Positions 1-64,000 of a stretch of 64,000 bases of DNA are shown here, one piece after another (positions within the stretch are counted from its first letter, which is position 1; the number at the start of each line of letters is the position of its first letter). The notes beneath the pieces were generated by a model. It was not told where the DNA came from and ran no database searches. It saw only the letters and a list, made by a program, of their open reading frames with translations. The DNA is from Cyanophora paradoxa CCMP329 (lineage: Eukaryota > Plantae > Glaucophyta): contig QPMI01000231.1 of NCBI GenBank assembly GCA_004431415.1, positions 1 to 64,000 on the forward strand, in the 5' to 3' direction. The translations under genes and the position numbers were made by a program.

Positions 1-13429: not shown

Positions 13430-14748
13430 TTACATAGGTGGGAACGTGGGCGGGCAGCCACGTCGCCCTGATACGAAACCCGAGATAAACACCGCAATGC
13501 ACGCCATAACGACTGCCATGAATACTGTGGGGCTCAGGGAGACCTGCAGACCAGGCCCAGAGCTGCGAAAAGGTGTTACAAAGGGCATGAGGAAATCGGG
13601 CACTGGTTTAGCATAACGCACTAGACGTTAACAGAATTTGTTGACTTTCCCTTCGAGCTTGAAGGCCCCGGAGATGCGACTGGAGCTGCTGGTTGGCCAT
13701 GGGGCATCGGCTTCGTGGTAGACCCTGCAGGTGCTGGAGTCGGATCTGTCTGGACTGAGGCATCTGCACGTTTCTCTGGCTCTGTTTGGGCCGAACATTG
13801 CACTCGAGCTGGGGGCTTTGCTGGAGGATCCGTTTGGGCCGAACATTGCACTCGAGCTGGGGGCTTTGGGGGGGGATCTGTCTGCGATGAACGATCGCTT
13901 TGCTCTGGCACGTTGTATGCTGTGACCAATGACGGCATTAGACCTCCTTCCTGTGGCAAAGTAACAATGAAGGCGGGATCATACCGGAGTAGTCAGGAAC
14001 AGGGATCGGAGGGGGGGAGGGGCTTCGCTGTGGAGAATGTACAGGCGAAAGCTGTCGCACGCTGATTCGACTCGGTGTCCTAAGTTGGTCCCATGCACTT
14101 GACGAAAATGTGAAGTTCAGCCTGAGACTCGAATGCTGGATTGCATACGGCACCTGGGGGAACGCTCGAAATTTTGCTGAGAAACCTTGAGGTCGGGGTT
14201 GTCGGGATATTCTTCCAGAAGTTCTTCAATAATCTCTTTCGATCGCTTGAAGTGCCGCAAGGCGTCGCTACGCTCGGGTTCACGAAATCCGAGTGCATTG
14301 ATCGCCGCCGCCTAATAGAAAAAAACACAATCAGCCTCCGCCGTGACGGATCGCGTAGCAGGCGTTCGAGAATACCAGCGTGGAGCGTGCAGATAAGCGG
14401 AGGGCATTGTCAATATCGTCTCCGGCCGCTTGTTCCAGCGCGGAAATGGCCGCCAAAATCCGTTCTGATCCCTCCTCCAGCATCGAGAGCTCTAGCAAGC
14501 ACTGGTGGCGCCACCGAATCGTAATCGGAAAAGCGGAAGGAGTATGCGCAGGTGCGGACCTGGCCCTGCAGCACGAGGGCGGAGGCCCGGGACCGAGCAT
14601 TCGAACCGCTTGCTTCGATCTTCGATTTTTCGATCTGCTCGAGCAACATCGCCCGCTGCGTTGCATGTTAGCTGGCCATCTCGCCATCATCGCTGTCTGG
14701 GATGCTACCCACCACCATCTCGCTGTCTGGGATGCTAATCGGCTCCAT
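13430..14748 (-). CDS. Hypothetical tail-anchored protein with xxQT[D/E] repeats
   Basis: Splice-compatible exons; a 48-bp tandem duplication (PARVQCSAQT x2, ~13784-13878); last exon encodes hydrophobic VFMAVVMACIAVFISGFVSG and a short tail ending PPTFPPM*. Confidence 0.55.
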
Positions 14749-15053
14749 GATACTCGAAAGCCGGCGCCGCGGAGCGGACGAGGCGCCGAGCGTTTCTCCA
14801 CGGGTTATGCTGGAACGCCGGCTTGCTGGAACGCGCCGGCCGCGGGGCAACTAGCTCCACGTGTTTACGAAATTGAGCTAAAGGACTTCGAATTAAGCGC
14901 AGGTTGACGCGAGCCTTCCTCGGAGTGGCTGTACCCTAAAAACTGCTGTTTGGGGTGAGAGATTCGATTCGAGCAGGAGCAGGAGCGGGAGGAGTTAAAC
15001 GCCGGCCGTCACATTCGAATCGCATTGTGTCAGAGCCAGGCGCGTTGCGGCGG

Positions 15054-17487
15054 ATGGCCCTGCTGTGTCTCACGCAGCGCGGTGCGCGACGTGGGCCGCT
15101 TGCTACGTCTAGCTCTGGCCCCGGGGAATTTACGCAGTTCAGACGCTCGAGAGGTGGAAGAGCAATGCTGGAAGCTCTGGCAGGAGCACCAGATCGGCTC
15201 GACGAAGTTCGCCTCGTACTCGGAATTCGATCAAGTGCGGCTTCTCGGCATCGTTGTGCCGTAGATCGTTAAGCTTCCTGTTTGCGTAGGCGCGCGACTT
15301 TCTTATCGCGGATGTACTGCGGGACTCGACAAGCCTCTTCGACGTCCGCATAGCTTTCGAGGTTCTATACCGGCCACTCTCGCAGGCCGTGGCCCGCTTG
15401 GAGGCGGCGCAGGCAGCGCAAGTACAAGATTTGATTGCCACGGTACGTGGGATTAGGACGGCGCACACAGCGCAAGTACATGATTTTATTTCGAAGGTGG
15501 AACTGCTAAAGGAAAGCCGTGAAAAGGCCGGTGGCGAGGCCGGGGCGCTGGAAAAATCTCTTAGAGCCATCGAAAAAATCAATTGCGAAAAGGAGCTCCT
15601 GCTAGCCCAATTGGTTCGCTGCCCCGTACAACCCTTATGCCCAAGCCAACCCCTTATGCAGAGGGAAGCACATCTCAAGAATGAAGCACTCGTGAGGCAG
15701 CTCGAGGAAGAGTTCGGATGTGTTGTTTCGAGGGGACAACCTTCAAGCCCGAGCAGTAACAGCAGCAGCAGTGAACATGATGAAAGCTTGATGAACTCCC
15801 TGCTTACGCCAGCGTCGTCATTCCGAAAACGCGTGTCTGCACTTGCAAGGTGCTGATGCATTTTCGCACTCAAAGCGCAGAAGCTCATGAAAACACTCGT
15901 AGCAAAGCGGCGAGAAAAGCAAAAACTGCAGAAGAAGATCGCCAGGGGCTTGTGGCACGGTGTGTTTCATGTGTCACTTCTTTTTTTCAACCATGATATA
16001 GTCGCAGGGTTGCTGATTTGAATGCTCGTGCGGCACTTACATGGTCATTCACATTGAGAAGATGAAGTCGTGTGCACAGATTGCGAAAATCTGGGTGATG
16101 CGCTGAGCGTACTTCGAAATGAGAACGATGAGCTGAGAGCTGCAGTTGAAAGAGCATCGAATCGTGTGGTAGATGTGATTTCTGCATTCAACACCTTGCC
16201 CGTCCTTGATCCACTGCGATTTCGCAGATGCTAGCTGAAGAGGACATGAAGCTAAAGATGGTTGAGATCTCCACGCTAAAAGAAACTTTGGAGGGACTTC
16301 GACGGGATATGGGTGTAGCCCATACTGAGGTCTGTTCACTCCAAACGCTTCGTTCCATAATGACACATGAACAGGTGGCTGAGACACGAGAGAGGCACGA
16401 AGCTATACTGAATCGCCTTAGACAATCAGAGTCCGAGCTGGCAACTCTGCGGTCCGAAAATGAAAGTCTTCGCGGGATGAGGGGTAAGACTCCTCGTTGG
16501 ATGGTCCATGCTTGCTAATTGAAGATTCCGATGAAAAATGCTCAGAGAAAGTTGTCGAACTTGAAGAGCGCATGATCATAAAGGTGCCCTACGAGCACTG
16601 AAACCGCCTCTTCCCACCTCAACCATGTTTTTTGACGAACAGATACAAGAATGCAGAGAAGCCCAACGCGAGTGCAACAACCTTCGCTGCGGTCTTGGAG
16701 AAGTGCAAAAGCTGGCAGACCAAATGAGGGTGTGTTTTCGTAATCGAGATAAGAAATCATGCTTACTTCCACCAGAATGGCGAGAGGGAAGCGCGCGAGC
16801 GGCTTCGAGAGGCGGAGCTGACATGGTGCATGCAATTGATATGATCATCCGCTTTTTCATTTACGCTGCTGCAGCTCTCGGCTCATGGGCGACATCGCGG
16901 AGAGGCGCAGGGCTGAAATGAGTTTGAAAGAGTCGTCCCAAGAAGCTCAAGTTTTGACTCAACAGCTGCCCGCCCAGCTGGAAGCTGTTGCGAAAGAAAT
17001 GGAGGATTTGCAATCCAAACTGAAGGAATCCAAGGAGCAAGGCAAGAAATGGCGGGATTCACTTGCGGTTCTTGAGCTGCGAACACGCAGACTCGAGGAT
17101 GAGGTGTTTTCATTTTTGGACAAATTTTTCCAGACATGTGATTCTGCTTTTCTACAGAATCGTGTTCTACAAGGTGAGCTGGAAAAATCAAGGAGTGAAC
17201 GCGCTGGAGCTGTTTTGGAAAGGGCCACCGAAGCTCGATTGAAGGAGGAGGAGATCCGGAATCGTGAGTAAAAACTGACCAAACTTTTTCTGATTTTGTC
17301 TGATCCCCCGATTTCAGTCAAGCTGCGAGCACAGAAAGCCTCTGTGATTGCACAGTCACGAACTCTGCAGAGAGAGGGCGATCAGCTCGCATTACGAATC
17401 AAGGAGCTTGAGATGCAGATCGCTTCTCCTGCATCAGCTGGAACGTCCCCGCTCTCAGAGCGCTCCCTGCTGAACGCCATGCGCTGA
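15054..17487 (+). CDS. Hypothetical long coiled-coil protein (multi-exon; start uncertain)
   Basis: Series of heptad-rich exons (e.g. LEAVAKEMEDLQSKLKESKEQ, ALRIKELEMQI) separated by ~50-nt GT-AG introns; TGA 17487. Confidence 0.65.
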
Positions 17488-17504
17488 ATTTTCCGATAAT
17501 TTTG

Positions 17505-17890
17505 AAGTGGGATGTACACTGCGGTGCCGTTGCAGCGGGCCCAGCCCACCGGAACTGCGGATCCGGAACTGCGTTCAGCGTAGACAGAGCTAGCTAGCTA
17601 GCTGTGAACTACGCCTGTCTGGGTTACACGTAGGAAGGTGCGGCCCTTGCCGTTGCGGGCCCGGCCGTTCCCCCCGGGACCCGTAAGGGGAGTAACGCTC
17701 CACCCCCGCACAGCCTAGGCTGCGCGCGTGTCGTGTGCAGCATTGCATCGTCGTTCTTGGGCGGTGGGAGTTCCTGCAGGCCCGGCGGGGCCGGGACCCG
17801 TCGGTAGCCTGCGGGGCCGATGCGGCGCACGCGCGGAGGGGGGTCAGATCGAAATTGAAGCGCCCTGAAATCGAAATCGAATTTCGAAGG
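17505..17890 (-). repeat. Dispersed GC-rich repeat family copy (putative non-autonomous element)
   Basis: Reverse complement shares blocks with 22360-22646 and 25320-25575. 17570-17750 is nearly identical to 29240-29420. Confidence 0.7.
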
Positions 17891-18493
17891 CACGCACTCG
17901 GGGACTCCGGGAAAGCGCGAAAGCGCGATCCCTCCCTGGTCGATTCTGCAGGGCGGCGGAAGGGTACCCTGACTCTAGTTTTACTGGTACCCTACCATGA
18001 TTACTGACTCTAACTGGTACCCCCGGCCCGCCGGGGGTTCGTCCCAGAACCCGCCGCTCCGCCCGTGGCCCCGGGGGGGAGAGGGCGCCCCCGCCCTCTC
18101 GCCTCCGCCGCCCCCGTCCTCATCGTCTTGTGTGTATGTCTCCCAAAATGTTCCAAAGCTCCATTCCAGCCAACCTTAGCTCCGCCCAGCCCCGCCTTTC
18201 GCCTTTCGCCTCCTAGACCCTCGGCTCCCTAGTAGTTGCAATTGTCAAGCGGCGAGGCTGGGGAGCTGGCGGGCTCGAGCTTGACCCTAGGCCTGGCGTC
18301 GCTTGTCAAAGGATATCTAGCTATAGACCCTAAAAAATCAACGCCGCCTCGCCGACGTCACAAAAAAATCTCTTAGAGCCATCAAAAAAAGTAATTATAT
18401 AACTTAAAGATATACAAGACCTCGATTCTCGTCTTTAAAAAATTACGATTATAATTACAACGCCTTCTGAACATCGTAACCGGAACTGAACAT

Positions 18494-18922
18494 TAGGCTT
18501 GCGGCTAGCGGGGTCGCGGGTCGGCTCGAGCCAAGCCTAGCCAGCCCGAAATTCGGCTCGAGCCGCTAGCAAGCCGGCTTGCCGCTAGCTAGCCGGCTTG
18601 CCCGGCTAGCCTCCTTCGAATTCCCCCCATTTTCAAGCTCGAGCTCCTCCCACCCTCCGCTACCCATGGCGCCGGCCGCGCCCGGTCTATAGCCCACGGG
18701 GCTTGCCGCGCCCCTCCGGCTAGCTGGCGGCTCTGATAGACTCCCGGCCAGTCGACGTCCCTCCAACCAGGCTAGCCCCCCCTGGCCAGCTAGCAAGCCG
18801 GCTAGCGTCTCGAGCTCCCCGCGCCGGCTCGCCATTCCAAAACGACGGCTCGAGCCGCCCGCCAAAGTCCGCTAGCCTAGCCGGCTTGCTAGCCAGCTGG
18901 CTAGGCTCGAGCCGCAAGCCTA
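18494..18922. mobile_element. MITE-like element with terminal inverted repeats and TA flanks
   Basis: TA-GGCTTGCGGCT (18494-18506) ... AGCCGCAAGCC-TA (18910-18922). Interior is non-coding and packed with GGCTCGAGCC/GCTAGC/GCCGGC palindromes. Confidence 0.6.
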
Positions 18923-19229
18923 ACTTTCGTCCAATTGGTACTTCCGTCCAACTTTCGTCCAACTTTAGACGACTGTAGATCTCGAGCAGCGCTGGCGCTA
19001 GCAGCTGTTCTGAACGCGAGATTATCACCCCGCGCGCCTCCAAGAGCCTCATCGCGTGACGTCGCGCTTGTGCTCGACTCGCGCTGCAAGCGACGTCAAC
19101 GCCGATCCGGCATCAGCGGCCTGTAACTGTCTTGTTGATACTCTCTCGCCGCCTCGGCTTGCGCGACCGGAATCTTGAGCGCTAGCGAGATCAGGAGATC
19201 TTGAGCGCCAGCGAGCGGCTTCGAAGCAG

Positions 19230-22192
19230 ATGGAGCATGCTGGAAAGCACGAGCCGCAGGAGGTCGGCCTGGAGAGACCCCCGTCTCCAGACCGCGTCGC
19301 AGGAGATGCACAGGCGGCGCGCTCGAGACCGTTCCCCGAACCAAAGCCTTTTCTGAAGCCGCCGGACGAGTCTGCTTCCGCAGAGGAGCGCCTTCAGTAC
19401 TACAAGCTCGTCTGCGGCTGGGGAAGCAGCGAGGACGAGGGCGATCCTCCTCGATCTTTCGAGCAGGCTGCGGGCGAACGCGAGGCGCCGGGGCAGCAGG
19501 AGGAGGTGGACGAGGAGGAGGATGAAGATGAGAGCGATGAAAACGATATTGATGAATTCGACTACGACTTTAGCGTTGCCACGCCGGGGCAAGGCGTGCC
19601 TCCTGCTCGTTTTTCCTGCGTACGTTCCGATCGCGACCTGCGCGCTGACGAGCTGAGTGCGCAGATTTGGCAAAGCGCATGAACAGCGCGCACCCGAACG
19701 CGCACCAGTCCCAGGCAGGCACCAGCCGCAGTGCAGGCGCCGTGGCAGCCAAGAAGGCTATTGCTGCCGACGCCAACGCAGCGAACCGTTTCTACAGTCG
19801 AATCCATCTCGACGCGCTTCCCCACGCACTGCATTCCACTATCAAGGAGACCTTCCGCAAGGAGGAAAACCAAAGGTGCGGGCAGTGTAGCAACAGGTGC
19901 CAGAACGACTCACAAATTGAGTTCCAGACTGCGGGTGGCAGACAAGTCGGACCGCGCCACTATAGAGCAAGTCCGCAGAACATACGTATCGCTTTGTCCG
20001 AGGCCAGCCACTCACGGCGCTCAGGTGCTTGATCCAAGGACACGCATGATCCTCTTCAAGATGCTGAACAGGCATGTCATCGAAGAGATCAATGGCTGTG
20101 TCTCCACTGGAAAGGAGGTGAGCGTAACAGACGCCATACGATGTGAATGTCTAACAGATGTTACGTGCGATTGTCCCATATGCAGGCGAATGTCTATCAC
20201 GCCGTGGACGCATCTGGGCGAGAGCTGGCTGTAAAGATATACAAGACCTCGATTCTCGTCTTTAAAGACCGAGACAAGTTCGCTTTAAATGCTCTTTGTT
20301 GAACTCTTGATGCTCAAGATTGCACAGGTATGTCAGTGGGGACTTCCGCTTTCGCCGAGGGTACTCCAAGCACAATCCACGCAAGATGGTTCTGTGCATT
20401 TACACGGTTGTCGTGTTTCTATACTGACGACATTATCGTAGGTTCGGGTCTGGGCTGAAAAAGAGACGAAAAACCTTGCTCGGCTGCAGCAGGCGCGCTC
20501 GAGGTTTCGAACTCAGTATTTTCTCTTACATTCCAGGAACCGCTAGGCTGGCGTTTTGTGCCCACAGCCGGTGATGCTCAGAAGTCATGTGCTTGTCATG
20601 ACTTTTCTCGGGCGAGATGGATGGTACGCCCAGCTTGTGGTTCAATTGTGTGAAACCGACAATTTAGAATCCAGGGCGGCTCCACGCTTGAAGGATGCAT
20701 CAATTCAGCAGGAGCAAGCGGAGCCTTTGTACCGGCAGGTCTGTTTTCGTTTCATCGACACTCGCATGTGCAGTGGCCGTCAAGTTTACGCTTCGAAATA
20801 CCAGTGCGTGGAGATGATGCGAGTGATGTTCCAACGCGCCAAGCTCGTACATGGAGACCTCAGCGAGTACAACATCCTTTACCATCGCTCTCAGGTTCAG
20901 GGGCTCGATATTCATCGAACATATTCACGACTCACATCCGAGCAGTTGTTCTTTATTGATGTCTCGCAATCAGTCGAACACGATCATCCACATGCTCTCG
21001 ATTTCCTAAGGCTCGACTGCGAGAACATAATGAACGTGCGGATCATCTTGCTTTCCTAGAGTAGACTCGGCATGCGAGCACTTTCGCTTCAGTTTTTCTC
21101 CAAGCTTGGCGTCCCCGTGATGACAACCAGAGAGCTCTTTGAGTTCGTGACCGACATCACCCTTCGTGATTCCGACATTCCCGTGTTTCTTGACCAGGTA
21201 TGCGACTGTTTTCCTCTGTCTTTTGCTTGCGCACGCTCTCTCTCTATCTATCTTTACATTCGGTGAATGACTGGACTATCTGTTGCAATCAGGCCTGTGC
21301 GAAAGCTGCTGGTCGAACTTTGACAGCCGAGGACGAGGTGGGAGTTTCACGTTCCTCAATTGGTGTGCATTTCTGAGCGGCAAGAACAGGTTAGGGAAGC
21401 TGTTTTCAAGCAGACGTACATCCCTCGCTCCCTTGAAGGCGTTGCGAACTGGGAGAGGGATCATGAAAGAGCCAAAAAGGGCGAGACAGAGGGGGTAAGC
21501 CGTGCTAGCTCCCCTTTTACTTGTTGACGACTCATGCTCGTAGTAGATTTATTATCAGAGCCTGACTGGGATGAACACGACTCTCACGGGTCCAAAACAG
21601 GTCCGCCATTTTGACTTCTTTTCATTTGCCCATCTCATTTTCCATCAGGGGCCAGAGATTCTTGGTGCTTCTGATGCATCCTCTGACGAGGGCATGGCCA
21701 AGGACCGGCAGACCCAGCACAAGAAGGGCGGAAAACATGCAAAAAAACCCGGAGCAGCTCCGGTTATTCCAACGAATGTGAAACTTGTTCGTGGCAGCAG
21801 GCGAGAGAAGATGAAGGAGAAAGCAGGGCGGAATATCGAGCAACCAGACAGCGCCAATCTACAGCAGGAGCTTTCTTCAGCTCCGGAAGCAATGGAATCT
21901 CTCCATCTCAGCAAGGGCGAAGGCGACAGTGATAGCTCTACTGAAGAGAGTGATGCGAGCTCTGGTGATGGATCCGGCAATTCGGGTGACGACACCGCTC
22001 CAGCGATTGGCACAGAGCTCTCCAAAAAGGTTTGCTGCTCTCAAGAACTTATTTACTCTACCGTGGCGCTTAAGTATTTCACAGGAAAGAAAGCAGCTTG
22101 TCAAGCAGCAGCGGAGGGAGAAACTCGCCAACAAGATACCAAAGAAGATGAAGAAGCGCAAGGAAAAGGTGGCAAAGCAACACGCAAAGTAG
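19230..22192 (+). CDS. RIO1: Serine/threonine-protein kinase RIO1 (multi-exon)
   Basis: [95 protein letters not shown], and the basic C-terminus [12 protein letters not shown]. Confidence 0.97.
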
Positions 22193-22237
22193 TTTTTATG
22201 CATTTTGCATATTGCGTGCTCTTTCCAGGCATTCAAT

Positions 22238-22355
22238 GTGACTTCAAGATTGTATTGGTGCTTGAGGTAGTCCGCAAACGATATTTCCTTTTCCTTGAAG
22301 GAGAAGCTCGAAAGTGGGCTCTTTTCAAAATCAACGCCAAGAATTTCGTAAGCGA
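22238..22355 (-). pseudogene. 118-nt copy of the PAZ-coding exon inserted downstream of RIO1
   Basis: Identical to 30471-30588 except for one substitution; same orientation. Confidence 0.9.
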
Positions 22356-22359
22356 ATTT

Positions 22360-22646
22360 CCATGTCGGGCCCCCCAGGGCCCGTAGGGGCTCCCGCCACC
22401 GCCCCGAGACGACCCCCCGCCGCCACAAGACGCGATGCAGCACCACGCCGTGCGGGCACATGCAGCTATAGCTGGCCAGAGTGTCCGCGGGGAGGCGCAT
22501 TACTCTCCTTAGGGGGCCATGCAGGGCCCGGCTGGCCGAGCGTGAGCTCGGTGGGTTGGGCCCGCGGCCGCGGCGGCCGCAGCTGCAGTGTACATTCCCA
22601 CACTTATAGCCCGGACCTGCGTTTTGAGTACGTGTCCAAATGCGAA
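22360..22646 (+). repeat. Dispersed GC-rich repeat family copy ending in GGACCTGCGTTTT(G)AGTACGTGTCCAAATGCGAA
   Basis: 3' half closely matches 25880-26009; terminal motif also occurs at 24851-24958 (x3) and, diverged, at 29870-29929. Confidence 0.8.
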
Positions 22647-22684
22647 CAGTGCGCATTCGTCCACAATGCGAACAAATGCGAATC

Positions 22685-23824
22685 TCATGCCAGGGAAGGG
22701 TCGTCCATGTTCAGCTCCTCAACACCGGCAATCTGTGGCAAATCCGCGTAAGCAGAACCAATCACTTACTAATCGGCAGATGCCTACCATATCGTCTGCA
22801 TCCCCCCCCTCGATGCCGTAAGCTGGACCCTCCGCAAGGGACTTCGGCCCCTCTGTGAGGCCGGCAGAAGCTGCCTCCGCAAGTGCATAGGACTGCGACA
22901 TAATCAGCGCCCGATTGGGGAGCTGCCTGCAAAAAATGCTCACGTCGCAGAGAGCCTCCTCTTCGAAAACGGGGACTTGGGTGTCAAGGCGGTCGAGGCT
23001 CTCCGCCGCGGCCCAGTTGGGCCCAGCATCGCCTGCCTCGCGCAACTGCGCGTACGCCGTCGGGGCATGGTAGCATACGTTCTTCTCTGGCAGCATCTCG
23101 AAATAATCCTGCACTGAATATGAGCGGCGCCCGACAGCCGATGGCAGCGGCCGGACGGACTGCCGGCTTGTCCATGGCCTCCATCCACGTCAGAATGTGG
23201 TCCTCCCACGTGAGCTCCCTAGAGCGCGTCAGCGCCGCAACACGCAAACGCGGCGCGCGGCAGACCCCTGCTCATCAAGAACCGGCCGCAACTCATGGAA
23301 ACTGTGCGCCGAAAGCTGCTCCAGCGTGCAGTCATCTCGCGCCGGCTGGCCCTGGTACGTGTAGTGCACACACATGCCTGCGGAGGCGCAGTCAAGGGCG
23401 GGCGGCGTCGAAGAAGTTTCGAACGGCGAAGTCGCTAACCCGACTTGACGGTCTTGTCGTCCTGCGTCAGCTTGCCGAAGTATCCCTTCGGCTTGTCTTC
23501 AACAGCGTTTGCTTGCAGCGACTGGCCGCCTGGGTCAGGCGCGGCAGTGCAACGCCGGTAACAGACGCGAACCTTCACTTCCCGGGTGTAGTTGTCGGCG
23601 TCAAATGCGATGTTAATCTCGTAATAGCCGGTCTTCCCGCGCGGAATCTGCGAAGGTCGGGCCCCCGAGTTCGCCGTCCGTTACGGCGCGGCACCGGCGG
23701 AGCGAAGCACCTGGCCCTTATCCGGCGTGCAGTCCGCGCGGGATATATCATCCCGGCCGGGGCCGAAGTCACGCAGTTTGCGCTCCGAGTGCCCGCGCGG
23801 CGCGTCGTCGTCGCCCCACGGCAT
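22685..23824 (-). CDS. Hypothetical protein (multi-exon)
   Basis: ATG 23824 MPWGDDDAPRG; exons YYEINIAFDADNYTREVK, WEDHILTWMEAMDKPA, DYFEMLPEKNVCYHAP joined by ~50-nt introns; TGA 22685. No family recognised. Confidence 0.55.
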
Positions 23825-24035
23825 GGCGGCTGAAACGGCTGAAGCGGGCGAACTGCGAACAAGCGGCTCAAACGCAACTGCTTTGTTTTTTCAACGCCGC
23901 CACGCTTCTGGGCGCGTGTACCCCAAGAGGTCCGTAATACTTCGTATCCCTGAAAACAACGGTGTTGCGGTGCCCAGCGCTTCTCTCTCACACATACTCT
24001 CTCTCTCCTCAGACTAGCGCAGCGCGCACAGTTAG

Positions 24036-24650
24036 CCGAGCTTAGCTCGCAGTGGTGGTGCCACGGAGCCGCGAAGTAGCCGCGGCGAGACGGCGAGCCC
24101 GAGGAGCAATGGCGACTTCCGCCAGCGTGTCAGGAGGGCCGACGCGAGGCTCGTACGGACGACGCGAGAGCTTAGGGCCCTCGAGAGGAAGCTGCGGGAC
24201 GCGAACGGCGCGCCCTTGAGCTCCCGTAGCCTCGTTCGGCGGTCCTCCATCGATGCCATCCTGCAAAAGAGTAAGGCGGATTTGGCGGCACTCTCCGCGT
24301 CGTGGTGTCTTCCCCAAACCACTTCAGAGGACTTCTGCCCCAAACCATCCATCGGCCGGGCGTTGGTCCGGACGGAGGCTTCTCTCGCGGCCTTGGCAGC
24401 AGATGTACACCGAGCTGCGCATTTGCTCAGCCTGCTATCACCGAAGATGAGCAAGACGAGGAGGTCGTCCCGCCTGGAACAACCTGAAGCGGCGGTCGGT
24501 TCGCCAGTAAAGACACGAGCCAGCCTGCATGCAAGCCAAGAGTCATCTGGGAGAAGATCGTCCCGAAAATCGAAAGCGCCAGTCAAACTTGCACAGCGGA
24601 AGCCACTGGGGAATTTGACAAACCAGATGGTCCGTGTAGCCCGGGCGTAG
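24036..24650 (+). CDS. Hypothetical small helical protein with C-terminal D-box-like motif (5' end uncertain)
   Basis: Open frame after a TTAG acceptor; helical RELRALERKLRD segment; RKPLGNLTN near the C-terminus. Confidence 0.4.
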   Translation, partial: PSLARSGGATEPRSSRGETASPRSNGDFRQRVRRADARLVRTTRELRALERKLRDANGAPLSSRSLVRRSSIDAILQKSKADLAALSASWCLPQTTSEDFCPKPSIGRALVRTEASLAALAADVHRAAHLLSLLSPKMSKTRRSSRLEQPEAAVGSPVKTRASLHASQESSGRRSSRKSKAPVKLAQRKPLGNLTNQMVRVARA

Positions 24651-24682
24651 ATCAGATGCAGCTAGCTAGCCACAAGCGTCTT

Positions 24683-24958
24683 GATCTGCGATTACGATCG
24701 TAATTACTAGCTTTGATCTGCGATTACGATTGGGGCGTCCTTAATCTAGATCTGCGATTACGATCGTAATTACTAGCTTTGATCTGCGATTACGATTGGG
24801 GCGTCCTTGTTCTAGATCTGAAAACGATTCCAACGTTAACTTGGTCTAGTACCTGCGTTTTAGTACGTGTCCAAATGCGAAACCGTATCCAAACGACCTG
24901 CGTTTTAGTACGTGTCCAAATGCGCCCGGACCTGCGTTTTAGTACGTGTCCAAATGCG
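24683..24958 (+). repeat. Composite tandem repeats: 2 x 66 bp plus 3 x 29 bp
   Basis: 66-bp unit starts at 24683 and 24749 and contains the palindrome ATTACGATCGTAAT. ACCTGCGTTTTAGTACGTGTCCAAATGCG starts at 24851, 24896 and 24930. Confidence 0.9.
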
Positions 24959-25319
24959 AAACCGTGAGGCCATGTCATGCAAATTTCGGCAATCGAGTCA
25001 CTGAATCTCTTGAGCACTAGAATTCCCTGTCATGGAGCTTGACTCGGTGAGGCGCCAATAATGGACTGCATACTACTGCTGCGCTATATGTATACGTATA
25101 CGCGTACGCAAGCACTTTAAGCGCCTTTAAGCACTCTAGCGCTGTTCCAAATTAGTGCTTACCAATTAGTGATTTCGAATCAAAATAATCTAATATTCTG
25201 AGTTGCCAATTGCGCACTGCGGCACCAGCCTGCAGCTGGCAGCCCACTTCGATGTAATTGGAGCCCTTCCCAAGTTGGAGTCCTTATAATTATAATTAAA
25301 GCTTCACCAAGTTGCCAAG

Positions 25320-26009
25320 TTAACGTTGGCCATGGAATCGTTTTCCGATTTCGATCTGACCCTTCAGCTTAAGCTCCGAGTGCTCCAAGTGCACCCCCCA
25401 CCCCAGGCTCCGATGAGCCCCCCCAGACCTAGCCTGGCCTGCAGGAACCCACCGTACGTGCACATGTAGCCAGTGTCAGCGGGAAAGCCCATTACTCTCC
25501 TTAGAGGAAAACGCAGCGACCGGCTCCAGTTTGCTGGTGGGCTGGGCCAGCGCTAGCGGCAGCGCCGCGGCGGTGTTGTTCGATTTAGTTTGTGTCCCAA
25601 TGCTCAGTCTGTACATGTTTCCCCCTTATATATGTATATAGTCCACAGGCGAGCTGAGGAGCGACCAGGCCGATAGCGAAAATTAACGTCTTAGGACGTC
25701 TTAGCTTTGATCTGCGATTACGATTAGCTGGGGCGTCCTTGATCTAGATCTGCGATTACGATTTTACTGTGATAAGGACGTCTTAGCTTTGATCTGCGAT
25801 TACGATCAGGGGTTGGACGAAACTTGAAAGTTGGACGAAAGTACGATGCATATGCAATTGGAAGAAAGTATGCTACGTGTCCTTAGGGGGCCGCGCAGGG
25901 CCCGGCCGGCCAGCTCGCTGGTGGGCTGGGCCCGCGGCCGCGGCGGCCGCAGTGTACATTCCCACACTTGTAGCCCGGACCTGCGTTTTAGTACGTGTCC
26001 AAATGCGAA
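25320..26009 (+). repeat. Cluster of dispersed repeat modules
   Basis: Contains the GC-rich family copy (25320-25575, 25880-26009), three GATCTGCGATTACGA modules (25700-25806) and GTTGGACGAAA motifs, whose reverse complement occurs at 18924-18965. Confidence 0.75.
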
Positions 26010-26168
26010 GTGCAGCCGGCAGAGATCAAAGGTATGTTACAGTTATTTACAAGAGATCTACAGAACATCGCCAGAGAGGAGCGTCGAAGTCAACAGCTCC
26101 GACAGAAAAACACCTTTCATGACTGTAGACCGAGCCGCTCTCTCAACCTTGTCCCCGCCGACAGAACG

Positions 26169-26412
26169 CTGTTGCTCTTCTCTGTGCCCGGGTTTTGATA
26201 TTTGGTCTTCTCCTAATTGGGAACACGCAGTCTCCTGAAAGCGAACGTAGTCAGCAGCTAGCGAGTATTTAACTTCATGAGCGCCAAGCCTTGAAGTGGC
26301 GTACCGCCCGAGACGAAGAGGGGGGCAAGGCCGGCGGTGAGGAGGGCGGCCTTGGCGCTTCAGCTTCTAGCTTCGCAACAAGGGGGACCTTCGGATTTTG
26401 CTTGAAGTGTTG
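26169..26412 (+). repeat. ~245-bp direct repeat, copy 1
   Basis: Highly similar to 28826-29073. Confidence 0.9.
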
Positions 26413-26595
26413 ATTTTGCTTGAGACGGGATGAGCTCTCCAGGCCGACCTCCTGCAGCTCCATCTGCTTCGAAGCCGCTCGCTAGCGCTCAAGATCTCCT
26501 GATTTCTGTTGGGCTGGCTGTGGTTGGGCTGGCAAACTAGCGTACCCATCACGTTTTGACCGATAAAGCGCGAGCTCAACGAGGCCCGCGAGGCC

Positions 26596-27366
26596 ATGGC
26601 GGTAAGCTGCCGGGGCTATAGCTAACGCGCGCGACTTGCCGACAAGTATAGCTCAGTTAGCTTCCCTCGCCTGCAGCGCGCTTTCAGCTCAGCGACTCGA
26701 GCTGACATCACTGCAGGACCTTGCATTAGAGTCCTCTGGCGCGCAAGTAATCTTCGCCACCTCGTACGACGAGCGGCACCCGCCAGAGTGCATCATAGAC
26801 GGGTGAGGGGCGCCAGCAGACCAGTGGCGCTGCTCTAGCTAGCGCTTCGGCTGCATGAGCTGCCTGACGGCCATCCGCGCAGCAACGAGAACAGCTTCTA
26901 CTTGACGACAGGGTATTTCCCGCAGGAGTTCATTATCGCTTTCGGCGCGCCAGTTCAGGTGTTTAAAATCAAGACAGTAACCGCGAACGGTGAGTACGAA
27001 GGCAACGCTGCCGGAGAGTGCTTCCCGCCGACTCTGCTCGCAGTCAAGCGGATCCTTATCGAACGCTGCGAGGGCGAGAAACCAGTTACATTTGAGAAGG
27101 TCATGGAATGTGGTTCGTTGCTTGCGAATAGCTCATTCCAATTTCGCCTCACTGGAACGCGCAGATTACAGTGATAAGGGCGGAGGCCGACAATCTGAGA
27201 CCCATCAGGTTTCTGAAGCCGCACCCCCGTCCCATCATTCTGGTTACAATCGGCGCGCCCACAGATTCAGCGAACAACGGCCAGGTTCCTCAAATTCGTG
27301 ATTCTCAGCGGCTATGACGAATTTTGCGCAATCTACTCTACCAAGGTCGAGGGGACCACTGTTTAA
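26596..27366 (+). CDS. IFT25: Intraflagellar transport protein 25 (HSPB11)
   Basis: Spliced MA|DLALESSGAQVIFATSYDERHPPECIIDG|NENSFYLTTGYFPQEFII...RFLKFVILSGYDEFCAIYSTKVEG; 6-nt first coding exon. Confidence 0.95.
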
Positions 27367-28094
27367 TCGAATATTACTGTGCACAAAACATTCAACACAC
27401 ACATTCATTGTCTTACGGCTCTTACAGTTGTCATGATCATGACTGCATTGGGGCGCTTCCGTGTCGCTCTTGAAGCGGCTGAGCCCAAGGCGGTTTGTGG
27501 GTTAGCGTTGCCAATGTTTGCTAGCGGCCTGCTCCGGCGGTAGCGCTTCCCGATCCCGCCGGCTTATATAATTATATATATATATTTATTAGGTGTGCTT
27601 GACGGCACTGCAGTTGCGGCCGAGCCCGAGCTCGAGCTCGAGATTGCCTTCCACAGCTTCGATTAATATTTCGGGATTCGTATACGTAATTGCATGCGCC
27701 GGCGCCATTGCGCCCGGCCCTGCGGCTGTGCTTTGCTGTCGACTATAGCTACTGTCTGCAGGGCTGCGGGCTTGGTTAGCACTATAGCCACTGTTAGCAC
27801 TTGCTTGGTTATTCACCTGGGCGGCGTTTGATGGTGCTGCGGCTGCGCATGCCGTGGATCCTGGAGTCCGGCTAGCGCTAGTGCTGCAGCTGCAGCTGCC
27901 GCAGCAGTGCTGTCACGTGCACAGTGTGGCTGCCGCGATCAAATTTGCAGCAGGCGTCTGGCTGTCCGTGCGGCGGCGGCTTCGAGCTTCTGCGTTAGCG
28001 TTCGTACGCTCGCGCATTAGCGTGACTTGAACAGTGGAAGAGAAACCGTCGAGCTGGACGCGGAAAGACTGGTTGTCAGAAGCCCAAATTAATA

Positions 28095-28250
28095 TTATAA
28101 TTACGACGCCTTCAAAGGCTTTGATCTGCGATTATAATTACGATTATAATTACGACGCCTCGTGATCGATATCAGGGGCCTTTGATCTAGAGATCTGCGA
28201 TTACGATTGCGAACAGCGCCTTTGATCTTGCGATTATAATTACGACGCCT
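28095..28250 (+). repeat. Imperfect tandem array of TTTGATCTGCGATTA / ATTATAATTACGACGCCT modules
   Basis: Same modules as at 18441-18466, 24683-24810 and 25700-25806. Confidence 0.75.
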
Positions 28251-28461
28251 TTGTTCCTGCGAACTTCAACATGTACAGGACGTTACCTCGACGTACGAAA
28301 ATGGGGTACAGCCTCAACTCAGTTCAGCCGCGAAACCGCCTCGAAGGTGTGCGCGTCCTCCTCGGCGCCCTTCCGCGGGCCATTCAACGCCGCTCCGAGC
28401 AATCGGGGCGGCTCTCGCCCGGCGCGCGGGTTCTCAGCGTCCGTTTTGATGCCGACGCCAG

Positions 28462-28770
28462 ATGGAGGCCGCGAACATTGCCATCGCGCCGGTCAAGGGC
28501 TTCGCAAAGGACAGCATGAGGCTGCTAAAGCGCTGCACCAAGCCTGACAGGAAAGGTGTGTTCGCGCCAGCCGCGCGACCCGCGCCTCGCGCCGCCGCTG
28601 CAAGGCGCAGCATCCCATCAGCCAGCAAAAGCGCTCAACCCGGCCCTCGCGCAGAGTTCCAGAAGATCGCTATTGCGACGAGCGTTGGCTTCGCCATCAT
28701 GGGCTTCATCGGCTTCTTTGTGAAGCTCATCCACATCCCGATCAATAACATCATCATCGGTTCCGGCTGA
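28462..28770 (+). CDS. SEC61G: Protein transport protein Sec61 gamma subunit
   Basis: [19 protein letters not shown]|[33 protein letters not shown]; intron 28556-28654. Confidence 0.97.
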
Positions 28771-28825
28771 GCTATTTACCACCCTCTTTCCCGTTTCCCG
28801 CCCTCCCGCTTAGCAGCTGTTAGCA

Positions 28826-29073
28826 CTGTTGCTCTTTCCTGTGCACGGTTTTTGCTATTTGGTCTTCTCCTAATTGGGAACAAACACGCAGTCTCCTGAA
28901 AGCGAACGTAGTCAGCAGCTAGCGCGCATTAAACTTCATGAGCGCTAAGCCTTGAAGTGGCGTACCGCCCGAGACGAAGAGGGGGGCAAGGCCGGCGGTG
29001 AGGAGGGCGGCCTTGGCGTTTCAGCTTCTAGCTTTGTAACGAGGGTGCACTTCGGATTTTGCTTCAAGTGTTG
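28826..29073 (+). repeat. ~245-bp direct repeat, copy 2
   Basis: Highly similar to 26169-26412. Confidence 0.9.
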
Positions 29074-29239
29074 CAACACTGAGCCTGTGCCCCCTGGCGT
29101 GCCTGGGGGCACAGCCGCCTGTGCATCGCCGCCTGTGAGCTCCTGTGTGCAAGGCCCCTGCCGGAAGCCTCTAGATCTCATGCCCGCCGCCTGTGCATCT
29201 CCTGCAACGCGGCTGAGCTCCAAATTACGACGAGAGGGT

Positions 29240-29565
29240 TGCGTTCAGCGTAGACAGAGCTAGCTAGCTAGCTGTGAACTACGCCTGTCTGGGTTACACA
29301 TAGGGAGGTGCGGCCCTCGCCGTTGCCGGCCCGGCCGTTCCCCCCCGAGACCCGTAAGGGGAGTAACGCTCCACCCCCGCACAGCCTAGGCCGCGCGCGT
29401 GTCGTGTGCAGCATCGCATCGCATCGATCGCGACATCTAGTCGAATCGAGGGTTGCACTTTCTAGCATTTGGATAGTGACACGAACTAAATCAAGAGTGG
29501 GGTGTACACTACGACACCGTAGCCGCGGGCCCAGCCCACTGTGCTCGCTCCTGGCTGGGCCCTCA
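29240..29565 (-). repeat. Dispersed GC-rich repeat family fragments
   Basis: 29240-29420 duplicates 17570-17750. 29495-29565 is the reverse complement of the GTGGGCTGGGCCCGCGG..GTGTACA block. Confidence 0.75.
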
Positions 29566-29909
29566 GGCCTATGCACATTGATAACACTGGCATGCAAGCT
29601 GCGGATAAACGCAAGAGCTAGAAGCGGCGGTGCTACCTACGGGGCGAGAAGCAGCGGACGACGCAGGCAGGGCCTTCTGAAGGGGGGCGTGCCCAAGCGG
29701 GGCGAGCCGCACGGGCGTAATTCTCAGGCCCCGGTAAATTGCAATTGTAAGCTTTGCTTTGCAGCCAATGTGCTTTCGAATTCCATCATGGCATGTCTGA
29801 CGGTCCCGGGTCCGGCTGATCGTAATCTTAATTGCCAGCTCGGATACGGTAATTGCCAGCTTCTGGCGCTGTACTGTACATACCACACTTGTAGCCTGGA
29901 CGTTGCGAT

Positions 29910-32900
29910 TTAAATTCGTGCCCAAATGCTCACGTGCACATTGAAACCCAACCCACCTGCACTCCGTTTCTCTCGAGTACAATTCTTTGGGCAAGAAGGG
30001 GCTACACACGGACGCCCTTGAGGTCATGATGCCTGTGGAAGGTCAAGAATTCTGGCACGAGATAGAACTCGCGCTTCGGTTTCTGTTCTTTCTTCGCTTT
30101 CGAGTTCCCCTTCTTAGCCGGCTGGGCTGGCTGCGGCTGAAGGGGGCTCTCCAACATATCACAGTCACCGATGGCAGCCCGAGCTGGGGTGACACCATGG
30201 CCAGTTAAAGTAGTCTCGCTGCCTGTTTCCTTGGTGGGCGTCCCGGAGACATTCGATTCCTCTGCATCGTGAGTGAGTGGGGCAAGCATAAAGCGAATTC
30301 GAAAAAAAGACCTGAAGTGGACAGCTCTGCAATTAAACTCGCAGCAGCTGCGGCGGACTTATCAAGCTCTGAAGGTGATTTTTTGTTGGGATTCACACAG
30401 CGAAACATTGGCTGCCTGAAAGAAAGTTAGAAGGAGCAGATTATGAAAGCGAACAACGCACTTGGGCTGCGTGACTTCAAGATTGTACTGGTGCTTGAGG
30501 TAGTCCGCAAACGATATTTCCTTTTCCTTGAAGGAGAAGCTCGAAAGTGGGCTCTTTTCAAAATCAACGCCAAGAATTTCGTAAGCGATATCTGCGGGCA
30601 AGGTAAGTCAGCCCCTATTGTCTTGTCAGAGCTTATAATTGGAACGAACTGTTCTGTTTGGCGAAAACGATGAGCCCGCAGAGCTTTTTGTTTACACTTG
30701 ATACGAAGGACTCCCACTCCGATGCAGTTGGCATGGACAGGCCACGCCCTGCATCCCACTGCACAAAAAATAAATAAATGAAGTCTACCATGCAGTAAAG
30801 AGGCACAAACCTGACGCTTCAGCTCCATAAGAACTTCGAGGCAGTTTTTGGGGGGCTCTGGTTTCGATTTCTTCTCTCGCTTCGCACGCCGCTCATCAAC
30901 ACCAGCTTCAGTCTGAAATTCGAAAAATTATGTCGAGATGGAAAAAGTATGAACCAGCACCAACCTCGGAATGGCGACGCTTTGTTGACTTCTTCGAAAT
31001 GACTGCACCAGCCTGCTGCTGCCTCTCCTTCCGTTCAACGACTTTCTCAACCTTGTTCCGAAGTCGTGCATTTGCCACCACCGATGCCCTCCGGGCAATT
31101 CTCAAAGCGGCTGAAAGCGCGGCTCGGAGTGCCCGCTTTGCGGCCGCATTGACAGCCATCTTGGGGGCTTGCCGCAGTGCTCCCGGACCACGAATTGATT
31201 TCTGCTTCTTTGCCGCTGGCAAAACAACCTGGCAAAACAGTTGAGCGATCACACAAGGTGGCGGGCAAAAGGCGCACGGTGAACTTCGTGACATGCTTTC
31301 CCAGCTTCACGCCCTTGGGTGCAGGAACGTCGCTTGGCTTGCTCCCATCAACCCCTTCAGGAGAAACAGCTGCTTCCGCCTGCCAGATCATCAGCAGGGC
31401 CATATCTGACAAACAAGGATAAAAGACCTTATTCTTCAAGGAGTTGGCGTCTCGCAAACGCTCCTTTTTCACACGACGGGCCATGCGCCGGCGAGCCTGC
31501 TTTGTATCTCCAGTATCGCCGGAAGTGCTCTTTGCAGATACACCATCGGGGGTGCTCAACGTCTCCTTGGGGCTCTCGGGTCGCGTTGCAGCAACGACGT
31601 GCTCTTCGGGCGCCGTGAGCTCCTCGTTTTGAATGTCTGAAAGGTGCCTCTTGCCGTCAATGACCATAACCTTGCCCGAAGGTTGCTTGCGGCGACGCGC
31701 AATGATGCTGCGTGCGTCCGCTGTGTTCATCTAAAGAAGGTAAGAAAGAAACATCGAAAATGAAAATCAACGACTGCACACAGGGACATCTGGCGTATCA
31801 GCAGCCTTCGCCATTTCGTCAACTAGCTTTGATGTAAGAAGGGTCGCAGACAATTTTGCAAAGAGCACGCACCCCTTGCACTCTCAACCTGCTCGGACGC
31901 AATCTTGCTGAAGCGCTCCCCAAAGCCGTGGCGAAGATTCTCGCTTGCTAAAGTGCCTCGCAAGCACACTCGACTGGGCTTGTCTTCATCAATCAGGGGG
32001 CTGCTGGTCTGCATCGCCTCAGGAGTGGTGGCCGGTGTTGACGCAACGGGGGATGAGAGAGACGCCGGAGAACCCGAGGCAACAGATGAAGAGGCGCAGG
32101 ACTCGGTCTCCATCCGCTTGGCACGCCTCTCCTTGAATGCTCCATTAAGTACTGAGTTCGACGCCAGAACTGCCTCTTCGAGAGATGCTCCCATCAACCT
32201 GAAGGAAGTAAGAGACTCTGAAAAAGACTCTGAGGAAGTAAGAGACACACTCGCCTCATCTCATTCTTGCGGCCGTCAAGTTTTTCCATCGAAGCCGTGA
32301 TAGCGCCGATCGTTTCCTGCATAGCACAATTAGTATTTTTGGTCGTGACGGAGCTGGAATTGAATTATGAAGAAAAGAACTCAGAACTCACGGCAACGCG
32401 GGCGAGGCATGCAGGTGCGATAGCGGCCCCGCTGATCGAGCACGTAGCTGCCCAGTCGTTGATATTTTCAGCAGCGGAAAGGGACAGCGCCAGCGCTCGG
32501 ATCGATTCCAGCGCCTGCAAGATCTCGGAGGCAAAGGCCTGTGCGAACGAGAGGCAGTCCCCAAAAGCGAGGGCAAGCTGCCGCGCCTCCTCGCCGGAGG
32601 GAGCTTGGTTGCTAGCCGCGACCGCGTCGCGGGTGTCCTGTAGGAGGTCCGCCACCCGCCAGAGTCGCCGGATCCCGTATTTCATACATGAAACGAGCGG
32701 GCTGTGGAGCCGTAAGCGTAACACAAGCGCAGGGTCTGAAACCCTGAAGTCTAATCGTACGCGGGCGTGGCGCTCTGCGTACCACTTCAGACCGTCGAAG
32801 GCTTGTCGCTTCAGGCGCATGTGAGCGCGCGCGGCGCTTGTCGTGCTGGCGCGGCGTGCAGGCTCCTCCAAAGCGAGGACGGCGGCCTCGGTTTTGCAGA

Positions 32901-33121
32901 AAGTGTCTTGCACCTCGCAGAGAGCCCGCACCTTCAAAAAGAAGAAGAGTCTGAGACCAACCCAGCCGTACGTTTTTGACGACACAAACCCGCACCTTCC
33001 AGACGCAGAAAACGCCCGCGATCTGAACCAAAGGAAGCTTGGAGTCGTCGGCCGGCGTGTCGAGGGCAGGAGCCGAAAGGGCGGGCGCGTGGGGCAGCGC
33101 CGAGACCTCGAGCTCGGCCAT
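29910..33121 (-). CDS. PAZ-domain protein (Piwi-type PAZ at C-terminus, no MID/PIWI or RNase III)
   Basis: Spliced SVNKKLCGLIVFAKQNNIAYEILGVDFEKSPLSSFSFKEKEISFADYLKHQYNLEVTQPKQPMF...EFYLVPEFLTF. The helical N-terminal part joins in frame through a 50-nt intron 31823-31872 (SARV-DEMAK). Stop at 29910, or 30002 if the last GC-AG intron is not used. Confidence 0.75.
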
Positions 33122-34086
33122 CGTTTTCACGGTGTTGAAAAGCGAAAGTGGCGGGAGTTCTCGGGGGGGATCTGGCTAGGAGGGGTATAGCGTCCGGGTC
33201 TGCGAAGCAAGCCGAGCGGTATCCTGCGGCGTTATCCTGCGGCGGCATCCTGCGGCGGTCGATCTCAGCGCAGCAAGCCGGGGCCAGAGCTAAGGATGCT
33301 CGACTGAGGCGAGGACCGCATGCTGTCGAAACACTCGCCCGCACTCGCCTGCCAGTATGAGTGCTCAAGGAGTGGCAGGGGTCGAGCCGCAAACGCCGCC
33401 GGCGGCTCAGCGGCCTGGTTCGCATCTGGTTCTCGGGAGCCTCGCGTCGAGGTTGATTTCGCGGGTCGTAGCTCACTGACCCGTGTGTCTTCGCAGTTGA
33501 ATGCCCTGCAGCGCCAAGAAAGCGGCGCTTGCCTGCGCCTTCTTCCCCTCGGAGGCATGCAGAGGGCGGCTTTCGCAAACTCGATTGTGCGCTGGACCCC
33601 ATGGCCTGCGGCCCCCCTCCGTCCTTTTCTTTCGTTTTTCTGATACTTTTGCAGTCTCCTCGATACCTGTCGCACCGCCGGAACCACTCAACACGAACAG
33701 CCCTCGCTCTGCGTCGTCGCCTCCTCCAACTCCCACCCCTCCCGCTCGAAACCTCCCGCTCTCCACCGCGCTTCATTCGCCGAACTCGGCGAGTGTTGCG
33801 CTTGCGGGACACCCGGAGCCCGAGGCACTTCCACCACCCTCCGCGACGCCATCGCGCTCCAGGCAGCTCCGCGGCTTTCGGTAGTCCCTCGAAGGCCTTC
33901 GTCTGAGCGGCCCCGGCGCTTCTAAGCGCCCCGTCTCTGCAGGAAATCCCAGAATCGATTGCTCTTGTAGTGTTCGCCTGTAAGAATCGATTGTATAGTA
34001 AATATTGCGCGGGGCATTCCTGCGTTCCAAAATCGATTGCGATCTTTGTCGCCCGTGTAGTTCTTCATGTAACTAGGAAGCAGACT

Positions 34087-37000
34087 CTATGCAAGGAAGC
34101 TGTACACCCTGAGAGAGTGGTCGCTGGAGCAGGAGGCTAGTTCGACGTCAACAAGGGGGTCGTTCGGCAATCGCGGGTCCCTCTCGTCCTCTTCGGGGCG
34201 CTTGCGCCAGCGGAGACGGCGCACCGCCGCGCAGTGCGCAATCCTTGTATAAGCGCGACGGTCAGCCGGCAGAAAAACGCACCGAGCCCTTACGCGAACC
34301 TGGAGTTGAAGCTGCGGTGCCGAGTCCAGACCCCTGCGGGATCGGTTTGCTCGGGGCGCCAGAGCTCGATGGCGCCGGCTTCGAGCCCCACGGCAAGAAG
34401 AAAGTGCGAGCCTGGAGCAACGAGGGTGAGCGAGGGCTGCGGTGCTGGCCGGGGGCGAGGCAGCAGCGCCCGCACCTGGCGCCCAGGCCAACGCCGTCAC
34501 GGCGCCCTCGAAAACAGGAAGAGTGGCCTTCACGCCCCACGCGCGGGAATCTCCCACGGCCACGCGACCCCAAATCTTCACTGTCTGATCTCGCGAGCCG
34601 GTCGCGAAGGCCAGCGGGCCAGCGGGCCCGGACGGGGCCCAGGAGCACGCCCATACAATCCGCTCGTGGGCCTCCACCATACAGTCTGGGCTAAGGGGCT
34701 CGCCCCCGGGGGGCGGCCGTGCGTCCCCTGCAATCCACCCTTGAGCGGTTGCAGGGCAGAAGGGCGCCCAAGGAAGGGGAGGGGCGCACGGAGGGCACGC
34801 GGAACGGTCCAGACGGCGACGGAGCGGTCGCGGGAGGCGCTGAGGAGGAGCTCCGTGCCCGGCTCGGGCCCGGGGGCGAACTCGAGCTGCGCGAACGCTC
34901 GAGAGCCCCGCGGCGAGGAGGCCGCTGGGGCGAGAGGACCTGTGTGACGGTGAGCGCGTGGCCGTGGGCAACGAAGCGCTCCTTCCACGTCGCCGTGTCC
35001 CACAGCCGAATCTCCGCATGCTCCGCCTTCGTGCTCTGCACCCGCTGCCCCTCGCCACCGGCGCGCGGCCCGCGGAGCGGGGGAGGCGCGGGCGGGCCTT
35101 GCACGCGGAAGCGATGAGGGCGCCGTCGCAGCTACTGGCCAGAGCAACGACCTCGTTCAGGTGCCCGAAGCTGGCGCGGCGCGGGGGTTAGCCGAGAAGC
35201 GGCGGCGCTCGACCGGCGCCGCGCGCACAGCTTCTGGACCTCGGGCCAGAGGGTGTTCTGCAGCAGCTGCTCCTCCAGCGGCGGCCTGGAGAGGGGCACC
35301 GGGCGGAAGGGCCCCGAACCCACCGGCGCCCGCTCGCCCGCCAGCACCCCGGAGGGCCCCGGAGGCCCGCCCTCCTCGTCGCCGCCGCCGCTGCCGTCCG
35401 TGGGCCCCTCGCCCGCGCCCTCGCCGGCTTCAAGCTCGCCCAGGGGCGCGCCGCGGTGCCCGACGCCCAGGCCCACCTCGCCCTCGCCGCGACCCACGGC
35501 CTGCCCTGCGCCCGCGTCATCCCCCGGAAACTGCCGGCCGCCGCGCCGCACCCGGGAAGATCGGGCGGTTCGAGAGGCCGAGCGGGGGCACGTTCGCCGC
35601 CAACGGCCGGGCCTCGTCGGCGGCGAGCTGCCGGCGGCGGTGAGGCAGCGCGGGGAGAGGCTGCGAGTCTACAGCGGACCGAGAGGGGCGCGCCGGCGAT
35701 GCGCGCGAAGGAGTCGAAGAACGTCTGCGGCGCCTCGAGCACGCGCACGACCTGCCGCCGGCCTCGACGGGGCTCCGGGCCCTCGACTTGTGGACCGCGC
35801 ACCTTCTCGTCGGCGGCGGCGGCGTAGCGGTGGCAGGCGGGGAGTCCCGGGGCGCTGGCCTGGAAGGCGATGGCCGCGAGATCGTAGCCATGGATCTGCG
35901 GCCGCGCCACCTCGCACCACGTCGACCTGCGCCCCCATCGCGCCCCTCCTGCCGCCGTGGGTGAGCGGGCGCCGCACCGCCGCTCCCCGCCGGGAGCCTC
36001 CCGCGTCCAGGGCGCGAAAAGGCGGGCGGTCTGGTCGGCACTGAGGGGGGCGTGAGATGCCGCCGGGCAAGCGCTGCACGGCGGGGCCCGGTCGCCTGGC
36101 GGAGAGTAGGTAGCGGGAAGAGGGGTCCCAGCTGCAGTCCGAGATGGGACCGAAATGGCCCGAGACCGCCACCTCCGCGGCCCAGCCGGCTGCGCTGCCC
36201 GTCGGGGACCGGGCGGCGCGGGGGGTGCGGGCCGCACCCTCGCGGCGGCGCCAGAGGTGGAAGGCGCCGTTGAAGCCGTGCGCGAGCAGAGCGTCGCCCC
36301 GCGGGCCCCACACGCCGCCCATGAACCCCAGCGTCCTGCGCCGGGAGTTCGGCCAGGCGGCTACGGGGGCGGGGGCCGGGGCGGGCCCGCCGCTGAGGTC
36401 GCCGACGCGGGCGGTGGTGAGCCAGACGCCGGTGCCGGGATCGGGACGCCAGAGGGCCATCGTGCGATCCATCGACGCGCTCAACAGGCACAGCGGCCGC
36501 TCCGGGGCTCCCCCTGCGCTCACTCGCCGCAGCCGGCAGCTCACAGCGAGGGGGCGCACCCGGGCGGGGCACTGGGGGGTGCCACGCGAGGCCGTAGACC
36601 CAGTCCTCATGGCCGGAGAGCAGCGCCTCGAGCGCGGCGGTGAAGCGGGCGCGGCCGGCTGGTCCGCGGGCGGCAAAGGCGTGGCCCCGGGGGGCGGCCC
36701 CCGGGCCCCCTCCAAGGGAGAGGTTGAGCGCCTCGAGCAGCTCCGGCGAGAGCACGCTCCCGCCCCCCGCCGGCCCCTCCGCCCCGGCCCCCCGCCCCTC
36801 CCCGAGCGCCGAGACCTGCGCAGCGTGTCTTGTGCTGCGCGGGCGGCGCTCGCGCCGCGGGGCGCACCCGCCACAGGCGGATGGTCGCGTCCTGCGCGGA
36901 GGAGGCGAGCAGAAGGTCCTCCTCGTCCCCCGCGGGGCGGAACTCCAGCGCCCGCACCCAGTCCTGGTGCCCCGCCAGAGACCCCGTGCGCGCGAACTGC

Positions 37001-37920
37001 CGCGCGTCACGGCGGGACCGCGGGGCGGCGCGCAAGGCGCACGGAGCCCGTGGCTGCATCCTCGGCGTACAGGTGCACGCGACCGTCCACCCCGCCCGCC
37101 GCCACCAACGCCGCCCCGCAGCCCGGCAGCACCGCCGCCGCAACCGCATGCATCATGCGCGGTGCATAGTCGAAGCGGGCCGCCGCCTTCCAGTCCCCGG
37201 CGCTTTCTGGGCGGCAGCGGCGAGATGTGCTTCAGCAGCTGGGCTGGGGGGCGCGGGGCAATGCGCACGAGGTCGCGTCCACACTCGCACGGAACCGTCC
37301 GCCGAACAACTGGCGATGAGCGTGCCAGCGTGCACGCGGCGCAACACCGCAAGGCAGGTCACAGCGTCTCCGTGCCCTGCGAGTACCGCAGCTCGCAACC
37401 ACTGCGCGGCACGAAGTGAGCACAACCCTAGCACTCTCACCGGCATCAGCCGCACCTCCGAGCGGTCGGCCCCGCCGGCCGAGCGCCAGATTGCGATCGT
37501 GCAGTCTGAGCTCGCGGACGCGATCTCGTCCTCTGCAGCAAGCTCCGCATCCCGGGCGCTCGCGGCTGGATCTACGCGCGCTCTCAGAGTCTGGTGCGAG
37601 CTGGCGACCTGGAGCTGCAAGCGCTGGCTCGCCTACTGGAATCCAGGAGATGGCGTTGACCCGCCCAGCGTGCCCGCAGAGTGTGCCGATCGTGCGCTCC
37701 TCCTGCGCGGGCGTCAGAGCGCTCGCACACGCGCGCGCGATCCGCGATCAGCGAGGTTTCCCAGCTGCGGCGTCTCGCGAACCTCCGGATCGTAGAGCGC
37801 GACGTAGTTGAACGCTCCAAAGGCGACGAGGCCATTGTTGCCCCACGCGGCGCAGTGCGGCGACCGATTGCACCCGATGCTCACGAAGCGCAGCAACGGC
37901 TCGCCGAGGGCGGTGCTCAT
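34087..37920 (-). CDS. ELP2: Elongator complex protein 2 (WD40)
   Basis: FVSIGCNRSPH, LSGHEDWVYG, LLSASMDRTM, WCEVARPQIHGYDL, PPLGLSNRP, LLQNTLWPEVQKL, AHERIVWACSW, FATGSRDQTVKIW, LASCSSDHSLRVY. Confidence 0.95.
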
Positions 37921-38680
37921 CGCGCGCGACCGGTACCGGTACTGACGTGCAGCTGCAGTCTGGCGAACGAAGGCGAACGAATTGCCGTACCCCCCCTTCG
38001 AAGGCGAGTCAGACATGTACAGCGGCGGGCCGGGGGCCGGGGGCGGATCCGGACCGGAGCGCGAGCGGGCGCGGCGGCGGCGGAGCGCGAGCGCGAGTGG
38101 GCGGCCGCGCGGGCGGCGTTGGCGGAGCGCGCGCGCGAGCGCGAGCGCGGGCCGGGTGGGCGGCCGAGCGGGCGGCGGTGCACGTGGCAGAGCGGCGGCG
38201 GCGCCGGCGGGCGGCGGCGGCGGCGGCGGCGATCGCGATAACTTTTCACCCGGCACAGAACGGCTAGTCGCTGCACAGCATGTTGTAGCCGGCAAGCTAG
38301 CGGGTAGAATGCACTAGCTTGCGCCGGGGACCCGGGAATTCCAAATACCCGAGGAGCGATTTCGCTTTAACCGATTTTTGACCGTGTTGCAATTGGGTCG
38401 ACCGGTAAAAACAACGAGCTGTGTTCATCATTTTTTTCAGAGCGTTTTTTACTGACGCCCGGTCGTGGGGTAGAGAGCTGCCAGCTGGCCGCAGCTGCCG
38501 CAGTGCGCAGCGCGCCCAAGCTGCGGAGTAAATACAAGCAAGGTGCGTCCTTGAAGAGCCCACTCGCGCTAGCCAAGTTACTAGTAGCGCTAGGCGCCTC
38601 GGACTGCATCGTCCCGTCTGGCCCCGTCCGGTCCGCCGTTCATTGCTCGCGGCAGGTCTGGTAGAACATCGCCCATCGCG

Positions 38681-40897
38681 ATGAAGGTGCTCGCACTCTC
38701 CCTCCGCAATGTGCCGGCCGTGCCGCAGTGCTGTGTCCGGGGACCGGGATCCGCGTCGCCGAGTCGGGCCTCCGAGCTCGAGCTCCCCGCCCCACGAAGT
38801 GCTGCCGCAATTCTAATGAGTTCTAGTTGTCATGCGCATCGTGATTCATCGCTTATCTACTCTAATTGCACACGGGCCGCTTGAGCCGGACACTAGCAAG
38901 TGCGAGCATGATCCGTCGATGCGTGGACATCGTCGAATCGGACCTATCGTCTTTTAAAGCGCGTCCCGACGATATCGATTCAGGACACCTGAGTCGTCAC
39001 GCGCAGGTCCGGTTTTGGACCGCGCTCGCGGTGCTGGCCGCGCTTGTGGCGTTGGCCGCGGCCGCTCATCCCCCTCCGCCGTTCACCGAGGTGAGGCAAA
39101 GCGCCCTGCGCCTGCGAGGACTTGACCCGCGGGACGCAGAAATGCCCAGGGGAGACCTGCGTGCCCTCGGTGCGCGTCCTGCAAGCGATGAGGGAGCCAC
39201 GCCTCGCCAACGCGCTCCCTCCGCGCCCGCGCAGAAGTGGGACGCGAAGGCGGGCAGCCTCGAGGTCTCTGGCAGCAACTGCCAGCGTGCAGTCGGGAGC
39301 AACTCAACGGTCGTGGATGCGCCGGCGGAGGCGTTCACGGGCATCCCTCCCCGCTACAGTCGCATCGTCATCAAGGGCAAGGCGCCAGCGGGCTATTCTT
39401 GGGCTGCCCCGGTGCAGGTCAATATCCAGCCGGCCTCGGCGCCTGTCACGGACCCCGCCACGTTCGGGTACTTCCGCCCTGCCAGATTGCGACCGGCGTG
39501 GCCATGGGAGGGACCTTTTTTTTCGCAGATGTGTGTTCCCTCCGCCTTCCCCCCCGCCGTCCTCGGGCCGGCGCCTGCTGTCGCCCGCGAACAACAACGA
39601 CGACAAGAAGGGCGACGACAAGAAGGACGACGGCAAGAAGGAGGACGACAAGAAGGACGACGGCAAGAAGGAGGACGACAAGAAGGACGACGGCAAGAAG
39701 CCGGCCTGCTACGCGATCCGCATCTCGCCAAACTGCACGGAGGGTGCGCCTTTCGCCTTGCCGCGGCCTCGTGCATCAGCTCACATGGCGCTGCCGCTCC
39801 CGTTGGCCAGTCGGGCTCGTGAACGTCGATTACGCGGTCCGCCGCCCCCGTTGGCCAATCGTCTAAATGACCCTCAAACCGCCTCGATGGCAGCTTGTCG
39901 TCGATGGCAGCTTCCTCGTCCACATCAATGTCCGCCTCCCTCTCCCCGTCTCCCCCTTGCCCTCCTCGAGGCTCTCGGGCCTTTTCTCGCGCCTTTATTT
40001 TCGCGCCTTCGGCGCCTTCCCTCGGATCGCGGTGCATATTTTAACTCGTGACTCGGCGCGATGCCGCACGCGCAGGTGTCGGGCCAGCCCATCGCCGGCT
40101 CGCCGTTCGCAGTGACGGTCAAGAAGGGCGACTCCGGCGCAATCGCCTTTTTCGAGAAGGTCCGCCGCGGTCGCCCCGCCCCGCCCCCGCCGCTGCGCCT
40201 CACGCCTCCTCCGCGCCAGGGCGGCAGCGCTAGCAAGATCGTCGTGAAGGTGCAGGCCGCCGGCGCCGGCCGCCCCCCGGGGCGCGCCGGCGAGCGGGGG
40301 CGGGGCGGCAGTTCGACGGCCCGACGAACAAGCCGAAGCTGGAGAAGTGCTCCGACGCCTTCGACGAGGCGACCGTGACCGCCCTCGGCGGCGCCGGCGC
40401 CAAGTGACCCCGCCCCCCTTCGCCCCCAACGCGTACCCTCACGCCACCCAGGTGCGAGTGGACGAAGGACGGCGCGGCCATCGAGGTCAAGCTCGGTGCC
40501 CGGCCCCCCGTGCCCCCGACGCCGCCCTTTGCTGACGCTCGTCCTGCAGGCAACAAGGCCAACCCGAAGAGTGTCACGTTCAAGAGCGGTAACGGCATCA
40601 AGGCACGAACGCTCTACGTCTGATGCCGTGCGCTCGCCTCGCCACCTGACGCGCGCGTTGCCGCAGATCAAGACCTTCGCGAGCGAGGAGGCGTCGGGCA
40701 CAGTCGAGGTCGCCAAGTCCGAGGACGCCGCCAAGGAGAAGGACGGCAATCAGAAGAGCGAGGTGCACGCCTCCCCTTACCCCCCACCCCTCCATCTTCC
40801 CCCCCCCCCCTCCCCCCCCCAACCCCCCCCAACCCCCAACCCTAACCCCAACCCCAACCCCAACCCCCCTCTTCTCCCCTCCCCCCCCCCCTCTCTC

Positions 40898-40960
<63 letters not shown>

Positions 40961-43900
40961 CTCCCCACACAACCCCCAACCCCAACCCCAACCCCACACA
41001 TACACACGTATACACCAAATCCCCGCATCATGGGCTTTCGATTGCAATGAGGTCCATGACTTGGCCACGTAGGATGAGAAGAAGAAGGAGGAGGAGGGCA
41101 AGAAGAAGGCGGAGGAGGACAAGAAGAAGGTCCGCGTGGCAGGCCACCTGGCGGCCCACCCCTCCCCTGCCTGAACCGCGCGCGCAGGAGGAGAAGGTGC
41201 CCTTCGCGGGCGGCAGCCAGCCGGGGCGCCGCCTTGGTTGTGAACCCGCGGCGCCCCGCAGAAGAAGGAGGAGGAGCAGAAGAAGAGCGGCTCGGCCCCC
41301 CGCAAGCAGGTGCGCCTGCAGCGCGACGGTCGCCGCACCGGGGGCCTTCTGAGCGCCCCGCGCGCTCGTCCCGCGAAGGACGACCGGGCGCGCATTGAGT
41401 TCAAGGGCGCGGCCTTCCTTACGGCCTGCACCGACAAGAAGGACGTGCGCGGCGCCGGCGCCGCGCGGCCTCGCCCCGCGCCGCTCCCGACGGAGCGACG
41501 CCCCGCGCGCAGTTCCGCTACCAGTGCGAGGCGAAGGGCCTCGACGGTCGCCTGTGCGCCCCCGCCCGCGGCCCTGCCCTCGCCCCGCGCGCCCGCTCAC
41601 GCGCCCCACCGCGCCCCCGCGCAGCGACTGGGACGTGGTGGTGCGAGGCGCCTCGCCCCGCGCCGCCCTCGCCGCGCCCGACAGGCCGTGCAGCCGCTGG
41701 GCGGGAACGCGAGCGCGCCGGCGGCCCTCGCGGAGGCCATCGCGAAGGCGGACAAGAAGGGCCTCGAGATGCCCCAGTCGCTCCCGACGGGCCAGTGTGA
41801 GCCCCGCCCCGCCCCGCCGCCCCGCGCCCCCTCACGCGCCCCGCCAGACAACGTCTCCTGCACGGCCATCAACACCGAGACCGACGTGCGGCGGGTGGCG
41901 GGGCGGGGGCCGGCGCGTGGCTGGCGCGGGGCGGGGCTGAGGTGCGGGCCAGGTCTCGGTGACGCGGTGGAAGGTGGTGACGGTCTCGAGCGAGGCGGTG
42001 CTGCCGGCCGCCGTGCCCCTCTTCACCGACCGCGTCTTCTTCCTCGGCCAGGAGAAGGCCCGCCCCGGCTCCCCCGGCCCGCCCCCGCTCCCCCTCATCC
42101 CCCGCCCCCCCCACAGGTCTACGTCGGCGTCGAGCCCGCCGGTGCGCCGCGGCGTCGGCGACGCACCGCACGCCGGCGCGCTACTGAGGCCCCGCCCCGC
42201 AGTCCCCAAGAAGTGCGGCGACAAGAAGCTGCGGGTGCGGGTGGCGTGGACGGTGCTGGAGGGGACGCTGGCGGGCCCCAGCGGCAACGCTGTGACCTCG
42301 TTCGACAAGCCCGTGTGGGACGTCACCAAGCTCGTCGTTGTGCGCCCCGCCCCGCGCCCGGCCCTGCCCGCTGCCCGCCCACGCGCGCGACAGGCCGGCA
42401 AGCAGTACAAGTTCGAGGCCCGCACCACCATCGAGGGCGTCCAGGCCGTCGACACCCAGATCGTGCGCCAGCGCGCCTAGGACCTAGCACCCAGCTCGTG
42501 AGGCTGCTGCTACCGCTTGCCCATGCTGGGCGACGGAGCCTTCAAATTGGAACGGTGCTGCGGTGCTCCTCAGAAGCGCCCGAACCTTAGCCTTTTCCGC
42601 ACGATCGCCTGGAGTACGAGGGAGGGCTTGCTGGAGTCTGCCGCTGACGGGCCCCGCAGATCTCGATCTCCGTCAACGCGTCGGCCCCTGACGCGCGCAT
42701 CGTCGGCGGTGAGGCCCTCCCCGGCCCGCCCGCCGCCGTCCGGGCGCCGAGCGCCCGCTGCAGGGTCTTCTCGCACCATCGGCACGGGCAACAACCTGAA
42801 GGTTCGCCTTGTACGGAAGGACCAGGTGCGAAGCGGCCCCAACCCCGGCGCGCTTCCCGGCCCTCACGCCCGCGCAGAAGGGCGTGAGCATCGTCTGGTC
42901 GTGCGGCACCGCCAACGCGACCAACTCCACGGGCTCCTCCAGCGACTTCGGCGGCGGTGCGCCCTCCCCGGCCGGCCCTGAGCCGGCGCCCCCGGGCCCG
43001 ACCGGCGCGCAGCGTGCCCGGGGGCGCTCGTGGGGCCGGCGAACAAGGAGGAGTGGGAGATCACGCGGGGGGCGGTCCCCGCCGGCGTCTACCTCATCTC
43101 GGTGACGGTCACGCGCGACGGCGAGTCGGCGAGCGCCTCGCAGCAGATCCGCGTCGTCAACGGCTCCGTCCCCATCATCTTCATCACCGCCAGGGTCCCC
43201 TCGTGCGCCGCACCCCGGCCCGCCTGTCGCCGGCCGGCCGGGGCGCGCTGAGGGAGGGGTGCGGCAGGGTCGGGGGGTTCCCGTCGAACCAGGCCCTGCG
43301 CGTGAAGGCCGAGGTGGAGGACTCCGAGGGCGAGGGGAACTACCTCTACTACTGGAGCGCCACCGCCTCCGACGGCAGCGCCATCAACTTCCCCTTCCCC
43401 GTCCGCCCCCCGCCACCCGCCCGCGCCCAGCCCCGCGACGCGCCGCCCCGCAGGTGCCGACCAAGGACAACCGGGTGAAGTCGCTGACCTTCCCGCCCGG
43501 CACCTTCGCGAACCAAAGCGCGAGCGGCGCCTCTGTCACCAGTGCGCCCCGTCCGCCTCCCTCCGCCCGCGCCCCTCACGCCGCCCTGCAGTCAAGGTCA
43601 CCGTGCAGTCCGGTCCGGCCCCGCGACCCGCCCGCCGGCACGCCGGGGCGTGAGTCGTTGACGGCGCGGGGGGCGCAGTGAGCGCGGAGCTGACTGTGAC
43701 GCTGGCGACGCCGCCGACGTGCTCGCTGGCGCCCGACGCGTGCTGCGCGATCACCTCGCCCGCCTCCGCCGCCTCCATCATCCCCGGCGTCACCCCCGTC
43801 GAGGTCACCTGCGGCGGGTCCGCACCCCCCCCACACACACACACACACACACCCGCCGCCGCCGACGCGCCTCTTGCAGGTGGACGAGCGCCGCGGGGCA

Positions 43901-46215
43901 GATCTCGTATGCCCCGCGCGCCCTCAAGCGGGGCCGCTCGGTCTCCGACATCGCCTCCGGCTCCGACCCTCGGAACTCCTTTTCGCTGCGCCCCCCTACT
44001 CGTGACTCGTCCTATTCCTTCAAACTGCGGTAAAGAAATTATTTTCGTGGCGCGGCCTCTTCCTGCTGCGGCCGCCGACGACGGCTGCGGTTCGTAGCCC
44101 CGGCAAGGGCGCCCGCCAGCGCGACGACTCCGTCGTGGTGCGCCCCCCCCCCCCCCCCTTCGCCCTCGGGCCCCGGCCCCGGCCGAGCGGGCGGCAGCTG
44201 TTCATCGTCGTGACCGACGAGTCTGGGGCGGCCTCGCGGGAGGTCATCACCTTCGCGGCGCCGCGTGACCCGACCGGCCCCGAGCTCGCCGGCGAGCTGC
44301 AGGCGTCGACGGGCGAGCTCCAGGAGTTCCTCAACGCGACGAGCAGCGGCAATGCCACCGACACCGAGCTCGAGGACAACGCCGAGGTCGTCTCCCAGCT
44401 CGTCAACACCCTCAACGTCCGCCCTCCCGCCCCCCGCCCGCCGCGCGCCCGCCGAGCGGCGCGCAGACCGAGCCAAGCGGGGACCTCGAGCGGAACATCA
44501 CCGCCGCCACCACCGCGAACGTGACGACGGAGAGCGGCCTGCCGGCGCTCAACACGACCGACGCCGGCAACGCGACGGCGCCGGCCTCGCGGCGGCGCCA
44601 CGCCAAGGCCTGGTGGGGCTCCCCCCGCCGCCGCCGCCAGCTGCGCCAGGTCTCTTCCAGCGAGACCGCCGCCGCCGCGAGCACCGCCCTCAAGGCCCAG
44701 GCGCGCCCGCCCCGCCCCGCGTCGCCCCGGTCCGCCGAGCGCGGCGCAGACGGCCATCCTCAAGGGCAGCAGCACCCTCACCAACGACCTCCTCAGCACC
44801 GCCTCAAACACCTACGCCACCTCGGTCCGCCCGCCCCGCCCCGCTTCGCGCCCCGGGCTCCGGCGACCAAACCAGCGGGGGCGGGGGGCAGCTCCAGTCG
44901 GTGGCCCTCTCGGTGACGAACGCGGCGCTGACGAGCGCGTCGGACGCGACCGACCTCCTTAGCCAGGCGCGCCCAGGCGCCGGGGCGGGGCGGGGCGGGG
45001 CGGGGCGTGACGGGGCGGGCAGATGGCGACCTCGCTCGGCTCCCTCGACGACACCGAGAAGGACCGCATCTGCGCGACCAACACCTTCTTCGACCAGGCG
45101 CCGCCCCCCGCCCGCCCCCGCCGCCCCCGGCGGTGGGCCGAGCGGGGCGCGCAGGTGGTCCTCGGGACGGGCTTCCTGGCGCAGGGGGCCCCCGCGTACC
45201 GCGCCCTCGACTTCAACGGCGCCCTCACCAGCGTCAAGCGCGTCCTCGAGTCCGCCCCGCCCACCCCGCCGCGCCGCCCCGCCCCCGGCCCACGGCCCCG
45301 CAGCTTCTACTCCGCCAACTGCGCCATCACGGGCGCGGCGGCGAGCGTCTTCCCGGCCTCGGAGTCGCTGATCAGCGGGGTCCCCTCGAACATGAAGGCG
45401 GCCGTGCAGCGCGTGACGCGCACCGCCCTCCAGGCGTCCGGTGCAGCGACCGACTCGGTTATCGCCGCCTCGGCGGCCGGCTCGATCACGTGCCCGGGCT
45501 CGAGCTTCCGCCTGCCCTCCCTCGCGAGCGTCACCGGCTTCACGGGCGACGAGGCGACCATCGTGCACCTCCACCTCTGCCGCGCCACCTACCTCCCCGA
45601 GACCCGCGTCTCCAAGTCGTGCGCCCGCCGCGCCCCGCCCCCCCCCCCCGCCCGCCCCCGCCCGCCCCGCCCCGCCCCGCCCCGCCCCGCCCCGCCCCGC
45701 CCGCTCTGACGCCCCGCAGGGTCCCCGCCGGCGCCCCGGTCGCTGCCCTCGAGGTCAGGAATGCGGACGGGTCGGTGGTGCCGGTGCGGGCGCCGGGTGG
45801 CGGGGCGGGCGTCGGGGGCGGGGGCCGACGGCTCGGCGCAGGTCTCGGGCCTCACCGCCACGCCCATCACCATCGCCTTCACCAGTGCCGGTTCCGGCGC
45901 CGCCACCGGTGCGCTCCGCCCCGTCGCCTTGCCGGCCGCGGGGCCGAGGCCGGCGCAGAGAAGCTGGCGCTGCGCTCGTCGGCGGACGGGGGCGCCTCGT
46001 GGTCGGAGGTCGGCTTCGCGGGCGTCACGCGCGACGGCACCACGCTCTCCGGCACCTCCACGCACCTCACCCTCTTCGCCTTCGTCGATCTCACGACGCT
46101 CTCGAGCTTGGCGAATTTCATTCCGGGGGCCCTGCTCGGCGCCGCCCCCGCCCTGGGCCCTGCCCTCGTCACCCTCCTCGCTGCGCTCGCTGCCACCCTC
46201 GTGACCGCCTTCTGA
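38681..46215 (+). CDS. Large secreted/surface protein: signal peptide, filamin-like Ig repeat, PKD/REJ-like region, GPS/GAIN motif, hydrophobic C-terminus
   Basis: MK|VRFWTALAVLAALVALAAAA signal; GSFLVHINVSGQPIAGSPFAVTV (filamin-like); GVYLISVTVTRDGESASASQQIRV and YLYYWS..SLTFPPGTF (REJ-like); WSEVG...STHLTLFAFV (GPS); GPI-like tail; dozens of short exons. Confidence 0.75.
40790..41010 (+). repeat. Intronic low-complexity tract: poly-C, (CA)n and (CCCCAA)n
   Basis: Directly visible; lies inside a ~310-nt intron. Confidence 0.9.
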
Positions 46216-46824
46216 ACCGGCCGCCGAGGCGCAAAATAAAGCTGGCCGTGCTTGCACGGCCCGCCAGCTTTCGTTTTCCGTGCGCTTTAAGCTTTTAGTT
46301 AGTTGTAAAGTTCGCGGTAATTCATGCTCCAGTTCATTTCGGAACATCAGGATCCGGACGAAGCGATGCCTCCTGATCCCGGGTCCCCCTGATCATGAGC
46401 GATGCCGCGCGCGGGCGGGGCGATGTCTATAAAGCATATCTTACGACGGTCCTCAGTGGTATCTAGTCGGGGAGACATATTGGGCGATGTGGAACTCATG
46501 ATCATGGTAGTTGTACATGTGTTGCCAAGTTGTGTGCTAATGCAAGATCTGGAGATACACCGGGCGATGTCTAGCTGGTAGAAGCCTTGAAGCTCGTCGA
46601 GTCGAGATCGACTCGAGAGCTCGCTGCAATTTTAATTTCGAATTCAAGCTCGAGCTAAAGGTGAGCGCATGTCAGCTCAGTTCCGGACCAGGAGGCGCTC
46701 TAGATCTCGTCCCGGGATCCGGATGATCGGCCATCGCATCGCTGGACCTAGACGGCAGGCGTGCACGAGACTCGAAGGCATGTGCTTTGCGACACTGGAG
46801 CGCAGAGGAGAGATTGGGGCGGGC

Positions 46825-48723
46825 CTACTCGGGGCGGGAGCGCATGTGGCTGGCCTCCGCCTCGAGCTCCTGCAGGGGAGTGAGGCGGGTCGGGGCGCGC
46901 GGGGGGCGCGGGGCACCTCGACCGTGTCCCACGCCACGCGCGCCTCCTTCGAGGTCGCCCCGAACTTCGCCGTGGCCTGCGGGGGCGTCGGGGCGACGCG
47001 GGGCCGCCGCGGTGGGCGAGCGGGGCACCTCGCGGGCGCTCTCGATGGCGGCCTGCACCTTGACGGCCACCTCCCGGTCCTTCCTGCGCCCCGCGTCGCG
47101 CCCCGCCCCGCCCAGCCCTGCCCCGCCCGCCAACCCCTCGCGCACGCGTTCTCCGCCCGCTGGTACGGCTCCGCTTTCTCGGCCTTGAAGGCTGCGGGGC
47201 GTGGGCGGGGGCGCCGCGGGCGGCCGGCGCGGCGGCGCGCACTCTCGGAGACCTTGACGGCGGAGAGGCGCTGGTGGCCGGCCTCCGCCTCCAGCTCCTG
47301 CGCCGCGGCCCGTTGGCGGCGCCTGGCGGGGCGGGCGGGGAAGGGGGGCGGCGCGCCTCGAACGCGTCCCAGGCGGCGGCGGCCTCCTTGGAGCGCGGGC
47401 CGAATTTATTCGTCGCCTCCTGCGCCCGCGCCCGCGCCCGCTCGATCTTCCCCGCCACCATCTCCGACACCCTGCGCGCCGTCATCCGCCGCCCGCCGCC
47501 GGGCCCGCCGCCGGCCCCGCCCCGCGCACTCGTTCTGGGCCATGTCCGTGGCGGCGGCTGCGGGCGAATAAGGGCGGTGCAGGCTTCATGGCAGGCATGG
47601 GGCGCTACCGGAGGGGTTGAAGTCGCCGAAGAAGGTGCCCTTGTCGAGCCGCTCCTGCCGCCCCGCCCCTCAGCGCCCCGCTCGCGAACGCCCGCCTGCA
47701 GGCGCGCGACCTCCCCGCGGACCTTCATCTCCGTCGACTCGCGGGGCCCGGAGCCCATGAAAGGCTGGAAGGTCGCGGCCTCCGCTGCGCGTACCCTCAG
47801 AGCGGCCGAAAGAGAAAGGAAAAGAAATCCAGCGCACGGGCGGCGGCCTGGACCGAAGCCTTGGCGGCGCTCTTGATGTGAGAGAGCTCGGCCTCGAGCT
47901 CCTGCGCGGGGGCGTCGGGCGGGATGCGACCACCGGAGCGCGGCGGCTCGGCACCTCGACGTCGTCCCACGCGACGCGCGCCTCCTTCGACGTGGCGCCG
48001 AACTTCGCGGACGCTTCCCGGGCCTTGGTGAGGGCCTCCTGGATGCGCTCGCCGAGGGACGCCACCGCCGCGTCGTCCAGCTGGATCGGCGTCGACTTGC
48101 GGTTCGCGTAGGTCGGGACCTGCAGCGTCGACTCCCCGCCAGTCGGCTTGCCATCACGACCCTTCGCGTGCGCGACCTCAGCCTCGAGCTCCTGCCGCAC
48201 TTCCGCGTGAGCGGGACAAGTGCGCACATGCGCGAATCGGCCAGGCCGGAAAGCGAGGCAGGGGGCCATCGGAACGAACCTCAACAGCGTCCCAGGCACT
48301 GGCGGCTTCCTTGGAGCTGGCACCGAACTGCTTGGTCGCCGAGCGCGCCTTCAGGATCTCCTCCTCCAGGCGCCTCTGGGCGTCTCTGCATAACCGCAGG
48401 GGCAAAGCCGACGTCAGCATGGCTAGGTAATTCAACACGTAAAGACGCGAAAGACGAAGGCGGACGCACTCGAGCGACGCACAGACGCCGAAAACGATCC
48501 GTGCACGCGCAACTGCCATCGGCAGATTAGAGACGGGGGGCAGCCTGGAGACTGTAGCAACCGGCCGCGAACCATTCTGTGCCGAGAAACGGGCCGGCTT
48601 CACGCCCACGAAGGCATTGCGGATTTTCGCCTTCGCGGCTTGCGCGCGCACGACGCCAGACTGTGCCGCCGGCGAAGGGCGGGGCAGCGCCGCGGGAACA
48701 GTGACTACGAACGACGCAGACAT
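46825..48723 (-). CDS. Plastid-targeted protein with four tandem CP12-like modules
   Basis: Transit-peptide-like MSASFVVTVPAALPRPSPAAQ...; modules AWDAVE|ELEAEVAH, AWDDVE|ELEAELSH, AWDAFE|ELEAEAGH, AWDTVE|ELEAEASH; TAG 46825. Confidence 0.85.
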
Positions 48724-49051
48724 AGTTGTGCGTGTGTCGCTCGTTGAACGCTTGTGTGATCGATGGGGGGGTACTCCCAGAAGCCGCTCTCTGTGCGGCA
48801 GTGCGCGCGACCTACTACGTACACACTGGAAGCCTAGGCGGGAGCGATGTGAGGAGCGAACGTCGACTGTAGAAGCCGACTTCGGGATGCCCTAGGCCTC
48901 ACCGTCGGACGTCTACGTGCCCCGCCGTCAGGGTCGACTCGGCGACGTCGACGTCGACCCGCTAATAGGGCCGCTATAGGCATAAACTATGAACTCCGCT
49001 GCGCTCGATCCGATGGGCAGTGTGCAGAATTCGAGACTAGTACGCGCGACG

Positions 49052-52000
49052 CTAGCTGGGGGATGCGGAGGGGTGCTTTGGTGCGGAGGAGGGGACGAGT
49101 GGCCGGTCGACGACGCGAATCTTGAGGTTGATAAAGGGCCGGGGCGCCGGCGCGCCTGGCGCGCCGGCGCCACTCGCCGATGGGCCGCCCCCTGGGAGCT
49201 GGGACGGCACCTGCCGAGCGCGTCAACCAGGGGCGCGTGGCCAGGGAGGGCGGGGGCGTGCTCGCCTTCGCGGCGGGCTGCGCCTGGGCGCCCCCTCCAA
49301 GGCCCGATCCATGGGCAGGGCCTGCAGGAGGCGCGGCGTGGAGGGCGTGGCCCGGAGGCGGGCGGGCGGCATGAGAGGGCGCAGGGCGAGCGGTGGGGGC
49401 AGAGGAGGACGGGAGCAGGGTCTGGGTGTTGCCCGGGGGTTTCCCGGGCACGGCGTCGGGCGGCTGTGGGCCACGCTCCCGCTTCTTGCGCCTCGCCTGC
49501 GGGGCATCCGAGGCCACGGGAGCCGACGCTGCGGCCTCCTGGCGGAGCCCGTCGGGCGGCTCTGCTGCCGGCCCTGCCGCACCCGGACCAGCCGGAGAGG
49601 GGCGGGACGATGGCGACGCGGCCGCCGCTGCTGATCCGTCAGCTGTCGCCTGGGCACCAGCGCACTTCGAGGTGCTGTTCGCAGGGGTTGCGGCGCCGCT
49701 GGCGAGGGGTGGGGCTGACGGCGGCGGGGCGGGTTGGTTCGATGACGCGGCGTCTGTTGGGAGGGGAGGGGGGGGAGGCGACGGAAGCGAAGACGCGCTC
49801 GGGCCAGCACAGCCCGGTGCTGGCGCGGGCTCGTCCAGCACGGGCGCCGGCGCCGGCTCCTCCCGCTTTCCCGAGGGACCCTCCTTCACTGCGATCGAGG
49901 GGCGGGGGGTGAGGCGCGCGAGGGTCGCCGGCGCCGGCAGCGCACGGATGACCCCGCGGTTTAGACTTGAGAGGCAGCGGACCCTGCCGGTGACCTGCAA
50001 GCGGGTGAGGGGCGCGGCAATGGGGCCGGGGCGGGCGCACCCGCTGCTGGCCCTCGTCCCACACGCGCCGGCACAGGTACACCGCGTCCCGCGCCCTGCC
50101 GCCCCTCAGCAGGGGGCGGGGCGGGAGGGGGCGGGGGGGAGGACTTCTTCTCGGTGAGGGCGGCCGGGGGCCGGGGCTGGGCGACGAGGTCGGGCTCGAG
50201 GGCGAGGCGGCGCTCCTTGTAGGCCCTCCAGTACTGCCGCCCCGAGCGAGCTCCCGCGTCAGCACGAAGGAGCCCCTCGACGAGGCGTCAGGGGCGAGCC
50301 GGGAGCGGGCCGCACCGGGACCGTCAGCACCGCCGCCCGGCCTGCGCGCGCGCTCAGCGAGGGCGGAGAGGGCGGGTGGGAGGGCGCGCCGATGACCGCC
50401 CCCAGGGGCTGCGTCTCCACGTGCGGCTCCCCGTCGATCATGCCTGCGGGTGCGGTGAGACGGGGCGGAGAGGCGCCGCTCCAGAGGACCGCCGGGGAGG
50501 GACCTTCCCAGATCTCGCCGCGGGTGAGGGGGCGCGGCTGCTCCTCGGGGGCGACGTCGACGTGCTCGCGGCTGTAGAACCAGGCGACCTCGACGCGGCC
50601 CTCGTCGTGCCGCCCCGCCGGCTGCGCCGCCCCCGCCTCAGCCCCGCGCGCCGCCGCGCGCCGGGGGACGGCACCATGAGGATGCGGACGACGCGGGCGA
50701 CCCAGAGGGCCGTCCCGCCCTCCGCCGCCATCCGCACGCAGTCGTTCACGGCGAAGCGCGACTCGCCCAGCTGCACCGCATCGTAGCTCTCCGTCCCGTC
50801 CTCCAGCCGCCCCAGGAGCCCGATGGGCAGCACCGGCCGCGAGTCGACCTCCGCCTCCCACGCAACCGCCCCCCGCACCGCCCCGCCACGCTTCGCCCGC
50901 CGCCTGATCACGCTCCCCGCCGAAGACGCCGACGCCGCCGACGAGACCCGGCTCTCGTCCGAGTCGCTCCCCCCTGCGCCGCCGTCAGCCCATCACCCGC
51001 TGGCGCACGCCTTGAGAGAGCAGCACCTGGCTCTCCCGACGGGCCCAGCGACGTGTCCCCTGCCAACAGATTCGGAGCCCTCCGAGAAGCTAAGCTGCTT
51101 TTGGCGCCGCGCGAACCCGCAGGGGCGCGGCCGGGGCCCCCGCCCCGACCCCGCCCTCTCCCCCGGCCCCGGCCCCGGCCCCGGCCCTGGCCCCGGCCCG
51201 GGCCCCGAACTCGAACTCCGATGGCGCCCGCCTCCGACTGAGCGACATCCGCCGGCTCCGACGCTTGCCCCGACAGACTCCCCGTCGCCTGATCCGGGTC
51301 CGTCGACGCTTCGCCGACACGGGATCTCTTGCTGGCTCCAATCCTTTCCGTGACTGGCTCTCCGTCCGCGGCTTCCGCGGTTCGCTTCCAGGCCAATGCG
51401 CCGCGCGCTGCACCGCGTCCCGATCCACGGCCGCTGCCACCACGACCTCGCCCGCGACCCGCGCGCCCCCGAGTCTCGACACCAGGGCCAGACTCTGCTG
51501 GTGGCGCGGGAGCAGCCTCGTGGGGCGCGGCGGCGGCGGCCGCATCGCCTGCTACGGCTGCAGACTCCCGGGCCACCTCGCGCGGCGTGGGGCCCGAGGA
51601 GCGCGCGCCCCGACCGCGCCCTCGGGCGCGCGGGCCGCGAGCTGCCCGGCTCCTGCCGCGGCCGCCTCTCGACGATCGATCCGTCTCTGGCTTGCTGTCG
51701 GTGCTGCTCGCAGCGCCACGCGCCGCTGCACCCCCGCCTCGACTGGAGCTCGCTGTCCGGCCCCGCCCGCGGCCTCGAGAGCCGCGAGCTCCGCGCGCCG
51801 TCGCCCAGCTGGCTTCTCCAGCGCTTTTGGGCGCCGCGGCGATTGCGGGGGAGGTGCTGGATGGGGCTGCCGAGCCGGAACTACCGTCAGCCACCTCAGG
51901 CGACGCCTGCCCTGCCCGTGCGCCTCGTCCTCGGCTGGAAGATCCTGCCCTGCCCCGTCCGCCTCTGCGACCGCCTCGAAGCCCGCGTTGAGTGCCGTGC

Positions 52001-52612
52001 GCTGATGCCTGCTCTGCGCTGCTCTCTCGGGAGCTCAGGCCAGCGCGGCCGCCGCGACCTCGCCCGCCGCGTCCTTTCCTGGGTTGGTCGGCTGGGGTTG
52101 AACGATGTCCTACGTGCGCATCCGCCGCGGGCGAAGCTGGTGCAGCTGAGCTTTCCAAAGCAGCGCCGGCCTCTCCCCGGTCATCTTCTGCTGTGCTGTT
52201 CTGCTGCGCATTGCGGGGGCACGCTTTAGTCCGTCGAACGAACAGCGCATTTTGAAACCACGCGCACCAGCTTCTCGCCTTTCCGAAACCGCTTTTTGAG
52301 AGGGACGCTCGCTGACGAGGACGGGAGCAGATCCGCCGCGCTGTCCTTCTCTTGGGAGCGGTCAAATCTCTCTCGCATCTCCGCGCAATGCCCCAGGTGC
52401 GCGGCCGGCTCCCAGGTGTTCGACGACTCCGGCCAGCCATGCCTTCCGGTGAGCTCAAAAAAGGCCCAAAACCTCTATTAAGCGTGCTCCACGAACCACT
52501 TGATCAGGTACTCGAAGCCGCGATGTCTGTGGGACAAGCGCCGGGCGCAAATGCGCTCGACCTCCCATTCCTCGTCGCTGCTGTCATTTGACCGTTTCCG
52601 CCTCCTCGCCAT
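49052..52612 (-). CDS. Chromodomain + RG/RGG-rich linker + BAH domain protein
   Basis: Spliced EWEVERICARRLSHRHRGFEYLIKW|HGWPESSNTWEPAAHL (chromo); YDAVQLGESRFAVNDCVRMAAEGGTALWVARVVRI...VEVAWFYSREHV...RGEIWE...VYLCRRVWD (BAH). Confidence 0.85.
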
Positions 52613-53062
52613 GTCGGGAACACGACGGGAACGTCGGGAAGGCCACGATGGGTACACGAAAGCCTCGTCTGCTGGGTACTTCGGGCTTGCAAAAAGTCGG
52701 ACTTACCAGGAGAGTCGAAGCCTCTGTCTCTTCGAGGAAGGTTCTGCGGTGCGTGCGAGGGCGTTCCGGGTCGTCCTAGGGAGCTTATTTGTAGCGGGCG
52801 ATCACCGCGCCTGCGCGAGTTTCGAAAAGCCGCGGGTGCCTAGCGCGCGGACGCTCACGCGCACCTGCGCGATCACATCAAGGTCTCCATAGAATGACGA
52901 TAACACTCCATTCTAGTGGCCGCCCGCGCGCGATGCCATGATGATAGCCTTGCCGCCGATTGCACCTTGTGGAATTCTTAGCCAGCGTCCACGCGTGCTT
53001 CTTGTTCGTCTCAGGCTTTACTAATGCGCATCGGCAGACTTCGGTCGCCATCCGGCCTCACC

Positions 53063-56000
53063 ATGGCCGGCGGTGCAATTCAGATGAGGGACATCGCGAT
53101 GGCCGTCCCCGACGACCGGTGCGCGCAGTCTTCTCTTTGCGCAGAGTTGCATAGTCGAACGCGCACTCTACAGGTACACGGCAGGAAACGCCGTGGGCGC
53201 CATGCGGCGGTCGGTGGAGGTGCGATAGCGCAATCGCTTGCAACGCTGCGAGTCTTGAGGGTCGCGCAGCTCCAGCAGATGCGCCGATCGATCGAAATGG
53301 GGGGCCGCAGAAGCATCGAAATGGTTTTTTCTTTCGTTCTTGCCCTTTTCCCTGCTGTTCCAACTCTTTTCTTGCAGGCCGCGAAGGCGGCTGGTGACCG
53401 GAGGGCGAGCATCCAGATGCAGGACCCAGCGATGCGTGCTCAGACACAGGAGAACATTCGCCGCTCCATCGATCTGGTGCGCAGTTGGTCGTGCTGGCAC
53501 TTGCCCACGGGCCCCTCATCGTCAAAACAGATCGCCAAGGCGCAAGAAGTGAAGCAGAAGACAGAGGCGGCGGCGCAGGCGGCGAAGGAGGGGAAAAAGG
53601 TAGAGGCGAAGGTATGCGGTTGGGCGCGGCGGGACAGGGCGCGGGGCGGCGGGGGCGCTGAGCGGGGGCGGGGCGGCAGGACAAGCCGCCGGTGCCGGAG
53701 GTGGACGACCACCAGATTCCGATGGAGGAGCTGTGCCGGCGCTACGAGACGGACCTCGAGCGCGGCCTCACGCAGGCCACCTTCCAGGCACACCTCCAGC
53801 AGTACGGGCCCAACGCCCTCACCCCGGCCAAAGTCACCCCGCAGGCCCGCCCGCCCCGCCCCGCCTCGCCCAGCCCAGCCCCGCCCCTCTGACCAGGCGC
53901 GCAGTGGGTCAAGTGCGTGGGTCGTTCGCTGCGGTTGGACGGCGGCTGAGCGGGGCGCAGGTGGCTGATGCAGATGGTGACGCCGTTCGCAATCATCATG
54001 TGGATCGCCGCCGTGCTGTGCTTTATCGGCTACAGCCTCGACCGCCACGCCACCGACAACGTGCGACCGCCCTACTCGCCCGCTCCCCAGCTCCCCCCGC
54101 CGGTCGCATCGGAGGGCCCGTGCGGCGCGCCGGGCAGGAACCGACGGGCGGCGCAGATCATCCTGGCCATCGCCCTCATCATCGTTATCTTCGCGACGGG
54201 CACCTTCGCCTGGTACCAGGTCCGCGGGGCGGGCGCGGGGCGGGGTGCGGGGCCCGAGGCGCGGGCGGGGCGCAGGAGAAGCAGTCCGGGGCGATCATGG
54301 ACAACTTCACGAAGATGCTCCCGACGATGGCGCGCGTCGTCCGTGACGGCCGCAAGGAGGGTGCGACCGGCAGGGGAGCGCCGGCGGGGCCGGCGTGACG
54401 GCCCGGCAGACGTCGACGCGGTGCAGCTCGTGCCGGGCGACATCGTCGAGGTGCTCGCCGGGCAGAAGATCCCTGCCGGTGCGCCCCGCCGCCGTCCCGC
54501 CCCGTTCCGCCGCGCTGACGACCCCGCGCAGACATCCGCATCGTCGAGGTGCGGGGGCTGGGCCGGAGCGGGCTCCGGCCGGGGCGCCGACGGGGGCTAA
54601 CGGGAGGCGGCAGGCGGCGAACTTCAAGGTGGACAACAGCTCGCTGACGGGGGAGACGGAGCCGCAGAGCCGCAGCAAGGACTGCACCGACCCGAACATC
54701 TTCGAGACGAAGAACCTGGCCTTCTTCTCGACGCTGGCCGTGGAGGGGACGTGCAAGGGCGTCGTCGTCTTCACGGGCGACCGCACGCTGATCGGCAAGA
54801 TCGCGTCGCTGGCGAGCGGCGAGAACATGGAGAAGCGCAAGAGCCCGATCGCGCACGAGATCCACAACTTCGTGATCATCATCGGCATCGTCGCCTTTGC
54901 CCTGGGCATCATCTTCTTCGGGGTGGGCTTCAAGGTGTACGGCTCGGGCAAGGTGATCGAGATCATCGTGCTGTCGATCGGCATCATCGTGGCGAACGTG
55001 CCGGAGGGCCTGCCGGCGACGGTGACGATGTGCCTGACGCACGCCGCGCACACGATGGCAAGCAAGAACGTCCTCGTCAAGTCCCTCGAGGCCGTCGAGA
55101 CCCTCGGCTCCACCTCCACCATCTGCTCCGGTGCCGCCCCCCGGCCCCGCCCGAGCCGGCGCCCGTCGAGCGCGACGCGCAGACAAGACGGGGACCCTGA
55201 CGCAGAACCGCATGACCGTCGGTGCGGGCGGCGCGCGAGGGGCGCGCAAGGGCGCTGACGCGCGCCGCAGTGAAGCTCTTCTACGGGCTGAAGCAGTGGC
55301 GCACGACGGACGACTTCGACCAGTCGATCGAGAAGTTCAGCACGAGCGACGCGGCGTTCCAGATGGTGCACAAGGTCATGTGCCTCGGCTCCAAGGCGGT
55401 CTTCAACCCGGACCCGGAGAACATGACGAAGCCGATCTTCGAGCGCCTCACCTTCGGCGACGCCACCGAGTCCGCCATGATCAAGTTCTGTGAGAGCATC
55501 CGCAACATCGAGGACGTGCGCCGGCCCCTCGCCTCGCGCGCCCGCGCCGGCCAACGCTGGGCCCCGGCAGCACCGCGCCGAGTACCCGAAGATCATGGAG
55601 CTGGCGTTCAACAGCAAGAACAAGTTCGCGCTGTCGATCCACGAGGACCCGAAGGCGGACCGCCGCTTCCTCGTCATGAAGGGCGCCCCGGAGCGCATCA
55701 TTGACCGCTGCAACCGCTTCATGCAGGCGGACGGCTCCGTCATCCCCATGACCGCCGACATCAAGCGGCAGCTCAACGAGAACAACGAGAACCTGGGCGG
55801 GCAGGGCATGCGCGTCCTCGGCCTGGTGCGCGGGGCCGTCGGGCGCCCCGGCGGCTCCAGCGGGGCCTGACGGGGCGGGGGCAGTGCTATGAGAACCTGG
55901 ACCCGATGACGTACACGAAGGACTACGTGTTCGACGTGGAGCAGGGCAACTACCCGATGGACAACATGATCTTCGCGGGGCTCGCCGCCCTCATCGACCC

Positions 56001-57988
56001 CCCCAAGGAGACCGTCCCCTTCGCCGTCGCCAAGTGCCAGGGCGCCGGCATCAAGGTCATCATGGTCACCGGTGCGCCGCCGCGAGGTGGGGGGCGGCGC
56101 GCGGGGGCCGAGGCGCGCGCAGGCGACCACCCCGTGACGGCGGCGGCCATCGCGCGCGAGGTGGGCATCATCAAGGGCGACACGAAGGAGTCGATCGCCA
56201 AGCGCCGCGGCTGCCGCCCCGAGGAGGTCAAGGAGAACGTGCCAGCCATCGGTGCGGCGGCGGCGCGCGCGGGGGGCGCTGGAGCGTCCTGAGCGGGGCG
56301 GGGCCGGCGCAGTGATTGCGGGGACGCAAATCGCCGACTTCAAGGATTCGGACTGGGACTTCGTGCTGGGGCACCCCGAGATCGTCTTCGCGCGCACGAC
56401 CCCCGAGCAAAAGCTCATCATCGTCGACGAGAATCAGAAGCGCGGAGCCATCGTCGCCGTCGTGCGCCCGCCGCCGCGCGCGCGGCCGCCGGAGGGTTGA
56501 GGGGCGCGGCGGGGCAGACGGGCGACGGCGTGAACGACTCGCCGGCGCTGAAGAAGGCGGACATCGGGGTGGCGATGGGGATCAGCGGGTCGGACGTGTC
56601 GAAGGAGGCGGCGAAGATGGTGCTGCTGGACGACAACTTCGCGTCGATCGTGGTGGGCGTCGAGGAGGGCCGCATCATCTTCGACAACCTCAAGAAGTCC
56701 ATCGCGTACACCCTCGAGCACCTGGGCGCCGAGGTCGTCCCCTACCTCATATCCTTCATCGCCGAGATCCCGCTCCCCATCACCACCATCCTCATCCTCG
56801 CCATCGACCTCGTGCGCGCCCCCGGCCCGCACGCGGCCCGCCGGTCCCGAGCCAGGGCGCAGGGCACGGACATCTTCCCCGCCATCTCCTTCGCCTACGA
56901 GAACGTGCGTGGGGCGGGGCGGGCGGCTGCGGGGCGCGCGGGGGCCCTGACCGGCGGGCGGCAGGCGGAGAGCGACATCATGCTGCGGCCGCCGCGCAAC
57001 CCGAAGGTGGACCGCCTCGCCGGCTGGCGCCTCTACCTCTACGCCTACTTCGTGACCGGCGTCGTCATCCTCGGCGGCACCCTCTTCACCTACTTCATCG
57101 TCTTGATCGACCACGGGTTCCAGACTTCCAAGCTGATGGGCGTTGCGGCGAACTGGAAGGAGGACAAGTGGCCCGTCGAGATTCTCTGCAACAAGCCAAG
57201 TGCGGAGAACAAGGAGGATTTCGAGAAGTACTGCACGCCTGACTGCAGGTTCCCCGACACGGCGGACGGCTGGACGTTCGCGCCCATGAACTCGACCTTT
57301 GTCAAGCCCGTCAACGGCAGCCTCGCTGCCTACAAGTGCGAGCTGCCCCACGGCGCGACCGTCTTCCAGTCCCCCTGGATGGTGCCGCCCCGCCACGCGC
57401 CCACCCGCCTGCTTCATCGCACCTCACTTGTCCCTCAGAATCCCGAGTACCGGCACTACACGCAGCGGGTGGTGAACACGGCGGTCTGGTTCTCGATCGT
57501 GATGGGCCAGTGGGGCGGCATCGTCGCATGCAAGACCCGCAAGCTCTCCGTCTTCACGCAGGGCATGAAGGTGCGCCGCCGCCGCCCTGCCTGACCGCGC
57601 GATGCCAGCGCCTGAGCCCAACCCAGAACGCGTTCATGAACTATTGCCTCCTCTTCGAGGTCGCCCTCTCGGTCTTCCTCATCTACACGCCCGGCATCCA
57701 AGAGGGTGCGCGCGGCCTTCTCCATACGCGCGTATGCATGCACGCCGGCCGCCTGTTAACGCTGGCCATGGCTCCCCACCAGTCTTCGGGACGGCCAACC
57801 TCAACATCAAGTTCTGGTTCACCAGCGCGCCGTTCGCGCTCTGGCTCATCGTCGTCGACGAGATTCGCAAGTGGGAGATCCGCCGCAGTGCGTTCCATCC
57901 CACGTAAATCCCTCCACCCACGCTCCGCTTACGAATCCGCATGGCGATAGATCCCGAAGGCTGGATCGCCTTCTGCACGTACTACTGA
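53063..57988 (+). CDS. P-type IIC (Na+/K+-ATPase alpha-like) ATPase, copy A
   Basis: [96 protein letters not shown]; C-terminal TYY*. Confidence 0.97.
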
Positions 57989-60900
57989 GCACGAGTCGGC
58001 TGTGGTTTTTCCGACCATATAGGCGGCAGATCTAGAACGTCGAACCAGTATCGCACATTAGGAATACGCGACTCGTGTGCGATGCGGATCTAGATTCCTT
58101 TCCGAGTTCAACAAGAGATCTAGAACCAGAAACAACGTCAACGTTTCAACGGCATTGTAGTTGTAGCCTTCAGATCTAGATAGAAATTAGGACGCCTCAC
58201 TTTTTTCTATTTCAAGCTTCCCAGCTGCAGCCCGGGCCTTTGGCAGCTATGACTGCAGCTGCAGTTCATTTCACATGTGCGATTCAGTATCATTCATTGA
58301 TATGGCGTTTCGATATCTAGATTTGCGAAAATTCACAGAACTGAACCTGACAGAATCCTCATCACTGAGTCATGGCATATGCATGGCATTGAATCGGCAA
58401 AAACGTTTAACTCGTGACTCAGTGACTGCCGCAGCCTGGCAGTGCCGCGTGACTGCCGCGCGCCGCGGCAGCATGCATGCATATGCCGCAGTGCGCACGG
58501 CTCATGCTAACCAAAACCCGGGACCGTCGGACCGTCATGATCACACACGGCGTCGGACCTGCTCCTACTAGGCCCTGAGGCTAGGCCTGCAGCTGTCATG
58601 ATCACCGGCACTGTACATGTGGCACTCAGTGACTGCCGTTGATATTGCAATCACAATGTACTGCGATGCGTACTAGTTCTCGTCACTAAGACTGCCACTG
58701 AACTTCGGAACATGTAAGTTGACAAAGTGAGCGACATATTCAGCCCCTTGGCGGCACAAAATTCAACGACAGCTATAGCTAGCGCTGTGGGTTGCGCCCG
58801 GCGGCCGGCGCGCGGGGCTCATGATCAGCGCCGCCGGCTGTGCCGAATCAAGATCTAGAGACCTGAGACAACGTGCACGCCATCACTATAGATCTAGATT
58901 GCAATTGGGATCCCCGGATGGCGGGGCTACGCCACTGGGCCAGCAGTACTTGTAGCGATGCCCCTGCCCAAGGCTCCCTAGGCCTTGGACCGTCGGACTG
59001 TGCAATATAAACCTTTCCCAAATATCTTGCATGATCAGTAGTACGTGCAGAAGGCGATCCAGCCTTCGGGATCTATCGCCATGCGGATTCGTTAGCGGAG
59101 CGTGGGTGGAGGGATTTACGTGGGATGAAACGCACTGCGGCGGATCTCCCACTTGCGAATCTCATCGACAAAGATGAGCCAGAGCGCGAACGGCGCGCTG
59201 GTGAACCAGAACTTGATGTTGAGGTTGGTCGTCCCGAAGACTGCGGGAAGTTGACGTCAACGGGCGGCCGTCAAAGTTGACGTGAGCGCGACTGTGTGGA
59301 AGGCCACGTGGATGCGCATGCGCACTGTCTTGGATGCCGGGCGTGTAGATGAGGAAGACCGAGAGGGCGACCTCGAAGAGGAGGCAATAGTTCATGAACG
59401 CGTTCTGGGCCGGGCTCAGGCGCTGGCATCGCGCGGTCAGGCAGGGCGGCTGTGGCGCACCTTCATGCCCTGCGTGAAGACGGAGAGCTTGCGGGTCTTG
59501 CATGCGACGATGCCGCCCCACTGGCCCATCACGATCGAGAACCAGACCGCAGTGTTCACCACCCGCTGCGTGTAGGCCCGGTACTCGGGATACTGCCATG
59601 ACGTGAAGGGCTGGCCCGGCTTGGCGCAGTACTTCTCTGCCTCGGACGCATCGTAACCCGCTGCCGCCTTGTCGCACACGGGCCAGTTATCGTCCTTCCA
59701 CTTGGCCGCCACGCCCGACAGCTTGGAGATCTCGAACCCGTGGTCGATGAAGACGATGAAGTAGGTGAAGAGGGTGCCGCCGAGGATGACGACGCCGGTC
59801 ACGAAGTAGGCGTAGAGGTAGAGGCGCCAGCCGGCGAGGCGGTCCACCTTCGGGTTGCGCGGCGGCCGCAGCATGATGTCGCTCTCCGCCTGCCGCCCGC
59901 CGGTCAGGGCCCCCGCGCGCCCCGCAGCCGCCCGCCCCGCCCCACGCACGTTCTCGTAGGCGAAGGAGATGGCGGGGAAGATGTCCGTGCCCTGCGCCCT
60001 GGCTCGGGACCGGCGGGCCGCGTGCGGGCCGGGGGCGCGCACGAGGTCGATGGCGAGGATGAGGATGGTGGTGATGGGGAGCGGGATCTCGGCGATGAAG
60101 GATATGAGGTAGGGGACGACCTCGGCGCCCAGGTGCTCGAGGGTGTACGCGATGGACTTCTTGAGGTTGTCGAAGATGATGCGGCCCTCCTCGACGCCCA
60201 CCACGATCGACGCGAAGTTGTCGTCCAGCAGCACCATCTTCGCCGCCTCCTTCGACACGTCCGACCCGCTGATCCCCATCGCCACCCCGATGTCCGCCTT
60301 CTTCAGCGCCGGCGAGTCGTTCACGCCGTCGCCCGTCTGCCCCGCCGCGCCCCTCAACCCTCCGGCGGCCGCGCGCGCGGCGGCGGGCGCACGACGGCGA
60401 CGATGGCTCCGCGCTTCTGGTTCTCGTCGACGATGATGAGCTTCTGCTCGGGGGTCGTGCGCGCGAAGACGATCTCGGGGTGCCCCAGCACGAAGTCCCA
60501 GTCCGAATCCTTGAAGTCGGCGATTTGCGTCCCCGCAATCACTGCGCCGGCCCCGCCCCGCTCAGGACGCTCCAGCGCCCCCCGCGCGCGCCGCCGCCGC
60601 ACCGATGGCTGGCACGTTCTCCTTGACCTCCTCGGGGCGGCAGCCGCGGCGCTTGGCGATCGACTCCTTCGTGTCGCCCTTGATGATGCCCACCTCGCGC
60701 GCGATGGCCGCCGCCGTCACGGGGTGGTCGCCTGCGCGCGCCTCGGCCCCCGCGCGCCGCCCCCCACCTCGCGGCGGCGCACCGGTGACCATGATGACCT
60801 TGATGCCGGCGCCCTGGCACTTGGCGACGGCGAAGGGGACGGTCTCCTTGGGGGGGTCGATGAGGGCGGCGAGCCCCGCGAAGATCATGTTGTCCATCGG

Positions 60901-63250
60901 GTAGTTGCCCTGCTCCACGTCGAACACGTAGTCCTTCGTGTACGTCATCGGGTCCAGGTTCTCATAGCACTGCCCCCGCCCCGTCAGGCCCGCTGGAGCC
61001 GCCGGGGCGCCCGACGGCCCCGCGCACCAGGCCGAGGACGCGCATGCCCTGCCCGCCCAGGTTCTCGTTGTTCTCGTTGAGCTGCCGCTTGATGTCGGCG
61101 GTCATGGGGATGACGGAGCCGTCCGCCTGCATGAAGCGGTTGCAGCGGTCAATGATGCGCTCCGGGGCGCCCTTCATGACGAGGAAGCGGCGGTCCGCCT
61201 TCGGGTCCTCGTGGATCGACAGCGCGAACTTGTTCTTGCTGTTGAACGCCAGCTCCATGATCTTCGGGTACTCGGCGCGGTGCTGCCGGGGCCCAGCGTT
61301 GGCCGGCGCGGGCGCGCGAGGCGAGGGGCCGGCGCACGTCCTCGATGTTGCGGATGCTCTCACAGAACTTGATCATGGCGGACTCGGTGGCGTCGCCGAA
61401 GGTGAGGCGCTCGAAGATCGGCTTCGTCATGTTCTCCGGGTCCGGGTTGAAGACCGCCTTGGAGCCGAGGCACATGACCTTGTGCACCATCTGGAACGCC
61501 GCGTCGCTCGTGCTGAACTTCTCGATCGACTGGTCGAAGTCGTCCGTCGTGCGCCACTGCTTCAGCCCGTAGAAGAGCTTCACTGCGGCGCGCGTCAGCG
61601 CCCTTGCGCGCCCCTCGCGCGCCGCCCGCACCGACGGTCATGCGGTTCTGCGTCAGGGTCCCCGTCTTGTCTGCGCGTCGCGCTCGACGGGCGCCGGCTC
61701 GGGCGGGGCCGGGGGGCGGCACCGGAGCAGATGGTGGAGGTGGAGCCGAGGGTCTCGACGGCCTCGAGGGACTTGACGAGGACGTTCTTGCTCGCCATCG
61801 TGTGCGCGGCGTGCGTCAGGCACATCGTCACCGTCGCCGGCAGGCCCTCCGGCACGTTCGCCACGATGATGCCGATCGACAGCACGATGATCTCGATCAC
61901 CTTGCCCGAGCCGTACACCTTGAAGCCCACCCCGAAGAAGATGATGCCCAGGGCAAAGGCGACGATGCCGATGATGATCACGAAGTTGTGGATCTCGTGC
62001 GCGATCGGGCTCTTGCGCTTCTCCATGTTCTCGCCGCTCGCCAGCGACGCGATCTTGCCGATCAGCGTGCGGTCGCCCGTGAAGACGACGACGCCCTTGC
62101 ACGTCCCCTCCACGGCCAGCGTCGAGAAGAAGGCCAGGTTCTTCGTCTCGAAGATGTTCGGGTCGGTGCAGTCCTTGCTGCGGCTCTGCGGCTCCGTCTC
62201 CCCCGTCAGCGAGCTGTTGTCCACCTTGAAGTTCGCCGCCTGCCGCCTCCCGTTAGCCCCCGTCGGCGCCCCGGCCGGAGCCCGCTCCGGCCCAGCCCCC
62301 GCACCTCGACGATGCGGATGTCTGCGCGGGGTCGTCAGCGCGGCGGAACGGGGCGGGGACGGCGGCGGGGCGCACCGGCAGGGATCTTCTGCCCGGCGAG
62401 CACCTCGACGATGTCGCCTGGCACGAGCTGCACCGCGTCGACGTCTGCCGGGCCGTCACGCCGGCCCCGCCGGCGCTCCCCTGCCGGTCGCACCCTCCTT
62501 GCGGCCGTCACGGACGACGCGCGCCATCGTCGGGAGCATCTTCGTGAAGTTGTCCATGATCGCCCCGGACTGCTTCTCCTGCGCCCCGCCCGCGCCTCGG
62601 GCCCCGCACCCCGCCCCGCGCCCGCCCCGCGGACCTGGTACCAGGCGAAGGTGCCCGTCGCGAAGATAACGATGATGAGGGCGATGGCCAGGATGATCTG
62701 CGCCGCCCGTCGGTTCCTGCCCGGCGCGCCGCACGGGCCCTCCGATGCGACCGGCGGGGGTAAGTATTGAAGTGGGGCCGGCGCACGTTGTCAGTGGCGT
62801 GGCGGTCAAGGCCGTAGCCGATAAAGCACAGCACGGCGGCGATCCACATGATGATCGCGAACGGCGTCGTCATCTGCATCAGCCACCTGCGCCCCGCTCA
62901 GCCGCCGCCGACCCGCGGCGCGCGACCAACGCACTTGACCCACTGCGCGCCTGGTCAGAGGGACGGGGCTGGGCGGGGCGAGGCGGGGCGGGGCGGGGCG
63001 GGGCGGGCGGGCCTGCGGGGTGACTTTGGCCGGGGTGAGGGCGTTGGGCCCGTACTGCTGGAGGTGTGCCTGGAAGGTGGCCTGCGTGAGGCCGCGCTCG
63101 AGGTCCGTCTCGTAGCGCCGGCACAGCTCCTCCATCGGAATCTGGTGGTCGTCCACCTCCGGCACCGGCGGCTTGTCCTGCCGCCCCGCCCCCGCTCAGC
63201 GCCCCCGCCGCCCCGCGCCCTGTCCCGCCGCGCCCAACCGCATACCTTCT
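53610..63250. repeat. Large inverted duplication (arms ~53610-57988 and ~59035-63250, ~1.05 kb spacer)
   Basis: Exons and introns are almost identical between arms over most of their length. Confidence 0.95.
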
Positions 63251-63904
63251 TTCCCTCTTTCGCCGCCTGCGCCGCTGCCTCTTGCTTCGCGATCTCTGCC
63301 TTCTGCTTCAGCTCTTGCGCCTTCGCGATCTGCGGCGACGTAGACGCTCGGAGGAGGCCCGCAGCGTCGCTTCGGGGCGCCACGCACGAGATCGATCGAC
63401 TTGCGGACGTTTTCGTGGGCCTGCGCCCTCGCTGCCGGGTCCTGCATCTGGACGCTCGCCCGCCGGTCGCCGGCCGCCTTTGCGGCCTGGCAGAGCTTGG
63501 TGACGAGAGGCATGCGCGCAAGGAAAAGGAGAGTTTGCCGCGAACCATTTCGATGCTTTTCCTACCGCCTTGATCGACAGATCGGCGGATCTGCTGCAAC
63601 TGCGCGATTGTGAGAGTCGCGACTCTTCAAACCATGAAGCGCCGCAAACGAGCGCCGCCGCACCTCCACTGACCGCCGAATGGCTCCCACAGCGTTTCCA
63701 GCCGTGTACCTGCGCGTCCGGCGTTCGATTGTGCGGCCTCGGGGCGCTTCAATCGAAAGCTTAGCTCCCGGGCGCGCTCCGCGAAAAAGGCCAGTGGCGA
63801 CCGGGCTCAGTGCCCTAAAGACATGCACGCACTTCGCACCTTTCATCGGGCATGATCGCTAAACCCACTTCTTGCATCTGAATTTGCTTCGTCGGTTCCG
63901 CCAT
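59035..63904 (-). CDS. P-type IIC (Na+/K+-ATPase alpha-like) ATPase, copy B
   Basis: Same motifs on the minus strand; ATG 63904 ([14 protein letters not shown]), ends TYY* at 59035. Confidence 0.96.
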
Positions 63905-64000
63905 TCCGCACGGATAGGCTCGCAAGCTTCAGTGAGCCAAAGCGAGAGGGGCCCCCAGCGTTCGAAGCGATCCCTGCGCTTGAGGGAATTCCGCCGAGCA

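What the first reader, a model, noticed from the sequence alone, without database searches (positions are those of the whole stretch)
29910..33121. Stand-alone Piwi-type PAZ protein in an alga
Seen: after splicing, the C-terminal exons read SVNKKLCGLIVFAKQNNIAYEILGVDFEKSPLSSF..EISFADYLKHQYNLEVTQPKQPMF...YLVPEF, and the gene stops shortly after. Knowledge: this follows the Piwi-clade PAZ pattern (LxGxxVxTxYNNxxYxIxxIDxxxxPxxxF...SFxxYxxxxYNxxIxxxxQP...LxPE) better than AGO PAZ; PAZ binds small-RNA 3' ends; land plants have AGO but not Piwi proteins. No MID, PIWI or RNase III follows. The N-terminus is a helical region plus a long basic disordered linker, and the PAZ carries a long low-complexity insertion between QPM and YLVPE. 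Inference: a non-slicing small-RNA 3'-end reader or adaptor derived from Piwi, possibly part of an undescribed silencing branch.
Basis: partly seen in the sequence, partly recalled or inferred. Interest (0 to 1): 0.8.

Follow-up and report, generated by a model that had tools for sequence, protein, structure and literature searches.

The report
Lone Piwi-type PAZ protein in Cyanophora
The alga Cyanophora paradoxa expresses a gene that carries only the RNA-end-gripping PAZ domain of a Piwi silencing protein, attached to an unrelated front part, and so may encode a non-cutting helper of its small-RNA system; RNA binding is untested and no relative was found in any other species.

Summary
Confirmed. 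This is a spliced minus-strand gene (ATG 33121, stop 30002) of Cyanophora paradoxa (EukProt tig00000980_g6135). Contigs from four studies show its introns removed. The mRNA gives a 795-aa protein whose only recognisable domain is a PAZ at aa ~582-787 (Pfam E 2e-14). The PAZ is Piwi-type: PDB best hits are Piwi PAZ (E 1e-12), with no AGO hit to E 10. Homology starts at the first PAZ helix and stops after the last strand. No N, L1, L2, MID, PIWI or RNase III match occurs in the protein. AlphaFold, given no alignment for the last strand, closes the fold with the distal FYLVPEF across a ~90-aa loop. Caveats: Piwi in Cyanophora is already in published supplements (a full-length PIWI-clade protein with its own PAZ). 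This PAZ is worn: 12 of 27 conserved columns are kept, but the two aromatics shown to matter for binding remain. No orthologue was found. Best reading (~50%): a non-slicing RNA 3'-end reader or adaptor derived long ago from Piwi. Earlier scan notes describe Piwi and Dicer oddities elsewhere in this genome, but not this gene.

The parts
29618..33180 (-). Whole transcript as assembled from RNA contigs (15 exons, 14 coding; 795-aa ORF)
32996..33121 (-). Coding exon 1 (ATG at 33121; in-frame stop upstream), aa 1-42
32255..32931 (-). Coding exons 2-4 (32931-32783, 32701-32392, 32316-32255), aa 43-216: orphan, predicted ordered, Ala/Leu/Cys-containing region with no family, PDB or Piwi match; the following intron 32199-32254 is GC-AG
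30913..32198 (-). Coding exons 5-9 (32198-31873, 31822-31782, 31730-31428, 31379-31278, 31228-30965), aa 216-561: Ser/Pro-rich then strongly basic, largely disordered linker with NLS-like K/R clusters
30811..30912 (-). Exon 10, aa 562-595; aa 582-595 (30852-30811) match the first PAZ helix of Piwis (TVLD-type)
   Evidence: best window in the protein, per-window p 7e-5
30650..30758 (-). Exon 11, aa 596-632: PAZ helix and first strand
30462..30591 (-). Exon 12, aa 632-675: PAZ core with pocket aromatics Y635, F650, Y662, Y667
30312..30415 (-). Exon 13, aa 675-710: QPMF strand, then the start of the long insertion (predicted helix 689-708)
30002..30261 (-). Coding part of exon 14, aa 710-795: low-complexity insertion, last PAZ strand (aa 774-783 at 30070-30041), stop
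29618..30001 (-). 3' UTR with one intron (29896-29956); its distal part lies in what appears to be a multi-copy repeat
22238..22355 (-). 118-bp copy of the PAZ core exon (one change from 30471-30588), just behind the RIO1-like gene and beside a dispersed repeat; not part of the gene

Best explanation
An old duplicate of a Piwi-clade Argonaute kept only its PAZ module, cut at both domain borders. That module now forms the C-terminus of an otherwise unrelated, expressed 795-aa protein. Shown: the gene, its splicing, the open frame, Piwi-type PAZ homology and the absence of other Argonaute or Dicer domains. Predicted: a complete PAZ fold. Inferred: the PAZ pocket grips the last two nucleotides of single-stranded or overhanging RNA 3' ends, probably weakly and without sequence specificity. 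The basic disordered linker adds non-specific phosphate contacts and possibly nuclear import. The orphan N-terminal region recruits a partner. Without MID it cannot anchor a guide 5' end, and without PIWI it cannot cut. It would therefore act as an end-reader, protector or adaptor in the alga's small-RNA system, not as an effector.
For: Spliced in four studies, with 13 frame-keeping coding introns and the UTR intron only 45 nt after the stop. Pfam PAZ E 2e-14. PDB: Piwi PAZ 51.5 bits, HrAgo1 17.7, Dicer 16, no AGO to E 10. The only other big-search hits are PAZ pieces of full protist Piwi genes. A profile of 26 full-length Piwis matches only the PAZ, in the protein and in all six frames of the 64 kb. 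The first helix and last strand are both the top-scoring windows of the protein, so the whole module was kept. AF2 core pLDDT 88-96, with the distal strand docked at about 80 without alignment help; Z 14.5, rmsd 1.6 over 94 residues to Hili PAZ. Y635 and F650 match, by spacing, Aedes Piwi4 Y40 and F55, whose mutation reduced or abolished binding (PMC8657434). The PAZ is only 19/61 identical to the alga's own published Piwi PAZ (counted by eye) and has a long branch, yet the frame is intact, which argues for selection. The alga has abundant 21-nt small RNAs plus Dicer, Argonaute and RdRP homologues (PMC3700990).
Against: The PAZ is worn. It scores 61 bits against a leave-one-out median of 106 (range 36-118) and keeps 12 of 27 conserved columns, against 13-27 in true Piwis (reference set biased, chosen by one PIWI motif). 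The conserved T-R-Y-N-N-K-T-Y-R strand has lost one Tyr and two basic residues (Lys to Ile, Arg to Glu), and the YY pair is YL. There is no orthologue, so no dN/dS. The N-terminal 580 aa have no known function. No protein-level or binding data exist.
Confidence: 0.5

Rival explanations
1. The PAZ is kept as a folded protein-interaction or structural module and no longer binds RNA; the protein has left small-RNA biology.
For: Core and fold residues are kept (G623, P646, Q676, P677), while the basic and aromatic residues of the RNA-facing strand are changed. The 90-aa loop could carry new interactions.
Against: Four pocket aromatics remain (Y635, F650, Y662, Y667), including both residues tested in AePiwi4. 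The large basic linker suits nucleic-acid binding.
Confidence: 0.2
2. An expressed but dispensable relic: a chimera of a Piwi PAZ fragment and local sequence, in a genome where gene pieces are copied around, now drifting.
For: It is an orphan with one database member. The PAZ is degenerate. The window shows short copies of genic DNA at new places, including this very exon. An unchecked scan note describes gene-capturing elements in this genome.
Against: A 795-codon open frame across 13 canonical introns. About 30-40% identity to any Piwi seen, which is too old for a neutral sequence to stay open. No close PAZ donor among annotated proteins of 423-1345 aa. Homology ends exactly at both domain borders. 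A recent origin from an unannotated paralogue is not excluded.
Confidence: 0.18
3. Half of a split silencing machine: the protein supplies a PAZ in trans to a PAZ-less, slicer-dead PIWI or to a PAZ-less Dicer-like nuclease of the same genome, as the prokaryotic AfAgo is completed by a separate N-L1-L2 protein.
For: Unchecked scan notes report slicer-dead PIWI stretches of 1.6-1.7 kb and Dicer-like genes of unusual architecture in this genome. Precedent for split Argonautes: PMC10954474.
Against: The one C. paradoxa Piwi I could read is complete with its own PAZ. This protein lacks the N, L1 and L2 parts that make the interface in split pAgos. No partner gene is nearby. I could not fetch the noted genes to see whether they lack PAZ.
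Confidence: 0.12

Closest known systems
PAZ domain of PIWI-clade Argonautes (HIWI/PIWIL1, HILI, MIWI, Drosophila Piwi; protist Piwis)
   Same: Same fold (Z 13.5-14.5; 33-35% structural identity). Same motif order from first helix to last strand. Pocket aromatics kept. The insertion sits at the place of the variable Piwi-specific PAZ insertion (site as described in PMC8657434; position matched by my alignment).
   Different: No N, L1, L2, MID or PIWI. About 95 residues between QP and the last strand, against roughly 8-26 in the Piwis aligned. The T-R-Y-N-N-K-T-Y-R strand is degenerate. An unrelated 580-aa N-terminus.
C. paradoxa full-length Piwi EP00741_17219 (Bastiaanssen et al. 2024 supplement)
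   Same: Same organism, PIWI clade. Its PAZ core aligns without gaps over 61 residues (by eye).
   Different: Only 19/61 identical (human HIWI is 25/61). It has all domains, RG-rich N-terminal repeats and a D-E-D-H tetrad, and keeps 19 of the 27 conserved PAZ columns (by eye) against 12 here.
AGO-clade and Dicer PAZ
   Same: Same fold (Z 10-12).
   Different: Only 12-25% identity. No AGO sequence hit to E 10; Dicer E 0.07. No RNase III or helicase in the protein.
Split or short prokaryotic Argonautes (AfAgo + AfAgo-N, PMC10954474)
   Same: Argonaute modules encoded on a separate polypeptide.
   Different: The partner there is N-L1-L2 and lacks PAZ, and it is encoded in the same operon. No prokaryotic or viral relative was found by pattern scans.
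Short 'PAZ domain-containing' database clusters, mostly nematode (ESM Atlas)
   Same: Predicted proteins of 119-204 aa annotated with PAZ alone exist.
   Different: They are short and may be fragments; I could not check. None shows a long unrelated N-terminus, and I found no study of them.

Membership tests
PAZ domain (PF02170) | Profile score above the curated cut-off | tested here: met
   54.1 bits vs 28.8; 30.1 bits on one exon alone
PAZ domain (PF02170) | Complete PAZ fold including the last strand | tested here: met
   AF2 model and VIA Z 14.5, 94 aligned residues, model range 1-180; prediction only, and the alignment used was Piwi-only
PAZ domain (PF02170) | Intact aromatic 3'-end pocket | tested here: inconclusive
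   Y635, F650, Y662, Y667 kept; Tyr to Gln at 630, Tyr to Leu at 663, Arg to Glu at 636
PAZ domain (PF02170) | Binds RNA 3' ends | not testable with these tools
   needs a binding assay
Piwi-type rather than AGO- or Dicer-type PAZ | Closer to Piwi PAZ in competitive sequence and structure comparison | tested here: met
   nearest library hits are protist Piwi genes
Piwi-type rather than AGO- or Dicer-type PAZ | Groups with Piwi in a tree that includes AGO and Dicer PAZ | tested here: inconclusive
   No AGO or Dicer sequences could be fetched. The Piwi-only tree is unresolved and the query branch is 3.0 changes per column
PIWI-clade Argonaute protein | N, L1, L2, MID and PIWI domains | tested here: not met
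   The full-length Piwi profile finds only PAZ in the protein and the 64-kb window; the mRNA ends in a UTR and only 1232 bp remain before the convergent Sec61-gamma stop
Dicer | RNase III domains | tested here: not met
   Pfam finds only PAZ in the protein
Pseudogene | Broken frame or no spliced transcript | tested here: not met
   795-codon open frame, spliced in four studies
Split Argonaute (AfAgo-N type) | A partner MID-PIWI protein lacking this module, and a complex with it | not testable with these tools
   partner genes known only from unchecked notes

The most novel reading that the evidence does not exclude
The protein is a dedicated trans-acting 3'-end module of a modular, eukaryotic split Piwi or Dicer system in glaucophytes. 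It lends a PAZ to a PAZ-less non-slicing PIWI or to a PAZ-less Dicer-like enzyme, an arrangement I know only from prokaryotic Argonautes.
Probability: 0.12. Interest if true: 0.85.

Novelty: new variant of a known kind. Interest (0 to 1): 0.5.

Why it matters
In eukaryotes the PAZ domain is known almost only as a part of Argonaute, Piwi and Dicer proteins (established knowledge; my ten literature searches found no characterised PAZ-only protein, though most subscription journals are not covered). A verified, expressed gene that keeps a whole Piwi PAZ and nothing else shows that the module can be reused alone. It gives a small, easily expressed test object for how RNA 3' ends are read outside an Argonaute. 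It also adds to the picture of a Piwi-containing small-RNA toolkit in a deep archaeplastid lineage; land plants lack Piwi. The value is limited for now: one species, no orthologue, a worn pocket and no functional data.

Tried and rejected
Truncated gene model or missed MID/PIWI exons: rejected. AGO or Dicer origin: disfavoured. Remnant Piwi N/L1 in the N-terminus: no match (hhalign probability 0.1%). Alternative last strand at canonical spacing (aa 699-708; MAFFT put it there): it scores 9.4 against 18.4 for the distal one, where true Piwis score 15.4 or more, and AF2 makes it a helix. Rejected, though it may be a worn remnant.

Searches with no relative: word search on the PAZ exon, on the PAZ region and on the N-terminal region; Atlas on exon 3; NCBIfam, PHROGs and PDB on the N-terminus; pattern scans of viral, metagenome and prokaryotic contigs. 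These have low sensitivity: the 42-aa big search did not even reach animal Piwis, so absence of orthologues is weakly shown. Single-sequence AF2 failed (pLDDT 38). The tree was uninformative. Tian et al. 2011 was not readable, so HIWI residue roles come from PMC8657434 and my own alignment.

Searches used exon references or the stored database protein P0001. The RNA-based joined model was built from window coordinates inside scripts and used only locally, for numbering, composition and comparison with my own Piwi alignment. The published C. paradoxa Piwi has no reference here, so I did not type it in and compared it by eye only.

Full report
Setting. The window starts with 7 kb of TTAGGG-type telomere. 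The gene's product is in EukProt as Cyanophora paradoxa tig00000980_g6135.t1, a one-member cluster, so the organism is the glaucophyte C. paradoxa. The gene lies on the minus strand. Its neighbours are a convergent Sec61-gamma gene (stop at 28770; Pfam SecE) and a small divergent gene starting near 33357.

Observation. Contigs from four independent studies lack the introns and give the same joints. All introns resolve to GT-AG except one GC-AG, and are 46-81 nt long. Three joints near the 3' end were not printed; I derived them from the contig coordinates, and they agree with the public model. The mRNA gives a 795-aa ORF from 33121 to 30002, then a 3' UTR with one intron 45 nt past the stop. 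The public 769-aa model differs only by removing aa 487-512, which the contigs retain. No variants were seen in the coding region in these runs.

The PAZ. Pfam finds PAZ and nothing else (54 bits, E 2e-14). Against PDB sequences the best 17 hits are all Piwi (top E 9e-13), then Asgard HrAgo1 (0.02) and Dicer (0.07); no eukaryotic AGO appears to E 10. The 1.8-billion-protein search with the 42-aa core exon returned the protein itself and two fragments. Both fragments belong to full Piwi genes of AT-rich protists, one in ciliate code. I collected 26 full-length Piwi ORFs from metagenomes with a PIWI motif. Their profile matches only the PAZ of the protein. In all six frames of the window it matches only the PAZ exon and its stray copy at 22.3 kb, and hhalign finds nothing in aa 1-605 when these are tested alone. 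Homology begins with the first PAZ helix at aa 582-595 (best window in the protein, p 7e-5 per window). It ends with the last strand at aa 774-783 (score 18.4, within the range of true Piwis, p 2e-5). The L1 strand before it and the L2 start after it are gone, so the module is excised at its borders. About 95 residues separate QP from the last strand, where Piwis have a short variable insertion. To test this without bias I gave AlphaFold an alignment that stopped before the insertion. It built the core at pLDDT 88-96, left the middle of the loop disordered and docked the distal FYL as a strand at about 80. The model superposes on Hili PAZ with Z 14.5, rmsd 1.6 over 94 residues. AGO and Dicer PAZ give Z 10-12 with 12-25% identity, against 33-35% for Hili and Hiwi. 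The alignment was Piwi-only, so the Z ranking is not independent; the sequence ranking is.

State of the pocket. Y635 and F650 sit at the same 15-residue spacing as Aedes Piwi4 Y40 and F55. F55A abolished binding there and Y40A reduced it (PMC8657434). Y662 and Y667 are kept too. But only 12 of 27 columns conserved in at least 70% of my Piwis are kept (true Piwis keep 13-27), and the core scores 61 bits against a leave-one-out median of 106. The losses cluster in the strand around the intron at 30592-30649 and include two basic residues. Binding is therefore plausible but probably weaker or altered.

The rest of the protein. Aa 1-245 are predicted ordered and neutral, aa 246-410 Ser/Pro-rich and slightly acidic, and aa 411-590 disordered with net charge +32 and several NLS-like clusters. 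There are no GW motifs and only three RG pairs. No family, PDB, Atlas or word-search match was found.

Context from the literature. C. paradoxa makes mostly 21-nt exonic small RNAs and has Dicer, Argonaute and four RdRP homologues (PMC3700990). A 'piwi-like protein 1' (tig00020510_g9829) is listed in the Price 2019 supplement. The Bastiaanssen 2024 supplement holds a full-length C. paradoxa protein in the PIWI clade, with PAZ and a D-E-D-H tetrad. By eye its PAZ core is 19/61 identical to ours, less than human HIWI (25/61). Ours is therefore not a recent copy of that gene, and Piwi in this alga is not new. I found no paper on this gene or on any characterised PAZ-only eukaryotic protein. The Atlas does list short PAZ-only predicted clusters, mostly nematode, which may be fragments.

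Mechanism and verdict. Shown: a real, spliced, intact gene with a complete Piwi-type PAZ and no other Argonaute or Dicer part. Inferred: old duplication from a Piwi, retention under selection, and a role as a non-cutting 3'-end reader or adaptor, possibly nuclear (0.5). Rivals are a PAZ that no longer binds RNA (0.2), an expressed relic (0.18), and a trans-acting half of a split Piwi or Dicer (0.12). The last was suggested by unchecked scan notes on slicer-dead PIWI and odd Dicer genes elsewhere in the genome, which I could not fetch. It is not a member of the Piwi protein family, since MID and PIWI were tested and are absent, but its PAZ is Piwi-derived. Novelty: new variant of a known kind. 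Interest 0.5.

Procedure note. 

Noticed in passing
window 22238-22355: Near-exact (117/118) copy of most of the PAZ core exon, right behind the stop of the RIO1-like kinase gene and beside a dispersed repeat. If the RIO1 3' UTR covers it, it would be transcribed antisense to the PAZ mRNA and could yield dsRNA; not checked with reads.
   Followed up: partly
window 18364-18439, 26169-26506, 28826-29073, 29176-29421: Several short copies of nearby genic or intergenic DNA at new places (e.g. 35 bp of RIO1 coding sequence at 18405; 248 bp shared by 26169 and 28826), suggesting local capture by mobile elements.
   Followed up: partly
window 33357-33884 (+): Divergent neighbour: a spliced three-exon gene for a roughly 126-aa Pro/Ser-rich protein with a TP site followed by a CPAAPRK motif. 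From memory this recalls SIAMESE-related CDK inhibitors of plants; no Pfam hit on two pieces. A lead only.
   Followed up: partly
window 29618-29896: The 3' UTR of the PAZ gene runs into what appears to be a multi-copy repeat (extra contigs and loose ends).
   Followed up: no
window 53149-63734: Two inverted copies, about 4 kb at 94% identity, of a P-type cation ATPase gene.
   Followed up: no
window 1-7120: About 7 kb telomere tract of CCCTAA with frequent variant units; the PAZ gene lies about 23 kb from its inner end.
   Followed up: no
window 30965-31228: The public gene model predicts a 78-nt intron inside this exon that the RNA contigs of four studies do not show.
   Followed up: yes

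What the first reader, a model, noticed from the sequence alone, without database searches (positions are those of the whole stretch)
46825..48723. Tetra-CP12: four PRK-binding modules without the canonical Cys pairs in one plastid-targeted protein
Seen: four helical-hairpin repeats (..A[R/Q]xA[T/S]xxFGxxSKEAxxAWDx[V/F]EELEAExxH) separated by low-complexity linkers, behind a transit-peptide-like N-terminus. Neither the N-terminal Cys pair nor the C-terminal CxxxPxxxEC tail is present. Knowledge: canonical CP12 is a single ~80-aa redox switch; its AWDxVEEL helix binds phosphoribulokinase and its C-terminal disulfide tail binds GAPDH. Inference: a redox-independent, multivalent PRK ligand that could cross-link PRK oligomers into assemblies or condensates, analogous to the repeat linkers of Rubisco condensates. 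This would be a new Calvin-cycle control layer.
Basis: partly seen in the sequence, partly recalled or inferred. Interest (0 to 1): 0.8.

Follow-up and report, generated by a model that had tools for sequence, protein, structure and literature searches.

The report
Four-module CP12 protein of glaucophyte plastids
Glaucophyte algae make a plastid protein with four copies of the part of CP12 that plugs the Calvin-cycle enzyme phosphoribulokinase (PRK) but none of its redox switches; it probably binds and protects or dampens PRK, although no binding has been measured.

Summary
Observation confirmed. Window 48723-46825 (minus strand) is a spliced 14-exon gene, identical to Cyanophora paradoxa model tig00000980_g6140. 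It encodes 370 aa: a Phe-type transit peptide and four CP12 N-terminal hairpins (PF02672 x4), with no Cys in the mature chain and no GAPDH-binding tail. Four-module orthologues with nearly the same spacing occur in Cyanoptyche and Gloeochaete. A published cyanelle proteome lists it as 'hypothetical', at about 0.5-0.7 chains per PRK subunit. A separate four-module, tail-less family with diatom-type targeting peptides arose independently (p-AU 0.003).

Best reading (0.55): an avidity-driven, GAPDH-independent PRK binder that stabilises or dampens PRK. A condensate like Rubisco's is unlikely: PRK has two sites, the hairpin blocks the active site, and a network would need 78-100% occupancy. Binding is untested. 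New variant of a known kind.

The parts
46825..48723 (-). Tetra-CP12 gene, 14 coding exons: 48723-48573, 48512-48470, 48385-48280, 48191-47955, 47901-47838, 47784-47723, 47654-47609, 47557-47530, 47471-47357, 47297-47243, 47191-47146, 47083-47029, 46976-46917, 46869-46825; 370 aa
46503..48779 (-). Extent of the transcript seen in RNA-like contigs (about 55 nt 5' and 320 nt 3' of the coding region; contigs do not show true ends)
   Evidence: table 8
48475..48723 (-). Cyanelle transit peptide, about residues 1-62: Phe at position 5, rich in Ala/Val/Ser/Arg, holds the only Cys (C61); exact cleavage site not known
   Evidence: Phe rule in PMC4510345; protein in the cyanelle proteome
48162..48384 (-). 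CP12 hairpin module 1 (aa 66-110, W96)
47872..48059 (-). CP12 hairpin module 2 (aa 145-189, W175); closest to the ordinary Cyanophora CP12 (69% identity)
47631..47645 (-). Short motif DKGxF in the long middle linker, invariant in three glaucophyte genera
47268..47461 (-). CP12 hairpin module 3 (aa 250-294, W280)
46840..47073 (-). CP12 hairpin module 4 (aa 322-366, W352); the protein ends 4 residues later, with no GAPDH-binding tail
47298..47356 (-). GC-AG intron; one of four phase-0 introns at the same codon (W+5) in every module (the others: 48192-48279, 47902-47954, 46870-46916), a mark of duplication within the gene

Best explanation
A nucleus-encoded plastid protein of glaucophytes, made by duplicating the N-terminal hairpin of the glaucophyte CP12 within one gene and dropping the GAPDH-binding tail. 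Shown: gene, splicing, four hairpin modules, conservation in three genera, presence in purified cyanelles. Inferred: each acidic WDxxEE...H helix docks in the basic active-site cleft of PRK, as in solved CP12-PRK complexes. One hairpin binds too weakly to hold PRK without GAPDH, so four hairpins on flexible linkers supply the avidity instead. The conserved 2+2 spacing (short, long, short) suggests two hairpins per PRK dimer. The likely effect is reversible, substrate-competed binding that stabilises PRK and dampens it independently of GAPDH and NAD(H), while the ordinary tailed CP12 keeps the dark GAPDH-CP12-PRK switch. Any redox control would come from PRK's own disulfides, not from the ligand.
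For: PF02672 x4, N-terminal half only. Predicted hairpins have pLDDT 85-93 and match solved CP12 hairpins at 0.6 A rmsd (5npl, 6gfo). W, D, E, E, H are kept in all 4 Cyanophora and all 4 Cyanoptyche modules and in 3 of 4 Gloeochaete modules; these are the residues needed for PRK contact (PMC6800369) and for PRK protection, which does not need the N-terminal Cys (PMC8910624). CP12 and PRK form no stable binary complex and avidity stabilises the ternary one. Cys-free hairpins bind PRK in Galdieria and S. elongatus. W-to-W spacings are 79/105/72, 79/107/72 and 68/108/74. Both halves are quantified in cyanelles and not depleted by a Triton wash: 8.6 and 10.4 against PRK 18.8 and 13.9. An ordinary tailed CP12 coexists in the genome.
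Against: No binding data for this protein and no complex prediction (the folding tool takes monomers only). With 2-3 modules per PRK site, tight binding would shut PRK off in the light, so binding must be weak or regulated, which is not shown. The diatom multi-motif CP12 has never been isolated with PRK and is not co-regulated with it. The conserved DKGxF motif is not explained by PRK binding. Gloeochaete module 2 is degenerate.
Confidence: 0.55

Rival explanations
1. One reading: the four modules cross-link PRK dimers into networks or condensates. If so, this would be an inactive dark or stress store of PRK, not a catalytic compartment like the pyrenoid.
For: Four folded stickers on disordered spacers of 30-63 aa. 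A 4x2 system can percolate in principle, and the abundances are within reach. The glaucophyte plastid has a membrane-less Rubisco body (PMC6704402).
Against: PRK has only two sites. A network needs 78-100% of PRK active sites occupied at the published ratios (an ideal upper-bound model on rough abundances). Single-site affinity is weak. Binding of two modules to one dimer would use up valence. The linkers are not low-complexity. No paper on PRK condensates was found.
Confidence: 0.15
2. The modules serve another partner or a general role (chaperone, metal or anion buffer, scaffold), as suggested for the stress-induced diatom CP12; the DKGxF motif anchors the protein to something else in the plastid.
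For: CP12s have several roles, and diatom CP12 is decoupled from PRK. DKGxF is invariant in an otherwise divergent linker and has no match in the feature search. The independent four-module family has diatom-type targeting, and no ternary complex is known in diatoms.
Against: What is conserved is exactly the PRK-contact face. The glaucophyte modules group with glaucophyte, red-algal and cyanobacterial CP12 hairpins, for which PRK binding is shown.
Confidence: 0.22
3. A polyprotein cut into single tail-less CP12 units after import.
For: Plastid polyproteins exist in some algae (own knowledge). The two halves were quantified under separate old gene models.
Against: The three linkers share no repeated cleavage motif, and their lengths are conserved position by position. 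The split models come from the fragmented first assembly.
Confidence: 0.05
4. Gene-model artefact: neighbouring single-module genes fused by prediction.
For: No single RNA contig spans the whole gene; the contigs break at 47964-47993.
Against: The two contigs overlap by 30 nt at a stretch shared with the ordinary CP12 transcript (loose ends). The frame is continuous. Orthologues from two other genera carry all four modules in one ORF of transcriptome origin.
Confidence: 0.02

Closest known systems
Ordinary glaucophyte and red-algal CP12 (C. paradoxa tig00020554_g10879/g10880; Galdieria, Pyropia, Cyanidium)
   Same: Same Cys-free hairpin and AWDxVEELEAE..H core; 42-69% identity to the four modules; plastid-targeted.
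   Different: One module plus the CxxxPxxxxC tail that binds GAPDH. The tetra protein has four modules, no tail and no Cys.
Diatom tp-CP12 (Thalassiosira pseudonana; PMC7992989, PMC12591572; PDB 9a9r)
   Same: Several Cys-free hairpins; four per dimer, proposed to bind PRK whatever the redox state, with local concentration making up for weak affinity. Top Foldseek row (E 0.05).
   Different: Two motifs per chain, a coiled-coil dimer and a C-terminal Cys pair. The glaucophyte protein has four modules in one chain, disordered linkers and no Cys.
Cyanobacterial CBS-CP12, including the CBS-CP12-0 and truncated forms (PMC6142219; PDB 5nmu, 5npl)
   Same: Multivalent display of the CP12 N-terminal hairpin; lowers PRK activity without a GAPDH ternary complex; coexists with ordinary CP12.
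   Different: Valence comes from hexamer formation and control from AMP-binding CBS domains; the tetra protein has no sensor domain.
Unnamed four-module, tail-less CP12 family with diatom-type bipartite targeting (P0004, P0040, P0041, P0042)
   Same: Four Cys-free hairpins, no GAPDH tail, 290-300 aa.
   Different: Even spacing of about 70 aa, a C-terminal HHxxxGSG, no DKGxF; one clade with the glaucophyte modules is rejected (p-AU 0.003). Seen mostly in environmental assemblies; one two-module relative is labelled Bacillariaceae.
Rubisco condensate linkers (EPYC1 and similar; own knowledge)
   Same: Repeated binding helices on disordered spacers.
   Different: No sequence relation. They bind an eight-site enzyme away from its active sites; here the presumed target has two sites and is bound in the active site.

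Membership tests
CP12 (PF02672) | Pfam CP12 match above the curated cut-off | tested here: met
   144 bits, 4 stretches; each module 42-49 bits against a cut-off of 22.7
CP12 (PF02672) | AWDxVEEL core with W, D, E, E and H(+12) | tested here: met
   all four modules; module 3 has F in place of V
CP12 (PF02672) | Two-helix N-terminal hairpin | tested here: met
   predicted only: pLDDT 85-93, 0.6 A rmsd to 5npl and 6gfo hairpins
Canonical CP12 | N-terminal Cys pair | tested here: not met
   Ser/Thr and Ala at those sites; also absent in ordinary glaucophyte and red-algal CP12
Canonical CP12 | C-terminal CxxxPxxxxC tail that binds GAPDH | tested here: not met
   no Cys in the mature chain of three orthologues; the protein ends 2-4 residues after module 4
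Canonical CP12 | Single module of about 80 aa | tested here: not met
   four modules, about 308 aa mature
CP12 (PF02672) | Plastid location | tested here: met
   Phe-type transit peptide; both halves in the cyanelle proteome of PMC4510345 Table S2; published data, not a new experiment
CP12 (PF02672) | Binds or inhibits PRK | not testable with these tools
   inferred from residue conservation only
Canonical CP12 | Forms the GAPDH-CP12-PRK ternary complex | not testable with these tools
   predicted not to, since the tail is absent
Diatom tp-CP12 type | Two motifs per chain, central coiled coil, C-terminal Cys pair | tested here: not met
   four motifs, no Cys, low-confidence linkers; dimer state not testable
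Diatom-type four-module family | Common origin of the modules | tested here: not met
   AU test rejects one clade, p 0.003 (only 45 columns, degenerate Gloeochaete module 2 left out)
CBS-CP12 | CBS domain pair (PF00571) | tested here: not met
   no CBS hit
Condensate linker (EPYC1-like) | Repeated binding motifs on disordered spacers | tested here: met
   (disorder predicted)
Condensate linker (EPYC1-like) | High-valence target bound outside its active site | tested here: not met
   if the target is PRK: a dimer whose cleft is plugged by the hairpin (PMC6800369); occupancy estimate
Condensate linker (EPYC1-like) | Phase separation with its target | not testable with these tools
   needs in vitro mixing or imaging

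The most novel reading that the evidence does not exclude
Glaucophytes, and independently diatoms, use a single-chain tetravalent CP12 to gather PRK dimers into inactive, protected assemblies or condensates, controlled by substrate level or by PRK's own disulfides rather than by CP12 disulfides and GAPDH, with the DKGxF motif tethering the assembly to a plastid structure. This would be a second, GAPDH-independent control of the Calvin cycle that evolved twice.
Probability: 0.15. Interest if true: 0.8.

Novelty: new variant of a known kind. Interest (0 to 1): 0.52.

Why it matters
It separates the two jobs of CP12. A natural, stable, Cys-free and tail-less multimer allows a direct test of whether CP12 controls or protects PRK without GAPDH and without its own redox switch, a role so far inferred from mutants and from the diatom dimer. 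It is conserved in all three glaucophyte genera that gave hits and is about as abundant as PRK, so it may be a standing part of glaucophyte Calvin-cycle control. The independent four-module family with diatom-type targeting suggests that four hairpins have been selected more than once. If no PRK binding is found, it would point to an unknown partner of the CP12 core.

Tried and rejected
The first Pfam call failed on an 18-aa exon and was repeated with the stored protein. A green-algal origin, my first guess, was dropped after the database label. Shape search in the Atlas gave only generic helical matches, TM 0.33 or less; whole-chain Foldseek gave nothing at E 0.001 or better because the modules have no fixed arrangement (pTM 0.25). 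The feature search for the DKGxF linker was blank. An Atlas cluster of 287 aa (CP12 100%, score 0.87, taxon known for 9 of 52 members, commonest Chlorophyta) could not be resolved: it may be the diatom-type family or a further one. The module tree cannot order the duplications: most glaucophyte forks are open, and their monophyly is neither shown nor rejected (p-AU 0.22). Expression data were not obtained: no supplements held for Knopp 2020, and the Ferrari 2019 files are truncated and use other ids. Literature searches for tandem or glaucophyte multi-module CP12 found no description; most subscription papers are not in the library. Minor joints and inserts seen in only one or two runs (47339-47416; 47441-47654) were not followed and are probably other G+C-rich transcripts. 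The ordinary CP12 was not found in the proteome table; this may reflect the old gene set and was not used as evidence. Earlier scan notes had nothing on CP12.

Full report
Gene. The window starts with a CCCTAA telomere and is G+C- and intron-rich. The feature is on the minus strand. Contigs of four RNA-like runs from four studies (RNA is the tool's guess, but the contigs lack the introns) show twelve joints between 48573 and 46868; eleven are GT-AG and one is GC-AG. A thirteenth intron (47084-47145) falls in a skipped repeat; with it, spliced lengths equal the contig lengths exactly, 668 and 584. The 14 exons give an open frame of 370 aa. No single contig spans the gene: the two main contigs overlap by 30 nt at 47964-47993, where the loose ends read as the ordinary CP12 transcript, which shares that stretch. 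Method note: the exons were joined only inside a script, to check the frame. The first search used exon 4 by genomic reference, and all later work used the stored protein it returned, P0001, which equals the frame check.

Identity. P0001 is Cyanophora paradoxa tig00000980_g6140.t1, a glaucophyte protein. The N-terminus has Phe at position 5, the mark of cyanelle transit peptides (PMC4510345). The same paper's quantitative cyanelle proteome lists both halves under old, broken gene models as 'hypothetical protein': 37902_cds:7800 (average 8.6) and 16151_cds:4946 (10.4), neither depleted by a Triton wash. The two PRK fragments are at 18.8 and 13.9, GapA at 65 and RbcL at 96. So the protein is made, is in the plastid fraction and is about half to two-thirds as abundant as PRK subunits. 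These values are rough.

Anatomy. Four PF02672 stretches cover only profile positions about 2-46 of 70. The best PDB sequence matches are cyanobacterial CP12 and CBS-CP12. AlphaFold2 on a three-sequence alignment gives four confident helical hairpins, linkers under pLDDT 50 and pTM 0.25: beads on a string. A hairpin superposes on solved CP12 hairpins at 0.6 A over 43-45 residues. The former Cys sites hold Ser/Thr and Ala, the mature chain has no Cys, and it ends four residues after module 4. All four modules carry a phase-0 intron at the same codon, and three have a phase-2 intron 31-34 codons before the Trp; module DNA identity is 58-68%. This points to old duplication within the gene. Linker entropy equals that of a globular control, so 'low-complexity' is not supported.

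Relatives. Four-module orthologues exist in Cyanoptyche gloeocystis (369 aa, 41%) and Gloeochaete wittrockiana (362 aa, 36-39%; module 2 degenerate). W-to-W spacings are 79/105/72, 79/107/72 and 68/108/74 although the linker sequences have diverged, and the long middle linker keeps an invariant DKGxF. Cyanophora also encodes ordinary CP12 (P0029, P0032) with the same Cys-free hairpin plus the CxxxPxxxxC tail, as reviews state (PMC9406205); Pyropia, Galdieria and Cyanidium CP12s look the same. So only the tail loss and the repetition are special. A module profile against 1.84 billion representatives found 799 proteins. Among the best 150, four modules occur only in the three glaucophyte proteins and in P0004, P0040 and P0041 (P0042 is a three-module exon with a further module just upstream). 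These have diatom-type bipartite targeting peptides, no Cys tail and a HHxxxGSG end. More than a hundred two-module proteins of the diatom type follow. In a module tree the glaucophyte modules fall with red-algal, cyanobacterial and ordinary Cyanophora CP12; the diatom-type four-module set is separated by a 99/97 branch, and a joint clade is rejected (p-AU 0.003; 45 columns only, bootstrap not fully settled). Two independent expansions to four modules are the simplest reading. The profile favours Cys-free hairpins, so more divergent repeats could have been missed.

Mechanism. In the solved ternary complex the CP12 hairpin plugs the PRK active-site cleft through the acidic core; CP12 and PRK alone form no stable pair, and avidity stabilises the whole (PMC6800369). 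[quoted passage not shown] All five residues are kept in 11 of 12 glaucophyte modules. I infer that four hairpins replace GAPDH as the source of avidity. With 2-3 modules per PRK site, binding cannot be tight and constant, so a weak, substrate-competed stabiliser or brake is most likely (0.55). Cyanophora PRK keeps both regulatory Cys pairs (sequences), so redox control through PRK remains possible; 'redox-independent' describes the ligand only. Cross-linking is possible for a 4x2 system, but an ideal network needs 78-100% of PRK sites filled, that is, PRK nearly fully blocked. A condensate would therefore be a store of inactive enzyme, unlike Rubisco condensates (0.15). A different partner (0.22), a polyprotein (0.05) and a model artefact (0.02) are the other rivals.

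Comparison and novelty. It works like the CP12 N-terminal domain made multivalent, and it is a CP12-domain protein, but it fails three defining features of canonical CP12. The idea of four Cys-free hairpins binding PRK whatever the redox state was published in 2025 for the T. pseudonana dimer, as a hypothesis without binding data (PMC12591572). CBS-CP12 hexamers are shown to lower PRK activity without GAPDH, and tail-less variants are known (PMC6142219). I found no description of a single-chain four-module CP12, in glaucophytes or elsewhere; UniRef calls the Cyanoptyche protein only 'CP12 domain-containing'. The library lacks most subscription journals. Verdict: real, expressed, conserved and apparently undescribed; a new variant of a known kind, with function inferred and not shown. 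Interest 0.52.

Noticed in passing
window 1-7109: Telomeric (CCCTAA)n array of about 7 kb: the window is a chromosome end, and the gene lies about 40 kb from it.
   Followed up: partly
window 47962-47993: About 30 nt of module 2 appear identical to the ordinary CP12 transcript, synonymous sites included (contig break and loose ends), while module 4 with the same amino acids differs at synonymous sites. Possible gene conversion between the ordinary CP12 and module 2; codon bias could also explain it.
   Followed up: partly
window 47298-47356: GC-AG intron supported in all four runs, at the position where the other three modules have GT-AG introns.
   Followed up: yes
proteins P0004, P0040, P0041, P0042 (loci L001-L006); P0045, P0046, P0048: Apparently undescribed family of tail-less two- and four-module CP12 proteins with diatom-type targeting peptides and a C-terminal HHxxxGSG, distinct from the characterised T. 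pseudonana CP12.
   Followed up: partly
P0029, P0032: C. paradoxa has two adjacent, near-identical ordinary CP12 gene models (tig00020554_g10879 and g10880).
   Followed up: no
P0005, P0008, P0009, P0010: Cyanobacterial CBS-CP12 proteins with Cys-free hairpins and one Cys left in the tail have cores very close to the glaucophyte modules.
   Followed up: no
P0101: Two-module diatom-type CP12 with a C-terminal extension that looks like EF-hand repeats (by eye, not scanned): a possible calcium-sensing CP12 fusion.
   Followed up: no
window 46200-46342 and 49024-49200: Neighbouring genes are transcribed; the upstream-numbered neighbour's contig ends only about 160 nt from the tetra-CP12 3' end.
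   Followed up: no
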